DNA from: a virus
Lineage: Duplodnaviria > Heunggongvirae > Uroviricota > Caudoviricetes
Length of the DNA stretch: 64,000 bases
Reading direction: 5' to 3' (one strand)
Virus record (IMG/VR): IMGVR_UViG_3300038412_000041
Positions within the stretch are counted from its first letter, which is position 1, and each line of letters starts with the position of its first letter. Below are positions 1 to 64,000 of this stretch, piece after piece. The translations under genes and the position numbers were made by a program. The notes below the pieces were generated by a model, which saw only the letters and a program-made list of their open reading frames with translations, did no database searches and was not told the DNA's origin.

Positions 1-1009
1 GGAAATTGTTACTATCGGTGACTTACACCTTGATGCATTGACTCGTTATTGGGATGAAGCAAACCGCTTGCAAATAGGTGCTGTCACCAAAGTCATTGAT
101 TCTGAAATGGCTAATGGCAGAAGACACTTTATCTTGTTGGGTGATCTATCACAAGGTATCCGTGATTCTACTGGTAACAAAATCAGACTCAGTGAGGAGG
201 CGCAATGTCTTCTCATTGAGTTGTTTTTCAAATATGATGGCAAGATCAAGATACACGTTATATTAGGGAATCACGATTTTGCAGAGCAAGGATCACACTC
301 TCTCCAGATTTTCTTCCAGCTACAACTCCTTAAGAAATTCAAGACCATACACTTTTATGACAAGCTAACCAAGGTCGTGATTGATGGGACTCCTGTATGT
401 ATGGTTCCTTATCCAAGTGTACGTCCATTAAAAGGCTGCGACTTGTCGTTTGGTCACTATGAAGTAAATGGCGCTATAGGTGATTCTGGACGCAAGTTAC
501 ATAGTGAACTTGAACCTGCCAAAACACCTGCTATAATCGGACACCTACATACCAGACAAAAAGTTGGAAACCACTGGTATCCAGGCACACTATATCAATT
601 GAATTTTGGCGAATCTCTTCCAAAAGGTTATGGAATAGCTCAAGTTAGAAATGGAAGTGTGAGATTTAAATGGGAGTCTGTTGATCCACCATTCAAACTA
701 ATAAATTTCGCTATTGAAAAGTTAAGTGACCTGAAGAAAATATCTAGTGATAAGTACACATTGTACAAGCTGTACGTACCTGACACCATAGACCTACCTT
801 CAGATTTTCTGGCGAAACACCAAAACATTGTAAATAGCTTGCAGTTCAGCAATAAGGAAGAGCTAGAATCTTTGCAACAAGAAGAATTAGAGATTGAGAT
901 TGCTGATGAAACCTACGATCACACATCATATCTGCCAAACTTTTTAGATGCTGAAGGTGCTACTCCTTGGCAGAAAAAGAGAGGTCTAGAGATAATAAAG
1001 GAAACGTAA
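1..1009 (+). CDS. sbcD: Mre11/SbcD-like metallophosphoesterase nuclease (5' end at window edge)
   Basis: Frame is open from nt 2 (EIVTIGDLHLD). Calcineurin-like motifs GDLH, GD, GNHD, GH, GHLH. Two genes upstream of an SbcC ATPase. Confidence 0.88.
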   Translation, partial: EIVTIGDLHLDALTRYWDEANRLQIGAVTKVIDSEMANGRRHFILLGDLSQGIRDSTGNKIRLSEEAQCLLIELFFKYDGKIKIHVILGNHDFAEQGSHSLQIFFQLQLLKKFKTIHFYDKLTKVVIDGTPVCMVPYPSVRPLKGCDLSFGHYEVNGAIGDSGRKLHSELEPAKTPAIIGHLHTRQKVGNHWYPGTLYQLNFGESLPKGYGIAQVRNGSVRFKWESVDPPFKLINFAIEKLSDLKKISSDKYTLYKLYVPDTIDLPSDFLAKHQNIVNSLQFSNKEELESLQQEELEIEIADETYDHTSYLPNFLDAEGATPWQKKRGLEIIKET

Positions 1010-1010
1010 A

Positions 1011-2096
1011 ATGCAAGAACGTTCATGGGCTAATAAATACAGACCTTCAAAGTTTAGTCAGATAGCTGGTCAGAAGAGAGCAGTCCAATTGCTTACAGGT
1101 ATGCTAAAGACTGACAGCATTCCAAATGCCATTATTTTCAGCGGTGCTACTGGTACAGGTAAGACAACACTGGCACTAATGCTTGCAAGATACATCAACT
1201 GCGAGACAGGTGATGCATGTGGTAAGTGTAGCTCATGTTCGTATAAGACAAAACACCCAGATGTTATGGAAATCAATGCTGCATCTGAACGAGGTATAGA
1301 TGAAGCACGTAACTTGATCCAACAAGCAAAGTACATGCCTCAATTCAAGATGAGAGTAATCATTCTTGACGAGCTACAAGGAGCAACACCACAAGCTCTT
1401 TCCGCGCTACTGATTCCGTTAGAGTCTCCACCTAAACACACCCTTTACTGTATATGCACGACTGATCCGCAGAAACTACCTGCTGCCAGCCTGACTAGAT
1501 TGACTAAGGTAAATCTTGTTTGTCCGACACCTGAAGAGATAGCATCAAGACTTGCATCAATCTTGAAAGCTGAAAAGAAAAAGATGCCTAGTGAAGCACT
1601 ACTTGCAATATCTAATGCAAGTAATGGGTATGTGCGTGAAGCCGTAAACTTGTTGCAAAGCACAGTAAGCAGCATGGCAGTTAATCCTAAAGCCTCTGTT
1701 GAAGAATTATTGGATACAATTAATGCATCTTCTGATGTGCCTACAATAAAATTGGCGACACGTTTATTGATAGCTCTGTATAAGGACAATGCAAAAGTCG
1801 CTGTTAACACGCTGTTTGGAGTGAAAGAGATTTTGCCTTTTATCAACCAATGTATTTGGTTCAATCAATTCCAGTTAGGCTTGGCAACAAACGTACAAAA
1901 TTCTAGTCACTTGTGGTTCTCTCCTGTAAACAAAGAGTTTGCAAGTGCTGTCAAAAAGTATGTTCCTGATGGAGTGAAACTCTCTAAACTATTACAAGTA
2001 CAGACAGCACTTGTTGATGTTAGAGGTAAGTTGTTTACAACAGCAGTCTCTGAAATAAGCCTACTATTATCACACCTAAGCCAAGTGAAGAGCTAA
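1011..2096 (+). CDS. dnaX: DNA polymerase III gamma/tau-like clamp loader AAA+ ATPase
   Basis: N-terminal WANKYRP..F, Walker A GATGTGKTT, CGKCSSC Zn module, Walker B ILDE. Confidence 0.88.
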   Translation: MQERSWANKYRPSKFSQIAGQKRAVQLLTGMLKTDSIPNAIIFSGATGTGKTTLALMLARYINCETGDACGKCSSCSYKTKHPDVMEINAASERGIDEARNLIQQAKYMPQFKMRVIILDELQGATPQALSALLIPLESPPKHTLYCICTTDPQKLPAASLTRLTKVNLVCPTPEEIASRLASILKAEKKKMPSEALLAISNASNGYVREAVNLLQSTVSSMAVNPKASVEELLDTINASSDVPTIKLATRLLIALYKDNAKVAVNTLFGVKEILPFINQCIWFNQFQLGLATNVQNSSHLWFSPVNKEFASAVKKYVPDGVKLSKLLQVQTALVDVRGKLFTTAVSEISLLLSHLSQVKS

Positions 2097-2100
2097 TATA

Positions 2101-4266
2101 ATGCTTCGTTTCAACTATATAGAGATTGAAAATTACGTTCATTACAAAAAGGCTAGACTCTCGTTCAAGAAGGGCGTGACGTTTGTTCTTGGGAAAAATC
2201 TGAACCGACGTGTTGCAGGTGCTTCTAATGCTGCTGGCAAATCTGTGTTGACAGGTGCATTGACCACGCTCGTCCAAGATACGCACACCGTTGTTACTAA
2301 AGGTGGCAAGTCTGCTGGCAAGTCTCTATACAAGAAAAATACAAAGGTCACAACGAGTTTTAATATAGGCAAAAATGCGTATACGTTTTCCAGAGTTGGC
2401 AGCAAGCTGTCTATAACTGCAAATGGGAAAGACCTTGATTCAAGAGTGGCTAGAAAGAGTTTGGATAATCTGTTACCTTGGACTACTGAAGAGTGGCTTA
2501 CAACGATCCATGTTGATGGTAGAAGAACCAATAATTTTTTGTTGGGTACTTCTTCAGATAGACAAGCTTTTATCACTAGGCTTTTTCGTCTAGATTCTAT
2601 GGATGAGCTTCGCAAAAGATTTGGCAGAAACATAACCGAGCTAAAGTCCAAAAAGTACGACTTAGACCACTTGAAATCCTTGATTAAGCAACATGAGGAT
2701 TTTATAAAGAAGCAACCTGAAAATCTAGATGAGCGAGTCGAAGCGTTAACAGAAAACCTAAATATTCTGCAAAAGAATAGACGGTCATTGCAGCGCATGA
2801 TTCACCTTTCAACAATACGCTCTGAGTATCTAAAAACTCTTGAGAAGATCAAGGCACTTCCAAAGACAAAACTAACGTTTAAAGAAGCGACAAGTCTCCT
2901 CGATAGTCTATTAAAATATGAAGGTGAAGTAGTACAATACAAGAAAAGAGTAAATCAGGCTAAAAAAGTAAAAGAGGAGATTGAGGCTTTACGTGAATCT
3001 GTAGGTGATAAAGTAGCGTATCTAGAAAAGGCAGTAGCTCTAAAAAAGAAGCTGACGGAGAATCGCGTAAGAGAACCTAAAACTGTAAAGAAGCCAGAGA
3101 GAAAAGCGGTTAAGGTAGACAAGAAAAAGCTGGAAAAGCTGGTTGCCGAGTATAGCTCGTCCAAGGAGTTTCTAGAATCTTTGCTTGAAATTTGCGATAG
3201 TCATGAGTGTCCTACATGTAAGCAACCTCTAGATAAACCAAAAGCTACAGTAAGTCGTCTGCAAAAACTGGTGAAGACTCTGAAAACAGAGATTACCGAT
3301 TTGCAGGAAAATGTAAAACTTGAAGAGCAGTGGGTACTATACAAGGAGTTTGTAGAGCTACGTGGAGAGTATGAATTGTGGTTTGAAAAGTACAAGAAAG
3401 TGGAAGCATTTCCTTTTGACGATATTGAACGCCTGTTAGCCTTGGAAGAAACAGAAGTTAGCATCAATAAGCCTAAAAAGCCAACATCTATTGAAAAAGA
3501 GGAGTTGCGCTCAATACTTGAAATACACTCGAAGAGGAAGCATCTTCAAGAAACGCTAGAGCAGTACGAAAAACAGCTACCTGGATCACAAACCCTTGAC
3601 ATGGATACTTTAAAAATCCAGATAAATCAGGTAGATGAAAAGATTCAAAAGATAACAAAGGTCTTACCTAAATTAGAAGCTATCAAGACACTAGTCGCTA
3701 ACGCTAAATCAGAGATTGAGGAAAGCCGAAAAAAAGCAATCGTTCTAAAGAAAGAAGTGCGTGATCTACCTGTATATGAACTGCTTCAACGAGCTTACTC
3801 GAATAAAGGTATCAAGCAATTGATTATTGCTAGTCTCTGCAAGACTCTGGAAAAGAATTTGAACAAATTCGCAAAGTTTACGTTTGAAGAAGGATTCCAG
3901 TTCAAGATTGTCATTGAAGCTAACAACTTTGACATAATGGTTATACGTAAAACAGGTGAAGCTTGTGACATTAGAAATTTTTCAGGTGCTGAAAGTAGAT
4001 TATTTGCTTTGGTGTTTTTGTTAGCACTATTGCCAATGATACCTGCAAGTAGACGATGCAACTTGCTAATATTGGATGAACCTACTGCTAATATGGATAC
4101 ACCGCTTCTGGAAAAGTTTAGGGACGTGCTAGTTCCACTGCTTTCAAAAATTGTTCCTTCAATACTAATCGTTTCACCGAATCACGAAATTGTGCCGCAA
4201 CAAGCCAGAGTACTGACTGTAGTTAAGAAAGGTAATGTTGCCACTCTAGAGGAAACCAATACATGA
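2101..4266 (+). CDS. sbcC: Rad50/SbcC-like SMC ATPase
   Basis: Walker A NAAGKS, long coiled coils with central CPTC zinc hook, signature FSGAE, Walker B LILDEP. Confidence 0.92.
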   Translation: MLRFNYIEIENYVHYKKARLSFKKGVTFVLGKNLNRRVAGASNAAGKSVLTGALTTLVQDTHTVVTKGGKSAGKSLYKKNTKVTTSFNIGKNAYTFSRVGSKLSITANGKDLDSRVARKSLDNLLPWTTEEWLTTIHVDGRRTNNFLLGTSSDRQAFITRLFRLDSMDELRKRFGRNITELKSKKYDLDHLKSLIKQHEDFIKKQPENLDERVEALTENLNILQKNRRSLQRMIHLSTIRSEYLKTLEKIKALPKTKLTFKEATSLLDSLLKYEGEVVQYKKRVNQAKKVKEEIEALRESVGDKVAYLEKAVALKKKLTENRVREPKTVKKPERKAVKVDKKKLEKLVAEYSSSKEFLESLLEICDSHECPTCKQPLDKPKATVSRLQKLVKTLKTEITDLQENVKLEEQWVLYKEFVELRGEYELWFEKYKKVEAFPFDDIERLLALEETEVSINKPKKPTSIEKEELRSILEIHSKRKHLQETLEQYEKQLPGSQTLDMDTLKIQINQVDEKIQKITKVLPKLEAIKTLVANAKSEIEESRKKAIVLKKEVRDLPVYELLQRAYSNKGIKQLIIASLCKTLEKNLNKFAKFTFEEGFQFKIVIEANNFDIMVIRKTGEACDIRNFSGAESRLFALVFLLALLPMIPASRRCNLLILDEPTANMDTPLLEKFRDVLVPLLSKIVPSILIVSPNHEIVPQQARVLTVVKKGNVATLEETNT

Positions 4267-4883
4267 TATGTTGTTACGGTTTAGCTTATAGTGATCCTGA
4301 TGATGTTAGGTCTTTGATCCCAAACTCAAACATTGTTTCCGTATTGCCTTCCACCAATGTAAAGATAAAGAAAGGTGATTTGGTTTGTGTATATGGTATA
4401 AAGACTTTGAGTAGATCAAAAGAGTTATTTGAAAAAACATCGGTGCGTGTCCTGGTTATGGATGCTCTTGTTCGTTTTCGAGGCTACTCTATAGCGATAT
4501 TGGATTCTAATGGATCGCTAGATCAGGAAACATTAAAGACTGCTCTCAACACAAAGACTAAAAAGGTTGTATTCCAAAAGCCTGAAAATGTTATCCATAC
4601 AATACTGCTTGATGCAAAGAGTGCTTCGTTCCTTAATAACTATATGCGCTACCGTTTCTCTTTGACAGGAGATAAGCGAAAACAATTTGACCTTGATATC
4701 TATAAGTATCTAAACTCGAACAGTAAAAAGTATGATGGTTTGTTTTTGGAAGGTCTTGCTAAGAAGATGCTCATTGATATAGAAAAAGGAACGTCACTAG
4801 CAAAGATTGCCAGCAAGTATAAGGTCGAGCAGTATGACCTGCAATATATGCAGAGATTGAAATCAAAAGCTATAGGTTCTTAA
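4263..4883 (+). CDS. hypothetical protein
   Basis: 206-aa ORF coupled to sbcC by an ATGA overlap. Confidence 0.7.
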   Translation: MICCYGLAYSDPDDVRSLIPNSNIVSVLPSTNVKIKKGDLVCVYGIKTLSRSKELFEKTSVRVLVMDALVRFRGYSIAILDSNGSLDQETLKTALNTKTKKVVFQKPENVIHTILLDAKSASFLNNYMRYRFSLTGDKRKQFDLDIYKYLNSNSKKYDGLFLEGLAKKMLIDIEKGTSLAKIASKYKVEQYDLQYMQRLKSKAIGS

Positions 4884-4893
4884 TCTTCAAAAT

Positions 4894-4928
4894 AAAGCTG
4901 GTTAGATTTAAGGTCTAACCAGCTTTTT
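4894..4928. terminator. bidirectional intrinsic terminator
   Basis: 13-bp perfect stem AAAGCTGGTTAGA/TCTAACCAGCTTT with a T tract, between convergent genes. Confidence 0.85.
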
Positions 4929-4932
4929 CAAT

Positions 4933-5574
4933 TTAAGCTGCTCTCTTGGCTGCTTCCTTCAGTGCTTCCAACTTTTCTTTGCAAAAGTCCACCAGATCGG
5001 TAAACTCATCACCAAGACTTCTGGCTTTCTTCAGGATATGCAGATACTCTTCCTTGGTAAGCTTACCAAGGTTACGTACAGAGTTCAAAGCTTCGATACC
5101 TGTACCAGTGTCCATCACTTCACACAGAGAGATAACTGAGGCTGAGATATTAGTAGCTGCTGCAATCTCCTCAAGGCTTTGGATTTCAGCCACATCACCA
5201 ACACTCTTACCGATATCCGCTTCGTTAGCAACCTGATTAATGTTAGCCTTGTTAACACGCTCTTGCTCTTCTTTCGCACCTTTGAGTGATAAAAGATGTG
5301 TTGCTTCTTCACTTGTGATAAGTTTGATTGTGTTAAGACGCAAAGCCTTCAAAAATGCAGTGCTGTTAATGATGGACCTACGTGGCGCAATTTCAGTCAA
5401 GTTGATAGGAATCCACGTAGCTAAGACGACCACGTTTGTTGCTGCTCCGTCATGTTGCACAGAGAATACAATGTTTGCCTTGTCCTTAGTATCAATCGTT
5501 TGGTTGAGAACCCAAATAGACTCATTCTCAGTTTGCTTACGAAGGTCTTCTACCGTCAATGTTTTACTAGCCAT
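4933..5574 (-). CDS. hypothetical protein
   Basis: 213-aa ORF, last gene of a coupled minus-strand operon. Confidence 0.75.
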   Translation of the reverse strand: MASKTLTVEDLRKQTENESIWVLNQTIDTKDKANIVFSVQHDGAATNVVVLATWIPINLTEIAPRRSIINSTAFLKALRLNTIKLITSEEATHLLSLKGAKEEQERVNKANINQVANEADIGKSVGDVAEIQSLEEIAAATNISASVISLCEVMDTGTGIEALNSVRNLGKLTKEEYLHILKKARSLGDEFTDLVDFCKEKLEALKEAAKRAA

Positions 5575-6121
5575 GCTGTAACTCCTTTACTATCAAGTTT
5601 GGTTTTTCGTTGGTTAATTCTGCTATAAGAGTAGCAGTCTCTTTTTGCGTTAGACCTAATACCACGTTTAACTCTAATCTTTGCATGTTTGGGTGTTCTT
5701 CCCAAAATGCTTCCCACATCTTTCTTGAAATTACCTTTGATAATTTTTCAATAGACCAGTCTATCTCCTTGCTCCTTAGAATACTACTCTTTCTGGATGC
5801 AGCAAAGAATGCCGACATTCTTGTAGGTGATATTAGCTTTTTCTTTTTCTTATTCTCACTCCACCTTATAAACTCATCCAACACGATTATCCCTTGTATA
5901 GCTTTCACCGCCACTACTTTACTTCTAAAAATAGCACTGACGTTAGCAATATTTTTATGTTCGGCTAGTTCCTCCAACGACATATCTTCCGCATGTTGGC
6001 TACAACATCCTGTCACATTTATGTGAGAGTAGTACATGCAAGTTTTTACAGGGCATCTTTTCTTCAAAACCAAGTTTGATACCAAACAAGTCTGCAACCC
6101 TATTCTGCGAATCTCACCCAT
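5567..6121 (-). CDS. hypothetical protein with Cys cluster
   Basis: 184 aa, motif CPVKTC-x8-GCC, overlaps both neighbours. Confidence 0.7.
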   Translation of the reverse strand: MGEIRRIGLQTCLVSNLVLKKRCPVKTCMYYSHINVTGCCSQHAEDMSLEELAEHKNIANVSAIFRSKVVAVKAIQGIIVLDEFIRWSENKKKKKLISPTRMSAFFAASRKSSILRSKEIDWSIEKLSKVISRKMWEAFWEEHPNMQRLELNVVLGLTQKETATLIAELTNEKPNLIVKELQHG

Positions 6122-6542
6122 TATGCGAACCCAATAAACAACTTACTAAACCAAAAACTTGTAACTCGTCATCTTTAAATCCAACAGAAGCTACACCGAT
6201 ATAATTATCAGGTAAGTAAGCGTCTTCCTCTAGCCGCGGTCTTGCTATTGCTGGACATAAGATTACCATACCTAATGTCATACCTACTATGCCACTGTCT
6301 AAATCTGTCCTTTCTGTTGTAGGTTCCAGTATTGATAAAAAATCGTCGGTTGCAATCACAGATAGCCAAACCTTGCTTCCAATTATCAAGTGTGTTGCAT
6401 TTATCTTCTTTTCAGCCAAGACCTTTCGGATGTTGAATAATTCGACAGGGGTCAATACACTTATATACTTAGGTAATACTTTTTCCATCGTCTTTTTTAT
6501 ATGTATTAGTATAGACCTTCTTTCTTCTAAAGCATTACTCAT
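6114..6542 (-). CDS. hypothetical protein
   Basis: 142 aa, coupled to the ruvC-like gene. Confidence 0.7.
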   Translation of the reverse strand: MSNALEERRSILIHIKKTMEKVLPKYISVLTPVELFNIRKVLAEKKINATHLIIGSKVWLSVIATDDFLSILEPTTERTDLDSGIVGMTLGMVILCPAIARPRLEEDAYLPDNYIGVASVGFKDDELQVFGLVSCLLGSHNG

Positions 6543-7099
6543 TTGCCGTAAACTCCTATATAGTTCTTTTGGATTTCCTTAGCCAATCTTTTGCGTATTG
6601 CCACCGATGATATGTTTAGGCTGTATGTTTTTGTTAGTTCATATATGCCTATCAGCGATGCGTCTATACAATGATCTGGTATTCCACTCTTTCTATTTAC
6701 ATTTTCAAACTCGGAATAGTAATCATCAATCTTTTCTAACTGCCAACTTCTTTTAAGGAAATTCTTCCAAGTCATTGCTGGATATATATTGACACCAAGA
6801 ACACCAGACAGTATTGCTATAGCACCTATCATAATGTTTACAGATTCGATTGTCTTACCCATCCTACGAGCAATATAACGTTCACAAACTATGCCATCTA
6901 CCTTAACTTCTTTCAATAGCTTGGTAAACGGTTTAGCAAAAAGCAACACTTCCTCTTTGAGATTTCCTCTCAATTCTTTTACAGTAATAGGCAACATCCC
7001 ACACTTTTCTACTGAAGGTTTTTTACCGTCTAATCTTACAATTGCCCATCCAAAATTCGTAGTTCCTGGATCAAGTGCAAGGAGCCGAATGCTTTTCAT
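6539..7099 (-). CDS. ruvC: RuvC-like Holliday junction resolvase
   Basis: LLALDPGTTNFGWAIV, conserved E (VCER), C-terminal DHCIDA. Start refined to the ATG at 7099. Confidence 0.85.
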   Translation of the reverse strand: MKSIRLLALDPGTTNFGWAIVRLDGKKPSVEKCGMLPITVKELRGNLKEEVLLFAKPFTKLLKEVKVDGIVCERYIARRMGKTIESVNIMIGAIAILSGVLGVNIYPAMTWKNFLKRSWQLEKIDDYYSEFENVNRKSGIPDHCIDASLIGIYELTKTYSLNISSVAIRKRLAKEIQKNYIGVYGK

Positions 7100-7109
7100 T
7101 TGTAAAAGT

Positions 7110-7129
7110 CTCACTAATTTAAGAACATG
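7110..7129 (+). promoter_or_regulatory. candidate phage late promoter motif (copy 1)
   Basis: CTCACTAATTTAAGAACATG, 19/20 identical to 14666-14685. Both copies lie upstream of structural-type genes. Confidence 0.5.
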
Positions 7130-7180
7130 TTGTTTTACTGAAATTGGTTGCTAACTACCAATTATTTTCAAGAGGTGACT

Positions 7181-8449
7181 GTGGGTATAATTGACAGATT
7201 TTCGCGCACTGTTGCTCCTAGAAATAACGGGAGCCCTAATATTGCAAGGAGTGCTATAGATAATGTCCTTGTTGCAGCCAAGCAACAATATGACAATGCC
7301 TTGTCTGTCAACGCCAGACCTGTAGTTTACTACATGAAAAAGATTGCAGGCTTGCGCTGCACGTGTTCACACACATCTACCTTGAATCCTGATGGTCTAA
7401 CTCACGGTTTGTTGTCTATGCCTGGTACTGTCACTCAAGTTGCTAGTGATGGTTTCGGTAGTCAGGATTTTATTGACGGTGTTCTAGAAGGTACATCGTT
7501 CAAAATTAACAGATACGGAACTCGTCCAAACTCTTTGGACAACATTGTTCCTCAACAAGGACCAGCAAACGGTATATTGGATAGAAAGTCTACAGATATA
7601 GGTGATCCATTCAGTCATGACATTGTGGATCAAGACATTGAAGACTTTATAGAACCGTCTGCAGGTGAGAATGCTTTATCTTCTGCCAGTCCTACTGGTT
7701 GTGCTGTTTGTATGAATACTGGATTTGTAGGTGGTTACGATCCATTCAACTACAAGCGTGATATCTTTGACGCACAGTATGAAGGTTGGCTCGGTGTTTC
7801 TGTAGATAAAGGAACAAGACCTGCCACACTGATTCCAATAAATCAGGTTTCAATAAACATTCAAGTTCCGAGAGGTGTTGTCCAGCTAGTAACCGTAAAG
7901 CTGTGGAATAATAAGGAACTTGTCAGTAACGTTGCAGTAACAACCACTAACAATCAATCCTTAGCCACCACCGTAATTCAAGCGGCTGGTGGTGATTTTC
8001 CTTTGTTCTTCGATTTTACTAACGCAAGCTCACAAACATTCACACACCTTGAAGTGATGTATGACATTGGAAATAATCCTTTGTTAGTTGAGTGGAGCAA
8101 GATTGTCTATGACGAGAACCTGGACGTTATAGACCAAATAGCTGACGTAAATTTGATAATTAGCAGTAGTCTACCTCAGGCAAATCTGTACGACATTATT
8201 TACGAAACAACCTTCAACAGACTTTGGAAGATTTCAAGTGGTAATACCAATTTTGATAGAGAGAAACACGTAAATGGTTGGAATGTTAATGCAAGGCTTA
8301 TTCAACCTTATGAGTTGTTCAGCTTATTACCGAGACTAGACACAAGAAGAACTCGTTGGGGTAACAGAGTCATTCAGCCGTTGCAGCAACAACCTGGAGT
8401 TGCTCCTATAGATGTTATAACTGCTGGCAATACAACACCTTATAGATAA
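7181..8449 (+). CDS. putative virion (head-completion-type) protein with Cys motifs
   Basis: RCTC and CAVCMNTGFVGGY motifs. GTG start at 7181 follows GAGG. Function inferred from context only. Confidence 0.55.
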   Translation: MGIIDRFSRTVAPRNNGSPNIARSAIDNVLVAAKQQYDNALSVNARPVVYYMKKIAGLRCTCSHTSTLNPDGLTHGLLSMPGTVTQVASDGFGSQDFIDGVLEGTSFKINRYGTRPNSLDNIVPQQGPANGILDRKSTDIGDPFSHDIVDQDIEDFIEPSAGENALSSASPTGCAVCMNTGFVGGYDPFNYKRDIFDAQYEGWLGVSVDKGTRPATLIPINQVSINIQVPRGVVQLVTVKLWNNKELVSNVAVTTTNNQSLATTVIQAAGGDFPLFFDFTNASSQTFTHLEVMYDIGNNPLLVEWSKIVYDENLDVIDQIADVNLIISSSLPQANLYDIIYETTFNRLWKISSGNTNFDREKHVNGWNVNARLIQPYELFSLLPRLDTRRTRWGNRVIQPLQQQPGVAPIDVITAGNTTPYR

Positions 8450-8459
8450 GGGGAGCTAA

Positions 8460-9533
8460 GTGAAGATTTTAGAATCTACCAATAAATACATTGCACCACT
8501 CTTGAAGAATCCATCCTCAGATAAGCTAACTGAGTTTGCATTCCGAACTCATTATGAGGTTGAGTCTTTCTTAGCCAAGTTTGGCCTACTCGTTTCAAGT
8601 GCATGTAAAACCTTGAGCAATGTAGAGACTGCTGGAACACAATCATGGATTGTCCCTACACTGCCAGTTGACGGCATTAAGATTAATCCGGTAACAGGTG
8701 TTGATAAAGACAAGCTCCAGCGATTCACCGAAGCATTGGAGAACCTGCACAATCAAATGCAAACGTTAAAGACGCTACAAGCCTTGATTGAGTCTACGTT
8801 TCCAAAACATGCAAATACGTTGATGCCTACATTGAACGAAACTCTGGTCGAAGTAGAGACTGCACTTGAAAAGACTTTCACGAAGATTTCTGGAATAGCT
8901 AAGAGCATACAACCTTCTCAATTCTCAAAGCTAACGAAGACGTTGACTAAATCTGTATTGTCTGGACTCCAAGGTCTTTATGATGGTGCTTTTCCCAGAT
9001 TGCTACTAACTCATACAGATCAAGGTCCAGTATTTACACACTTGATCGAGTTTGTCAATCTGACGCAGCCTTCAGCAGAATATACATATCCAAAGTTTTA
9101 TGTAGTATTGGAAGGAAAAGTATTTGGTAACAGGATGAAAGTTCGTTGCTATACAACTCATGATTTTGTTTTACCATCTGAAGCTTTAACACAAGGCCAA
9201 GAAGTGCAAGATGAAGAATCAATGCTTAAGGCAATGGACAAGATTCTTGAGGAAGATCAGTTTTACCATTCTACCATTCTTCCATTCCCATTGAATCTTC
9301 GCCAGTTGAGACCTTTGCTCTCCAACATACATGGAATAAAAGACGTAGTGATTGACAAGATGCGGTCTAGACTTTTGGTTCATTTTGATTTGTCTCAAGA
9401 CCCGAATGCTTATGGCAACAAGATTGCTTCAAACATCCAATCAGTATTCAGAAAAGGAATCGTGCGTTGGAAGAGACTCAGTGGAACTAGGACTCTAGAG
9501 TTTCAAGTTGCTACTAAGGAACCAAACAAATGA
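8460..9533 (+). CDS. hypothetical protein
   Basis: 357-aa ORF with a GGGAG RBS. Confidence 0.7.
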   Translation: MKILESTNKYIAPLLKNPSSDKLTEFAFRTHYEVESFLAKFGLLVSSACKTLSNVETAGTQSWIVPTLPVDGIKINPVTGVDKDKLQRFTEALENLHNQMQTLKTLQALIESTFPKHANTLMPTLNETLVEVETALEKTFTKISGIAKSIQPSQFSKLTKTLTKSVLSGLQGLYDGAFPRLLLTHTDQGPVFTHLIEFVNLTQPSAEYTYPKFYVVLEGKVFGNRMKVRCYTTHDFVLPSEALTQGQEVQDEESMLKAMDKILEEDQFYHSTILPFPLNLRQLRPLLSNIHGIKDVVIDKMRSRLLVHFDLSQDPNAYGNKIASNIQSVFRKGIVRWKRLSGTRTLEFQVATKEPNK

Positions 9534-9546
9534 TAAAGGCTAAATA

Positions 9547-10752
9547 ATGGCGACCATGCAAAGTATAGGGGCTGTGCTCGCCGGTAGTACAGTCCAATCT
9601 TCATTTCAAGCTATTGTAGATGCCACATTATCTCTAGTAGGTGCTAGAGCTACATGGGAGCTATTAGACAGTGAAGGTTATTCATGGAATAGTGGTGATT
9701 GTGGTTTGATAACAACAAATCAATCATCAATTGATCCTACACAGCTTGTTATAAGCTCTACTGCGTCAATAGCCATACCTTCAAATCTGGTGGCAAATCA
9801 GAATGGAACCGAGTATCAAATCAGATACACGATCATCCTGCAAAATCAAGCGCCGATCTATGTATTTGACTCTTTCTCGATACTTCCTCCGAATGCTGTA
9901 GCGTATGGTCCAATAAGTCAGGCAGAGTTGTACGGTTCCTTATCTCTACAAGCTTTCTTGGTGTTGCCAGCACCTGTAACTAATGTTAGCTGTCAATTGC
10001 AATCACAGAACTCCACGATTCCTGTATCATGCACTGTTGATAGTGGAACATCTGTACAAGGTGGGATTCGCTATACAGCAACTATTCCTCCACCTGTAAA
10101 CTCTCCAGCCATGTTGATTGACGTTGATCCTTACATGGTTGTTTGGTCTTATACAGATAGCAATGGATATCCGCAAACAGAAGTAGGTAATCTGTTTGTG
10201 GTCAACACGTCTATCCTAGGTGCAGTCAGAGAAGTGCAGAATTTCATAAACAGAGCATACACAGATTCCGGTTTTCAACCAGGTACAACGTTCAAGACTG
10301 AAGATGTTATGGAGTATCTTAGGTACGGAAGAGACAAGTTCAATGCTTCAGATAAGCCTACACAGTTCACAATGTTGAACGCAACAGGACCATTCAAACA
10401 CTTCTGGGTTACTTATTCAAGTGCTGCGGCGTGTCGCGCACAGTACTTGAATGAAGGCATGAAAGCATTTAATTACTCTGGTCAAGAGGTACAGTTAGAT
10501 GTTGATCGCTCAACATTCTGGGACCAAATGGCATCAAACCTTGAACAATCTGCTGACAATCAGATTAAGGTGTTCAAAGATAACTTGACGAGAAGGGGAA
10601 CCTTTAGTGGTGATGGTTCATATATGGGAATAAATCCGCAAGGAGTTGGAGCAATTGGTATAACTCTTCATGGTGCCTCACCTTTCCGTGGTGGATTTAA
10701 TATGTTTCCTGGTCTAAGTGTTGGTGGTCTATCTCCTTTAATGTGGTGGTAA
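9547..10752 (+). CDS. putative virion structural protein (beta-rich N-terminus, connector-like helical C-terminus)
   Basis: S/T/V/Q-rich composition typical of virion proteins. C-terminal AFNYSGQEVQLDVDRS segment is reminiscent of head-tail adaptors (inference). Confidence 0.5.
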   Translation: MATMQSIGAVLAGSTVQSSFQAIVDATLSLVGARATWELLDSEGYSWNSGDCGLITTNQSSIDPTQLVISSTASIAIPSNLVANQNGTEYQIRYTIILQNQAPIYVFDSFSILPPNAVAYGPISQAELYGSLSLQAFLVLPAPVTNVSCQLQSQNSTIPVSCTVDSGTSVQGGIRYTATIPPPVNSPAMLIDVDPYMVVWSYTDSNGYPQTEVGNLFVVNTSILGAVREVQNFINRAYTDSGFQPGTTFKTEDVMEYLRYGRDKFNASDKPTQFTMLNATGPFKHFWVTYSSAAACRAQYLNEGMKAFNYSGQEVQLDVDRSTFWDQMASNLEQSADNQIKVFKDNLTRRGTFSGDGSYMGINPQGVGAIGITLHGASPFRGGFNMFPGLSVGGLSPLMWW

Positions 10753-10753
10753 T

Positions 10754-10975
10754 ATGAAAACTAATGAAATTGAAATTTCTACAATAGATTATATAGGATT
10801 GTTGGATAATACAACAAATCTAACGGTCAAGGAAGCTGCTGATCGTATGTGTAGATTTGCAAACTCTCGCAAGATGCTGGCTGTTGATTTAAACAAGATA
10901 CTTGGTGATCCAAGGCAGGGTGTCTTTGTAGCTACTACAGGAGACTACATACATAACGTGTGTTCTACAAAGTGA
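10754..10975 (+). CDS. hypothetical protein
   Basis: 73-aa ORF coupled to its neighbours. Confidence 0.55.
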   Translation: MKTNEIEISTIDYIGLLDNTTNLTVKEAADRMCRFANSRKMLAVDLNKILGDPRQGVFVATTGDYIHNVCSTK

Positions 10976-11478
10976 AACTCACTAAGCTTTTGTCCTATTC
11001 CGAATTTTTGGAAATGAATGAGTGGGCAGTGAACAATGGCTATTGGAGATATGATCCACATGTGTTCACTCCTGGGATGGGTTGGTATCTACCATACTAC
11101 TATGATCCGTTTGATGAACTAGCAAAACTCAGAGAATCAGGAATAAGAACAAGAGAAGAACCGATGATAACCAAAGATCGTAAAGGTGAGCTTGGTTTTC
11201 TGAGCAAGTTTTATTGGAGGGATTGGGCAGACAAAAGACCTCCAATAGCTGTCGTGTGTCCTAATGGAGAAATCTGGGAGATTGACAGAAAATCAAGCAA
11301 CGGAGAAGGTTGGACTGTTAGCGGCGAGTGGCCTAACCTTAGTTGTAGCCCATCAATTGTAGTTGAAGGTTATCACGGATTTCTCGGAATCAGTGGCGCT
11401 CCACCTGGAAAATTTACTTCAGACATAGAAGGAAGAGGTCCAAATGGCAAACCGAGAGCTTACACTCCTAGAACTTGA
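10960..11478 (+). CDS. DUF6527-like protein
   Basis: C-terminal CP...WTVSG...LSCSPSI....YHGF pattern. Confidence 0.5.
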   Translation: MFYKVKLTKLLSYSEFLEMNEWAVNNGYWRYDPHVFTPGMGWYLPYYYDPFDELAKLRESGIRTREEPMITKDRKGELGFLSKFYWRDWADKRPPIAVVCPNGEIWEIDRKSSNGEGWTVSGEWPNLSCSPSIVVEGYHGFLGISGAPPGKFTSDIEGRGPNGKPRAYTPRT

Positions 11479-11755
11479 ACCCAGATGGATAAGTGAAAAC
11501 GTTTTCATTTTTAAGTGTCCTTGTTGTAGAGATACGTGGTTGAGTTGCAAGAATGTAGTAATGAGTATTAGGAAGCAATGGGAGTTATTTGATAGTGCTA
11601 TGGACAATGGAATGGATAGGATAAGCAGTTGTAAACCTTCCTTTTCATGGACGTTTTCCAGTAAGAATTTTGCAGACTTGACGGTTATACCTTCAATAGA
11701 TGCTAGTACTGCTAAACATTGGCATGGTCATATAACAAATGGAAAAATAACTTAA
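11444..11755 (+). CDS. DUF6527-like protein (second copy)
   Basis: FKCPCC...WTF......LTVIPSID.....HWHGHITNGKI pattern. Confidence 0.55.
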   Translation: MANRELTLLELEPRWISENVFIFKCPCCRDTWLSCKNVVMSIRKQWELFDSAMDNGMDRISSCKPSFSWTFSSKNFADLTVIPSIDASTAKHWHGHITNGKIT

Positions 11756-11774
11756 TTTGTGAATGGGGTAATTC

Positions 11775-12347
11775 ATGAGTTTAGAAAAACGTGTAGGTGA
11801 TGTAAACTCTTCAGCCAAAGGTTCTGGAGCAAGATATAACAGTGGTAAGACACCTCTAGAATTGATACCTATCAGATTCATAGCTGAACAGTACAGGCTG
11901 ACTAGTAATGGCAAATACGAAGCAGAGACAGAAGCCTTGTTGCACTTGGCTAGATTCCAAGAAGGTGGAAACCGCATTGACTTGTACAATGCCATAACTG
12001 CTATAGGTGCTGATTGGAAAGAGTGTGCCGCCGTCTTTGATTATGGCAGGATAAAGTACGCTGAATGGAATTGGGCTAAAGGTATGGTCTGGAGTGTACC
12101 TATTGCTTGTGCTGCCAGACACATTGTTTACGGAATGTTGAAAGGTGAAGTTGTTGATCCAGAGAGCAAACTAGCTCATAGAGGACACTTTCTCTGCAAC
12201 ATTGTTATGCTATTAGCTTACACTTACAACTATCTTGAAGGTGATGATAGAACTACAATGTTAAAAGAATTGAGTAAGGACCCATTGTCTGTCGCAGGTC
12301 TTAATGATAGTAGAACCATGCTGACGTTTAACGAGTTATCCAATTAA
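11775..12347 (+). CDS. dATP/dGTP diphosphohydrolase (DUF5664 family)
   Basis: G.RYNSGK..LELIP, YG..KYAEWNWAKG, AARH, DPES.L.H..H..CN. Confidence 0.85.
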   Translation: MSLEKRVGDVNSSAKGSGARYNSGKTPLELIPIRFIAEQYRLTSNGKYEAETEALLHLARFQEGGNRIDLYNAITAIGADWKECAAVFDYGRIKYAEWNWAKGMVWSVPIACAARHIVYGMLKGEVVDPESKLAHRGHFLCNIVMLLAYTYNYLEGDDRTTMLKELSKDPLSVAGLNDSRTMLTFNELSN

Positions 12348-12387
12348 ATAAGTGGTTACATTCTAAATTTTAGATAAGAGGTATTAC

Positions 12388-12597
12388 ATGGCTTCTAAAA
12401 AGAAAGATTTGGAGTGTAACCACAACGTTTGTGGGTACTGTGAGTTTTACGAGGCAATAAAGTCAGCCAGTAGTAAGTGTTTTGTAGATTCAGCTAAGCC
12501 TATATATGATGGTGAAAAAGTTATCTGGGTACGTGGAGCCGATGCAAAAGCAACTGATCCTAAGTGTCGTGATTTTGTTTTAAAAACACAAGCCTAA
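12388..12597 (+). CDS. small Cys-rich hypothetical protein
   Basis: CNHNVCGYC..C..C pattern, GAGG RBS. Confidence 0.6.
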   Translation: MASKKKDLECNHNVCGYCEFYEAIKSASSKCFVDSAKPIYDGEKVIWVRGADAKATDPKCRDFVLKTQA

Positions 12598-12635
12598 CAA
12601 AAATAACCGACTGTCTACTAAAAGGTAGAAACTTT

Positions 12636-13895
12636 ATGCCAGCTAAACCGTTAACAGACCTGCAACTCATTGAATCGTTAAACCTAGTTGAAAAACACGG
12701 AGGTGTTCTACAAGCATGTAAGTCTGGAGAGACTAAACTTCCAAGAGGTACCTTGCAAAATAGAGTTCAAACCGCTAGAATTAAAGGTTTGAAGCCTACA
12801 ATCATTGTCGAAAAAACAACGGAGCAAGTAATCACTATAGATGCAGGCAAATATGCTGAAATGCAAAGTGAGCTAAGTACTCTGAAGGCTCAGGTTGCGT
12901 CTCATAAGAGAGAGACACTGGATGAGGAGTATGTCAAGCGTAAGATTCTCAAAATGTCAGAAATACCGATTGATCCTCCAAGTTGGCTAGTTCCAAAGAA
13001 ATTTAAAGTAGGTAGTCCAGGAGTACCTACACTGTTTGCTAGTGATTGGCATTGGGCAGAAGTAGTTGATCCTTTGCAAGTCAACGGTGTAAACGAATAC
13101 AATCTTGAAATAGGTCATAAACGCGCAAGACGTTTAATAGAAACCACCATAGACCTTCTAAACAATCACATGGTAAATCCCATATACCCAGGCATAGTAT
13201 TTGCCTTAGGTGGTGATATGGTTAGTGGTGATATACACGAAGAGCTAATGGCAACTAATGAAATTGAAATCATGCCTACAGTCATAGACCTGTTTGGTGT
13301 TCTATGCTGGTGTATTGAAACATTAGCCGACAAATTTGGTTCTGTATTTGTTCCTTGTGTCAGTGGTAATCACGGTAGAAATACACACAAGATCAGAGCT
13401 AAAGGCAGAAACTATACAAGCTTTGATTGGTTACTATATGTATTCCTAGCCAAGAGGTTTGAGAGTGATAATCGTGTGACTTTCATGATTCCTAATGGTT
13501 CCGATGCTATCTATAAGATTTTCAACCACACTTATCTGTTAACACATGGCGATCAGTTTAGAGGTGGTGATGGTATGATCGGTGCTTTGGGACCTATCAT
13601 AAGAGGTGACCATAAGAAAAGAAGTAGACAAACACAGATTGGCGCCAGCTACGATACCATGATATTAGGTCATTGGCATCAACTGATTCAGCTTCAAAGG
13701 TTGATTGTCAATGGTAGTCTGAAGGGATATGACGAATATGCTTTCACTAACAACTTTAGCTATGAACCTCCAAGACAAGCATTATGGATAACACACCCAC
13801 ATAAAGGAATAACATTTAGTATGCCTGTCAATGCAGATGATTCAAAGAGTGAGATTCCTATTCCAGAATGGGTTTCTTGGAGTGAAGCAAGATGA
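12636..13895 (+). CDS. calcineurin-like metallophosphoesterase with N-terminal HTH/coiled coil
   Basis: SDWH, GGDMVSG, GNHGR, HGD and GHWH motifs. Confidence 0.85.
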   Translation: MPAKPLTDLQLIESLNLVEKHGGVLQACKSGETKLPRGTLQNRVQTARIKGLKPTIIVEKTTEQVITIDAGKYAEMQSELSTLKAQVASHKRETLDEEYVKRKILKMSEIPIDPPSWLVPKKFKVGSPGVPTLFASDWHWAEVVDPLQVNGVNEYNLEIGHKRARRLIETTIDLLNNHMVNPIYPGIVFALGGDMVSGDIHEELMATNEIEIMPTVIDLFGVLCWCIETLADKFGSVFVPCVSGNHGRNTHKIRAKGRNYTSFDWLLYVFLAKRFESDNRVTFMIPNGSDAIYKIFNHTYLLTHGDQFRGGDGMIGALGPIIRGDHKKRSRQTQIGASYDTMILGHWHQLIQLQRLIVNGSLKGYDEYAFTNNFSYEPPRQALWITHPHKGITFSMPVNADDSKSEIPIPEWVSWSEAR

Positions 13896-14272
13896 GGCCA
13901 GTAAAGCAAGATCGGTTGTATTCACCAGAAGGTATATCAAATGGAAACTGCTTTGCCGCATGTTTAGCAAGTCTCTTAGACTTGAAACTTTGGATGGTTC
14001 CTCCATTTGAAGACATGTTTGGTAGAGACGAGTGGCGTAATAGAGTTAAGGAATGGCTTGGAAAAATGTTCAAGATGGATATCATATATTATGACCACCA
14101 TAAAACAGAAAACATGCCTGAATTTTACATAGCAAGTGGTAAATCAAAACGTGGGGTATATCACTCAGTAATATACTCGAATGGGGTTCTTGTACATGAT
14201 CCACACCCTTCAAACGATGGAATAGATAGTGTTGAATGGGTATACGTACTAGAACCTACAAATGAAAGTTAA
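13892..14272 (+). CDS. hypothetical protein (possible papain-like Cys/His/Asp fold)
   Basis: GNCFAACLASLL ... HSVIY ... HDP. Confidence 0.6.
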   Translation: MRPVKQDRLYSPEGISNGNCFAACLASLLDLKLWMVPPFEDMFGRDEWRNRVKEWLGKMFKMDIIYYDHHKTENMPEFYIASGKSKRGVYHSVIYSNGVLVHDPHPSNDGIDSVEWVYVLEPTNES

Positions 14273-14678
14273 TGTAGTAGCAAACCTAACTGATTGCTTG
14301 GTTAAGGCTTCTCTGTTCTATGGAGAAGCTCTGCGAATCAACCCTAAGATAAAACGCTGGGTAGATATACAGATAGCAAGCATTGATGTATTTGGTTACA
14401 CACAGGTAGAAGACGTTAATTCAAAGAAGCAACCTCGTCATTTTCTGATTGTTTTGAAGAAAGGTAACAGAGAGCAACTGTTGCAAACATTAGCTCATGA
14501 AATGGTACATGTAAAGCAATGGGTAAATGGTGAAGTAGATGAAGAACAAACGCATTGGAAAGGTAAGAAAGTGAAAGCTAGTAAGGATCAAGACGTATTT
14601 CCTTGGGAAAAAGAAGCACGTGCCTTGGAAAAATCACTGTATCAAGCATTCATTGAATCTGAAAACTCACTAATTTAA
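14262..14678 (+). CDS. HEXXH zinc metallopeptidase-like protein
   Basis: LAHEMVHVKQW followed by PWEKEA. Confidence 0.75.
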   Translation: MKVNVVANLTDCLVKASLFYGEALRINPKIKRWVDIQIASIDVFGYTQVEDVNSKKQPRHFLIVLKKGNREQLLQTLAHEMVHVKQWVNGEVDEEQTHWKGKKVKASKDQDVFPWEKEARALEKSLYQAFIESENSLI

Positions 14679-14685
14679 AAACATG
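14666..14685 (+). promoter_or_regulatory. candidate phage late promoter motif (copy 2)
   Basis: CTCACTAATTTAAAAACATG, ~90 nt upstream of the 14777 gene. Confidence 0.5.
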
Positions 14686-14776
14686 AGAAGTTAAGTTTCA
14701 AAAATGTTCCGACAAGGACATTAGAGTAAAGTAACTATATAGTACCCAATAGTAACCATAACTAAGGAGTATTCTA

Positions 14777-15658
14777 ATGTCTCGTCTAAACATTGATCGT
14801 GTTGTTTCCAACCTGCAAACCCGCATGGCTCGTTATGCGGTATCTCTTACCGACTACAAACAAATCACGCCTACTTTGGCCAGGGTTGTAGTTACGACTA
14901 CTAATGCAGAAAACATTAGCCGTCCTGAACTAAGAGAAGCAATTGCAGCCGCTACTGGTAACAATGCATACCCGATTCACAGATCGTTCCAACGTGTAAC
15001 TTCGTATGGACTTCCCGCTCTTGTAGGTTTCGTGAGAGCAAACCGTGAAGTCAAGCCTTACGAAGAATCAAATGTCAGTAAGATGCGTACATTGGCAAAG
15101 AATATGCTGATGGATGCTTCTGATGACTCCCTGTGGCAAGTGATTACGACTGCTAGTGGTCAGCGTATGCTTGCTCGTCAAAACCAGGATGATCTTTCAT
15201 CCGTTCTGTCCTCTGTAAAACAAACTGTTCATCGTGCACCTAGAATTGCTCAGCTTGCTGGTTGTGCTGCTGTAGGTGATGCAGTTAGCTTTGTTGATGC
15301 TAAGGACGAACGTGTAAAGTTCGGTTTTGTCTTGGCAAGTGAAGGTCCTGATGCTGATGGTGATGCAGTTCTGGACGTTATCCAGATGCCTGACACCAGC
15401 AACGATGATGCAGATGCTACTGAGCAAATGCAGTCGCAGGACGAAGCGTTCAGCAGCGTGTCTGTACCTGAATCAATGGTAGTTGCTGCTATCACGCCGC
15501 CTACACGCTTCTTTGCCAAAGAAGTTGCCGCTCCGTTTGATCCTGACAATCTGAAAGCTCTCAAGGACTACTACACAAAGATTTACAACAACGGTCCTAA
15601 TGGCGCCAACTTTGTTGCAATGATTCTCAAGAACATTGACAACATGGCTGCTGCCTAA
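14777..15658 (+). CDS. putative abundant virion structural protein
   Basis: Strong TAAGGAG RBS, codon usage of a highly expressed gene (CGT/GCT/AAC/CTG), own upstream motif and downstream terminator. Confidence 0.55.
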   Translation: MSRLNIDRVVSNLQTRMARYAVSLTDYKQITPTLARVVVTTTNAENISRPELREAIAAATGNNAYPIHRSFQRVTSYGLPALVGFVRANREVKPYEESNVSKMRTLAKNMLMDASDDSLWQVITTASGQRMLARQNQDDLSSVLSSVKQTVHRAPRIAQLAGCAAVGDAVSFVDAKDERVKFGFVLASEGPDADGDAVLDVIQMPDTSNDDADATEQMQSQDEAFSSVSVPESMVVAAITPPTRFFAKEVAAPFDPDNLKALKDYYTKIYNNGPNGANFVAMILKNIDNMAAA

Positions 15659-15667
15659 CCTTGAAAC

Positions 15668-15702
15668 GAGGTCACTACCGTAAAATAGTAGTGACCTCTT
15701 TT
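15668..15702 (+). terminator. intrinsic terminator
   Basis: 11-bp stem GAGGTCACTAC/GTAGTGACCTC followed by TTTT. Confidence 0.88.
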
Positions 15703-15715
15703 ATTGGAGACTTTA

Positions 15716-16099
15716 ATGAAAACCGTATTGTCACAGGTAACTAAAAGATTGGAACTATCAAAGACCGACACAAGTTGGTTTGACAGTCTAACAGATGAAC
15801 AACAGGAAACATACTTAAAGGAGCACCCTGGTTCAGCATACCATGATGAGGCTTTTAATGGGAAAACAAATTTCCCAAAGTATAGTAAGAAACCTTGGTT
15901 CTCCAAAATAAAAGATAGGAATAGAGATGGTTCCACACCTCTACATGAAGCAGCCTATTATCATAAAGATGCGTTAAAGCATCCTGATGTTAGTAAAATA
16001 AAAGATAAAAATGGTGATACACCTCTGCATAATGCTGCGACTTCTGAAAATGCACGTATAAGAAATGCTGCAAAAAGCATCCTGATGCAGGTAAAGTAA
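15716..16099 (+). CDS. ankyrin-repeat protein (third repeat continues out of frame to 16179)
   Basis: GSTPLHEAA and GDTPLHNAA repeats. The -1 frame continues KHPDAGKVKNIHGQTPLDY. Confidence 0.78.
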   Translation: MKTVLSQVTKRLELSKTDTSWFDSLTDEQQETYLKEHPGSAYHDEAFNGKTNFPKYSKKPWFSKIKDRNRDGSTPLHEAAYYHKDALKHPDVSKIKDKNGDTPLHNAATSENARIRNAAKSILMQVK

Positions 16100-16285
16100 A
16101 GAATATACACGGTCAAACTCCACTAGACTACACAGTTAAGATAGAGGATTTTGAAAGAGGTCCTGTATATAAAAAGTAAAGCTTTGGGTGAAAAGAGTGT
16201 GGATTACCCCCGTTACACTTCTGTCTTTTACGACTAGCCCTTTTTAATGTAATGACAAAAATCTTGCAAAGCTAAGGAGATTTAC

Positions 16286-16741
16286 ATGAGTACTGATGGA
16301 ACAAACATGACTATCAATCCTAATCTGGTCCAAGAGTCTTTGCCAGCTACATCTGTACCTTACGGAGTGACTAAGTCCTCTGTCCAACCGTCAGTTGTTT
16401 TTGGAGGTGCTACACCAAGACCGCTAGATGGTGTAGGTGCAGATGATGGTACAAACAGAATTGACGTTACTGTATCTGGTCCTGTAATCTATGGAATGGG
16501 TCTGTCTGGTAGATACAACAACAGAACCCAGATTCAAGCTGCTGCTGGTGTGACTGTGCAGGTCTCAATGAGTAGCAGAGAAGTTGTTGCTGCTGATAAG
16601 GTCGCTGTTGCTCTCGGTGGTGGTGTAGGAAATGCAATGTGGACTACAGTAACACTAACTAATGGTTTCGCTACAATTGAGGGCTCTGTTACTGGTGTTT
16701 ACTTCACTGGTACAGGAAGAGCAGTCATTACCAAGCAATAA
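16286..16741 (+). CDS. hypothetical protein, probably structural
   Basis: 151 aa, G/V/T-rich, TAAGGAG RBS. Confidence 0.65.
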   Translation: MSTDGTNMTINPNLVQESLPATSVPYGVTKSSVQPSVVFGGATPRPLDGVGADDGTNRIDVTVSGPVIYGMGLSGRYNNRTQIQAAAGVTVQVSMSSREVVAADKVAVALGGGVGNAMWTTVTLTNGFATIEGSVTGVYFTGTGRAVITKQ

Positions 16742-16754
16742 GATAGGTCTGAAA

Positions 16755-17069
16755 ATGAAAACTTTGGATACTGCCAAGAAAGTCATATTGCATGTAGCTA
16801 CTGAACCTGATGGTGAGTCTTTCTGTCCTGTAAGAATCGGCACAATGTTTGCTGGTTTGACTTACCATGTAGGCGCAGCATTCATGATCTTTCACCAAAA
16901 CATGCAACTTGATATGTCCATACTAGGACAATATATTCAACACATGTCAACATTGATCGGTGTTAGTGCTGCTGGTATAGGTGCCAAGTCTGTGTTGAAA
17001 GGTGATGCACCTATAAGTAACCAGCCTTCTATTGGATATTCCCGCGATGTTTCAAAGTGGAGAGATTAA
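16755..17069 (+). CDS. small membrane protein (holin candidate)
   Basis: Two hydrophobic segments, upstream of the endolysin. Start refined to the ATG at 16755. Confidence 0.45.
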   Translation: MKTLDTAKKVILHVATEPDGESFCPVRIGTMFAGLTYHVGAAFMIFHQNMQLDMSILGQYIQHMSTLIGVSAAGIGAKSVLKGDAPISNQPSIGYSRDVSKWRD

Positions 17070-17273
17070 ATGAAAGTCCTACTGTCTAAAAAGATTGAAA
17101 TATCAAAGGAAAGTGATCCGCAACTTGCAGACCTTGAACAACAACTCAAGAATGCCAGAGCACAACTCAAGACTGCCACTTTGGGTCAAAAGATTCAGAT
17201 CAAGACGAACATTTTGAATCTACAGGCAAAGATTACACAAAGAAAACTTCAACTATTGAACGAGAGCAAATAA
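17070..17273 (+). CDS. coiled-coil hypothetical protein
   Basis: 67 aa, coupled. Confidence 0.6.
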   Translation: MKVLLSKKIEISKESDPQLADLEQQLKNARAQLKTATLGQKIQIKTNILNLQAKITQRKLQLLNESK

Positions 17274-17644
17274 TGAGAGTAGAGGCCGCGCTGACTCCTA
17301 ATGAATTGAAAGCAAAGAATCAGGTGGCTATGCTCTCCACAAAGTTTTTGAGAAGCCACATGTCTTCAATCAAAGGCTTAGATATAAAACAGTTGTCCGT
17401 AGTTCATTCTTGGTCTACAGGTGCTGCAAAGAAGTACGCAAATCCGAAAGCTGCCTACACTCTTTTAGTTCCTTGCACTTCTCATATTTTAAGCATGTAT
17501 AGTTTAAGATTGCTCATGCAAGCTATAAAGATTCTGGATAAAGACCCGCTGTATCCAGAAGTAGTTGCAACGCCTGCTGGAATGTTTGTCAGTCTTGGTT
17601 TCTATGCAGATTTGCGACTTCTTGAGAACCTAACGGATATTTAA
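17273..17644 (+). CDS. hypothetical protein
   Basis: 123 aa, TAATG overlap. Confidence 0.6.
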   Translation: MRVEAALTPNELKAKNQVAMLSTKFLRSHMSSIKGLDIKQLSVVHSWSTGAAKKYANPKAAYTLLVPCTSHILSMYSLRLLMQAIKILDKDPLYPEVVATPAGMFVSLGFYADLRLLENLTDI

Positions 17645-17687
17645 GGAAAACAGATGAAAACACTATTTTCAAAAGCATCAGAAAGTA

Positions 17688-18170
17688 ATGTCAAATTTTG
17701 ATCAGGCATTCCACGATCTGATTGGTAATGAAGGCGGATACTCAAATGACCCAAATGATCCAGGTGGCGAAACCATGTGGGGCATTACCAAACGTGTTGC
17801 TCTAGAAGAAGGTTACACTGGAGAAATGCGTGATCTTCCTTTAGACACTGCAAGAGCTATTGCTAGGAAACGTTATTGGGACCCTTACCATTGTGATTCT
17901 TTTGATCCTCATGTTTCATTTCAGATTCTAGACACTGCATACAACGGGGGACATGTTGTTCAGTGGTTGCAAAAAGCTTGTGAGATCACGCAAGATGGTG
18001 TGCTGGGACCTGCAACCATAGCTGCAATTCAGTCAATGAATCCTTACAAGCTTGTGATGCGTTTTGATGCATTCCGTTTACAATATATGACTTCTCTGCA
18101 TATTTGGCCTTCGTTTGGTAGAGGCTGGGCAAACAGAATAGCGGAAAATCTTTTACTTGCTACCGACTAA
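17688..18170 (+). CDS. glycoside hydrolase family 108 endolysin
   Basis: EGGYSNDPNDPGGETMWGIT motif, DG..GP.T peptidoglycan-binding segment, FGRGW.NR end. Confidence 0.93.
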   Translation: MSNFDQAFHDLIGNEGGYSNDPNDPGGETMWGITKRVALEEGYTGEMRDLPLDTARAIARKRYWDPYHCDSFDPHVSFQILDTAYNGGHVVQWLQKACEITQDGVLGPATIAAIQSMNPYKLVMRFDAFRLQYMTSLHIWPSFGRGWANRIAENLLLATD

Positions 18171-18200
18171 ATTTCAACCCAATGTGAGAACTAATAAAAA

Positions 18201-18611
18201 ATGACTTCCCCATCAAACAACGAGTTGACACCTGATGTAAGACTAGCTATGGCTGAACTTCGATTGAAGCAGCATGATGAGCTTCATAAGGAAATGCAGA
18301 ATACTATGAAGCAACTAGCTGAAGGTATAGCACAGCTAGTTCAAGCTGAAGCTAGAAGAGAACAAGACCAAACTACACTCAAAAGAGTCTTTGAAGAATT
18401 AGAAGGAATAAGAAAAGACTTTTCCGATTACAAAATGGAGCAGGTAAGAGTAAGAGAAAAACAAGAACGTGCCTTGCAAGACTATAAGGATTCACAGACT
18501 ACAAAAGAGCTTAATGCTTATAAAGGAGTTGTGATTAAAGTTGTTGGTTTGGCCTTAGTAGTTATGGCGTCAGTCGTTGCAGGCCACTTTGGTGGAAAAT
18601 GGTTAGGCTAA
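18201..18611 (+). CDS. coiled-coil protein with C-terminal transmembrane helix (lysis-associated)
   Basis: Long coiled coil then VVIKVVGLALVVMASVVAG, directly after the endolysin. Confidence 0.6.
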   Translation: MTSPSNNELTPDVRLAMAELRLKQHDELHKEMQNTMKQLAEGIAQLVQAEARREQDQTTLKRVFEELEGIRKDFSDYKMEQVRVREKQERALQDYKDSQTTKELNAYKGVVIKVVGLALVVMASVVAGHFGGKWLG

Positions 18612-19069
18612 TAGAATCAGCTTCAATGTACTCTGGACAATCAGGTTTCTACTGTTTTGTAGAGCCTGACTCTAAATCATTATTAGCTATTAATAGCTTA
18701 GTAGACTGTGTAGGTCCATTTGTTGATCCTGAGCTTGATATACACTGTACAATAATGTACAGTCCAATAAATTGTCCTTCATCCATAGAGTTAAGCAATG
18801 GTCCCTTCACGGCAGATGTATTGTCTGCCGATTTATTTGGAGAGGAAAACACCACATTAGTCTTAACTCTAGAGTCGAAGGATTTACAAACTAGACACGA
18901 TTATTGGATATCGAAAGGCTGCGAAAGTACTTATGAATTGTATCGTCCACACCTTACTTTAGCTTTCAATCAAGATTGGCAATCTCTAGAAAGAGTAAAG
19001 GCTTATCTGCAAGACCATAGCTTAAAACTGCGGTTCCTCGGTGAACACTTTGAAGACATACAGGACTAG
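18599..19069 (+). CDS. acb1: Acb1 (T4 gp57B)-like 2H phosphodiesterase, anti-CBASS candidate
   Basis: Two HxT motifs (IHCTIMYS, YRPHLTLAFN), plus G.Y at the start and LVL.L.S..L..RH, with size and spacing matching T4 gp57B as I recall it. Confidence 0.78.
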   Translation: MVRLIESASMYSGQSGFYCFVEPDSKSLLAINSLVDCVGPFVDPELDIHCTIMYSPINCPSSIELSNGPFTADVLSADLFGEENTTLVLTLESKDLQTRHDYWISKGCESTYELYRPHLTLAFNQDWQSLERVKAYLQDHSLKLRFLGEHFEDIQD

Positions 19070-19484
19070 AATGAAAACAGTAGATAGCTTTGTCTATTTG
19101 GTTAATACCTTCTGTTTAGAATTCCCAGACTTGGGAAATCCAGACATTGCTGAAGGCCGATGCAAGTTTTATAGCTATGAGCTTGTAAAATACTTGAAGG
19201 CGCATGGCATAAACGCAGAGCTATACCATGTTCAAGGGATTAGCAATTATGCCGATTGGCCTAACGCTAGAAAGACGTGGCTTGATACTGATCCTGATGA
19301 TTGGACGCACTATGTTGTAGTGGTTAATGGAGTTTGTATAGATGTTACGTCAAGGCAGCTTGATCCAAATAGTCAACATCCAAATATTAGACCGATAAAA
19401 GGTCTACTCCAAGACTGGAATATCGTGGAGCGTGACATATTCCTCAATGACATAGCTCAAGAGATTCACGAATCTGACCTATGA
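19041..19484 (-). CDS. papain/transglutaminase-like Cys-His-Asp protein
   Basis: GRCKFYS ... THYVVVV ... IDVTSRQ. Confidence 0.55.
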
Positions 19485-19486
19485 TT

Positions 19487-20005
19487 TTATGTGGCACAGC
19501 AATCCAAAGTTGAGCGTACTTGCAGTACCTTGTTCACGTATTTTCTCTTGCCAATTGTCCCATTATAGGCAGCCAAGGCAATATCTGTAGATCGGTATCT
19601 AATCATATACTGTTTCAAGATGGTGGCACCTATATCCAAGTTGTGTTCAGCTTTCCACAGATTTCTCTTACCGATAGTCTTTTTATGAAACTTTGCCAGT
19701 ACCTGAGTTAAGCCAATAGCTCCAACACTAGACTTTGCCTTTTCATTGAAATGTGATTCTACAAAGACCAAGCTTACGAATAGTACAGGATCAACACCAT
19801 TGTTATATGCTGATTGCATTGCACGTTTTACCAAGTACCTAGCTTTGTGTACGTTTATTTGTGCGTTTATTGATACCCATTTAATGATGGACTCTACCTT
19901 CTTATTGTGTTCTTTTACTGATGCTGCCAGATTATTGTCAGCGATGGTTGTAGGTAATAGCGAAAGCATTACCATTAGGAATGCGAATGAAATTAAACGA
20001 AACAT
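19487..20005 (-). CDS. SLT-domain lytic transglycosylase with N-terminal signal/anchor
   Basis: VESHFNEKAKSSVGAIGLTQV, NLDIGATIL, ALAAYNG, hydrophobic N-terminus. Confidence 0.9.
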   Translation of the reverse strand: MFRLISFAFLMVMLSLLPTTIADNNLAASVKEHNKKVESIIKWVSINAQINVHKARYLVKRAMQSAYNNGVDPVLFVSLVFVESHFNEKAKSSVGAIGLTQVLAKFHKKTIGKRNLWKAEHNLDIGATILKQYMIRYRSTDIALAAYNGTIGKRKYVNKVLQVRSTLDCCAT

Positions 20006-20086
20006 AACGGGGCTCCTTTTAGTTAGCCGCTAATTGAACGAAACGTAATACGCTTTTAGTGTACCACAGTTTTTGCTATATGTAAA

Positions 20087-20329
20087 CTATGCAAACTTTT
20101 TGTGGAGTAGCTCTCTTACCTTATCAAATTTTTCTTTATCTGCATCAGACAGATTCGATCCAGCACGATTAATATAGAAGGTTAAAGCACTGGAAGCACC
20201 TTTTAGATCATCATGACTTTTGTAGAGTTCATTGGCAATAGTCTCAGCACTCTTTGTGAATAGACCTTCAGGTGCTTTCCACTTGGTCTTTACGTCACCG
20301 CTCCACTTATCCGCTAAAATCACACGCAT
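20087..20329 (-). CDS. DUF3175-family protein
   Basis: KWS..V ... GLFT ... SALTFYINRAGSNL. Confidence 0.7.
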   Translation of the reverse strand: MRVILADKWSGDVKTKWKAPEGLFTKSAETIANELYKSHDDLKGASSALTFYINRAGSNLSDADKEKFDKVRELLHKKFA

Positions 20330-20339
20330 GTTTATCTCC

Positions 20340-20621
20340 TTAATCTGTAATAGGTTTGCTTCTTACTTTCAAATCTTTTTCGTCTCTTGGTGTTATAGTA
20401 AACACCTTATTTGGGCCTAAACGTTTAATAATCAAACGTATCTTTTTACCATCACTAGAGCTTCTAATCCCAAACTCGTCTCCTTTATTTAGTTCTACTT
20501 GCTTACCTCTATAATCCAACCAAGCTATTTGTCCTCTAAATAGATACCAGCTATAGTTAGCTTCATCCTTTATAGCCGATTTTTCCAATCTAGCTGTTAC
20601 CTGTTTTAGTACTTTAGCCAT
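20340..20621 (-). CDS. hypothetical protein
   Basis: 93 aa. N-terminal VLKQVTARLEKS motif. Confidence 0.65.
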   Translation of the reverse strand: MAKVLKQVTARLEKSAIKDEANYSWYLFRGQIAWLDYRGKQVELNKGDEFGIRSSSDGKKIRLIIKRLGPNKVFTITPRDEKDLKVRSKPITD

Positions 20622-20632
20622 TTTGTCGTTCC

Positions 20633-20956
20633 TTATTTATTTGCGTAGAAGGCTAAACCAACATAGGTTGGTGAAAAAGCCAAACTGTAAAAACTCACTT
20701 TTACATTAAGCAAGTGGCTCATATCCGATGCTATTTTTCCTAACTCCGTTTGCTTCAAATCAAAATCACCAAAACTCTTGATTGAAATATCTAGGGATAT
20801 TACATTATCGTGAACTGATATATCACATTTTTTATCATTTTTCCAAGGTTTCCAAAACGGTAGTGATGCAGACAGTGTATCCTTAATTCGGTTATTTCCG
20901 TCTTCATCAAAATCAAACTTATCAAGCCTCGCTAATACTTTATCCAGTGTATTCAT
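20633..20956 (-). CDS. hypothetical protein
   Basis: 107 aa with RBS. Confidence 0.6.
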   Translation of the reverse strand: MNTLDKVLARLDKFDFDEDGNNRIKDTLSASLPFWKPWKNDKKCDISVHDNVISLDISIKSFGDFDLKQTELGKIASDMSHLLNVKVSFYSLAFSPTYVGLAFYANK

Positions 20957-20968
20957 TTTGAGATTCCT

Positions 20969-22069
20969 TTAATATGGAAGAAGCTTACGAAAATTTTTTA
21001 CGTGTTGTTTCATAATCTTTTCATTCTTTAGGTATTTAAATATCTCTATAGCTGCTTCATCCCAACCTTTTTCTTTTTTAAATTTTTCAGGATCATCTAC
21101 TTTGTATAACCACTCTGTAGGTATAATACTCCAACTGTCTGAAATATACGGACCTTTAACAAAAATCCAGCGCTTTCCTTGTTGGTCATTTGGACAAACC
21201 AATACTCCTTCTACCCATTTGCCCGTTTCTGGTTTTAAATATCTTGCAGGTTTACCAAGACCAAGGTCTCTCCATGATAGTTTGGTCTTTGTCTTGTCTT
21301 TTTGGACTTCCTCTTTGAGTCTTCTTTTCTTCTCTTCTAAGTATTTCTCATCTTCTGTCATATACTCTGTTCTATCTCTAGAATCATACCTATTAGGATT
21401 CAATCCTACTTTCTGCATCCAGGCTTTCCAATATTGTCCGTGAGCATCAGTTTGTTTATCATCAGCATGGTCTATCATCGTAACAGCCTGATGACACATT
21501 TCATGAAGCAATGTTTCATACAACACTGCAGGAGTAGCAGACATAAATACACGTCTATTAATCGCTATTGTGTTTTCTCTAGGAGACCAGTGACCTACAC
21601 CTCTAAAGTTTTTGATCTGCTGGTTCTTCAAAAACCTTATGTGTGGCAGTAACATTCTATCGTTGAACTTTGTATGGTTAAGTATGTTCCAATATTCCTC
21701 TAAATATCTTAACCGTATGGCATCTTGATCGTTTGACAGTACTTTACCAGTTACAGCACTCCACGGTATATTAGGTTGATTAACTGCTCTACTAGAACTT
21801 GGTTTGATTTGTCTAGGCGTAAACTTATCTGCCAAGTTTTTAATTTCTGCATCTGTGTATGAACCCTTCTTACCAACGATATTAACCTCAACGATTTTAT
21901 AATCTTTAGGAGATATGTTTGCTTTCTCTCCATCATTGAGATTGATTGATATCTTTCCATTTGTTAGAGATTTGGTTACTATGCCTATATACCACTCATC
22001 TTTTGTAAGACGAACCGCCACTCTTTGACCTTTTATAAAAGCATCAGCCGTAGCCAATAAGATTTTCAT
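20969..22069 (-). CDS. SprT-like zinc metalloprotease
   Basis: ETLLHEMCHQAV and HGQYWKAWMQKVG. Confidence 0.82.
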   Translation of the reverse strand: MKILLATADAFIKGQRVAVRLTKDEWYIGIVTKSLTNGKISINLNDGEKANISPKDYKIVEVNIVGKKGSYTDAEIKNLADKFTPRQIKPSSSRAVNQPNIPWSAVTGKVLSNDQDAIRLRYLEEYWNILNHTKFNDRMLLPHIRFLKNQQIKNFRGVGHWSPRENTIAINRRVFMSATPAVLYETLLHEMCHQAVTMIDHADDKQTDAHGQYWKAWMQKVGLNPNRYDSRDRTEYMTEDEKYLEEKKRRLKEEVQKDKTKTKLSWRDLGLGKPARYLKPETGKWVEGVLVCPNDQQGKRWIFVKGPYISDSWSIIPTEWLYKVDDPEKFKKEKGWDEAAIEIFKYLKNEKIMKQHVKNFRKLLPY

Positions 22070-22122
22070 GGTATGCCTTTAATTAGTATTGGTGATCTTT
22101 CTCAATGCTGAATATATGATTC

Positions 22123-23877
22123 TCATGATATTGCATTCAACACAGATTTGGACATTCTGATACCTCTATCTTCAAACGCTGAATAAAAGTCTTTGACAAC
22201 TCCAGGGTCTATATAGTTTGCTAATGCTGTGGACCAGGTTGGCACAGCTTCACCACCGATTCCTCTAACATGACCAAGCAATTTCCCAATCTTGGTTATG
22301 CTTGCCTTGAACTCGGAGTCCACCGTAGACTGTGTAAGATTACGTTTGCTCAACAGCTTCTCCTGAAGCTTTGGAAGTTCTTGCATAGCAAGTCTAGTGC
22401 CTCGCATATGGCGAATCTTGTGTGGCGTTGCTCCAGGTACCGAACACACTGTTTTAAAGTATGCTCGTAATTTTGAATCTCCATAAACTACACCTTCATT
22501 TTCCCACAAAAGCTCTGCACGTTTCTTGCCAGCAATCAACACATTGATAACGTGGATAACCTCATCTTCAAACTTTGTGTCTGGCGTAATCTTATGGGAC
22601 TGTTGCGCTGAATCCTTACCTATGTATTCAAGAACAATCGCATTACCTTTACGTTTTACGTTACCGACTAGTAGTGTAGTCAGTCCATATGTTTTGCCTT
22701 TCTTATTCTCGTTATCTTTACCACCGATACGCATTGCTGTTAGGTACGTTATCTCACATTGAGTAGCCATAATCTTTTTTGCTTCGTCATCATGCTGCAT
22801 AAGGTCTTTGCGCCAAGCACCGACAATCTTTTTCTCAATTTTAAGCATTTGCTGAACAACATCAAATTTGTGGACGTCCTTTTGTTTTTGTTTCGTATCT
22901 GTATAGTAGTATTGTGTATTGGATTCGCCTTTGGCGTTCTTTGTAGGCAAGATTGTGGTAAAGACAAAGTTTCTGTCTCTATTATCTGGTGATTTGTCCT
23001 TTTCAGGATCATAGCTTCTGTTTTCGATAATCTTTGCTTCGTGGCTTGGTATTCCAGGAACAATCAAGTCACCATGTTTCGTATATAGCCTTCCATCTGC
23101 TCCAATCAAACCAGTGAAGCCTTCATGCGGAAGTCGGTGTTCAATACCTTGACTTTCCAAATGTTCCCTTACTTCATTTATTGGTTGCGGTGAACCAATG
23201 TCAGTAACATAGTTTTGCAAGGCATTCTTATAAACTCCATCAACTGCTCGTTTTGCAGCCAGATACTCCTTCCACAATTCTTGGTTCTTCTCTCTGTACT
23301 CTGGTACCTTGTCCATTGGAACATACGTAGCTTCTTTGCCAGTAATCTTTTTGACAATATCCTTAAGCTTTTCAACATATGGAGCTTGATTCTTTATCTC
23401 TGTGGAGAAACCTCTTTGAATTGTTGCAGGTGCATGGAGTCTAGCCAACAACTTTCTGATCTTTTCCAAAGCAGACGGACTTTTATTAGAGTGCCATAAC
23501 CTTGTCGTGTTTATCGCGTCTATCTCGTCATACGTGATTTCGTGTGTGCCTTTAATTTCAGTCATAGCTTGTTTAACTAGACCAAGAAAATTCTCCAGCT
23601 TTTCCTGAACAAGTTCGATATCGTGTATATCAGCACTTAGTTTTCCAAAGTACGAGGAGATTGCAGGCATCGAAATACCAAAGTGTGAACAGAACTTTGC
23701 CGATTGACCTAGATATTCGTGCATCATCCCTAACATTTCAGATGTTAGATTTGGCTTCTCACCTCTTTCATACCGTGTCCAAGCTAAAACACTAAGCGCC
23801 ATTAGGTTAATGAATGATTTTACAGGGTCTTCTTTCTTCTCGTCCGATATTACCGTTTTTGAGTCTAAGGTTTTCAT
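22123..23877 (-). CDS. DNA topoisomerase IB with long N-terminal extension
   Basis: Catalytic pentad in order: R (TAMRIG), K (YIGKD), R (HKIRH), H (LGH), Y (NYIDP). Also YGLTTL. Confidence 0.88.
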   Translation of the reverse strand: MKTLDSKTVISDEKKEDPVKSFINLMALSVLAWTRYERGEKPNLTSEMLGMMHEYLGQSAKFCSHFGISMPAISSYFGKLSADIHDIELVQEKLENFLGLVKQAMTEIKGTHEITYDEIDAINTTRLWHSNKSPSALEKIRKLLARLHAPATIQRGFSTEIKNQAPYVEKLKDIVKKITGKEATYVPMDKVPEYREKNQELWKEYLAAKRAVDGVYKNALQNYVTDIGSPQPINEVREHLESQGIEHRLPHEGFTGLIGADGRLYTKHGDLIVPGIPSHEAKIIENRSYDPEKDKSPDNRDRNFVFTTILPTKNAKGESNTQYYYTDTKQKQKDVHKFDVVQQMLKIEKKIVGAWRKDLMQHDDEAKKIMATQCEITYLTAMRIGGKDNENKKGKTYGLTTLLVGNVKRKGNAIVLEYIGKDSAQQSHKITPDTKFEDEVIHVINVLIAGKKRAELLWENEGVVYGDSKLRAYFKTVCSVPGATPHKIRHMRGTRLAMQELPKLQEKLLSKRNLTQSTVDSEFKASITKIGKLLGHVRGIGGEAVPTWSTALANYIDPGVVKDFYSAFEDRGIRMSKSVLNAIS

Positions 23878-23889
23878 CGGTTATCCTAG

Positions 23890-24159
23890 TTATTTGCTGT
23901 TAGTAACAAACAGAGTACGTAATTGATCTATGTATCCTTCCAACTGTAATATAGACTCAATGTATAACTTCATAACATCATCAGGCTTTGTCTGTTCATT
24001 AATCTGTGAGAGCGGTAAGTCAGGTTTCGCTGGCAGCGGTGGAAGATGACATACTTCCACAGGAACCTCTACTTTCTGTGTCTCTATCACTGGCGGCGAC
24101 GTTGCACAGCCATAAGCGATCAACGATATAATCATTATAACACAAAGGTTAGTTTTCAT
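23890..24159 (-). CDS. o-spanin (Rz1-like lipoprotein)
   Basis: Lipobox LIAYGC, proline-rich segment, ATGA overlap with the upstream i-spanin. Confidence 0.8.
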   Translation of the reverse strand: MKTNLCVIMIISLIAYGCATSPPVIETQKVEVPVEVCHLPPLPAKPDLPLSQINEQTKPDDVMKLYIESILQLEGYIDQLRTLFVTNSK

Positions 24160-24584
24160 TTTATAGAGTTCCACTGTTTAGCCAAATCTTGAGCTTTGTT
24201 TATTCCAAAGTCCACGGCTGCAGGACAACTAGCTCCAACTTTGGCATTTGCAATCTCGACAATCCTTTTGCTGTACATTACTTCTTTAGCATTGGCCTTC
24301 TTTTCAGCTTCACTTAACGCTTGTTGATAGGCTTCGCTGTCCTTCTTCAACTGATCCATCTTTGCGTTTTGATCGTTGACTGCCTTCTGTAGAGTATCAA
24401 CATTGGCGAGTTGTATTGCAACATCGGCCTTTGCTGTAACAAGTTCAGTGCTAAGTCTGTGAAGCATGTAGCTTTCAAACCCGATTACTACAACTACGAC
24501 CGCTACTGCAAAAATCTTCAAGTACAGTAAATAAGGATTAGCTACCCCAGCTACACCCTCTTCCACATCGTTTAATATTGCCAT
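24156..24584 (-). CDS. i-spanin (Rz-like)
   Basis: N-terminal transmembrane helix, periplasmic coiled coil, single Cys near the C-terminus. GGAGG RBS before the ATG at 24584. Confidence 0.78.
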   Translation of the reverse strand: MAILNDVEEGVAGVANPYLLYLKIFAVAVVVVVIGFESYMLHRLSTELVTAKADVAIQLANVDTLQKAVNDQNAKMDQLKKDSEAYQQALSEAEKKANAKEVMYSKRIVEIANAKVGASCPAAVDFGINKAQDLAKQWNSIK

Positions 24585-24619
24585 GATTACCTCCATTATG
24601 AGTTTTTAAGCTCACTGTA

Positions 24620-24628
24620 AAATTAGTG
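24620..24628 (-). promoter_or_regulatory. CACTAATTT core motif upstream of the minus-strand late operon
   Basis: Same 9-bp core as the 7110 and 14666 motifs, oriented toward the spanin/topoisomerase operon. Confidence 0.35.
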
Positions 24629-24776
24629 GGATTTAATAAAGGGAAATACTGTAAAATAAGTGATTTTCTTGCAAAGTTGTAAAGTTGCACTATAAATCAA
24701 GCTATGTTATGCTTTAATTGACGTTCTATACGTTGAAATCCAGTATGTTTCCATTAATTAGATAAAGGAGTTAGAA

Positions 24777-25142
24777 ATGAAAATGAAAGTCAAAGGAATT
24801 AACACTGCTGATATGTCAAACATTGATATCAGGAGAAAACTCTCACCCATGTGCGTAGTAAGAGTAAAGTTAGATGACTCTGAAGACACTCCTTTGGTGA
24901 TTATGGTAACTTCTGTTGAGAAACGGCCACACAACTACAAAGGCAAATTTACTTTTACAGGTGTTGACCTGAACTCTGTTTTCTTGGACTCGGGAGTGAT
25001 TCATAGTGTCTATACCTCTGAAGAAGTTCGCCACATCCGTACGCCTCACCAAGTTGCCAAATGTATACTTAAGGCTGACAAGAAGCTGTTCAAGAGGTTG
25101 AAAGTAACGAAGGAAGAATACAGAAAAGTTGCTGTCATATAA
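24777..25142 (+). CDS. hypothetical protein
   Basis: 121 aa, AAGGAG RBS. Confidence 0.7.
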   Translation: MKMKVKGINTADMSNIDIRRKLSPMCVVRVKLDDSEDTPLVIMVTSVEKRPHNYKGKFTFTGVDLNSVFLDSGVIHSVYTSEEVRHIRTPHQVAKCILKADKKLFKRLKVTKEEYRKVAVI

Positions 25143-25206
25143 GTGACAAGGTTACAAAAGTTGTAAATCAAGTGTAGATTCCGTTATTAACCAATAAGAG
25201 GAAATA

Positions 25207-25563
25207 ATGGCCGATGATAGATTTGAATGGCGTTTGAAAATAAAGGCAAGTCCTGAACTAATTGAAAACGGCTTCAGACTTGATGATTCTGATTTAAAGG
25301 ACTTTCTTTTACTAAGTCATGCAGGGTTTGAAAATCAACTTGAAGTAAATGTAGTGTCTGCACCCGATCCTAACACTCTTCTCTCAAAAGAGCAATTTCT
25401 GGAAAAGTTGTTGAGTAAAGTAGTAGATTGCGTTGTTGCTGGTAGAACCTTACCTGCTGCTCTTTTAGAAGTAGGAGAAGTAAATGGCCTTGGTAAAGAA
25501 GAGACAAATCTTTTGAAAAAGAAGTTTGTCGAGTTGTGTAAAGTAGCAACCGTAGCAACCTAA
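25207..25563 (+). CDS. hypothetical protein
   Basis: 118 aa, GAGG RBS. Confidence 0.7.
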   Translation: MADDRFEWRLKIKASPELIENGFRLDDSDLKDFLLLSHAGFENQLEVNVVSAPDPNTLLSKEQFLEKLLSKVVDCVVAGRTLPAALLEVGEVNGLGKEETNLLKKKFVELCKVATVAT

Positions 25564-25618
25564 TTCTTGCTCTATTTCAGAGTAAGTTTCATTTCATAAA
25601 TAAGGAGTAGTAAAAATC

Positions 25619-26023
25619 ATGGTTAAGAAAGTCAAGAAAACTGTAAAGAAGGCAACCGTAAGCAAAAAGACAACGACCAAGAAAGCAAGCGTTGCTTTGC
25701 CTCCACCCGTAAAGCATACGTTCACCAAGAGTTCTTTGATCCAGTGGTTTGCTGAAGGCAACGAAGAAATCTCTGCAAAGCAAATCAAGGAGTTGATGGC
25801 TGACCTGGAAAACACCATCCTTGGTTCAGTGCGTAAAGGTGGCAGCGGTGAGTTTACGTTCCCTGGTTTGTTCAAAGTCGTAATCAAACATATTCCGGCA
25901 AAACCGAAGCGCAAGGGTATCAATCCGTTCACCAAAGAAGAAATGGTATTCCAAGCAAAGCCTGCACGTGTTAGCGTGAAGATTCGTCCTCTGACAAAAC
26001 TGAAACGCGCTGCTGGTCAGTAA
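25619..26023 (+). CDS. HU/IHF-family DNA-binding protein with Lys-rich N-terminal tail
   Basis: FTFPGLFKV...AKPKRKGINPFTKEEM.FQAKPARVSVKIRP. Confidence 0.9.
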   Translation: MVKKVKKTVKKATVSKKTTTKKASVALPPPVKHTFTKSSLIQWFAEGNEEISAKQIKELMADLENTILGSVRKGGSGEFTFPGLFKVVIKHIPAKPKRKGINPFTKEEMVFQAKPARVSVKIRPLTKLKRAAGQ

Positions 26024-26051
26024 CATTTCAGGTCTGTTTTCGTTTTGTTTG

Positions 26052-26090
26052 AATGGGGTAGTATTCTTCAATGGGTACTATCCCATTTTC
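26052..26090 (+). terminator. intrinsic terminator-like hairpin
   Basis: 12-bp stem AATGGGGTAGTA/TACTATCCCATT (one G-T pair) after the HU gene. Confidence 0.65.
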
Positions 26091-26105
26091 TATTAGGAGT
26101 TTAAC

Positions 26106-26561
26106 ATGGAGATTGTGGTTGATTATCTTGAAAAAGCTATAATCGGATCAAAAATCTTGAGAGATACTTCTTTAGATGCAACCTTGTTGATATTAAGTGG
26201 TGATGTAGATATGGAACTACAGTGCGCCATTTACTTTGGCGAGACCTTTGAAAATACTGCTAACGTTTCTGATATAAATAGCCCTACTGTATTAGAACTG
26301 TTAGCTAATTACAAACGCAAATTACGAGCAATTGTTGAAAGTGAAATTGCTAGGTTTGATAAAGAACAAAAAGCAAAAGTTGAAAAACACATCCAAGAAA
26401 AACTACAAGAGCGTAACAAGCCTTCTGCTTTTGGTACAGTCAGTGAGCTTGCCGAAAAACTAAAGATTAGCAAAAGCGAGGTTCGTAGACTCAAAGCGTC
26501 AGGCAAACTTGAAGATTTTGTTTTACTCAATGACCCAAATAAATCACAGAATATCAAATAG
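26106..26561 (+). CDS. hypothetical protein with C-terminal HTH-like motif
   Basis: TVSELAEKLKISKSEVRRL. Confidence 0.7.
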   Translation: MEIVVDYLEKAIIGSKILRDTSLDATLLILSGDVDMELQCAIYFGETFENTANVSDINSPTVLELLANYKRKLRAIVESEIARFDKEQKAKVEKHIQEKLQERNKPSAFGTVSELAEKLKISKSEVRRLKASGKLEDFVLLNDPNKSQNIK

Positions 26562-26581
26562 CTTGTAAGCACGGATGCAAG

Positions 26582-26610
26582 TTGACACCTGTTTTTAAAT
26601 CTAGTATAGT
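26582..26610 (+). promoter_or_regulatory. sigma70-type promoter
   Basis: TTGACA-17 nt-TATAGT. Confidence 0.78.
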
Positions 26611-26646
26611 TAAATCGCAACACAAATTAACCGATGGAGATTGAAA

Positions 26647-26967
26647 ATGAAAACACAATTACATATAGGTAAACCTGTACTGGCAGTTAGCCAAGCATAC
26701 ACTAAGGCAAAGAAACCATCTTTAAAGCTGATTCGGTCTTTAAAGGTGGGTGACGTAATCCGTTCATACTATACGGACACTGAAGAGCCTCAAATCGAAT
26801 TAGTAATAAAAACAAACTGTACAAATAAGACAGGTACAGAAGTAGATTTAGTAACAATAAATCTTGAAGATTTGGGAAAACGTGGTAGAGGTTTGTATTT
26901 CACCTCATTCTTGAACACTGACAAGTTTGAGAAACTTGGAAGGATTGCAATCGAAGAATTTAAGTGA
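26647..26967 (+). CDS. hypothetical early protein
   Basis: GGAG RBS, downstream of the promoter. Confidence 0.68.
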   Translation: MKTQLHIGKPVLAVSQAYTKAKKPSLKLIRSLKVGDVIRSYYTDTEEPQIELVIKTNCTNKTGTEVDLVTINLEDLGKRGRGLYFTSFLNTDKFEKLGRIAIEEFK

Positions 26968-26988
26968 GTAATCGAAACATAAACCATT

Positions 26989-27222
26989 GTGGAGGCAAAC
27001 CTGCCCTGCACTTCGTTAAATCGGCTTATTAAGTATTTTCAAGATGAGCAACCGGATGAAGTGATGGCAATAAATAGCTTTCAAAGATGGACAGTGGCAA
27101 TTTTTATCCACGAACAACAAAGGGGTTACTCACACCCTTGGTTGTTTGCGAAGAATAGAACACGTTCTTTTAAGCGAGGGAGACAAACCATGATTAAACC
27201 AGACATGAGCGGGAGGGAGTGA
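26989..27222 (+). CDS. possible hypothetical protein
   Basis: 77-aa ORF, start uncertain. Confidence 0.4.
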   Translation: MEANLPCTSLNRLIKYFQDEQPDEVMAINSFQRWTVAIFIHEQQRGYSHPWLFAKNRTRSFKRGRQTMIKPDMSGRE

Positions 27223-27329
27223 TTATGGAAGTTATTTATTCAGATTGGTTGGATTACTGGCCTTTTATCCATTTCTGGACCGTCTAAAATCGGTCTAAAA
27301 CTGCTCATTTTTTAAGCAATTTTTAGTAG

Positions 27330-27358
27330 TTGACACTATGCTTGAAAACTGGTACAAT
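27330..27358 (+). promoter_or_regulatory. sigma70-type early promoter
   Basis: TTGACA-17 nt-TACAAT. Confidence 0.82.
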
Positions 27359-27431
27359 AAACTCACGCGCTACGTTTAATGCGCCACGTGTTGGAAACCG
27401 GAGCAGTCCTAGACAGTGTAAGGGGGAAAAT

Positions 27432-27872
27432 ATGAAAGCATGGCAGAACAATCTGAAGGATCAGATGGACCGCGCAATCATCAAGAGAACAATTCGCAAT
27501 CTGAACAGTCAAGAAAAGGTATTCGCAGAACAACGCGCAATGTACACACACTTCTCAAAGCTCGGTCTGTCCTGGCCGAACATCAAGTGGTCGAATGAAT
27601 GTCGCATGACCCGCATCCAAACAAAAGCAATTGAAGCAATGTTGAACAATGGCAGCAACCTGTGCTGCGCTGTAATCAACAAGTCGAATCAAGGTACAGC
27701 GATTCTTCTGAAAGACGGAATCCAATACGTACTGGTTTACGAAGATGGAAAGACAACGGTCGGCAGAATACCAAAGTTTCTCCCTGACGATCAGTGGTTC
27801 GTAAGTCTGAACAAAGGCAAAGCACCAACAAAGTCAAAGTTGAAAAGCTACTGCGTCAAACGCTACTCATAA
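27432..27872 (+). CDS. hypothetical early protein
   Basis: ATG at 27432 after AGGGGG. The ORF-track start overlaps the promoter. Confidence 0.7.
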   Translation: MKAWQNNLKDQMDRAIIKRTIRNLNSQEKVFAEQRAMYTHFSKLGLSWPNIKWSNECRMTRIQTKAIEAMLNNGSNLCCAVINKSNQGTAILLKDGIQYVLVYEDGKTTVGRIPKFLPDDQWFVSLNKGKAPTKSKLKSYCVKRYS

Positions 27873-27876
27873 TTAG

Positions 27877-27905
27877 AAGCCGCCTAACAAGCGGCTTTCG
27901 TTTTA
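27877..27905 (+). terminator. intrinsic terminator
   Basis: AAGCCGC/GCGGCTT stem followed by TCGTTTT. Confidence 0.8.
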
Positions 27906-27935
27906 GAGTCTAAACATAGACAAGAGGTACTTGAC

Positions 27936-28262
27936 ATGAAACAAACGATACAAGTTATAGGTTACTGGAGATCAAAATACGAGCCAGAATATCCACAGCC
28001 TGTGGAAAACTCGGCAAGTCCTGCACAAGTTAAAACAATGTTGAAGAACTTGACCTTGTTTATCAGTAACGATTGTGTTACTGAACGTTTCTACAAAGGT
28101 ATATCCAATTGCAGAATTTGTGGCAAAAACAACGGTTCGTCAGAGTACGTCATGCATTTAAATTCAAGAATGTTGGTGATACCAGCGGGTCTGTCACACT
28201 ATATCAAAAATCACAAAGTACTGGTACCTACATTGCTGCGCCCAATCAAAACCAAGGAGTAA
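27936..28262 (+). CDS. hypothetical protein
   Basis: CRICG..NG..E and HYI..H motif seen in many phage early proteins. GAGG RBS. Confidence 0.7.
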   Translation: MKQTIQVIGYWRSKYEPEYPQPVENSASPAQVKTMLKNLTLFISNDCVTERFYKGISNCRICGKNNGSSEYVMHLNSRMLVIPAGLSHYIKNHKVLVPTLLRPIKTKE

Positions 28263-28264
28263 AA

Positions 28265-28468
28265 ATGGAAGCGATCTATGTTAAGCGCACTTTTTATCGC
28301 GCCGAGAATGACGACTTCAAGTTGAATGTCGAACATTTACTGACTCACGATCCAACACTGGAAGCTATACCACAGTATGATCCTGATCAAATCATTGATC
28401 CTCTTTTAAATCCTGATCAAATAGAATATCGTTTGATTGGTTGGAAAATTCAATCAAAGCATGAGTGA
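28265..28468 (+). CDS. hypothetical protein
   Basis: AAGGAG RBS before the ATG at 28265. Confidence 0.6.
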   Translation: MEAIYVKRTFYRAENDDFKLNVEHLLTHDPTLEAIPQYDPDQIIDPLLNPDQIEYRLIGWKIQSKHE

Positions 28469-28475
28469 GGTTAAA

Positions 28476-28712
28476 ATGGAACCAATCTATGTTGGGCTAG
28501 TCAGCTATGCTCTTCCTGCCGCAATTCTAACCGCCCTTATAGGACTGCTGATTGATTTTGGTGGTTGGACTTACTCAAAAGTATATGGAAAGTCTAATCC
28601 AATGTTGGACAAGATCGCCAGATATTTTGAAAAGTTAACCTGGTTGTTTGTATCTATAATGATACCCACAATCTTCGTATGGGTCGTCAGCAATTATAGA
28701 TTTATCCGGTAG
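28476..28712 (+). CDS. small two-helix membrane protein
   Basis: Two hydrophobic segments. Confidence 0.6.
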   Translation: MEPIYVGLVSYALPAAILTALIGLLIDFGGWTYSKVYGKSNPMLDKIARYFEKLTWLFVSIMIPTIFVWVVSNYRFIR

Positions 28713-28734
28713 TATTTTTACAGGAGATTGAAAA

Positions 28735-28950
28735 ATGTTCATACCGAATGAAAACTTACCTCAAAACAAAATTGGGAAAGAATATACTCTAAAGAGAGAT
28801 ATGAAATCTGTAAAAGGTACCATTACAAAAGGAAGTCGCGTAATTGTTGTTGCCTCAGGTGTGCGAGGCTACGATATACGTGATATTGAATCAGGTGAAA
28901 AACTCAGCGAGTGTGGTTATGATATATTTGAGGTTGACCAAAATGGCTGA
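28735..28950 (+). CDS. hypothetical protein
   Basis: 71 aa, AGGAG RBS. Confidence 0.65.
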   Translation: MFIPNENLPQNKIGKEYTLKRDMKSVKGTITKGSRVIVVASGVRGYDIRDIESGEKLSECGYDIFEVDQNG

Positions 28951-29332
28951 AGTTACTGGACCGATAAGCACATTACCTGGAACCGCACACGATACACCTG
29001 ATTCTGCCAAGTGTGACAACCATCCTGAAGTTGCTGCATATATCCGCGTACAAGGTGAAACGGATAGTTTTGGTTCGGAAATGTCTGATCTTTGCGAAGC
29101 TTGCTATGTCGAATATAAGGCAGAAACTGCAAAGTATGCGGCAGAAAGAGCTACAGGCAAGTGTGATTGGTGTGGCAACAATGTCACAGACCTCAAGCAA
29201 ATGCGTGATTGGGAAGAAGGTTCTTACGGCCCCATCTATGATGTTTGTGGAGTTTGTCGTAAACGTCGTAAAGAGGAAGATGAGCGAGAGTTTGAAGTTT
29301 CTTATGACCCGTATAATTGGGTAGACGGTTGA
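28943..29332 (+). CDS. Cys-rich (zinc-binding) hypothetical protein
   Basis: CDNH, CEAC, CDWC, CGVC. Start refined to 28943. Confidence 0.7.
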   Translation: MAEVTGPISTLPGTAHDTPDSAKCDNHPEVAAYIRVQGETDSFGSEMSDLCEACYVEYKAETAKYAAERATGKCDWCGNNVTDLKQMRDWEEGSYGPIYDVCGVCRKRRKEEDEREFEVSYDPYNWVDG

Positions 29333-29352
29333 CCATATCAATGGAGGAATAA

Positions 29353-29904
29353 ATGTCCAACAAGTACGAATTTACAGGCAAGACAAAAACCGTGTGCGGC
29401 GTTGAGCTAAAGCAAATCCGTGCCATTGTTTCCTTTGGTTCGATTACCAAAGGTGAGATTGGAGGATGGATTTCCGAAGAAGGAAATCTTTCGCAAAACG
29501 GCAACGCTTGGGTATCCGGTGATGCTCATGTGTACGGCAACTCTCAGGTATCCGACAACTCTCAGGTATCCGGTGATGCTCATGTGTTCGACGATGCTCG
29601 GGTATCCGGTGATGCTCTGGTATTCGGTGATGCTCGTGTGTCCGGTGACGCTGATTTTATGCTGGTTGGCTATCTTGGATCACGCCGTGCATTTCTCACA
29701 ATTCACGCCGATGCAAAGATCGGTATACGTTGGACCACCGGATGCTTTTCAGGAACCGAAGATCAGTTTAAGGAAGCCATCCAAAAGACTCACGGAGACA
29801 ACGAGTACGCAAAGCAGTACCTGGCAGCTATTGATTTTGCGTCCAGCATTGTAAAAGCAAAATCCGTAAGTATGGACGTTGTAAACCAGGTTGCATCTAA
29901 TTAA
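29353..29904 (+). CDS. hexapeptide-repeat (left-handed beta-helix-like) phage protein
   Basis: Repeating V(S/Y/F)G(D/N)Ax hexamers, GGAGG RBS. Confidence 0.8.
   Translation: MSNKYEFTGKTKTVCGVELKQIRAIVSFGSITKGEIGGWISEEGNLSQNGNAWVSGDAHVYGNSQVSDNSQVSGDAHVFDDARVSGDALVFGDARVSGDADFMLVGYLGSRRAFLTIHADAKIGIRWTTGCFSGTEDQFKEAIQKTHGDNEYAKQYLAAIDFASSIVKAKSVSMDVVNQVASN
29500..29652 (+). repeat. coding 18-bp imperfect tandem repeat
   Basis: Units like GTATCCGGTGATGCTCAT encode the hexapeptide repeats. Confidence 0.8.
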
Positions 29905-29914
29905 AGGAACTATA

Positions 29915-30172
29915 ATGCGAGAAATCAAATACATTGTCGGGCATTTCAAAGGTGGCAATCTTGTGGTACCTTCTGCTGTCATGTTTGGCTCAGAGATTCC
30001 ACACTCGCAATTTGCTATATTGTTTGACAAGATTTTAGGTGCTGGCTTCTGCGTTATCGAAAGCAACAAAGCCAAAGTCTACGGAGAGTCTTATACACTG
30101 AAAGTAAAGGCCCAACCCAAAGACGTGGTAACCTTGGAAGCTACTTTCTGCAAATCGCCATTTGATCTTTAA
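29915..30172 (+). CDS. hypothetical protein (paralog of 61595-61861)
   Basis: KY...MF....H.......AGF......YGES..L pattern. Confidence 0.7.
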   Translation: MREIKYIVGHFKGGNLVVPSAVMFGSEIPHSQFAILFDKILGAGFCVIESNKAKVYGESYTLKVKAQPKDVVTLEATFCKSPFDL

Positions 30173-30183
30173 AGGAAATCAAA

Positions 30184-30414
30184 ATGCCAAAGTCCAAGAA
30201 ACAGAAACAGGAAGAAGCAATCGAACGCAAACGTGCAGCCTTTAAACACCACATTAAGTGGTGGACAATAGCGCACAACCGTCTGGCAAATCCTCCAAGT
30301 GGCGCAAGTGACATTGACATGAAACTCTTGAAAGCCTCTGCTGAATCTGCGGAAGCTTCTCTGGTAAAAGCCGCTTACGAAGCACAAGTTGATCGTTACG
30401 GCAACCCTATTTAA
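30184..30414 (+). CDS. hypothetical protein
   Basis: 76 aa, AAGGA RBS. Confidence 0.65.
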   Translation: MPKSKKQKQEEAIERKRAAFKHHIKWWTIAHNRLANPPSGASDIDMKLLKASAESAEASLVKAAYEAQVDRYGNPI

Positions 30415-30429
30415 AAAGTGAGGTTGAAG

Positions 30430-30651
30430 ATGAAACACGAAGCCTGTGGCTACGAGTATACAGAATACATTTCTAATGGTGATCTGCCTATTAGTGGTGA
30501 AAAAGGAGATTTCTTTCAATTAAAGGACAAAGTTGAAAGATTCAACAAAAAGCTTGGAGTTTTTGAAATACAAAGACTTTACGCTTGTCCTAACTGTGGT
30601 GGAGCGTTCATACTCGGTGTGACAAGTTTCGCACTACCTGTACAAAACTGA
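30430..30651 (+). CDS. small zinc-ribbon-like protein
   Basis: HEACG ... CPNCGG. Confidence 0.6.
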   Translation: MKHEACGYEYTEYISNGDLPISGEKGDFFQLKDKVERFNKKLGVFEIQRLYACPNCGGAFILGVTSFALPVQN

Positions 30652-30678
30652 TTGATTTACAAATTGGGGGATGATAAA

Positions 30679-31134
30679 ATGGTATCATTGAGACATGCTA
30701 CAAATCGCCAACTTCAAATAGCCGCTCGCCACGTAGGTCTTGGTGGACGCTCTTCAGTAATGCTCGAAGCCGTCGAAGCAAAACGGTTAACGAGTGACAA
30801 CCGAAAGATTTTAATTGTGGGTCTGGAAAGTCTTGGCTATCTAAATCTGGATACATCCAATCCTGACCACATCAAACCTGTAAAAACGGTGTTGAAGAAA
30901 CCGAAGAAGACAAAGTACACAACAGAGCAGTTGCAACTTGCATTCATGAAGGTAGCAAGTAACAAAGACTGGAAAGACAAGATTTGCAAAGTCATTGATA
31001 TGCCTTCTCCTGCAGATGAAGAGTTGCTGACACAAGCAATCATCACATTCACCGGAAGTATCCCTGAATACACAAGACTTTGTGGAAACAAGGTCAAAGT
31101 AAAAGCTGTAGGTTACTACGCATCCATTGGTTAA
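30679..31134 (+). CDS. hypothetical protein
   Basis: GGGGG RBS, ATG at 30679. Confidence 0.65.
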   Translation: MVSLRHATNRQLQIAARHVGLGGRSSVMLEAVEAKRLTSDNRKILIVGLESLGYLNLDTSNPDHIKPVKTVLKKPKKTKYTTEQLQLAFMKVASNKDWKDKICKVIDMPSPADEELLTQAIITFTGSIPEYTRLCGNKVKVKAVGYYASIG

Positions 31135-31182
31135 ACCTCAAAGTTTTCTTAATTCTGTTAACAAACAGTAGAGGAGTATAAA

Positions 31183-31620
31183 ATGTCGACAAAGATTGAA
31201 ATCCATGTTATTTCCTATGAAGGAATATCAAACTACTCAACACATCATGGACTCAAAGTTCTTTCAGGTTACGCGGAAAACGGAAAACCTTGGGAGAACT
31301 TTAAATCTCTGGAAGATGCGGTATATCATGCTGAAGTGTATTGTTCTGCCTACCAAATCAAAGTTGACGGAGTGACTGTTCCTTTTGAAGAAATTCAAAC
31401 TATCAAAAAGAAGTGGAAAACTACAAGTGCTGAATATCGTCTAGGTGAATACTGTAAATGGAGTTTGCCCGATCCAATGAATGACGATCCAAAAGTAGTA
31501 AAGCACAGGTACGTAGATATCACGATTACGTACAACAACGGTAAGCCTCCTCTAAAAGAAACATTGGAGCTTCCAGAAAAAGAAGCAGCTAAGTTAGTAG
31601 AGTTAATGAGCATAGCTTAA
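31183..31620 (+). CDS. hypothetical protein
   Basis: 145 aa, GAGGAG RBS. Confidence 0.7.
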   Translation: MSTKIEIHVISYEGISNYSTHHGLKVLSGYAENGKPWENFKSLEDAVYHAEVYCSAYQIKVDGVTVPFEEIQTIKKKWKTTSAEYRLGEYCKWSLPDPMNDDPKVVKHRYVDITITYNNGKPPLKETLELPEKEAAKLVELMSIA

Positions 31621-31641
31621 TCATAAGATAAGGAGTCCAAG

Positions 31642-31998
31642 ATGGAAACACTTAACATGAACACAACAATCGTAATTAAGGCTCTTGAAGAGTTTATTGC
31701 GAAACGTGAAAACGAAAAAGTTTCTCTTGGAGCTGTGCTTGATGCAAATTTCGCAAGAAAAGAAATTGCCAGGATCGCCAGATTCAAGTCTTTCACTAGT
31801 GTAGAGGCTCTAAATATCGGAGGCAGTTGGTTGGGTACAACACGTGAATGGATGAAGGCCAATTACCATAATGGAGAACGTGTTACGTTTGGCAGTCAAG
31901 AGTTGCTTGAAGGTCCAAATCCACTACGCACTCCTTCTGACGTTGATTGGTTAGCTGCTAAGATTGCTGCTTCTACCTTGCGCTGTGTATTCAACTAA
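31642..31998 (+). CDS. hypothetical protein
   Basis: 118 aa, AAGGAG RBS. Confidence 0.7.
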   Translation: METLNMNTTIVIKALEEFIAKRENEKVSLGAVLDANFARKEIARIARFKSFTSVEALNIGGSWLGTTREWMKANYHNGERVTFGSQELLEGPNPLRTPSDVDWLAAKIAASTLRCVFN

Positions 31999-32012
31999 TC
32001 TGGAAACCAAAA

Positions 32013-32153
32013 GTGATTAAATATAAAGATGGTTGGATTGCAAAAGGTAGTCAAGCTTACGAGTTGTATGAGAAAAAGGAGTTCGACAAACTTGATGCTC
32101 ATATAAAAAAGCTACAACAGAAAGAGCTTGATCTCATTAACAAGTACAAGTAG
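32013..32153 (+). CDS. small hypothetical protein (46 aa, below ORF-track cutoff)
   Basis: MIKYKDGWIAKGSQAYELYEKKEFDKLDAHIKK... fills the intergenic gap in the operon. Confidence 0.55.
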   Translation: MIKYKDGWIAKGSQAYELYEKKEFDKLDAHIKKLQQKELDLINKYK

Positions 32154-32162
32154 GAGTTCTTC

Positions 32163-32417
32163 ATGTCTTATTGCAGAAATGGTCTTGATTCAGACGTTTA
32201 CATGTGGGGAGGTATTGACGGTTCTTATTCCATATACGCTGATGGGTCTGGACAACAACGATTTTGGTATACAACGAAATCCTTAGTCGCAGCAATGTTG
32301 TATCTAAAAAGACTGCGTTCTAAAGGTGTGAGAACACCGCAGTTTGCGTTTCAGCGAATCAAGAAGGATCTTGGTATTCCTTATAACAAGATCACTCTTC
32401 GCAAGAGTGAGAAATAA
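32163..32417 (+). CDS. hypothetical protein
   Basis: 84 aa, MSYCR...SDVY start, AGGAG RBS. Confidence 0.65.
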   Translation: MSYCRNGLDSDVYMWGGIDGSYSIYADGSGQQRFWYTTKSLVAAMLYLKRLRSKGVRTPQFAFQRIKKDLGIPYNKITLRKSEK

Positions 32418-32439
32418 CACTTTAACTAGGAGAATGTAA

Positions 32440-32619
32440 ATGAATACAGTATTGGTAATGCTCATGTGTGTAGGTGCACAATGTAATTTTGAACCTCTTT
32501 ACGCGATAGTGTTTCCAACAGAAGCTGCCTGTCTGGAAGCTGCAAAACAACACAGTGAGTGGATGGTTAACAAACCTCACGCTACCTGTGTTCCTGAAAT
32601 CAAAATCGACAAAAAATAA
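32440..32619 (+). CDS. small secreted Cys-containing protein (59 aa, below ORF-track cutoff)
   Basis: AGGAG RBS, MNTVLVMLMCVGAQC hydrophobic start, four Cys. Confidence 0.6.
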   Translation: MNTVLVMLMCVGAQCNFEPLYAIVFPTEAACLEAAKQHSEWMVNKPHATCVPEIKIDKK

Positions 32620-32629
32620 GGAGCCGAAA

Positions 32630-32833
32630 ATGGAAGTTTGTGCTAACTGTGGATACCATTTGTCTCCGACTGATCCTAGCGGAGAATCCCAGATTTACTC
32701 ACAAGATGTTGACTACATCTTGTGCGATCCTTGTTGGCACATGGAAGATTCATTCATTGAGAGTCAAGGACACAACGAATCACCAGAAAGATTGAAACAC
32801 TATTCTGATACATTAAAAGGAGCTCAAACATGA
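32630..32833 (+). CDS. small zinc-finger-like protein
   Basis: CANC ... CDPC, AAGGAG RBS before 32630. Confidence 0.6.
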   Translation: MEVCANCGYHLSPTDPSGESQIYSQDVDYILCDPCWHMEDSFIESQGHNESPERLKHYSDTLKGAQT

Positions 32834-33033
32834 GCTATAACAAATTTCAAGACGAGCTAATAAGCTTCTGGATATTCTTGAAAATAAACGTAGATAATCC
32901 TGATTTGTCAGATGAGGATTTTCGCAAGATTGTCAGAAACAGTTTGCCTGCAGAAGGTTTGGAAACTATGACCAAGAGAAATCAAGGGCAAAATGGGCAA
33001 ATTTACCAGAGCGTGACACCTGATTATCTTTGA
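32830..33033 (+). CDS. hypothetical protein
   Basis: 67 aa, ATGA overlap. Confidence 0.55.
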   Translation: MSYNKFQDELISFWIFLKINVDNPDLSDEDFRKIVRNSLPAEGLETMTKRNQGQNGQIYQSVTPDYL

Positions 33034-33079
33034 GTTTATCTAGTGATCGTTCGTAAACATACGATAAGGAGTTTTCAAA

Positions 33080-33751
33080 ATGGCAAATACTGTGAAATTC
33101 AATGTTGGGCATTTTCCTGTTGGCACAATTTGTGAAGTAGCTGTTGAAAATGCACTTGATCCATGGCCGAAATTGGTTAAGGTACTTGGTGTTATCTGTA
33201 ATGGACCAAACAGTTACATCCTTGATGTACAACACCTTGGTGAAGATTTGGTACATACTTCAACAGAAGTTGATATGTATAACATCTGCTGGGTCACACG
33301 AATTATCAAGCGTGGAGAAGGCACTGCTGTTTTAGACAAAACACGTACAAAATCAAGACTAGTACATACAGAAAAATTTTACCAAGCTAATCTGGGTGTG
33401 CGTCACAAACCAAAAACGAAATACATGACATTCTCACCAACAGAGTTAACCCATATGGTAACCTACAAGTATATCAAGGATGATATGTTGGTAGCTTGGG
33501 AAAAGCTTTTAGATTTATTGTTCCTACACGGTGTCATTCAAAGTGTGTATTTGACCGAGTATCAACAAACACACTCAAGACCTGAAGGATTACGTTACTT
33601 CGTTGTTTCTAAGAAAAGAATGAACGCTTTTATAAAGCAGGTGATAAACAAATGCTTGCTTAATAGAAAGAAAGAACAGGCACGTCAGAACAAAGAACTT
33701 GAACTAGATACCTATAATGAGTATTGGTTGACTTCTGACCAAACAATTTAA
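33080..33751 (+). CDS. hypothetical protein
   Basis: 223 aa, AAGGAG RBS. Confidence 0.72.
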   Translation: MANTVKFNVGHFPVGTICEVAVENALDPWPKLVKVLGVICNGPNSYILDVQHLGEDLVHTSTEVDMYNICWVTRIIKRGEGTAVLDKTRTKSRLVHTEKFYQANLGVRHKPKTKYMTFSPTELTHMVTYKYIKDDMLVAWEKLLDLLFLHGVIQSVYLTEYQQTHSRPEGLRYFVVSKKRMNAFIKQVINKCLLNRKKEQARQNKELELDTYNEYWLTSDQTI

Positions 33752-33774
33752 TTCAAAATCTATTAGAGGTCATC

Positions 33775-34125
33775 ATGTACACACAAGAAGAAGCAAAAAC
33801 CAAGCTTTGTTCTGTATTTTCCATTTTGAAACATGCGCGAGATATACATTGCATGGGTAGTGATTGTGCAATGTGGCGTTTTGTTCCTATTAACCTTAAT
33901 GAACGCCAGTATATCTATGCTGACTGTGAGGAAGCGCAAACTGAAAAAGAAGCAGGACCAATACCAAGCAAAGTTTTGAAAAACCATGAAAATTGGAAGT
34001 TTATGCCGTGGAGGGATTCTCACAAGTTTGATGCTGAAGCAGATGGTGCAGGTTGGCTTGAAACAGAAGAAGCGATGAAAAACAGAATCGGAAAAGGGTA
34101 CTGCGGTCTTGCAGGAAAACCATAA
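33775..34125 (+). CDS. hypothetical Cys-containing protein
   Basis: C...C.G..CAMWR ... GYCGLAG. Confidence 0.68.
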   Translation: MYTQEEAKTKLCSVFSILKHARDIHCMGSDCAMWRFVPINLNERQYIYADCEEAQTEKEAGPIPSKVLKNHENWKFMPWRDSHKFDAEADGAGWLETEEAMKNRIGKGYCGLAGKP

Positions 34126-34158
34126 TTGTTGGAAAACATTCCAAACTAAGGAGTTAAC

Positions 34159-34605
34159 GTGAAACTTTTAACAACCATTGAACCTGGTGTCAAAGAAATC
34201 CAAGTTGAAGGATGGAAACATGGATTAGGTCATGAAGTCCCAATGTTGGAACTTGATGGTTACGTGTTTTGCAATATTGTTAGTACTGGTATGCTTGTAA
34301 GAGGCGAAGATAAACCGATAGTTAACTATTGTACGTTTGCCTACTGCATGAAGCTTGACTACGTTAGAGTAGACAAAGAGTTTTCTGACCTTGTATCAGA
34401 AATCGGAAAACTCGCAGAAAAAGTAGCTCCAGATTATCCAGGAATAGAAGAATGTGATAGTAAGGAACAGTTGTATGCTATCAAATCAACCATTCGAGGC
34501 ATCTGTATGGCTAACGGTGACTTGCACAAGGTTCTTCATATACTGATGGAAAAGTATAATATTACAAATGAAGAGCTTGAAAATCTTTTTAAAAGGATAT
34601 CATAG
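34159..34605 (+). CDS. hypothetical protein
   Basis: 148 aa, AAGGAG RBS. Confidence 0.68.
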   Translation: MKLLTTIEPGVKEIQVEGWKHGLGHEVPMLELDGYVFCNIVSTGMLVRGEDKPIVNYCTFAYCMKLDYVRVDKEFSDLVSEIGKLAEKVAPDYPGIEECDSKEQLYAIKSTIRGICMANGDLHKVLHILMEKYNITNEELENLFKRIS

Positions 34606-34608
34606 ACC

Positions 34609-35091
34609 ATGAAGAACATTTATTTGGTGCAACGTGGTGACATTACAATGACACCTGACAAAGATGTTCCTCTGCGAGACGTTCTAGTATATGACTATAT
34701 GGGAGCAGCAGAATTTGAAGGTGGTGCATTGGGAAAATCATTGATGGCGCTTTATAAAGACCTGGATAAATACAAAGCAATCAAAGTTCCAGCTATAGTC
34801 AAAGGTGAGAGTGAGTTACGTCTTTTCTATAATGGAGACTGGTTGACAGAGGACTTGGAAGCATATATACTTCAATTGACGAAGCACTATATTGGTGGTT
34901 CTTCTGCACCATACTCTAAAGAGAGTCTTTATCTTTCCAAAAAAGACCTGACAGATAACCACACTTTTAACAAACCTGCCTTTTGGTGGGATATCCAGAA
35001 TCACACTTTCTTCAGTTTCAACAAACTCTTTATAAATCGTTTGCCTCGTTACATCAAAACGAGCGCAAACATCCGGTTATTAACTGCTTAA
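34609..35091 (+). CDS. hypothetical protein
   Basis: DYMGAAEFEGGAL ... WWDI.N motif. Confidence 0.68.
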   Translation: MKNIYLVQRGDITMTPDKDVPLRDVLVYDYMGAAEFEGGALGKSLMALYKDLDKYKAIKVPAIVKGESELRLFYNGDWLTEDLEAYILQLTKHYIGGSSAPYSKESLYLSKKDLTDNHTFNKPAFWWDIQNHTFFSFNKLFINRLPRYIKTSANIRLLTA

Positions 35092-35106
35092 CTATAGAGG
35101 TCAATC

Positions 35107-35451
35107 ATGACGACTGAAATTGCTGATGTAGAAAACAACGTAGAAGATGATGTTAAAGTAGAGGAATTTTCTAAAACCGAACGTCCAAAGATGGGAACCG
35201 TCAGAGTCCTTAACGATAATACAACACCATTTCAATGGGTAGTCGGTGTGCTTGTTGATATTTTTGGCAAGTCCAGCGAAGAGTCGGAAAGGATCATGAT
35301 GGAAGCTCACTACTCAGGTTCATCTGTTGTGGATACATACCCAATGGATGTTGCAGAAACCAAAGTCTCGCAAGGTACAGAGTGGATGCTTCAAATCCAT
35401 GCAATGCACAACATCGAGTCAAACTTTAAATTTGACATTCAAGCTTCCTGA
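35107..35451 (+). CDS. clpS: ClpS-like N-end-rule adaptor
   Basis: VRVLNDNTTPFQWVVGVLVDIFG ... IMMEAHYSGSSVVDTYPMDVAETKV. Confidence 0.88.
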   Translation: MTTEIADVENNVEDDVKVEEFSKTERPKMGTVRVLNDNTTPFQWVVGVLVDIFGKSSEESERIMMEAHYSGSSVVDTYPMDVAETKVSQGTEWMLQIHAMHNIESNFKFDIQAS

Positions 35452-35457
35452 GTTAAA

Positions 35458-35542
35458 GGGTGATTGGCGGAATTGGTAGACGCACCAGATTTAGGTTCTG
35501 GCGTTTAATTACGTGGGAGTTCGAGTCTCCCATCACCCACCA
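35458..35542 (+). tRNA. tRNA-Leu (anticodon TAG)
   Basis: Acceptor GGGTGAT/ATCACCC, anticodon arm CCAGA-TTTAGGT-TCTGG, long variable arm, GTTCGAG T-loop, encoded CCA. Confidence 0.95.
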
Positions 35543-35563
35543 TTTAACAAATAAGAGGTTAAC

Positions 35564-36112
35564 ATGCAATCTATCGTTGAACAACGCAATACTGTCACAT
35601 TCCCTGCATTTATTGGCGAGCGTGTTTACATGCAACCATTTCTCAAAAAAGACGGTTTACCTGAAGCTCTGCGTCAGAGGTGGCAAGCAACGATTGATGC
35701 CATGCTCGAAGGAGTAGAAACAGACAAACCGATCTATCTCATGATTGACCAGCAACGCGTGACTGTTGGTAGTTACCACCGGCGTCCAGGTCTCCACATT
35801 GATGGTTACTGGAATCCTGGTGTTGGGCATCATACAGGACACATCCATACAAACTTTCTTAAAGAAGGTCTGATTCTTGCTTCAAGCGTGCAAGCTTGCC
35901 GAGCATTTATCGGTGAGTACCATGAGCTTCCTGGTGATGGTGGAGATTGCTCTCACGTAGACACTTCTAAGATGGAAGAAATTATTTTCAAGGAAAACAA
36001 TGTGTACGCTGGCAATGTAGGTTTGCTGCATGAGAGTTTGCCTGTAAAGCAAGATTGTTTCCGTACTTTGGTTCGTTTGAATGTACCTGGATGGGAATCA
36101 GTTGTAATTTGA
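35564..36112 (+). CDS. 2OG-Fe(II) oxygenase-like (DSBH fold) protein
   Basis: HRRPGLHIDG (HxD), distal LHES, RTLVRL. Confidence 0.6.
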   Translation: MQSIVEQRNTVTFPAFIGERVYMQPFLKKDGLPEALRQRWQATIDAMLEGVETDKPIYLMIDQQRVTVGSYHRRPGLHIDGYWNPGVGHHTGHIHTNFLKEGLILASSVQACRAFIGEYHELPGDGGDCSHVDTSKMEEIIFKENNVYAGNVGLLHESLPVKQDCFRTLVRLNVPGWESVVI

Positions 36113-36168
36113 AAAAGGTGTATAAGCGCGACCTATTAAACTGCGCTAACTTAAAAAGGAGAAAGCAA

Positions 36169-36306
36169 GTGACTGAAGAAACGAGCAACACACAACCATC
36201 TGAAGAAACCAGTGCAACGGAACAGATCAAAGAAGCAGAAGTTATCCCGCAAGCAAACAAAGAGAAGCCAAAGGAATCGAAGCCGAGAAAAGATCAGCCT
36301 CGTTAA
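36169..36306 (+). CDS. small charged low-complexity peptide
   Basis: AAGGAG RBS before the GTG at 36169. Confidence 0.45.
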   Translation: MTEETSNTQPSEETSATEQIKEAEVIPQANKEKPKESKPRKDQPR

Positions 36307-36362
36307 CGTTCAATCTGGGCAATTCAATACGAATTGCCCAGATTCTTTTCAAGGAGATTGAA

Positions 36363-37367
36363 ATGGCGGTTCCCAAAGCTAAACAAGAATTGAAAAATAT
36401 CACGTATCCTTTTGATAAAAATGCAAAGTTGGAAGTGCCTCTTGGCATAGAACTTACCATGATACCTCAGGAGATAACTGGAGGTAGTAACAGAAGAGAG
36501 TCAAATTTGCTCGATGCCTACTCTGAAATCTGTGAGAAGCTTTTAGACTTTCATAATGTTGCGTACAGAAGCGCACACCGAGATAGTTACTGCATTGAGG
36601 TTACCTCAAAAGTATTAAATACTTGGGGAGAGTTGGCCGTATTTTATAGTTCTGTATCAGAAGTCATGTTACGACTTGGATTCAAGCCTCACTCTGAAAA
36701 TATAACTAGTGGAGGTGGTCATATACATGTTGGCCCTCTGACACTGGAAGAAAATATCTGTATCTTCCGCGATATTCAGAATCGACCGGAGTTAGTATGG
36801 GTATTCAATGATCCATTTGATAAGAGGTCCGCAAATACGTTTACAAAAGATTTGGAAGATTTGGACCCAGACTTTATAGAGATAACAGGAAAGCTGAATT
36901 ATGATCCTTCCATATTTACTGATGGTGAAGATAGTATTTCGTCTAAGGCTAGACTTGCTTTAACTTTCTTTGGTAATACAAAGTTTTGTAGTGCGAGTAC
37001 TTTACCCAGAGAAAAAACGAAAAGTATTAGATACGCATCTGGTCAAGAGACCTTAGAATTTAGATTTTTCGACAGTCCTTTTGATTGGGATGACCAGAGG
37101 GCTCAAGTGCTTTTCGTTGAGGCGTACATACGGTACATCCGTAAGCTAGTAGCTAAAGGAGGAGTTAAAACCACGGTCTATAAGATGGTTTTCGAGAAAG
37201 ACCAAATAACACTCGATGAAGCCAAAACAAGGTTCATTTCTTTCATGATAGAGTTAGGTCTTGATTATCATATGTTTGACCGTCAAATAGAAAGGAATTT
37301 GGTTGAACGTTTCAGAAAGAGTGTATTACGTCAAGCTGACGATGATGTAGATAGTGATGAAGATTAA
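36363..37367 (+). CDS. putative amidoligase (COOH-NH2 ligase, glutamine-synthetase-like fold)
   Basis: LGIEL, D.Y.IEVTS, GGGHIHVG, TLEFRFF. Confidence 0.72.
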   Translation: MAVPKAKQELKNITYPFDKNAKLEVPLGIELTMIPQEITGGSNRRESNLLDAYSEICEKLLDFHNVAYRSAHRDSYCIEVTSKVLNTWGELAVFYSSVSEVMLRLGFKPHSENITSGGGHIHVGPLTLEENICIFRDIQNRPELVWVFNDPFDKRSANTFTKDLEDLDPDFIEITGKLNYDPSIFTDGEDSISSKARLALTFFGNTKFCSASTLPREKTKSIRYASGQETLEFRFFDSPFDWDDQRAQVLFVEAYIRYIRKLVAKGGVKTTVYKMVFEKDQITLDEAKTRFISFMIELGLDYHMFDRQIERNLVERFRKSVLRQADDDVDSDED

Positions 37368-37472
37368 AGGATAAAATAGCTTTGGTATTCCAGCAATATT
37401 GGTTGATAATGAGGACTTATGAAATGAAAATGAAAATCGAATTGACAGACGTAGTGGTTAAAAAGCTTTTTA

Positions 37473-37958
37473 ATGAATGCTGTAAGATCATCAATCACCT
37501 CTTTTCCTTACGATTATTACAAACATGTTCGCAAATTAGTATTTCCAAAAGGAATTAATGCATTCGTTGACGAACTGATTCAGGATGTGGAAACTTCGGC
37601 TTTTGGTTATTTGCAATTAGAACTAAAACGAACACTTGTTTATGAAAACAGCTATTCTAGAGGAGAGTATTGCCCGATTTACTTCCCTCTTTCTTTTTAC
37701 CAGCTTCCTAAGATTAAAGAGCTAAGAGCTAATATCAGGAAACACATAAATGACAGGAAGAAAATGCTCAGACTCAAAGAAAGAGAAAAGCTAGAGAAGG
37801 AAGAAAAACAAAAAAGAAAGATCAAAGAAGGTATCGCTGCCAACAAGTCTAATGAGTACATAGCGTATCTAACGCCAGATGGCGAACTAGTGACCTCACG
37901 AAGAGGAAAGACCATCCCTGGTGACTGGAAAGAAGTCACTTGTAGAATAATCCGATAG
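37473..37958 (+). CDS. hypothetical protein
   Basis: 161 aa, start uncertain. Confidence 0.6.
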   Translation: MNAVRSSITSFPYDYYKHVRKLVFPKGINAFVDELIQDVETSAFGYLQLELKRTLVYENSYSRGEYCPIYFPLSFYQLPKIKELRANIRKHINDRKKMLRLKEREKLEKEEKQKRKIKEGIAANKSNEYIAYLTPDGELVTSRRGKTIPGDWKEVTCRIIR

Positions 37959-37967
37959 GAGAACCAA

Positions 37968-38366
37968 ATGGAAAATCTTGAACTGGAAAAAGAAATCAGC
38001 AAAAGTTATTATATCTCGTTAACGGATTATCTAAAACACTATGAAGCTCTAAAAGATAAAGATGCATACCTTTTATGGAATCCGCTGCGTAGCGCACCTA
38101 CGGTTGTCCATCTGTTTCAGTCCTTGGCTGTAAAAGAGGCTACTCGTCTGCTGGAATATAATGAGGGTCCTTTTCTCCAATTAAGTATTGAGCGTGTGTA
38201 CACAAGGCCTGTTTCTCAACTTTTGGAAATCAAGTTGAGGAATTGCAACCTGAATCTCACTGATGCTGACTTGAAAGAGCTTGAAACTTTACCTAAAGCT
38301 TTATTGGAACAGTTAATGTCGCCTAAGGCGAAAGAGATTGTAAGTCGTCTAAACGCTTTACTTTAA
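37968..38366 (+). CDS. hypothetical protein
   Basis: 132 aa, AGGAG RBS. Confidence 0.65.
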   Translation: MENLELEKEISKSYYISLTDYLKHYEALKDKDAYLLWNPLRSAPTVVHLFQSLAVKEATRLLEYNEGPFLQLSIERVYTRPVSQLLEIKLRNCNLNLTDADLKELETLPKALLEQLMSPKAKEIVSRLNALL

Positions 38367-38376
38367 AGGAAAAATC

Positions 38377-38631
38377 ATGGAAACAAAAGATCAGCACTTG
38401 TCTTTCGCAATAGGTACAACGGTACGAATCAAACGCAAGCGTTCTACCCATAACCATGGAAAAGAAGGAATCGTTGAGGATGTATCTGTTTGTCAAGGAG
38501 CTTTATCTTATATGGTAAGCGGAAGTGCCTGGTATGACCAAGATGAGCTTGAGTTTATTAGTTACCCAACTGAAGAAACTTTGGATCAAGTCTACAAAAT
38601 GCACGAAGAAGAAGACGAAGCCGAAGACTAA
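38377..38631 (+). CDS. small KOW/SH3-like beta-barrel protein
   Basis: F.IGTTVRIK....GKEGIVED. Confidence 0.6.
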   Translation: METKDQHLSFAIGTTVRIKRKRSTHNHGKEGIVEDVSVCQGALSYMVSGSAWYDQDELEFISYPTEETLDQVYKMHEEEDEAED

Positions 38632-38643
38632 GAGGATTCTGCA

Positions 38644-39231
38644 ATGAAACTCAAAGATGTAATACAACGCTTGGACAAATCATCAACAAACGAAATTCGT
38701 TATGATGTAAGCGAGTTTTGCGAAGCTATTGAAAGATTCCACCTTAATCCCGATTGGGAAAAATTTGAAGAGTCTTTTAAATTTTATTGGGTGACCAATT
38801 GGATATGTACTGATGCTTGGGTCGGTTTGTCTATAGGTTTTTTGAATGATGATCCTGTATGTACAGTATATCAACATGCGCGAAGAAGCAGCATAATGGT
38901 TGCTTTCTTCTCAAAGGAAGCAGCAGACAAAGTTTTCCAGTTTTTAGAAAGCATCATTGATCCTAGATATTCTGCTATTGATCTGGTTGATTTGGATATG
39001 GATATTCAAGAAACCTATAATGTTGATTATTCCTCAGAACTATTGACGAAACACGGATATGTTGACTCGAAGCCTGTAAAAGTGGTAGACTTGTTGATTG
39101 GTAGCTCAAATTATGGCATTAGCCATTCAATAAAGGTACAGTATAAAGATGGAGTAGAAGAAATCATAGCTGTAAATAGATTGAGAATCCCTATTCATTT
39201 ATCAGGTACAAATGATGACTTTTCATCTTGA
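38644..39231 (+). CDS. hypothetical protein
   Basis: 195 aa, GAGG RBS. Confidence 0.7.
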   Translation: MKLKDVIQRLDKSSTNEIRYDVSEFCEAIERFHLNPDWEKFEESFKFYWVTNWICTDAWVGLSIGFLNDDPVCTVYQHARRSSIMVAFFSKEAADKVFQFLESIIDPRYSAIDLVDLDMDIQETYNVDYSSELLTKHGYVDSKPVKVVDLLIGSSNYGISHSIKVQYKDGVEEIIAVNRLRIPIHLSGTNDDFSS

Positions 39232-39583
39232 TAAGAGATTGACTACAACAGGCAAAAGCAAACGAAAGCAAAAGTGGAAAAGTGCTGAACACAAAAGACA
39301 GGCTGAACAAAACAGATTGAATTGGGAAGCACTGAAAGCAAAGTATCCTTCAAAAAGTAAAGTAAGAGTAGAAGCATTAACCATTCCTAAGTTAGAACAC
39401 CGATCTTCTGCAAAAGTTTTAGAATCCAAGCCTGCAACTGGTTGGGATAATTGTACAAAGAAAGCTTCACCTGTGTATAGTGGAACAGCAATGATAGGCA
39501 TTGCAACCATGCATAAGAGCAACTCTGTTCCAGTCTTCAGCAAAGAGGAAGCTGTAGATATTTCAAAAATGCGTAGAAACTAA
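39212..39583 (+). CDS. conserved large-myophage hypothetical protein
   Basis: C-terminal VYSGT...GIATMHKSN.VPVFS.EEA.DISKMRR motif, recalled from T4-like phages. Confidence 0.7.
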   Translation: MMTFHLDKRLTTTGKSKRKQKWKSAEHKRQAEQNRLNWEALKAKYPSKSKVRVEALTIPKLEHRSSAKVLESKPATGWDNCTKKASPVYSGTAMIGIATMHKSNSVPVFSKEEAVDISKMRRN

Positions 39584-39588
39584 AAGAG

Positions 39589-39963
39589 GTGATTATGGAA
39601 AAACCAAAGCTTTCAAAAGAACACCAGGTAAGTTACATGTCTCAACTTGAAACTCACATGCAACAAGTTCAAGAACGACAAATGTACTTCAAGGTAGGTG
39701 ATTCCCCACACGTTTACATTGAAACTGTTCCTTTAACAATAGACCAATGGATTGCTGCTGGACGTCCTTATAACTGGACGTTAGAAGAACGACTCATGGT
39801 TAAAGGTCGACTGATCGAAGTTTTAATAGATGTTGGTTACGGAGGTATAGCACTATTCATCAATGGTACGTTTGCCGCATTCGGTAAAAAGAATATCGTG
39901 TTTGAAGATTTGGTTATCCTTGATAAGGAGTACTATCAAGTATCCAAACTCATTTGGATTTAA
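39589..39963 (+). CDS. hypothetical protein
   Basis: 124 aa, GAGG RBS. Confidence 0.65.
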   Translation: MIMEKPKLSKEHQVSYMSQLETHMQQVQERQMYFKVGDSPHVYIETVPLTIDQWIAAGRPYNWTLEERLMVKGRLIEVLIDVGYGGIALFINGTFAAFGKKNIVFEDLVILDKEYYQVSKLIWI

Positions 39964-39972
39964 AAGTTAAAG

Positions 39973-40048
39973 GCCGGTATAGCTCAGATGGTAGAGCAGT
40001 TGATTTGTAATCAAAAGGTCGTGGGTTCGATCCCTACTACCGGCACCA
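39973..40048 (+). tRNA. tRNA-Thr (anticodon TGT)
   Basis: Acceptor GCCGGTA/TACCGGC, anticodon loop TT-TGT-AA, GTTCGAT T-loop, CCA. Confidence 0.95.
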
Positions 40049-40055
40049 AGTTCAT

Positions 40056-40140
40056 GGGGTTGTGGTGAAATTGGTAGACACAAGGGACTTAAAATCCCTC
40101 GGCTTACGCCATGTCGGTTCGAGTCCGACCATCCCCACCA
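40056..40140 (+). tRNA. tRNA-Leu (anticodon TAA)
   Basis: Anticodon arm AGGGA-CTTAAAA-TCCCT, long variable arm, CCA. One T-T mismatch in the acceptor stem. Confidence 0.93.
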
Positions 40141-40153
40141 AATATAAAGGAAA

Positions 40154-40963
40154 ATGAAAATGGCACACATCGAAATTAAGGCACGCATCAATAAAAGCAC
40201 GGTGAAGGAACTCATCGGTCTTCTTCTATTAAAGTCATTGAAAGATTTTAATCCAAACATAGTAGAAAAGGTCACTATAAAGAAACTGTTAAAACTAGTT
40301 CTCAAAAATGAAGATATAAAGAAGCGATTGAAACAAATCGTATCTCTAGAAAAGGTCATAACGCTTGAGTCTAATGATGACAAACAGATCAAGGCAAAAT
40401 TTAGCGTTGAGCCTTCCAACTTAGTTGATACATACATTGATCCTACTGTACGAGAGATAGTTAATATGGAAGTGGAAAGTGTAAGGAAAAGTCTAAATCA
40501 AACAGGTGGATTAATTAAACAGTCTACTAATTTAGATACTTCCACTGATACATCTGCTTCGGATTTTGATTCTATGCTCAAGGAGTTAACAAAGAGAGCG
40601 CAAAGTTTGGGTCTGACGTTGATTGAATACGCACCAGCGGCAGAAGAGAAAAATGAGGAAATTGTAAATATAATGAAAGAAGCAGCTAGTTTAGGCTACG
40701 AAGTGGTTGATGACCCTGATTGGGAGCTTGAATGCTACTTCCATCAAAACGCTGGTGTAAAACGTAGTTACGTAGGTTCTATCTATAGGTTTAACAATAG
40801 ATACTCTGTAGACTCTAACTATATGCCAGATGTTGCTAATGGTTTGGTTTCCATAAAAGAGGCAAAGAAAATACTGGAATCTGCCTATGCAAAACACATG
40901 AAGAAGAAATTGAAGAGTAAACAGTTCTTTTACGAACCAATAAAACAAAGGGATGATGCCTAA
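40154..40963 (+). CDS. hypothetical protein
   Basis: 269 aa, AAGGA RBS. Confidence 0.7.
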   Translation: MKMAHIEIKARINKSTVKELIGLLLLKSLKDFNPNIVEKVTIKKLLKLVLKNEDIKKRLKQIVSLEKVITLESNDDKQIKAKFSVEPSNLVDTYIDPTVREIVNMEVESVRKSLNQTGGLIKQSTNLDTSTDTSASDFDSMLKELTKRAQSLGLTLIEYAPAAEEKNEEIVNIMKEAASLGYEVVDDPDWELECYFHQNAGVKRSYVGSIYRFNNRYSVDSNYMPDVANGLVSIKEAKKILESAYAKHMKKKLKSKQFFYEPIKQRDDA

Positions 40964-41041
40964 TGACTAATAAAGGACTTAACATTAAATACTACCAAAA
41001 TTACGATTCTCATTTGTGTACTTTCACAAGGAGAATTGAGA

Positions 41042-41356
41042 ATGAGCAGAACCTACAGATTCAAGAAAGACAAGTGGTTGATATCTGAATACTCTATTCT
41101 ACGAAAATATGTAGGCTACGGCAGATATAGAAATGTTGACGCCAAAAGCAAAGAAGGTAGAAAGATACTAGCTGTCTTTCGTTCGGATAAGAAAGCAGGC
41201 ATTATGCGTTGGAGTGGTCCTGGTTGGTTTATCCACATGTTTGTTGAAGAGTCTCATCGAGCAAACTCAAGAGATACTCTAAAAAAGTATTTTCGGTTTC
41301 CAGACGAAGACCTTCTTATTGAAGGTAAACCTACTAACGACCAATATTGGTTTTAA
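41042..41356 (+). CDS. basic hypothetical protein
   Basis: MSRTYR start, AAGGAG upstream. Confidence 0.62.
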   Translation: MSRTYRFKKDKWLISEYSILRKYVGYGRYRNVDAKSKEGRKILAVFRSDKKAGIMRWSGPGWFIHMFVEESHRANSRDTLKKYFRFPDEDLLIEGKPTNDQYWF

Positions 41357-41360
41357 AAAC

Positions 41361-41437
<77 letters not shown>

Positions 41438-41452
41438 CTTTAAAGGATCATC

Positions 41453-41800
41453 ATGATTTCCATTAACGTTGTCTTAATCTTGTTGTTTACCCATTTCTAT
41501 GCAGACTTTATTCTGCAAACAGATTATCAAGCTAAGAACAAAAGCAGCAGTAATAAGGTTTTACTGCTGCATGTTTCTATCTATTCTTTACCTTTCATAG
41601 CAATCTCCTTGTTCTTAGGTCTGCCGCTTGTCTATGGTCCTTTGAATGCTGCTCTGCACTTTTGCACGGACTATGTAACCAGCAGGATAACCAAACGTCT
41701 GTGGCTCAACAAACAAGTTCACTGGTTCTTTGTGGTTATAGGTCTGGATCAATTTCTACATTATGCAGGCTTGCTTTTGACATATCAGTACTTTAAATAG
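41453..41800 (+). CDS. DUF3307-family membrane protein
   Basis: HFYADFILQ, LLLH...Y, HFCTD, GLDQFLH. Confidence 0.85.
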   Translation: MISINVVLILLFTHFYADFILQTDYQAKNKSSSNKVLLLHVSIYSLPFIAISLFLGLPLVYGPLNAALHFCTDYVTSRITKRLWLNKQVHWFFVVIGLDQFLHYAGLLLTYQYFK

Positions 41801-41810
41801 GAGCGCAATC

Positions 41811-42095
41811 ATGGAAAACAAAAATATAAGTGTAGGTGATTTGGTGCAAGTATCTAAACCAACTAGTTGTTGTGGCAAGAAGCCTTTGCGATCACCTACA
41901 TTTGTTGTCGCCTCTTTTGTAACAGGTATATCTGCATATTGCCGTTATTGTGGTAGTGACGTAACTAACCACACGACAGTAAAAGAGAATCTTTCAGACA
42001 AAGAAGGCTGGGATTTATCAATGCTTGTAAAGATTGCAGGTCCTGCCGAAGAAATTGCGATTTCTACAGAAAAGGAAAAAGATACGGTCAGCTAG
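41811..42095 (+). CDS. hypothetical protein
   Basis: 94 aa, CCG and CRYCG motifs. Confidence 0.62.
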   Translation: MENKNISVGDLVQVSKPTSCCGKKPLRSPTFVVASFVTGISAYCRYCGSDVTNHTTVKENLSDKEGWDLSMLVKIAGPAEEIAISTEKEKDTVS

Positions 42096-42105
42096 TTACA
42101 TTAAT

Positions 42106-42182
<77 letters not shown>

Positions 42183-42363
42183 AGTTCATTGAGTTCTTAA
42201 ATGATGACAAATTTCATTTGTGAATTAAAGTTTGTGAAACTGTGTTTGCTTAGAAAGAAAGGTTGTGTGATCTTGACTAATGTATTAGGTCTAGTAACTA
42301 AGCACTACGGTTTTTATGACTATATACCTTACATTTTGCTTAGAAAATCCAAAGTCTGCGTGG

Positions 42364-42392
42364 TTGACAAAAATCATGATTTAAAGTATAAT
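42364..42392 (+). promoter_or_regulatory. perfect consensus sigma70 promoter
   Basis: TTGACA-17 nt-TATAAT. Confidence 0.88.
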
Positions 42393-42420
42393 GAACTAAC
42401 GGAGTTTATTGGAGAAAAAC

Positions 42421-42660
42421 ATGGAACAAGTTACCGTACAGACTGCCTGGAACTTCCTTAGATCACTGCACAAAGTATGCCACTTCCAAACTAAAGAAGG
42501 CAAAAAAGTAGGGGAAGCCTCTACCAGCGAATTAAAACGCTGGATTCAAAACAAGGTGTTGTTAATCAATGGTGAAACTGTAGGTTGGGATGAAGTATTG
42601 GATTTTCCTTTAATCTCAGTAGTACTTTTTCCGAAAGGACAAACCATAACCCTCTTGTAA
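42421..42660 (+). CDS. small S4-like RNA-binding domain protein
   Basis: STSELKRWIQNKVLLINGETV resembles the S4 motif S.SEARRLI..G.V.ING. GGAG RBS before the ATG at 42421. Confidence 0.55.
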   Translation: MEQVTVQTAWNFLRSLHKVCHFQTKEGKKVGEASTSELKRWIQNKVLLINGETVGWDEVLDFPLISVVLFPKGQTITLL

Positions 42661-43070
42661 CAAGTCGTGCTTTCTGAAGAGTCTCCGACTATAAATGAGA
42701 CGAAACGTTCATAGAACGTCAAAGCTGACCTCACGATGTAAGCTTGAAAGGTTTCGGCACTTGGCAGGTGCTGAATAAATCGTGCGGTCTCAAAGGAAGA
42801 GCCGACTTTGGGGCAAGCTGTGGTTTGAATATCTAAAAGGTATGCAAACCGCAACCTCTAGCACTTTGATAAAGAGACGTTTTTTAAGAATGCCTCTTTG
42901 TACTGGCCGGTATCAGAGTGCTACTGGTTGCTCAAAAATAGGGCTGATATATGGTAGTGGCTATCAGCATCTACCAGATGCAGGTCGAAAGCATTGTGTC
43001 TTTACGATGCGTCTGGATAAATAGATGGAAGGGTTACCGACTTTTAACAAAGTTTTTGAGCAACCCTATT
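42655..43070 (+). ncRNA. candidate ~400-nt structured non-coding RNA (family not recognised)
   Basis: At least 8 stems seen by eye, including 42859-42871/42911-42923 (13 bp with one G-U), 42926-42938/43053-43065 (13 bp perfect) and a 5'/3' closing helix 42655-42667/43038-43050. No credible ORF. Strand inferred from the promoter and from G-U pairs. Confidence 0.62.
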
Positions 43071-43091
43071 TCATTTCATTAGGAGACAAAA

Positions 43092-43898
43092 ATGTCTACT
43101 TTAAGTGTATCGGGAAAAATCCGTGCAGTATTTGATTCAAATCCTGGTCGTTTTCTCACTGCTAAAGAAATAGCAACAATCCTTGATCTTGAAGCTACAC
43201 AGGTATCAACTGTTCTATCTGTAATTTTTAGCTCAAAGTCAAACTGGCTTGAACGCAAACACCAAACACAGATAACAACTACTAATGGAAAGTCTCGTCA
43301 TAAGACAGTGTATGCCTATGCACTGGCTATGCCTGAGAGTCTCAAACAAGAGACAACAGACTTGTTTTCTGCTAACGAGCCTGCTAAAGTCCCAACATCA
43401 AGTGCTCCTACTAAGGAGCTACTAAATCAAACGTTGCTCTCGGTGGAGACCCAGCTACAGAAGACGTTTGAGTCAATAATCTTGACTGCATTTGATAATG
43501 CAGCAAAGTCCGTTATCCCTGAATTGGAAAAGCGTTTACAGTCAATTGTGAATGCCGTGTTGATTCCAATATCAGGCCAACAAACTGCACCTGCTATAGA
43601 AAAAGAACGAAAACCAAAAGTATTAATAGCAGGGCTAATCAACTCTCAAATCCAGATCATTGAGAAAAAATTCAAAGATCATTTTGATCTTCGGTATTGG
43701 AGGTCAGAGCAAAGTCTTAAACAGTTAAAGTCTTCGATCAAGAGTATGGACGTTATCCTTGGGTTCACTGGAAAACTCAATCATTCTGCTGACGAGATAA
43801 TGGCACAGTCTGACAAGTACATACGAATATCAGGTGGTATGTCTTCCTTGGAAGAAGAGCTTGTCAAAATGTACGTTGAGATTTCAGAAACCAAATAG
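43092..43898 (+). CDS. N-terminal winged-HTH plus C-terminal DUF2325-like domain protein
   Basis: LTAKEIATILDLEATQVSTVL (HTH). KVLIAGL ... DVILGFTGKLNH ... GGMSSL (DUF2325-like pattern). Confidence 0.62.
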   Translation: MSTLSVSGKIRAVFDSNPGRFLTAKEIATILDLEATQVSTVLSVIFSSKSNWLERKHQTQITTTNGKSRHKTVYAYALAMPESLKQETTDLFSANEPAKVPTSSAPTKELLNQTLLSVETQLQKTFESIILTAFDNAAKSVIPELEKRLQSIVNAVLIPISGQQTAPAIEKERKPKVLIAGLINSQIQIIEKKFKDHFDLRYWRSEQSLKQLKSSIKSMDVILGFTGKLNHSADEIMAQSDKYIRISGGMSSLEEELVKMYVEISETK

Positions 43899-43920
43899 TT
43901 AAGAAATATACCTGGTGTTG

Positions 43921-43953
43921 AGTGATACAACAGTGATACAACAGTGATACAAC
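43921..43953 (+). repeat. 3 x 11-bp perfect tandem repeat AGTGATACAAC
   Basis: Three exact copies. The first 9 nt resemble the array repeat AGTGAATCA. Confidence 0.9.
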
Positions 43954-44004
43954 AGTATTGCAGCGTAAGCGTATCAATTTTTCATACTAACAATGGGAGC
44001 CTAT

Positions 44005-45033
44005 ATGAAATACGATCAGATTAAATTGTTGGTTCGTGGTGGTTATCAGATTCAAAAGTTACGTGTTCAGATGGGTAACAGAATCGTCGCAAACTTTAAA
44101 ACAAAGCTTGGGCAAGAGCCTGGAAAAGACGAAGAAACCATGAGCCCTGAAAGCCAGAAGATTTTAAGCGATATTCGCGCCAGCTATAACAAAATCATGG
44201 ATGGGTTAAAGCGTTTCCCTTATGCTGCCAGATTTAAAGGTGATGCCATTATCTCCAACTTTACAGAGCTTTGTCTGGTCGAGCAGTATGTAAAGATTGA
44301 AGATCAGGAGATAGAACACGATCTACGTCTAAAGAATGCCTTGGGTTTTGTACCTATCTATACGGAATTTTTGGAGAAGGTACCGGGCTGCGGCGTCAAG
44401 ATGAGTGGTGTAATCATTAGTGAGATTGACATATACAAGGCAAAGTACTCGTCTAGTTTGTGGAAGTATGCAGGCTTGGATGTTGTGACAAATGCTCCGC
44501 TCAAACAAGCAGCACATCTTTATAAGGTAGACGGACAAACACTTGACAAACTTCCAGATGGTGAAACCTTTACCACTGACGAAAATGTAAAAATTGTTCG
44601 CAATGGCGATACTGTAGAGTTTGTTGACGGCCAAGGAAGAAGCCGGATTAAATCACACCTGGTAACCCATAACTATCTTGATAGTGAAGGTTGTGAGAAG
44701 CAGCGGCTTGGTATTTCATTTAACCCGATGCTGAAAACAAAGCTTGTAGGTGTGCTTGGTGATTGTTTTCTACGAGCAGGTAAATCCAAGTACACGGATT
44801 TTTACTACAACTATAAGACACGGTTGAACAATGACCCACGTCATGCTGATAAGACCAAGGCACATAAGCACAACATGAGTATTCGTTATATGGTCAAACG
44901 GTTCTTGGTTGATCTGTATGTAAATTGGCGTACTCTTGAAGGTCTTCCTGTTGCCGACGAGTATGCAGTAGCAAAGCTTGGATTTGTTCACCAAGAAGGC
45001 AAAGAGCGGCACTTGGAAAGAAAAGTAGGTTGA
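44005..45033 (+). CDS. tasA: TasA-like Nop-domain RNA-guided DNA-binding protein (IS110-related, no nuclease domain)
   Basis: N-terminal coiled coil QKLRVQMGNRI. IS110/Nop-like core FLEKVPGCGVKMSGVIISEID...SSLWKYAGL. C-terminal FNPMLKTKL, YK.RL, H.HNM..RYM.K.FL.DLY..WR.LEGLPV. No N-terminal DEDD RuvC and no HNH. GGAG RBS before the ATG at 44005. Array starts at the stop codon. Confidence 0.85.
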   Translation: MKYDQIKLLVRGGYQIQKLRVQMGNRIVANFKTKLGQEPGKDEETMSPESQKILSDIRASYNKIMDGLKRFPYAARFKGDAIISNFTELCLVEQYVKIEDQEIEHDLRLKNALGFVPIYTEFLEKVPGCGVKMSGVIISEIDIYKAKYSSSLWKYAGLDVVTNAPLKQAAHLYKVDGQTLDKLPDGETFTTDENVKIVRNGDTVEFVDGQGRSRIKSHLVTHNYLDSEGCEKQRLGISFNPMLKTKLVGVLGDCFLRAGKSKYTDFYYNYKTRLNNDPRHADKTKAHKHNMSIRYMVKRFLVDLYVNWRTLEGLPVADEYAVAKLGFVHQEGKERHLERKVG

Positions 45034-53919: not shown

Positions 53920-55776
53920 ATGGCAACAAGAAGCTATTCTGAAAAAGATATATCCTACTTCAGTAACGATCTTGCAAAGATACGCAGTAAACCGTCAATG
54001 TATATAGGGCCAATCGACAGTGACGGAGTTTTTGGAATCTTCAGGGAGACTGCTGATAACTCTACAGACGAGTTTAGAGCAGGTAGAAACACGAAAATTT
54101 CCATATTCTATGACGGTGTTACAATAACAGTCTCGGATTTAGGTGTAGGTATTCCAGTAAAGAAACATCCTAAAGCCAAGATTAGCACACTAACTCACGT
54201 ATTAACCTCTCTTCAATCATCTGGCAAAATGAGTACTGGCGAAAATGGTGCCTACAGTGGTGCTATAGGTACACATGGTGTCGGTATCAAGGCATCAAAT
54301 GCTTTATCTTCAGATTTTAAAGTATGGACTTTTCGCAAAGATGCAGGCGGTTGGCATCACTCCGCATTCGCCAAAGGCAAAGAAGTGGTGAAGGTCTGCA
54401 AAAAGAATCCGCCAAAATTGCCAGACGGTACTCTACAAAAAACAGGCACGATAATTAGCTTTGTCCCAGACTCTTCTATCTTTACTGGAAAATTAAACTG
54501 GAAACAGGTAGTTGATTGGGCAAGCTTGACTTCGTATCTGAACCCAGGTCTTTCCATATATCTATGGATGAAAGGCAAATCAAAAACGTACTACAATAAA
54601 GACGGCATTGCCTCATTGATGAAAAAGAACATTGAGGAAATGAAAGCCGAAACTGTTGGACCTCCAATCATAGCCATGACGCCAGACCTCGATCTGGCGT
54701 TTGCATTTACTAACGGTCAGGAAACTATCGTTGATTGGTACACTAACACTGTGTACAATGCCTCAGGTGGTTTTCACGAGGATGCTTTTTACAAATCTTT
54801 AACAAAGTCTTTGAAACCATATCAAGGCAAGTACACGTTTACTTTATCAGCACTCAAAGCTGGTTTAGTAGGAATGCTCAATATTAGATTGAATGCTCCA
54901 AAGTTTTCCAGCCAGACAAAGGAAAAACTTGTTGACGAACGAGCTAAAGAACCTTTACAAGAAAAGCTTACATCAATCTTTGATGATTGGTGGAGTAAAC
55001 ATAAAAAGCAGGCAAGAGAAGTATGCGTTAGAGCGTTTGAGTATGGAAAGGCTTCAGCAGACTTCCGCAATAACGTGAAAGCTATGAGGCAGTTAAAAAG
55101 TAAGAGTAAGATATTGCTACCTGGTAAGTTAACTAGGGCAATGAATTGTACAGCAGCAGAACGCGAGTTATTTCTATTAGAAGGTGATTCTGCAAGTGGT
55201 TCATCAAAGTCGGCAAGATTTAGTGACTACCAAGAAGTACTAGCGTTGAAAGGCAAGATTCTTAATGCTTTGAGAGCTACACAGGCAGCAGTGTTAGCAT
55301 CGGCTGAAGTTGTTTCTATACTTCAAGCTATTGGATTTGATCCTAGTAAAAAGAATCCGATAGAACATTTGCGTATAGGCAGATTGATTTTGCTGTGTGA
55401 TGCTGATGCAGATGGAGGACACATCGAAAGTCTTGTGCTGGCTTTACTTTTCAAGTATCTTCCTGAGCTATTTGAAAACAAGATGGTTTATGCTGTGGCA
55501 GCAGCCGAGTTTACTGCTACGTATAAAGGCAAACGAATCTTTGGTCATTCTCTTAAAGAGTTGAAGAGCAAGGCAGATAACAATCTTCCAAAAGATACAT
55601 TACACTTGAAAGGGTGGGGAGAACTAGATGCAGAACCTCTAAGAGAGTTAGCTTTTGATAAAGCAACACGTCGTTTATATCGCATATTACCACCCAGCAA
55701 TGGTAAAGAGCGCAACGTCTTTACACTAATAATGGAAGAAGACCCGACTTACAGAAAAGAAATGCTTGGGGTATGA
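53920..55776 (+). CDS. type IIA DNA topoisomerase, ATPase/TOPRIM (GyrB/ParE-like) subunit
   Basis: IRSKPSMYIG, E..DNS.DE, GTHGVG, LEGDSASG, LKGKILN, DADADGGHI, HLKGWGE. Confidence 0.95.
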   Translation: MATRSYSEKDISYFSNDLAKIRSKPSMYIGPIDSDGVFGIFRETADNSTDEFRAGRNTKISIFYDGVTITVSDLGVGIPVKKHPKAKISTLTHVLTSLQSSGKMSTGENGAYSGAIGTHGVGIKASNALSSDFKVWTFRKDAGGWHHSAFAKGKEVVKVCKKNPPKLPDGTLQKTGTIISFVPDSSIFTGKLNWKQVVDWASLTSYLNPGLSIYLWMKGKSKTYYNKDGIASLMKKNIEEMKAETVGPPIIAMTPDLDLAFAFTNGQETIVDWYTNTVYNASGGFHEDAFYKSLTKSLKPYQGKYTFTLSALKAGLVGMLNIRLNAPKFSSQTKEKLVDERAKEPLQEKLTSIFDDWWSKHKKQAREVCVRAFEYGKASADFRNNVKAMRQLKSKSKILLPGKLTRAMNCTAAERELFLLEGDSASGSSKSARFSDYQEVLALKGKILNALRATQAAVLASAEVVSILQAIGFDPSKKNPIEHLRIGRLILLCDADADGGHIESLVLALLFKYLPELFENKMVYAVAAAEFTATYKGKRIFGHSLKELKSKADNNLPKDTLHLKGWGELDAEPLRELAFDKATRRLYRILPPSNGKERNVFTLIMEEDPTYRKEMLGV

Positions 55777-57272
55777 TAATGAATAAAGAAAAGATCAAAG
55801 AAGTAGGTCTATCGCAATTCGTAAAACGAGCTATGGTAAGGTACGGTCTGTCAGTTAACGAAGATCGCAGTCTACCTGAAATGATTGACGGTTTGAAACC
55901 TGTACAACGCAGAGTGTTGTGGGCTACGTACAAGATGAACTTGTCCAAGCCTGTAAAGACTGCACGTATCGTTGGTGATTGTATGGGTTATTATCATCCT
56001 CACGGAGATAAGAGTGTAAGTGATGCCATTGAAACGATGGTTAATCAACCGATGCCTACAATGCATGGTGAAGGTAATTGGGGTTCCATAGTCGGAGATT
56101 CTGCGGCTGCTGCACGTTATACTAATGCCAAGCTTTCAAAGTATGGCGAGACCTTCTTCGATAGTTATTATATGCCTGTGGTAGACTTTGTTCCAAACTA
56201 TGATGGGTCAGAGAAAGAACCTGTAGTTCTTCCAACAATGTTACCAAACTTGTTGTTGAACGGTGTATCAGGTATTGGAGTCGGAGTTACTTCAGACATA
56301 CCTGCTTATACTATTGGTTCAGTTATTTCCTTGTTGGAAACGATGCTGACCAGTGGTGAAGAGTGCTCGGCTAAACTATGCATGACGCATCTAAGGTTTA
56401 AAACAAAGTCAAATGCAGTAGTGCATATAAAAGAGCATAAGAAGGAACTGTTCAATTTCTATAAGACAGGTATCGGAGCTATAAAGTTTTCACCAAAACT
56501 CACAGTAGAAAACGGTCTTATAAAGATCACTGGTGTCGCACCATTTAAAGGTGTTGATAACTATGTATCAAAAATTATGGAGATAGGTGAGTGGAGCAAA
56601 GTATCTGCTTTCAACGACAAGACTAGACAGTGGGACCTTTGCTATTACGTTAAGCCTACCAAAGGTACCAAGATTGAAGAGTTACAAGAAGCAATTGAGA
56701 AACACTTGAGTTCCGTGAAACACTTCAAGATTAACGTTACTTCACGAAAACTATCAATGGATACTGGTTGGCCTGAAGTGTCCGTGTCTTTCAAAAAGTC
56801 TAGTGTGCCTGAACTCATAAACATGTGGATGGCATACAGAGTTAATCTTGAAATTAAGGCGACCAAGTATCAGCTAGGTGTGCTGCAAAAAGCTATCAGA
56901 AAGAATGAAGTGTTGAGGTTAGCGGTAAAGTTTAGAGACTTTATCATATCCTTAATCAAGAATGAAAAGCTAACAGAAGACGAGCTTAAAACAGAGTTGA
57001 TGCAGAAATTAAAGGTAGATCAAGCTGAAGCAGCAATGCTTTATGACCTTAAATGGCGTCAATTGCGATCATTAGAAGATGCTGCACTAGTCAATGCTTT
57101 GAAGAAGCAACGGTTGGAGGAAATTGCTTTCAATAAGCGTATAAAGAATCCTAATGCTGCAATTCTGGCAAGTCTACAAAAAATCAAAGGTGATATAAAT
57201 GAACGTGAAAGCACTGGCAATAAAACTGGCACACACAAAAGACCTGCAACGAGCAAAGCAAATTCTAAGTGA
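55773..57272 (+). CDS. type IIA DNA topoisomerase, breakage-reunion (GyrA/ParC-like) subunit
   Basis: DGLKPVQRRVLW, YYHPHGD, GNWGS, AAARYT (catalytic Tyr), LPNLLLNG..GIGVG. Confidence 0.95.
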   Translation: MIMNKEKIKEVGLSQFVKRAMVRYGLSVNEDRSLPEMIDGLKPVQRRVLWATYKMNLSKPVKTARIVGDCMGYYHPHGDKSVSDAIETMVNQPMPTMHGEGNWGSIVGDSAAAARYTNAKLSKYGETFFDSYYMPVVDFVPNYDGSEKEPVVLPTMLPNLLLNGVSGIGVGVTSDIPAYTIGSVISLLETMLTSGEECSAKLCMTHLRFKTKSNAVVHIKEHKKELFNFYKTGIGAIKFSPKLTVENGLIKITGVAPFKGVDNYVSKIMEIGEWSKVSAFNDKTRQWDLCYYVKPTKGTKIEELQEAIEKHLSSVKHFKINVTSRKLSMDTGWPEVSVSFKKSSVPELINMWMAYRVNLEIKATKYQLGVLQKAIRKNEVLRLAVKFRDFIISLIKNEKLTEDELKTELMQKLKVDQAEAAMLYDLKWRQLRSLEDAALVNALKKQRLEEIAFNKRIKNPNAAILASLQKIKGDINERESTGNKTGTHKRPATSKANSK

Positions 57273-57879
57273 TATCCTTGTAGCACTTCGAGATATTGAT
57301 AAAAATATAGGTGAAAATAAAGACGTGTTTGATACTAGTTTTAATCTAGTAACGTCTATCAAGAATGGCATTGATAGTGGAGACGTTTTGTTGTCAAGTC
57401 TTGAAGGTTACGGGAGACGAATTTACAAACTTGCTTCACAGATTGAAAAAGACCAAAAAGAGAAAACGCCGCGAAAGGAAGCCGACCTTTCAATACTTCT
57501 AGGCCACAAAGTACGGATAGAATCTCTGTCAAAAAAGGGGAAACCCTTCGCAGTAAAAATACCAATTGTCGTACTTTACGAAAAACGAACAAACCTATCC
57601 AGATTCATAGATGCAAAACTTAATGCCGAGTATTTAGGCCCATACGATCTGTATGGAGATTCATCAATTGTATTGCACGATCAGTCAATACTGTTTACAC
57701 CAGCTAGTGAAGGAGATACAATCAAAAAGATGACTAACGCTGAACCTGTTAGTCGAAAGCCTACGGATTATGGGATTGCTACTTGGTACATGCCTATAAA
57801 CAATTCTGAAGCTTTACATAGAGCCATAGCACCTAACGGGGTATGGCCTGATTGGGGTCTTTTAATTGGAAAGAAATAG
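57199..57879 (+). CDS. hypothetical protein
   Basis: 226 aa, overlaps the end of the topoisomerase A subunit. Confidence 0.62.
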   Translation: MNVKALAIKLAHTKDLQRAKQILSDILVALRDIDKNIGENKDVFDTSFNLVTSIKNGIDSGDVLLSSLEGYGRRIYKLASQIEKDQKEKTPRKEADLSILLGHKVRIESLSKKGKPFAVKIPIVVLYEKRTNLSRFIDAKLNAEYLGPYDLYGDSSIVLHDQSILFTPASEGDTIKKMTNAEPVSRKPTDYGIATWYMPINNSEALHRAIAPNGVWPDWGLLIGKK

Positions 57880-57880
57880 C

Positions 57881-57909
57881 TTGACACCTGCAAAGGACTC
57901 TGGTATAAT
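57881..57909 (+). promoter_or_regulatory. perfect consensus sigma70 promoter (extended -10)
   Basis: TTGACA-17 nt-TATAAT with TG upstream of the -10. Confidence 0.88.
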
Positions 57910-57930
57910 TACCAACTTGGAATATTTCTT

Positions 57931-58014
57931 ATGGCAGAAAACAAACGAACATGTTTAATCTGTCCTAAACAAAAGGGCTTACATAGTCATCACACAACTA
58001 TATATAAGTACTAA
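57931..58014 (+). pseudogene. orphaned 5' stub of an HNH endonuclease gene
   Basis: MAENKRTCLICPKQKGLHSHHTTIYKY* aligns with CYICGDKYGLHTHHI at the start of 58639-59037. Confidence 0.7.
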
Positions 58015-58027
58015 TAATTTTGCAGGA

Positions 58028-58642
58028 GTGTGTATATTGGTAAAACATCCTTTTATTCGTGGACATGTATTTGGTAGACTTACAACTATACATGAAAAAA
58101 GAATCAACGGACGTAGGTATTGGAAATGCCGTTGTTCATGCGGAAAGATTAAGTGGATAATTAGTGACAATTTGGTATCAGGACGACAGGTATCATGTGG
58201 TTGCTACAATGAAGAACTAAAAAAAGTTAGCAGCGTTACACACGGTCTAACTAATAAATGTCCTGAATACTATATATGGAAACACATGTGGCAACGATGT
58301 ACAAATCCTAATAACAATGCGTATAAAAATTACGGTGGTAGAGGCATATCTGTATGTAAAAGATGGAAAAACTTTGCAAACTTTTATGCAGATATGGGTA
58401 GCAGACCGTCAATCAAACATGAACTAGATAGAGAGAAAAATAATTTAGGATATAGTCCTAAAAACTGTCGTTGGGTTTTATCTGTAGTCCAAGCAAGAAA
58501 CAGACGAAATAATAGGTTAATTACATTAAATGGCAAGACGCTGACAGTAGCGGCTTGGAGTGAAATTTTTGGTATAAGTAGATACACAGTTTATAAGAGA
58601 CTAGATAGAGGATGGAATGTAGCAAGAGCTTTAACAACATGA
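58028..58642 (+). CDS. free-standing HNH-type homing endonuclease
   Basis: FGRLT, WKCRCSCG, SCGC, W..M.QRC.NPN, NYGGRGI.VC.RW, LDR..NN.GYSP.NCRW, Q..NRRNN. Confidence 0.85.
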   Translation: MCILVKHPFIRGHVFGRLTTIHEKRINGRRYWKCRCSCGKIKWIISDNLVSGRQVSCGCYNEELKKVSSVTHGLTNKCPEYYIWKHMWQRCTNPNNNAYKNYGGRGISVCKRWKNFANFYADMGSRPSIKHELDREKNNLGYSPKNCRWVLSVVQARNRRNNRLITLNGKTLTVAAWSEIFGISRYTVYKRLDRGWNVARALTT

Positions 58643-59037
58643 ACTGCTATATCTGTGGTGATAAGTATGGGTTACATACCCATCATATAATTCCACGCGC
58701 TTACGGAGGAACCAATGGCCCAACGGTTACCCTATGTGGTGGTTGTCATACATTAATTCATAGCATAGCCGTTCATAAAAATAAAGAAGAAAGAAATAGA
58801 ATGATGCAAGGTCATTCTGAAAGACAGAAAATAAAAATAATCGAGTTGGTAGACATTATACGGAGGGCTCGAATTTCATCACGCCAATTTAAAAGACCAA
58901 TGACATTGCAGTTAATCTTAGATGCTGAGACAGCAACTATGCTACGACAACTAAAGAGAATGTTGGGTGCAAAAAGTCTTAGCCAAGCTTTGTTTCGTTG
59001 TATCAGGAGTTCTTATGATAAAAATTCAAGAAGATAA
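58639..59037 (+). CDS. HNH endonuclease with C-terminal ribbon-helix-helix-like segment
   Basis: CYIC...HTHHIIPRAYGG.N...TLCGGCH. C-terminal LQLILD.ET..ML..LK....KSLSQAL. Confidence 0.8.
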   Translation: MNCYICGDKYGLHTHHIIPRAYGGTNGPTVTLCGGCHTLIHSIAVHKNKEERNRMMQGHSERQKIKIIELVDIIRRARISSRQFKRPMTLQLILDAETATMLRQLKRMLGAKSLSQALFRCIRSSYDKNSRR

Positions 59038-59812
59038 GAAGCCACGTAATCGCGTATCATTAGGAATGAAATGCGAGGACTGTATCCACTACTCTAAGGG
59101 TCCAAGAAAATATGAGAGATTGTGTTCTTCTCTAGGTGTAGAACCGTTTGCACCAGCTTGTCCTGAGTTTACACCTGATTTATTACAGTTAGCAGAAGCA
59201 GATATACAGAGCTTGGTAACTATAGCAGAATTGGCGAGTACCTTAACACAGCGACAAGTAAGACTTTTGGCTTTTACCTTTAGAAACATTGATTACATCA
59301 AAAAATCAAAGTTCGAGTTTGGACAAACCGTAGTGTTTTCTCTTGATGGAAAAGCTTACCTGGAAAACTATTTCCGAGGTACGGTGTTTGGCGCATCGAA
59401 AGATGGGAAGCTTTTGTACATCACCTCTAAGCTTGAAGATATGAATACTAAGAACTGCATGTTGTCCTTGTTAACATCAGACGTTTTATCAATGGACCAG
59501 TATTACGCTCTACGCGAAAAGCTTATCAAGAAAGGAAAGCTTCGAGCTCCTGCCAAGAAATATTCTGCAATGTGGTTGTTGAAGTTGTCTCCTGAAGAAA
59601 TCAAAAAGTTTTACGCTTCACTTGAGAAGGAACCAGACAAGTACGAACCACCAACATTAGACACAGTACCTGTACAATGGCTAGATTCGAGACAAGCGGG
59701 TACACTAAAACGTCGCAAGAAACCTGAAAAATATCAAGTAAAAGAACCATCAACAAACAAAGCAACAGATAAGTCAACTGACAAGTTCTCTGTAAATCGC
59801 TACGGGAGTTAA
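59015..59812 (+). CDS. hypothetical protein with Cys motif
   Basis: CEDCIHY...CS...AC. AGGAG RBS before the ATG at 59015. Confidence 0.7.
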   Translation: MIKIQEDKKPRNRVSLGMKCEDCIHYSKGPRKYERLCSSLGVEPFAPACPEFTPDLLQLAEADIQSLVTIAELASTLTQRQVRLLAFTFRNIDYIKKSKFEFGQTVVFSLDGKAYLENYFRGTVFGASKDGKLLYITSKLEDMNTKNCMLSLLTSDVLSMDQYYALREKLIKKGKLRAPAKKYSAMWLLKLSPEEIKKFYASLEKEPDKYEPPTLDTVPVQWLDSRQAGTLKRRKKPEKYQVKEPSTNKATDKSTDKFSVNRYGS

Positions 59813-59818
59813 TCTCTA

Positions 59819-60757
59819 ATGCTAATCTCGACATTACGCAAGCATCCTGAACTTGATACGATAAAGGATGCTGACCTGATTCGTTTATTTGGACTGTGGA
59901 TGTTTAGAGGTATAAGCAGCAAAGTGTTAGGAACAAGACTTGCAGCATTAGCAAAGACAAGGGTGGTGCTTCACCGTATCACCAATGATCTTTTGTCTAA
60001 AGACCTTCTTTCGCTAAAAGCTGCTATTCTTAATAATGATCTTCTAGATTTAGATAGAAAAGACAGGAGTCTGCTAAAAACAATCCCGTTTTCGTTACAG
60101 AAGCATATCAACAGGCTGCGCCGACAATATGGTTGTCCGTCAATAGAAGAAGCAAGAGAGGATTTGCGTATTTCTATTGACGCTACTGATTCTTGGTTGA
60201 AAAAGTTTACTTACAGGAAGCATAGATTCATCGAGAACAATCAACAAGTAGGTATAACGCTCACTGATATACGCTCAGAGTTGCGTTGTTGTGCAATAAC
60301 AGGTTATGCATTACAGTGGCCTTGTTTCAAAAGTAATCTTCACAAGATAAACACGTTGAAGCGTATCATGCATAATACTGGTATCAATCTAATAAAGCAG
60401 TACACTAGAACTAAGGTAAGTGGCACAATAGTTGACAAAGGTGTGGTTTCCGCAAGATTGGTGTCTATGGACTTTCTCAAGGAAGTGCAAGTTGAAGCTG
60501 GAAATGTTGAGTTGAACACTGACATTAAAAAGTTGGCGTCCAAATATAAAGGTACCAAGTTGCAAATGCTAAAGCTATTGATGGGAGAGTACATTCCTGA
60601 CTTTAGTGTTTGGTTAGGTACTGACAATGACTTGGCGTTTAATAAGTGGAAGTTTGACAGATACCTTGAAAAATGTGCAAAGTGGTTGAGAGTAAAGTTG
60701 GAAGCAGCAAGAAGGTTTGTGGATGATCTACGTTCACAATTATGGGCATACGCATAA
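59819..60757 (+). CDS. hypothetical protein
   Basis: 312 aa. Confidence 0.7.
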   Translation: MLISTLRKHPELDTIKDADLIRLFGLWMFRGISSKVLGTRLAALAKTRVVLHRITNDLLSKDLLSLKAAILNNDLLDLDRKDRSLLKTIPFSLQKHINRLRRQYGCPSIEEAREDLRISIDATDSWLKKFTYRKHRFIENNQQVGITLTDIRSELRCCAITGYALQWPCFKSNLHKINTLKRIMHNTGINLIKQYTRTKVSGTIVDKGVVSARLVSMDFLKEVQVEAGNVELNTDIKKLASKYKGTKLQMLKLLMGEYIPDFSVWLGTDNDLAFNKWKFDRYLEKCAKWLRVKLEAARRFVDDLRSQLWAYA

Positions 60758-60776
60758 CTTTTAACAGGAGACAGAA

Positions 60777-61097
60777 ATGAAAGTGTTATTAGGCATTATT
60801 GGTGGAGTGGTTGGACTTGCAGCCTTGATTTTCTTTTTAAACTTGGTTGGGTTCGCAAACTTTGCGTTCTTTAATCCTAAAATGGAAGCAGTTAGAAATG
60901 CCACGTTCAAACAATCTCAATCATACAACGATTCGATGATTCGTGACCTGTACAACCTAAAAATGCAATATGAACAAGCTACACCTGAACAAAAAGTAGG
61001 GCTACGGGCATTTATCTTGCACCAATTCTCCGTGTATCCAAAGGACTCACTTCCGGTTGATCTTGCTTCTTTCTATTCAACATTGACAGGTAACTAA
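60777..61097 (+). CDS. membrane-anchored hypothetical protein
   Basis: N-terminal transmembrane helix. Paired with the next lipoprotein gene. Confidence 0.7.
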   Translation: MKVLLGIIGGVVGLAALIFFLNLVGFANFAFFNPKMEAVRNATFKQSQSYNDSMIRDLYNLKMQYEQATPEQKVGLRAFILHQFSVYPKDSLPVDLASFYSTLTGN

Positions 61098-61100
61098 ATC

Positions 61101-61598
61101 ATGAAATACATACTCCTCGGATTTCTGTTGGTTGTCATCAGTCTTAGTGGTTGCAACTATCCTAAAAGCTCTACCAAAGTTGAGCAGGAAAGACAGGAAC
61201 AGATGACTTCCGCAGCCAACATGGTTGCTGGTATGCCTGCGATCACACACTTTACAGAGAAAAAGTTGCTGAAGACCTTGTTGGAGTTGCGTGATACTCC
61301 AAACTTGGCGACGTACTCCTACATCGTAGATATGGGTGGTCATACACACAAGTTATGTGATTCGATTGGGTTTGGACTTCCATACGCTACACAATACACA
61401 AATCCACAACAAGATACATATAACACCTCAAGTGGTTCAGTTCACGTAACTTTGCCACAAGCTGACCCTAATGGTTTGTATTCACCAGCTTCTGCTGAAG
61501 GTACTTGGATTATTTGTGTGGATAAAGAGAAGAAAACTCTTGCACCTACATATGTTGAGCCAAGAGTTATTGTGTCAACAATTCCTTTGAATCTTTGA
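61101..61598 (+). CDS. conserved phage lipoprotein
   Basis: Lipobox ISLSGC. SIGFGLPYATQYTNPQ and PQADPNGLYSP motifs. Confidence 0.75.
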   Translation: MKYILLGFLLVVISLSGCNYPKSSTKVEQERQEQMTSAANMVAGMPAITHFTEKKLLKTLLELRDTPNLATYSYIVDMGGHTHKLCDSIGFGLPYATQYTNPQQDTYNTSSGSVHVTLPQADPNGLYSPASAEGTWIICVDKEKKTLAPTYVEPRVIVSTIPLNL

Positions 61599-61861
61599 AA
61601 ATGTTAGAAAAAGGTGTGCTAAAGTATGTGATACTTGAGGTATCTCATAACAAAGCAAAAATCGGGATAATGTTTTCCAATGTATTGACGCACAGACACA
61701 TTGCAGAAGCCGCAAGAAAGGACATGCTGAAAGTATCTTGGTATTCAGATATCTATAGTGCAGGCTTTGTAAATTTGAGAGAAGCCAGATGTTTTGGTAT
61801 GTCGGAATCTCTAAACATTGGATCAAGAGAAGGGGATTTAGCGATACTACTAGGCGATTGA
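61595..61861 (+). CDS. hypothetical protein (paralog of 29915-30172)
   Basis: KYVI...MF...H......SAGFV....CFGMSESL. Confidence 0.68.
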   Translation: MKMLEKGVLKYVILEVSHNKAKIGIMFSNVLTHRHIAEAARKDMLKVSWYSDIYSAGFVNLREARCFGMSESLNIGSREGDLAILLGD

Positions 61862-61890
61862 AATAAAGGGCCTTAACTGGCCCTTTATTT
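61861..61890. terminator. bidirectional-type intrinsic terminator
   Basis: 12-bp perfect stem AAATAAAGGGCC/GGCCCTTTATTT. Confidence 0.82.
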
Positions 61891-61909
61891 CAAGTAAACA
61901 GGAGTTAAC

Positions 61910-62311
61910 ATGTTTATAAAAATGTGGGTCACAACCCTAATCAAAAATCTATTTAGGCCTAATAGCCTTGTCATATACTTAAAGAATTACAATAAAGAGG
62001 TTGTGAGCAGACACCGACTTATAAGTAAAGGCAAATCTAAAGCAACACGAAAAGACTATCAAGCATTGAAATCAGGATATGATAGCTTTTCAAAAATAAG
62101 GCTACCAGAGCTAGTTTCTGCTTGTGATCCAAATGTAGTAAATGAAATAAAGTTGCATCCTAAAATAAACGAAGACCGTAGCTTATTTGCGGTGGCACTT
62201 CGTTGGCATTTAAGAGGCTTACCGTTAGAAATGGCAATAGAAAAAGCTCTTGTAGACAAAGACACCAGTTCTATAGTATCGGAGAAAAGGAAACGAGCTA
62301 CTAAATTTTAG
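61910..62311 (+). CDS. hypothetical protein
   Basis: 133 aa, AGGAG RBS. Confidence 0.65.
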   Translation: MFIKMWVTTLIKNLFRPNSLVIYLKNYNKEVVSRHRLISKGKSKATRKDYQALKSGYDSFSKIRLPELVSACDPNVVNEIKLHPKINEDRSLFAVALRWHLRGLPLEMAIEKALVDKDTSSIVSEKRKRATKF

Positions 62312-62600
62312 CTTTTTCTTGTTCCTTAGTAGCCAGTTTCTTATCCAGGTTCTTTATGAACATTGCAAATATTTGCTTGTTGTTCCTGATAAAGTTTATG
62401 GTTTGAACCAGAGTCATACCGCTTACAGGTGCAGCATTCAAATAAGCCAAACCACCTACTAGAAAATGATGCACTACCGGATTCAGATCAGCCTCTTTGA
62501 AGCCTAAAACTTCTAGAGATTGCTCAATCTTTTTCAGAGGTTGCTTCTTGATGATAACCTGTTTCTGCGTATCATCGTCTGCGGTTTCAATATACTTCAT
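62301..62600 (-). CDS. hypothetical protein
   Basis: 99 aa, AAGGAG RBS, downstream of the ligase. Confidence 0.65.
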   Translation of the reverse strand: MKYIETADDDTQKQVIIKKQPLKKIEQSLEVLGFKEADLNPVVHHFLVGGLAYLNAAPVSGMTLVQTINFIRNNKQIFAMFIKNLDKKLATKEQEKAKI

Positions 62601-62611
62601 TTTGGCTCTCC

Positions 62612-64000
62612 TTATCTTAATTTGGTAATGAACTTGTCGAAGGAAATCACTGGAATGCCTTTCTTTTCTGCGGCTTGTATCTTTGCTGATCCTGAACCAG
62701 TATCTTTAGCAACCAATGTATTACATTCGCTAATAGACGTTGTTTCTTTACCGCCTAACTTCTCTAGACGTTCCAACTGATCTTTACTCAAACGTATCCC
62801 TGTAAACATAAAAGCTTGACCAGATAACGGACCTTTCACTGCTGTCTTTTTCTTGAAAGCAGCAATCGTTACTTCAGGTGTGGCTTTCTTCCATTTTTTA
62901 AACTCTGGAAGGTTCTTGATAAACTGCTTGGCAGTAGTACTATCAAATCCTTGAAGACTCGTAATATCAGAAACGGTTATCTGTTCAGTCATTAGCTTAG
63001 GATAGTTTTCAACTATTGCAGCGCATCTTCTAGTACCAAAACCTCTTCCAAATATTCCAGTGGCAGTCATTAGAACAGGTAAAGACACATTGGTCACTGC
63101 CTTGTGTATTTCGTTATACACTGTTTCTAGAGTAACTGAACCAAGGCTAGTAAACTTCTTTCTAGACAAGCTAAGAATCTTGTGGACCGTGTCGTAACCT
63201 TCTTCAACGAATCTAGCAATAGTTGCTGCCTTAAATCTTTCAACGCCTAATGTTGCGAAAAAGTAGACTAATCTGCTCACCACAATAGAGTCATTACTAT
63301 CATGTTCCTCATCTGTGTAAATGTTTTCACCATCCCAATGATACGAAACATCAGGCATCTGCGGCTTGACTTTCTTTACCAGTTCACGAATATCTGGAAT
63401 TACGCCTCCACTTCGCGCTATTTTTATGATAGCACCAGGACCGATACCAGTCTTTATCAAAGCTCCACTCTTACCTGACAACTTTTTGATTGTAACACCT
63501 GATAGTCTAGTAGGCTCAATATAGATTGTCGGGAACAAAAGACCCATTCTGCTTGGTGTCCACACTACTTCCTTAACCTTAACATTCGTTGAGTCATCTG
63601 CAAGATTCGACTTGAATGCTACAGCCCAACTCGGATTTTCAGTAGGTGGTTTATGAGATTCATCTTGTGTTACTACTATACCGTCAATCTCGTGCTCATG
63701 ATCCCTCTTCATTACTACAAAGTCATCCATCAATGTAGGTTCATCCAAAGTATCGCACACGAAATGAGGCACTATATGGAAGCCTAAAGACTTGAGTTTT
63801 TTAAGACCGAGTGATGGTTTGATTGAAGGTACTAATAGAGAGTATGCAATAACATCTACGTGCTTCAAAGCCTTCTGATTCTTTTGGCTATTAACAAGAC
63901 CGGACACCATACTTCTAGGATTTTCAAACAGGTGTGAATACTGTTCAAAGTTCTTCTTGCTCATAATTGCTTCACCGCGAACCACCAAATCCTGCTTGAG
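62612..64000 (-). CDS. ligA: NAD-dependent DNA ligase (5' part outside window)
   Basis: VVRGE, EIDGIVV, AVAFK, OB fold WTPSRMG...PT.L.GVTI, HhH motifs, C-terminal BRCT (FMFTG...SAKIQAAEKKGIPVIS). Frame stays open to the window edge. Confidence 0.93.
   Translation of the reverse strand, partial: LKQDLVVRGEAIMSKKNFEQYSHLFENPRSMVSGLVNSQKNQKALKHVDVIAYSLLVPSIKPSLGLKKLKSLGFHIVPHFVCDTLDEPTLMDDFVVMKRDHEHEIDGIVVTQDESHKPPTENPSWAVAFKSNLADDSTNVKVKEVVWTPSRMGLLFPTIYIEPTRLSGVTIKKLSGKSGALIKTGIGPGAIIKIARSGGVIPDIRELVKKVKPQMPDVSYHWDGENIYTDEEHDSNDSIVVSRLVYFFATLGVERFKAATIARFVEEGYDTVHKILSLSRKKFTSLGSVTLETVYNEIHKAVTNVSLPVLMTATGIFGRGFGTRRCAAIVENYPKLMTEQITVSDITSLQGFDSTTAKQFIKNLPEFKKWKKATPEVTIAAFKKKTAVKGPLSGQAFMFTGIRLSKDQLERLEKLGGKETTSISECNTLVAKDTGSGSAKIQAAEKKGIPVISFDKFITKLR

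What the first reader, a model, noticed from the sequence alone, without database searches (positions are those of the whole stretch)
42655..43070. Unrecognised ~400-nt highly structured non-coding RNA candidate
In an otherwise gene-dense genome this gap is filled with stems: GTCTC/GAGAC, ACGTTC/GAACGT, TTCGGCAC/GTGCTGAA, TGTGGTTTG/CAAACCGCA, TAGCACTTTGATA/TATCAGAGTGCTA enclosing AAAGAG/CTCTTT, GCTGATA/TATCAGC (loop TGGTAG can pair with CTACCA at 42971, a possible pseudoknot), and CCAGATGCA/TGCGTCTGG. A 5'-3' closing helix (42655-42667/43038-43050, 11 of 13 pairs) is crossed by a perfect 13-bp pairing (42926-42938/43053-43065), implying a pseudoknot or a conformational switch. Repeated G-U pairs favour + strand RNA. 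I could not find tmRNA, RNase P or group I/II signatures. Large phage ncRNAs such as GOLLD and ROOL often lie near tRNAs, but I cannot assign this one.
Basis: partly seen in the sequence, partly recalled or inferred. Interest (0 to 1): 0.75.

Follow-up and report, generated by a model that had tools for sequence, protein, structure and literature searches.

The report
Hammerhead ribozyme releasing abundant phage RNA
The 430-base gene-free gap of this uncultured mine-drainage phage is not one large RNA: it opens with a real self-cutting hammerhead ribozyme, and the folded ~140-base RNA just behind the cut is about 800 times more abundant than the neighbouring messages, a testable clue to what phage hammerheads are for.

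Summary
It is a composite, not one 400-nt RNA.

- **Hammerhead (42663-42725, + strand).** Rfam scores it below threshold (20.7 bits; cut-off 34). A model built only from seven other phage hammerheads of the same subtype finds it at 69 bits (E 5e-18), the only significant hit in 64 kb. All three stems covary across the relatives, as does a pseudoknot between the 5' tail and loop II.
- **Where the subtype occurs.** It lies in or beside tRNA clusters or large gene-free gaps of unrelated phages (Pseudomonas ZC03/ZC08, Erwinia RAY, eight uncultured phage sequences). Behind it lies 170-590 nt of unannotated non-coding "cargo".
- **Domain D1 (42721-42861).** In an independent mine-drainage metatranscriptome, one contig covers 42730/32-42861 at depth 4863; flanking messages have depth 5-6. 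No RNA contig spans the predicted cut (42720|42721).
- **Rest of the gap.** D2 is a 21-bp hairpin, possibly an RNase III site. D3 (42926-43065) is expressed at mRNA level and continues into the next gene.

No homologue of the cargo was found, so its fold and function are unproven. This scan had noted hammerhead-led phage RNAs on other DNA before.

The parts
42364..42392 (+). Promoter-like site TTGACA-17-TATAAT (12 of 12 consensus) that would drive the small ORF, the hammerhead and the RNA behind it as one transcript
   Evidence: no other promoter-like site lies between it and the gap
42421..42660 (+). 79-aa conserved phage protein (phrog_28515) with an S4-like RNA-binding fold; its stop codon lies 3 nt before the hammerhead's pseudoknot strand
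   Evidence: AlphaFold2 pLDDT 85. The top Foldseek rows are nearly all S4-domain proteins (RluD, Hsp15, ribosomal S4, TyrRS C-terminal domain), but only at E 0.2-3. It is not followed by this RNA in 34 related loci.
42663..42725 (+). Type I hammerhead ribozyme. Parts: pseudoknot strand AGUCG 42663-67; stem I 42669-73 with 42721-25; core CUGAAGA 42674-80; stem II 42681-85 with 42697-42701; loop II CGACUAUAAAU 42686-96; GAA 42702-04; stem III 42705-10 with 42714-19; C17 at 42720
   Evidence: RF00163 20.7 bits, below threshold. A full descriptor matches once in the window and 0 times in 300 shuffles. The leave-one-out model R2 gives 69.2 bits, E 5e-18. Covariation.
42720..42721 (+). Predicted self-cleavage site (after C17), leaving a 2',3'-cyclic phosphate upstream and a 5'-OH on A42721
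   Evidence: Position follows from the hammerhead consensus. RNA contigs stop at 42700 and restart at 42730/32, none spans the site, and the DNA contig does.
42721..42861 (+). D1: abundant small RNA (the 3' cleavage product) with three predicted hairpin domains: P1/P2 42732-42784, P3 42787-42814, P4 42819-42853
   Evidence: RNA contig 42730-42861 with depth 4863 and 0 mismatches, joined to an Illumina adapter at its left end. Fold z -3.4 to -3.9 on + and -1.6 to -2.0 on -. No homologue found.
42851..42931 (+). D2: 21-position hairpin stem (6 bp, a 2x2 mismatch, then 13 bp) with an inner AAAGAG/CUCUUU hairpin. The abundant RNA ends at about 42859-42861, the 11th position of its 5' arm. Candidate RNase III site.
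   Evidence: I1; z -5.3; contig end; no RNA contig over 42862-42941. The RNase III assignment is inference.
42926..43065 (+). D3: domain closed by a perfect 13-bp helix. It holds a hairpin whose loop UGGUAG can pair with CUACCA (possible H-type pseudoknot) and the CCAGAUGCA/UGCGUCUGG hairpin. It behaves as the 5' leader of the next gene.
   Evidence: z -6.1. RNA contig 42942-43259 (depth 6) runs from D3 into the ORF.
43092..43898 (+). 268-aa orphan protein gene with its Shine-Dalgarno sequence AGGAG at 43081-85
   Evidence: in 5.8 billion proteins only itself was found

Best explanation
The gap is a composite RNA-processing locus read from the + strand. The steps are these.

1. A strong sigma-70-type promoter (42364-92) makes one transcript: small S4-like protein gene, hammerhead, structured RNA, next gene.
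2. The type I hammerhead is stabilised by a 5-bp pseudoknot between AGUCG (42663-67) and loop II. It cuts itself after C42720.
3. The upstream message is left capped at its 3' end by the folded ribozyme with a cyclic phosphate.
4. The downstream product starts with a 5'-hydroxyl at A42721.
5. That product is cut again at about 42861, inside the 21-bp D2 hairpin, most likely by host RNase III.
6. The resulting ~140-nt three-hairpin RNA (D1) is very stable and accumulates roughly 800-fold over the flanking messages.
7. D2's 3' half and D3 remain as the structured leader of the 268-aa gene.

Status of each claim:
- **Shown:** the hammerhead sequence and fold, and its family with covariation.
- **Shown within the limits of contig data:** the abundance of the 42730-42861 piece and its adapter-marked left end.
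- **Inferred:** cleavage in vivo; the 5'-OH as the reason for stability (escape from 5'-monophosphate-dependent decay); RNase III at 42861; and that D1 acts in trans as a phage small RNA (decoy or regulator), like the stable non-tRNA RNAs of the T4 tRNA cluster (recalled from my own knowledge).
For: **Hammerhead**
- All core nucleotides and three stems of 5, 5 and 6 bp are present. The descriptor matches once in the window and 0 times in 300 dinucleotide shuffles of 64 kb.
- Model R2, built from seven other phages without this sequence, hits 42662-42726 at 69.2 bits, E 5e-18. The next hit has E 0.49.
- On those seven sequences 96.4% of cells pair, 12 of 20 pairs change on both sides, 0 of 500 shuffles reach this, and slid controls pair at 28-51%.
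- With this window added (11 sequences), stem II pairs at all five positions and stem I at four in every sequence. H17 is never G. The fifth pseudoknot pair is A-U five times, C-G three times and U-A twice.

**Family context**
- ZC03 and ZC08: between tRNA-Met and tRNA-Asn.
- IMG/VR loci: directly behind tRNA ends or within tRNA clusters.
- Erwinia phage RAY: inside a 1.27-kb gene-free gap.

**RNA data**
- The run is from a different study than the DNA source.
- Contig 42730-42861 has depth 4863.4; contig 42376-42700 has 5.6 and contig 42942-43259 has 6.0.
- An adapter is joined at the left end of the abundant contig. No RNA contig crosses 42701-42729 or 42862-42941, while the DNA contig is continuous.
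- The adapter types (recognised from my own knowledge of Illumina adapters) place the RNA on the + strand. A + strand tRNA-Met contig in the same run carries the other adapter at its right end.

**Fold:** D1 is strand-specific.

**Literature:** reviews state that bacterial and phage hammerheads may process polycistronic RNAs into pieces of different stability, with the function still open (PMC3088659; PMC6765202).
Against: - The RNA evidence is from assembled contigs of one run. The tool warns that contigs cannot rank expression or prove ends.
- The left end lies 9-11 nt behind the predicted cut. I explain this by the usual loss of 5'-terminal bases in random-primed libraries, which is not shown here.
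- A PCR jackpot cannot be fully excluded.
- No homologue of D1, D2 or D3 was found anywhere, so no covariation supports their folds or any function.
- D2 and D3 fold equally well on both strands.
- The Rfam hammerhead score is below the gathering threshold.
Confidence: 0.7

Rival explanations
1. One large (~400 nt) ornate non-coding RNA spanning 42655-43070, closed by the 5'-3' helix and acting as a single unit. The hammerhead would be inactive or would serve only as a structural module.
For: The whole stretch folds with z -6.2. The long-range pairings 42655-67/43038-50 and 42926-38/43053-65 exist. In Erwinia phage RAY the same hammerhead subtype sits inside a 1.27-kb gene-free region.
Against: RNA depth differs about 800-fold between 42730-42861 and 42942-43259, and contigs break at the ribozyme site and at 42861. 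The 5' arm of the closing helix is the conserved pseudoknot partner of loop II. The hammerhead core is fully intact in all 11 relatives, which argues for activity.
Confidence: 0.08
2. The cargo is a cis-acting leader of the 268-aa gene, giving ribozyme- and RNase III-processed mRNA stabilisation or translational control. D1 would be a stable by-product with no function of its own.
For: D3 is contiguous with the ORF in RNA contigs. In several relatives the cargo is followed directly by an ORF (L104, L109). Processing of polycistronic phage RNAs by hammerheads has been proposed (PMC3088659).
Against: In other members the cargo ends at a tRNA (ZC03, L097, L098, L108) or at a terminator (L103, L105, L107), not at an ORF. 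So the module does not need a downstream gene. D1's extreme accumulation and strand-specific fold suggest selection for a stable product, but this is not proof.
Confidence: 0.17
3. A DNA-level element (inverted repeats for a DNA-binding protein, a replication or packaging signal), or chance stems next to an unrelated ribozyme.
For: D2 and D3 are near-perfect inverted repeats with equal fold scores on both strands. No homologues exist to show RNA-level constraint.
Against: The region is transcribed and D1 is hugely over-represented as RNA. D1's fold is strand-specific. The 13-mer arm has no further exact or one-mismatch copy in the window.
Confidence: 0.05

Closest known systems
Type I hammerhead ribozymes of phages and prophages with a pseudoknot tertiary contact (Rfam RF00163, clan CL00010; Perreault et al. 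2011, PMC3088659)
   Same: The full catalytic core, three stems, a type I topology open at stem I, and a short pseudoknot that should hold stems I and II together. It lies between genes of a phage transcript, as described for prophage hammerheads.
   Different: It scores below Rfam's threshold (20.7 bits; cut-off 34). It belongs to a tight subtype with a nearly fixed 11-nt loop II (CGAC-N-UAAAU-like) pairing to N-GUCG just 5' of stem I. That subtype lies in or beside tRNA clusters or large gene-free gaps in nearly all relatives and is followed by long non-coding cargo rather than directly by an ORF.
Unannotated hammerhead-plus-cargo gaps of Pseudomonas phages ZC03/ZC08 (KU356690, KU356691) and Erwinia phage RAY (KU886224)
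   Same: The same hammerhead subtype: R2 scores 87.9 bits for ZC03 and 36.2 bits, E 1.3e-7, for RAY. It shares the identical loop II with ZC03. The arrangement is also shared: ribozyme followed by about 250 nt (ZC03) or about 590 nt (RAY) of gene-free, hairpin-rich sequence.
   Different: The cargo sequences are unrelated to this one (Smith-Waterman z <= 0.5; the D1 model hits nothing). In ZC03 the unit lies between two tRNAs. Here it lies between two protein genes, about 480 nt behind tRNA-Met.
Stable non-tRNA small RNAs in the phage T4 tRNA gene cluster (species 1 and 2, rnaC/rnaD; recalled from my own knowledge, not checked here)
   Same: Stable RNAs of about 120-140 nt and unknown function, co-transcribed with phage tRNA-region genes and released by processing.
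   Different: No sequence match to any cultured phage. The T4 RNAs are not known to be released by a ribozyme.
GOLLD (RF01998) and ROOL (RF03087) large phage-associated RNAs
   Same: Phage-borne, near tRNA genes, function unknown.
   Different: No Rfam match even at E 10. This locus is much smaller and is processed into pieces rather than kept as one large RNA.

Membership tests
Hammerhead ribozyme (type I) | Conserved core C3 U4 G5 A6 N7 G8 A9 ... G12 A13 A14, the A15.1-U16.1 pair, and H17 not G | tested here: met
   CUGAAGA at 42674-80, GAA at 42702-04, A42705-U42719, C42720
Hammerhead ribozyme (type I) | Three helices around the core, supported by covariation | tested here: met
   Stems of 5, 5 and 6 bp. 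In the relatives 12 of 20 pairs change on both sides and 96.4% of cells pair, with 0 of 500 shuffles as high. The 11-sequence counts including this window agree.
Hammerhead ribozyme (type I) | [quoted passage not shown] | tested here: met
   AGUCG 42663-67 pairs with CGACU 42686-90. The fifth pair covaries: A-U, C-G and U-A in 10 of 11 sequences. The four inner pairs were fixed by my search pattern and say nothing.
Hammerhead ribozyme (type I) | Score at or above Rfam RF00163's gathering threshold (34 bits) | tested here: not met
   20.7 bits, E 0.039 on 901 nt. A subtype-specific leave-one-out model gives 69.2 bits, E 5e-18. RF00163 also misses the RAY copy.
Hammerhead ribozyme (type I) | Self-cleavage at H17 | not testable with these tools
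   Only indirect evidence: RNA contigs end at 42700 and restart at 42730/32, and none spans 42720/21, whereas the DNA contig does.
Hammerhead-led cargo RNA cassettes noted earlier in this scan (double-pseudoknot ~125-170-nt RNA) | Cargo homologous to, or sharing the fold of, the recurrent cassette | tested here: inconclusive
   I had no sequence of those cassettes. Against the nine other cargo types I collected there is no similarity. An 8-mer motif (CAAGCUGU) seen by eye is not above chance.
Known large or small RNA families (tmRNA, RNase P, group I/II introns, HDV-like, twister, pistol, hatchet, GOLLD, ROOL, YrlA, tRNA) | Match to the Rfam covariance model | tested here: not met
   No hit in the gap at gathering thresholds. 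At E <= 10 there is only the hammerhead plus noise.
RNase III processing site | About 20 bp of double-stranded stem with a cut inside it | tested here: inconclusive
   A 21-position stem, 42851-71 with 42911-31, 86% paired. The abundant contig ends at 42861, the 11th position of the 5' arm. The enzyme cannot be tested here.

The most novel reading that the evidence does not exclude
A conserved pseudoknotted hammerhead acts as a portable "launcher" in phage tRNA islands and large non-coding gaps. It gives interchangeable cargo RNAs a 5'-hydroxyl end that escapes 5'-end-dependent decay, so they pile up to very high levels. D1 would be a new, lineage-specific trans-acting phage small RNA (for example a decoy for a host RNA-binding defence or tRNA-targeting factor) made in this way. 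That would give phage hammerheads a defined biological job.
Probability: 0.3. Interest if true: 0.8.

Novelty: new variant of a known kind. Interest (0 to 1): 0.62.

Why it matters
What genomically encoded hammerheads do in bacteria and phages is a long-standing open question (PMC6765202). This locus pairs a covariation-supported hammerhead with field RNA data in which the piece directly behind the cut is about 800 times deeper than its own co-transcribed neighbours.

This gives a concrete hypothesis that can be tested by experiment: the ribozyme cut sets the 5' end and the stability of a small RNA. The same ribozyme subtype occurs in cultured phages (Pseudomonas ZC03/ZC08, Erwinia RAY), so the idea can be tested in laboratory systems even though this phage has no known host.

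It also shows that Rfam's hammerhead model misses this subtype, so such loci remain unannotated in phage genomes.

Tried and rejected
**Searches for homologues of the cargo. All failed.**
- blastn against 50,697 phage records at E 1e-5 and at E 10: only the hammerhead half matched ZC03.
- Synteny through the 268-aa gene: an orphan with no relatives.
- Synteny through the 79-aa gene: 34 loci, none followed by this RNA or by a hammerhead.
- Synteny through the Tas-like gene and through the topoisomerase.
- A loop-anchored pattern in JGI metagenomes: 37 chance hits, none related.
- One viral scan was wasted on a pattern I mis-spaced, so it could not have matched even this window.
- A pattern scan of 185,579 representative genomes: one chance hit.
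- The 80-aa ORF searched as a protein: nothing.
- Single-sequence D1 model over the window, 22 loci and 5 whole viral records: only itself.
- The scan's own index searched by sequence: nothing.

**Other tests that led nowhere**
- Generic phage hammerheads with GUC|AAA (19 loci) are followed directly by ORFs and have no such cargo.
- RF00163 on related jumbo-phage contigs and on RAY/RisingSun found nothing, so the Rfam model is too narrow; R2 then found RAY.
- The shared cargo motif CAAG-Y-UGU seen by eye is not above shuffles: 84 of 300 shuffles do as well.
- The idea that the 13-bp inverted repeat marks a repeated mobile element: no other exact or one-mismatch copy in the window.
- Second ribozyme at 42861: an HDV-like, twister, pistol or hatchet ribozyme is rejected because there is no model hit. 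By-eye inspection adds that the helix order does not fit the HDV topology.
- RNase P-type cut at the base of D2: rejected because the contig extends 3 nt into the stem.
- Target search of D1 against 182 translation-initiation regions of the window: no outlier above shuffles, and the duplex energies looked unreliable.
- No RNA-repair or ligase gene was recognised among 18 neighbouring ORFs.

Full report
**Observation.** The window is a gene-dense stretch of an uncultured phage. Its source contig is about 190 kb and comes from mine drainage. No cultured phage is a DNA-level relative, and its type II topoisomerase is about 40% identical to those of Xanthomonas and Erwinia jumbo phages. Between the + strand ORFs 42421-42660 and 43092-43898 lie 431 bases with no called gene. 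The + strand folds at -143.8 kcal/mol, z -6.2 against dinucleotide shuffles; the flanking ORFs give z -0.2 and -1.8.

**A hammerhead at the 5' end.** Rfam at gathering thresholds reports only the five tRNAs upstream. In E-value mode the best hit in the gap is Hammerhead_1 at 42668-42716, 20.7 bits against a cut-off of 34. Read directly, the sequence is a complete type I hammerhead:
- stem I: GCUUU (42669-73) with AAAGC (42721-25);
- core: CUGAAGA (42674-80);
- stem II: GUCUC/GAGAC, with the 11-nt loop CGACUAUAAAU;
- GAA (42702-04);
- stem III: ACGUUC-AUA-GAACGU;
- C17 at 42720.

A descriptor that demands the core plus three stems of at least 4 bp matches once in the window and 0 times in 300 dinucleotide shuffles of all 64 kb.

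**The hammerhead has relatives, and they covary.** A permissive blastn matched the 5' half to an unannotated gap between tRNA-Met and tRNA-Asn of Pseudomonas phage ZC03; ZC08 has the same gap. The two ribozymes share loop II and the upstream AGUCG exactly but differ in all three stems by compensatory changes. Pattern scans of IMG/VR built on that signature gave nine further loci, seven of them distinct.

- Over 11 sequences, every position of stem II and four positions of stem I pair in every sequence. H17 is C, A or U, never G. The fifth pair of a pseudoknot between the 5' tail and loop II is A-U five times, C-G three times and U-A twice. The inner GUCG/CGAC and the core were fixed by my patterns, so their invariance carries no weight.
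- On an alignment of seven relatives without this window, 96.4% of cells pair and 12 of 20 pairs change on both sides. No shuffle of 500 reaches this, and slid controls pair at 28-51%.
- A covariance model built from those seven finds 42662-42726 at 69.2 bits, E 5e-18. The next hit in the window has E 0.49.
- The same model finds a copy in Erwinia phage RAY (E 1.3e-7) inside a 1.27-kb gene-free gap. Rfam's RF00163 had missed that copy.

I regard the hammerhead as established in sequence and fold. Cleavage itself cannot be tested with these tools.

**Context of the family.** In ZC03/ZC08, L097, L098/L099, L104 and L108 the ribozyme lies in a tRNA cluster. In most of these it starts 0-16 nt behind a tRNA or tRNA-like CCA end. 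Behind it lie roughly 170-590 nt of non-coding sequence. This cargo ends at the next tRNA (ZC03, L097, L098, L108), at a terminator (L103, L105, L107, and apparently RAY) or at an ORF (L104, L109, and this window). The cargos fall into several unrelated sequence groups. Only ZC03/ZC08/L097 and L103/L107 are clearly alike, and L098 is weakly similar to L103. RAY was not in that comparison; I saw its resemblance to L103/L107 only by eye, in a short motif near the 3' end. This window's cargo resembles none of them (z <= 0.5).

**RNA evidence.** Two public runs hold the stretch: the probable DNA source and an independent 2025 metatranscriptome from mine drainage. Only contigs could be laid. The phage is present and transcribed in the RNA run, with perfect-match contigs over 41300-41985, 42376-700, 42942-43259 and 43444-594 at depths of 2-10. 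One 153-nt contig has depth 4863.4. It matches 42730-42861 without a mismatch and carries 21 letters of Illumina adapter at its left end. The next two bases, CT, fit both adapter and genome, so the insert starts at 42732 or 42730.

- Nothing covers 42701-42729 or 42862-42941 in RNA, while the DNA contig is continuous.
- The abundant piece therefore starts 9-11 nt behind the predicted cut. From general knowledge, the first ~10 nt of an RNA are commonly lost in random-primed libraries. This is an inference.
- The piece ends at about 42859-61.
- The adapter at its left end is the read-1 type. In the same run a + strand tRNA-Met contig carries the read-2 type at its right end. Both fit a stranded library and a + strand RNA; I recognised the adapters from my own knowledge.
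- Limits: one run, contigs only, and the tool's own warning that contigs do not prove ends or levels. Even so, an 800-fold step within one transcription unit, exactly behind a ribozyme, is hard to explain otherwise.

**Anatomy behind the cut.**
- **D1 (42721-42861)** is predicted to form three hairpin domains: P1/P2, closed by CACGAU/AUCGUG, then P3 and P4. Its fold score is strand-specific, z -3.4 to -3.9 on + and -1.6 to -2.0 on -.
- **D2** is a 21-position stem (42851-71 with 42911-31). The abundant RNA ends at the 11th position of its 5' arm, which fits an RNase III-type cut in a ~20-bp helix. This is an inference.
- **D3 (42926-43065)** is closed by a perfect 13-bp helix and contains a possible H-type pseudoknot (UGGUAG/CUACCA). 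In RNA it is contiguous with the 268-aa ORF at mRNA-like depth. It therefore behaves as that gene's leader, not as part of the abundant RNA.
It has no comparative support.

**Surroundings.**
- A perfect TTGACA-17-TATAAT site at 42364-92 precedes the 79-aa ORF.
- That protein is widespread and 60-79% conserved. Its confident model (pLDDT 85) resembles S4-type RNA-binding domains, but only weakly (E 0.2-3). It is not linked to this RNA or to tRNAs elsewhere.
- The 268-aa gene is an orphan.
- Downstream lies a Tas-like gene (phrog_4285). Behind it the 9-mer AGAAACCCA recurs at about 36-nt spacing, in line with another note of this scan on a TIGR array. I found no link between it and the RNA.

**What could not be shown.** No homologue of D1-D3 was found by any route; the routes are listed under Tried and rejected. 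The predicted cargo folds and any function therefore rest on one sequence plus the RNA depth. Earlier notes of this scan describe hammerhead-led RNAs of about 120-310 nt in other phages. My data agree with the general pattern and extend it to a defined ribozyme subtype. I could not test whether this cargo shares their "double pseudoknot" fold.

**Verdict.** The feature is real, but it is a composite, not one large RNA: a hammerhead of a phage-specific, pseudoknotted subtype; an abundant small RNA of about 140 nt released behind it; and a structured leader. The ribozyme is a new member of a known class. The ribozyme-launched, highly accumulating orphan small RNA is a new variant of a known kind of arrangement, with unknown function.

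Noticed in passing
window 43993-45787: A 346-aa protein matching phrog_4285 ('transposase', E 3e-31) is followed by about 750 nt in which AGAAACCCA (one mismatch allowed) recurs 13 times at about 36-nt spacing (45049-45769). A 48%-identical homologue lies in IMG/VR locus L001.
   Followed up: partly
window 42421-42660: A small (79 aa), very widespread phage protein (phrog_28515; over 120 clusters at 60-79% identity) has a predicted S4-like RNA-binding fold. It has no Pfam family and is driven here by a perfect consensus sigma-70 promoter (42364-92).
   Followed up: partly
L112 390-1657 (Erwinia phage RAY KU886224, 167689-168956): A 1.27-kb gene-free region between gp203 and gp204 holds an unannotated hammerhead of the same subtype at record 168294-168366. 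By eye, a short motif near the 3' end of this gap resembles one in the cargos of IMG/VR loci L103 and L107; I did not test this. Rfam RF00163 does not detect this hammerhead.
   Followed up: partly
L096 1984-2309 (Pseudomonas phage ZC03 KU356690, 42196-42521): An unannotated 326-nt gap inside the tRNA cluster holds a hammerhead plus about 250 nt of cargo. The invariant hairpin loop GUUGUUACCCUUA can pair with the downstream GAUGGGUAAC (candidate pseudoknot). It is conserved in ZC08 and in IMG/VR locus L097.
   Followed up: partly
L098 about 2585-2612 and L103 about 2877-2905: The hammerheads are preceded by tRNA-like 3' ends (T-arm, acceptor and CCA-like sequence) that neither ARAGORN nor Rfam calls as tRNAs. 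These may be truncated tRNA copies next to the ribozyme.
   Followed up: no
window 42685-90, 42801-06, 43037-42: The hexamer CCGACU occurs three times in the gap: in hammerhead loop II, in the P3 loop of D1, and in D3. Each copy is complementary to the single AGUCG at 42663-67. This could allow alternative pairings that compete with the ribozyme's pseudoknot. There is no comparative support.
   Followed up: no
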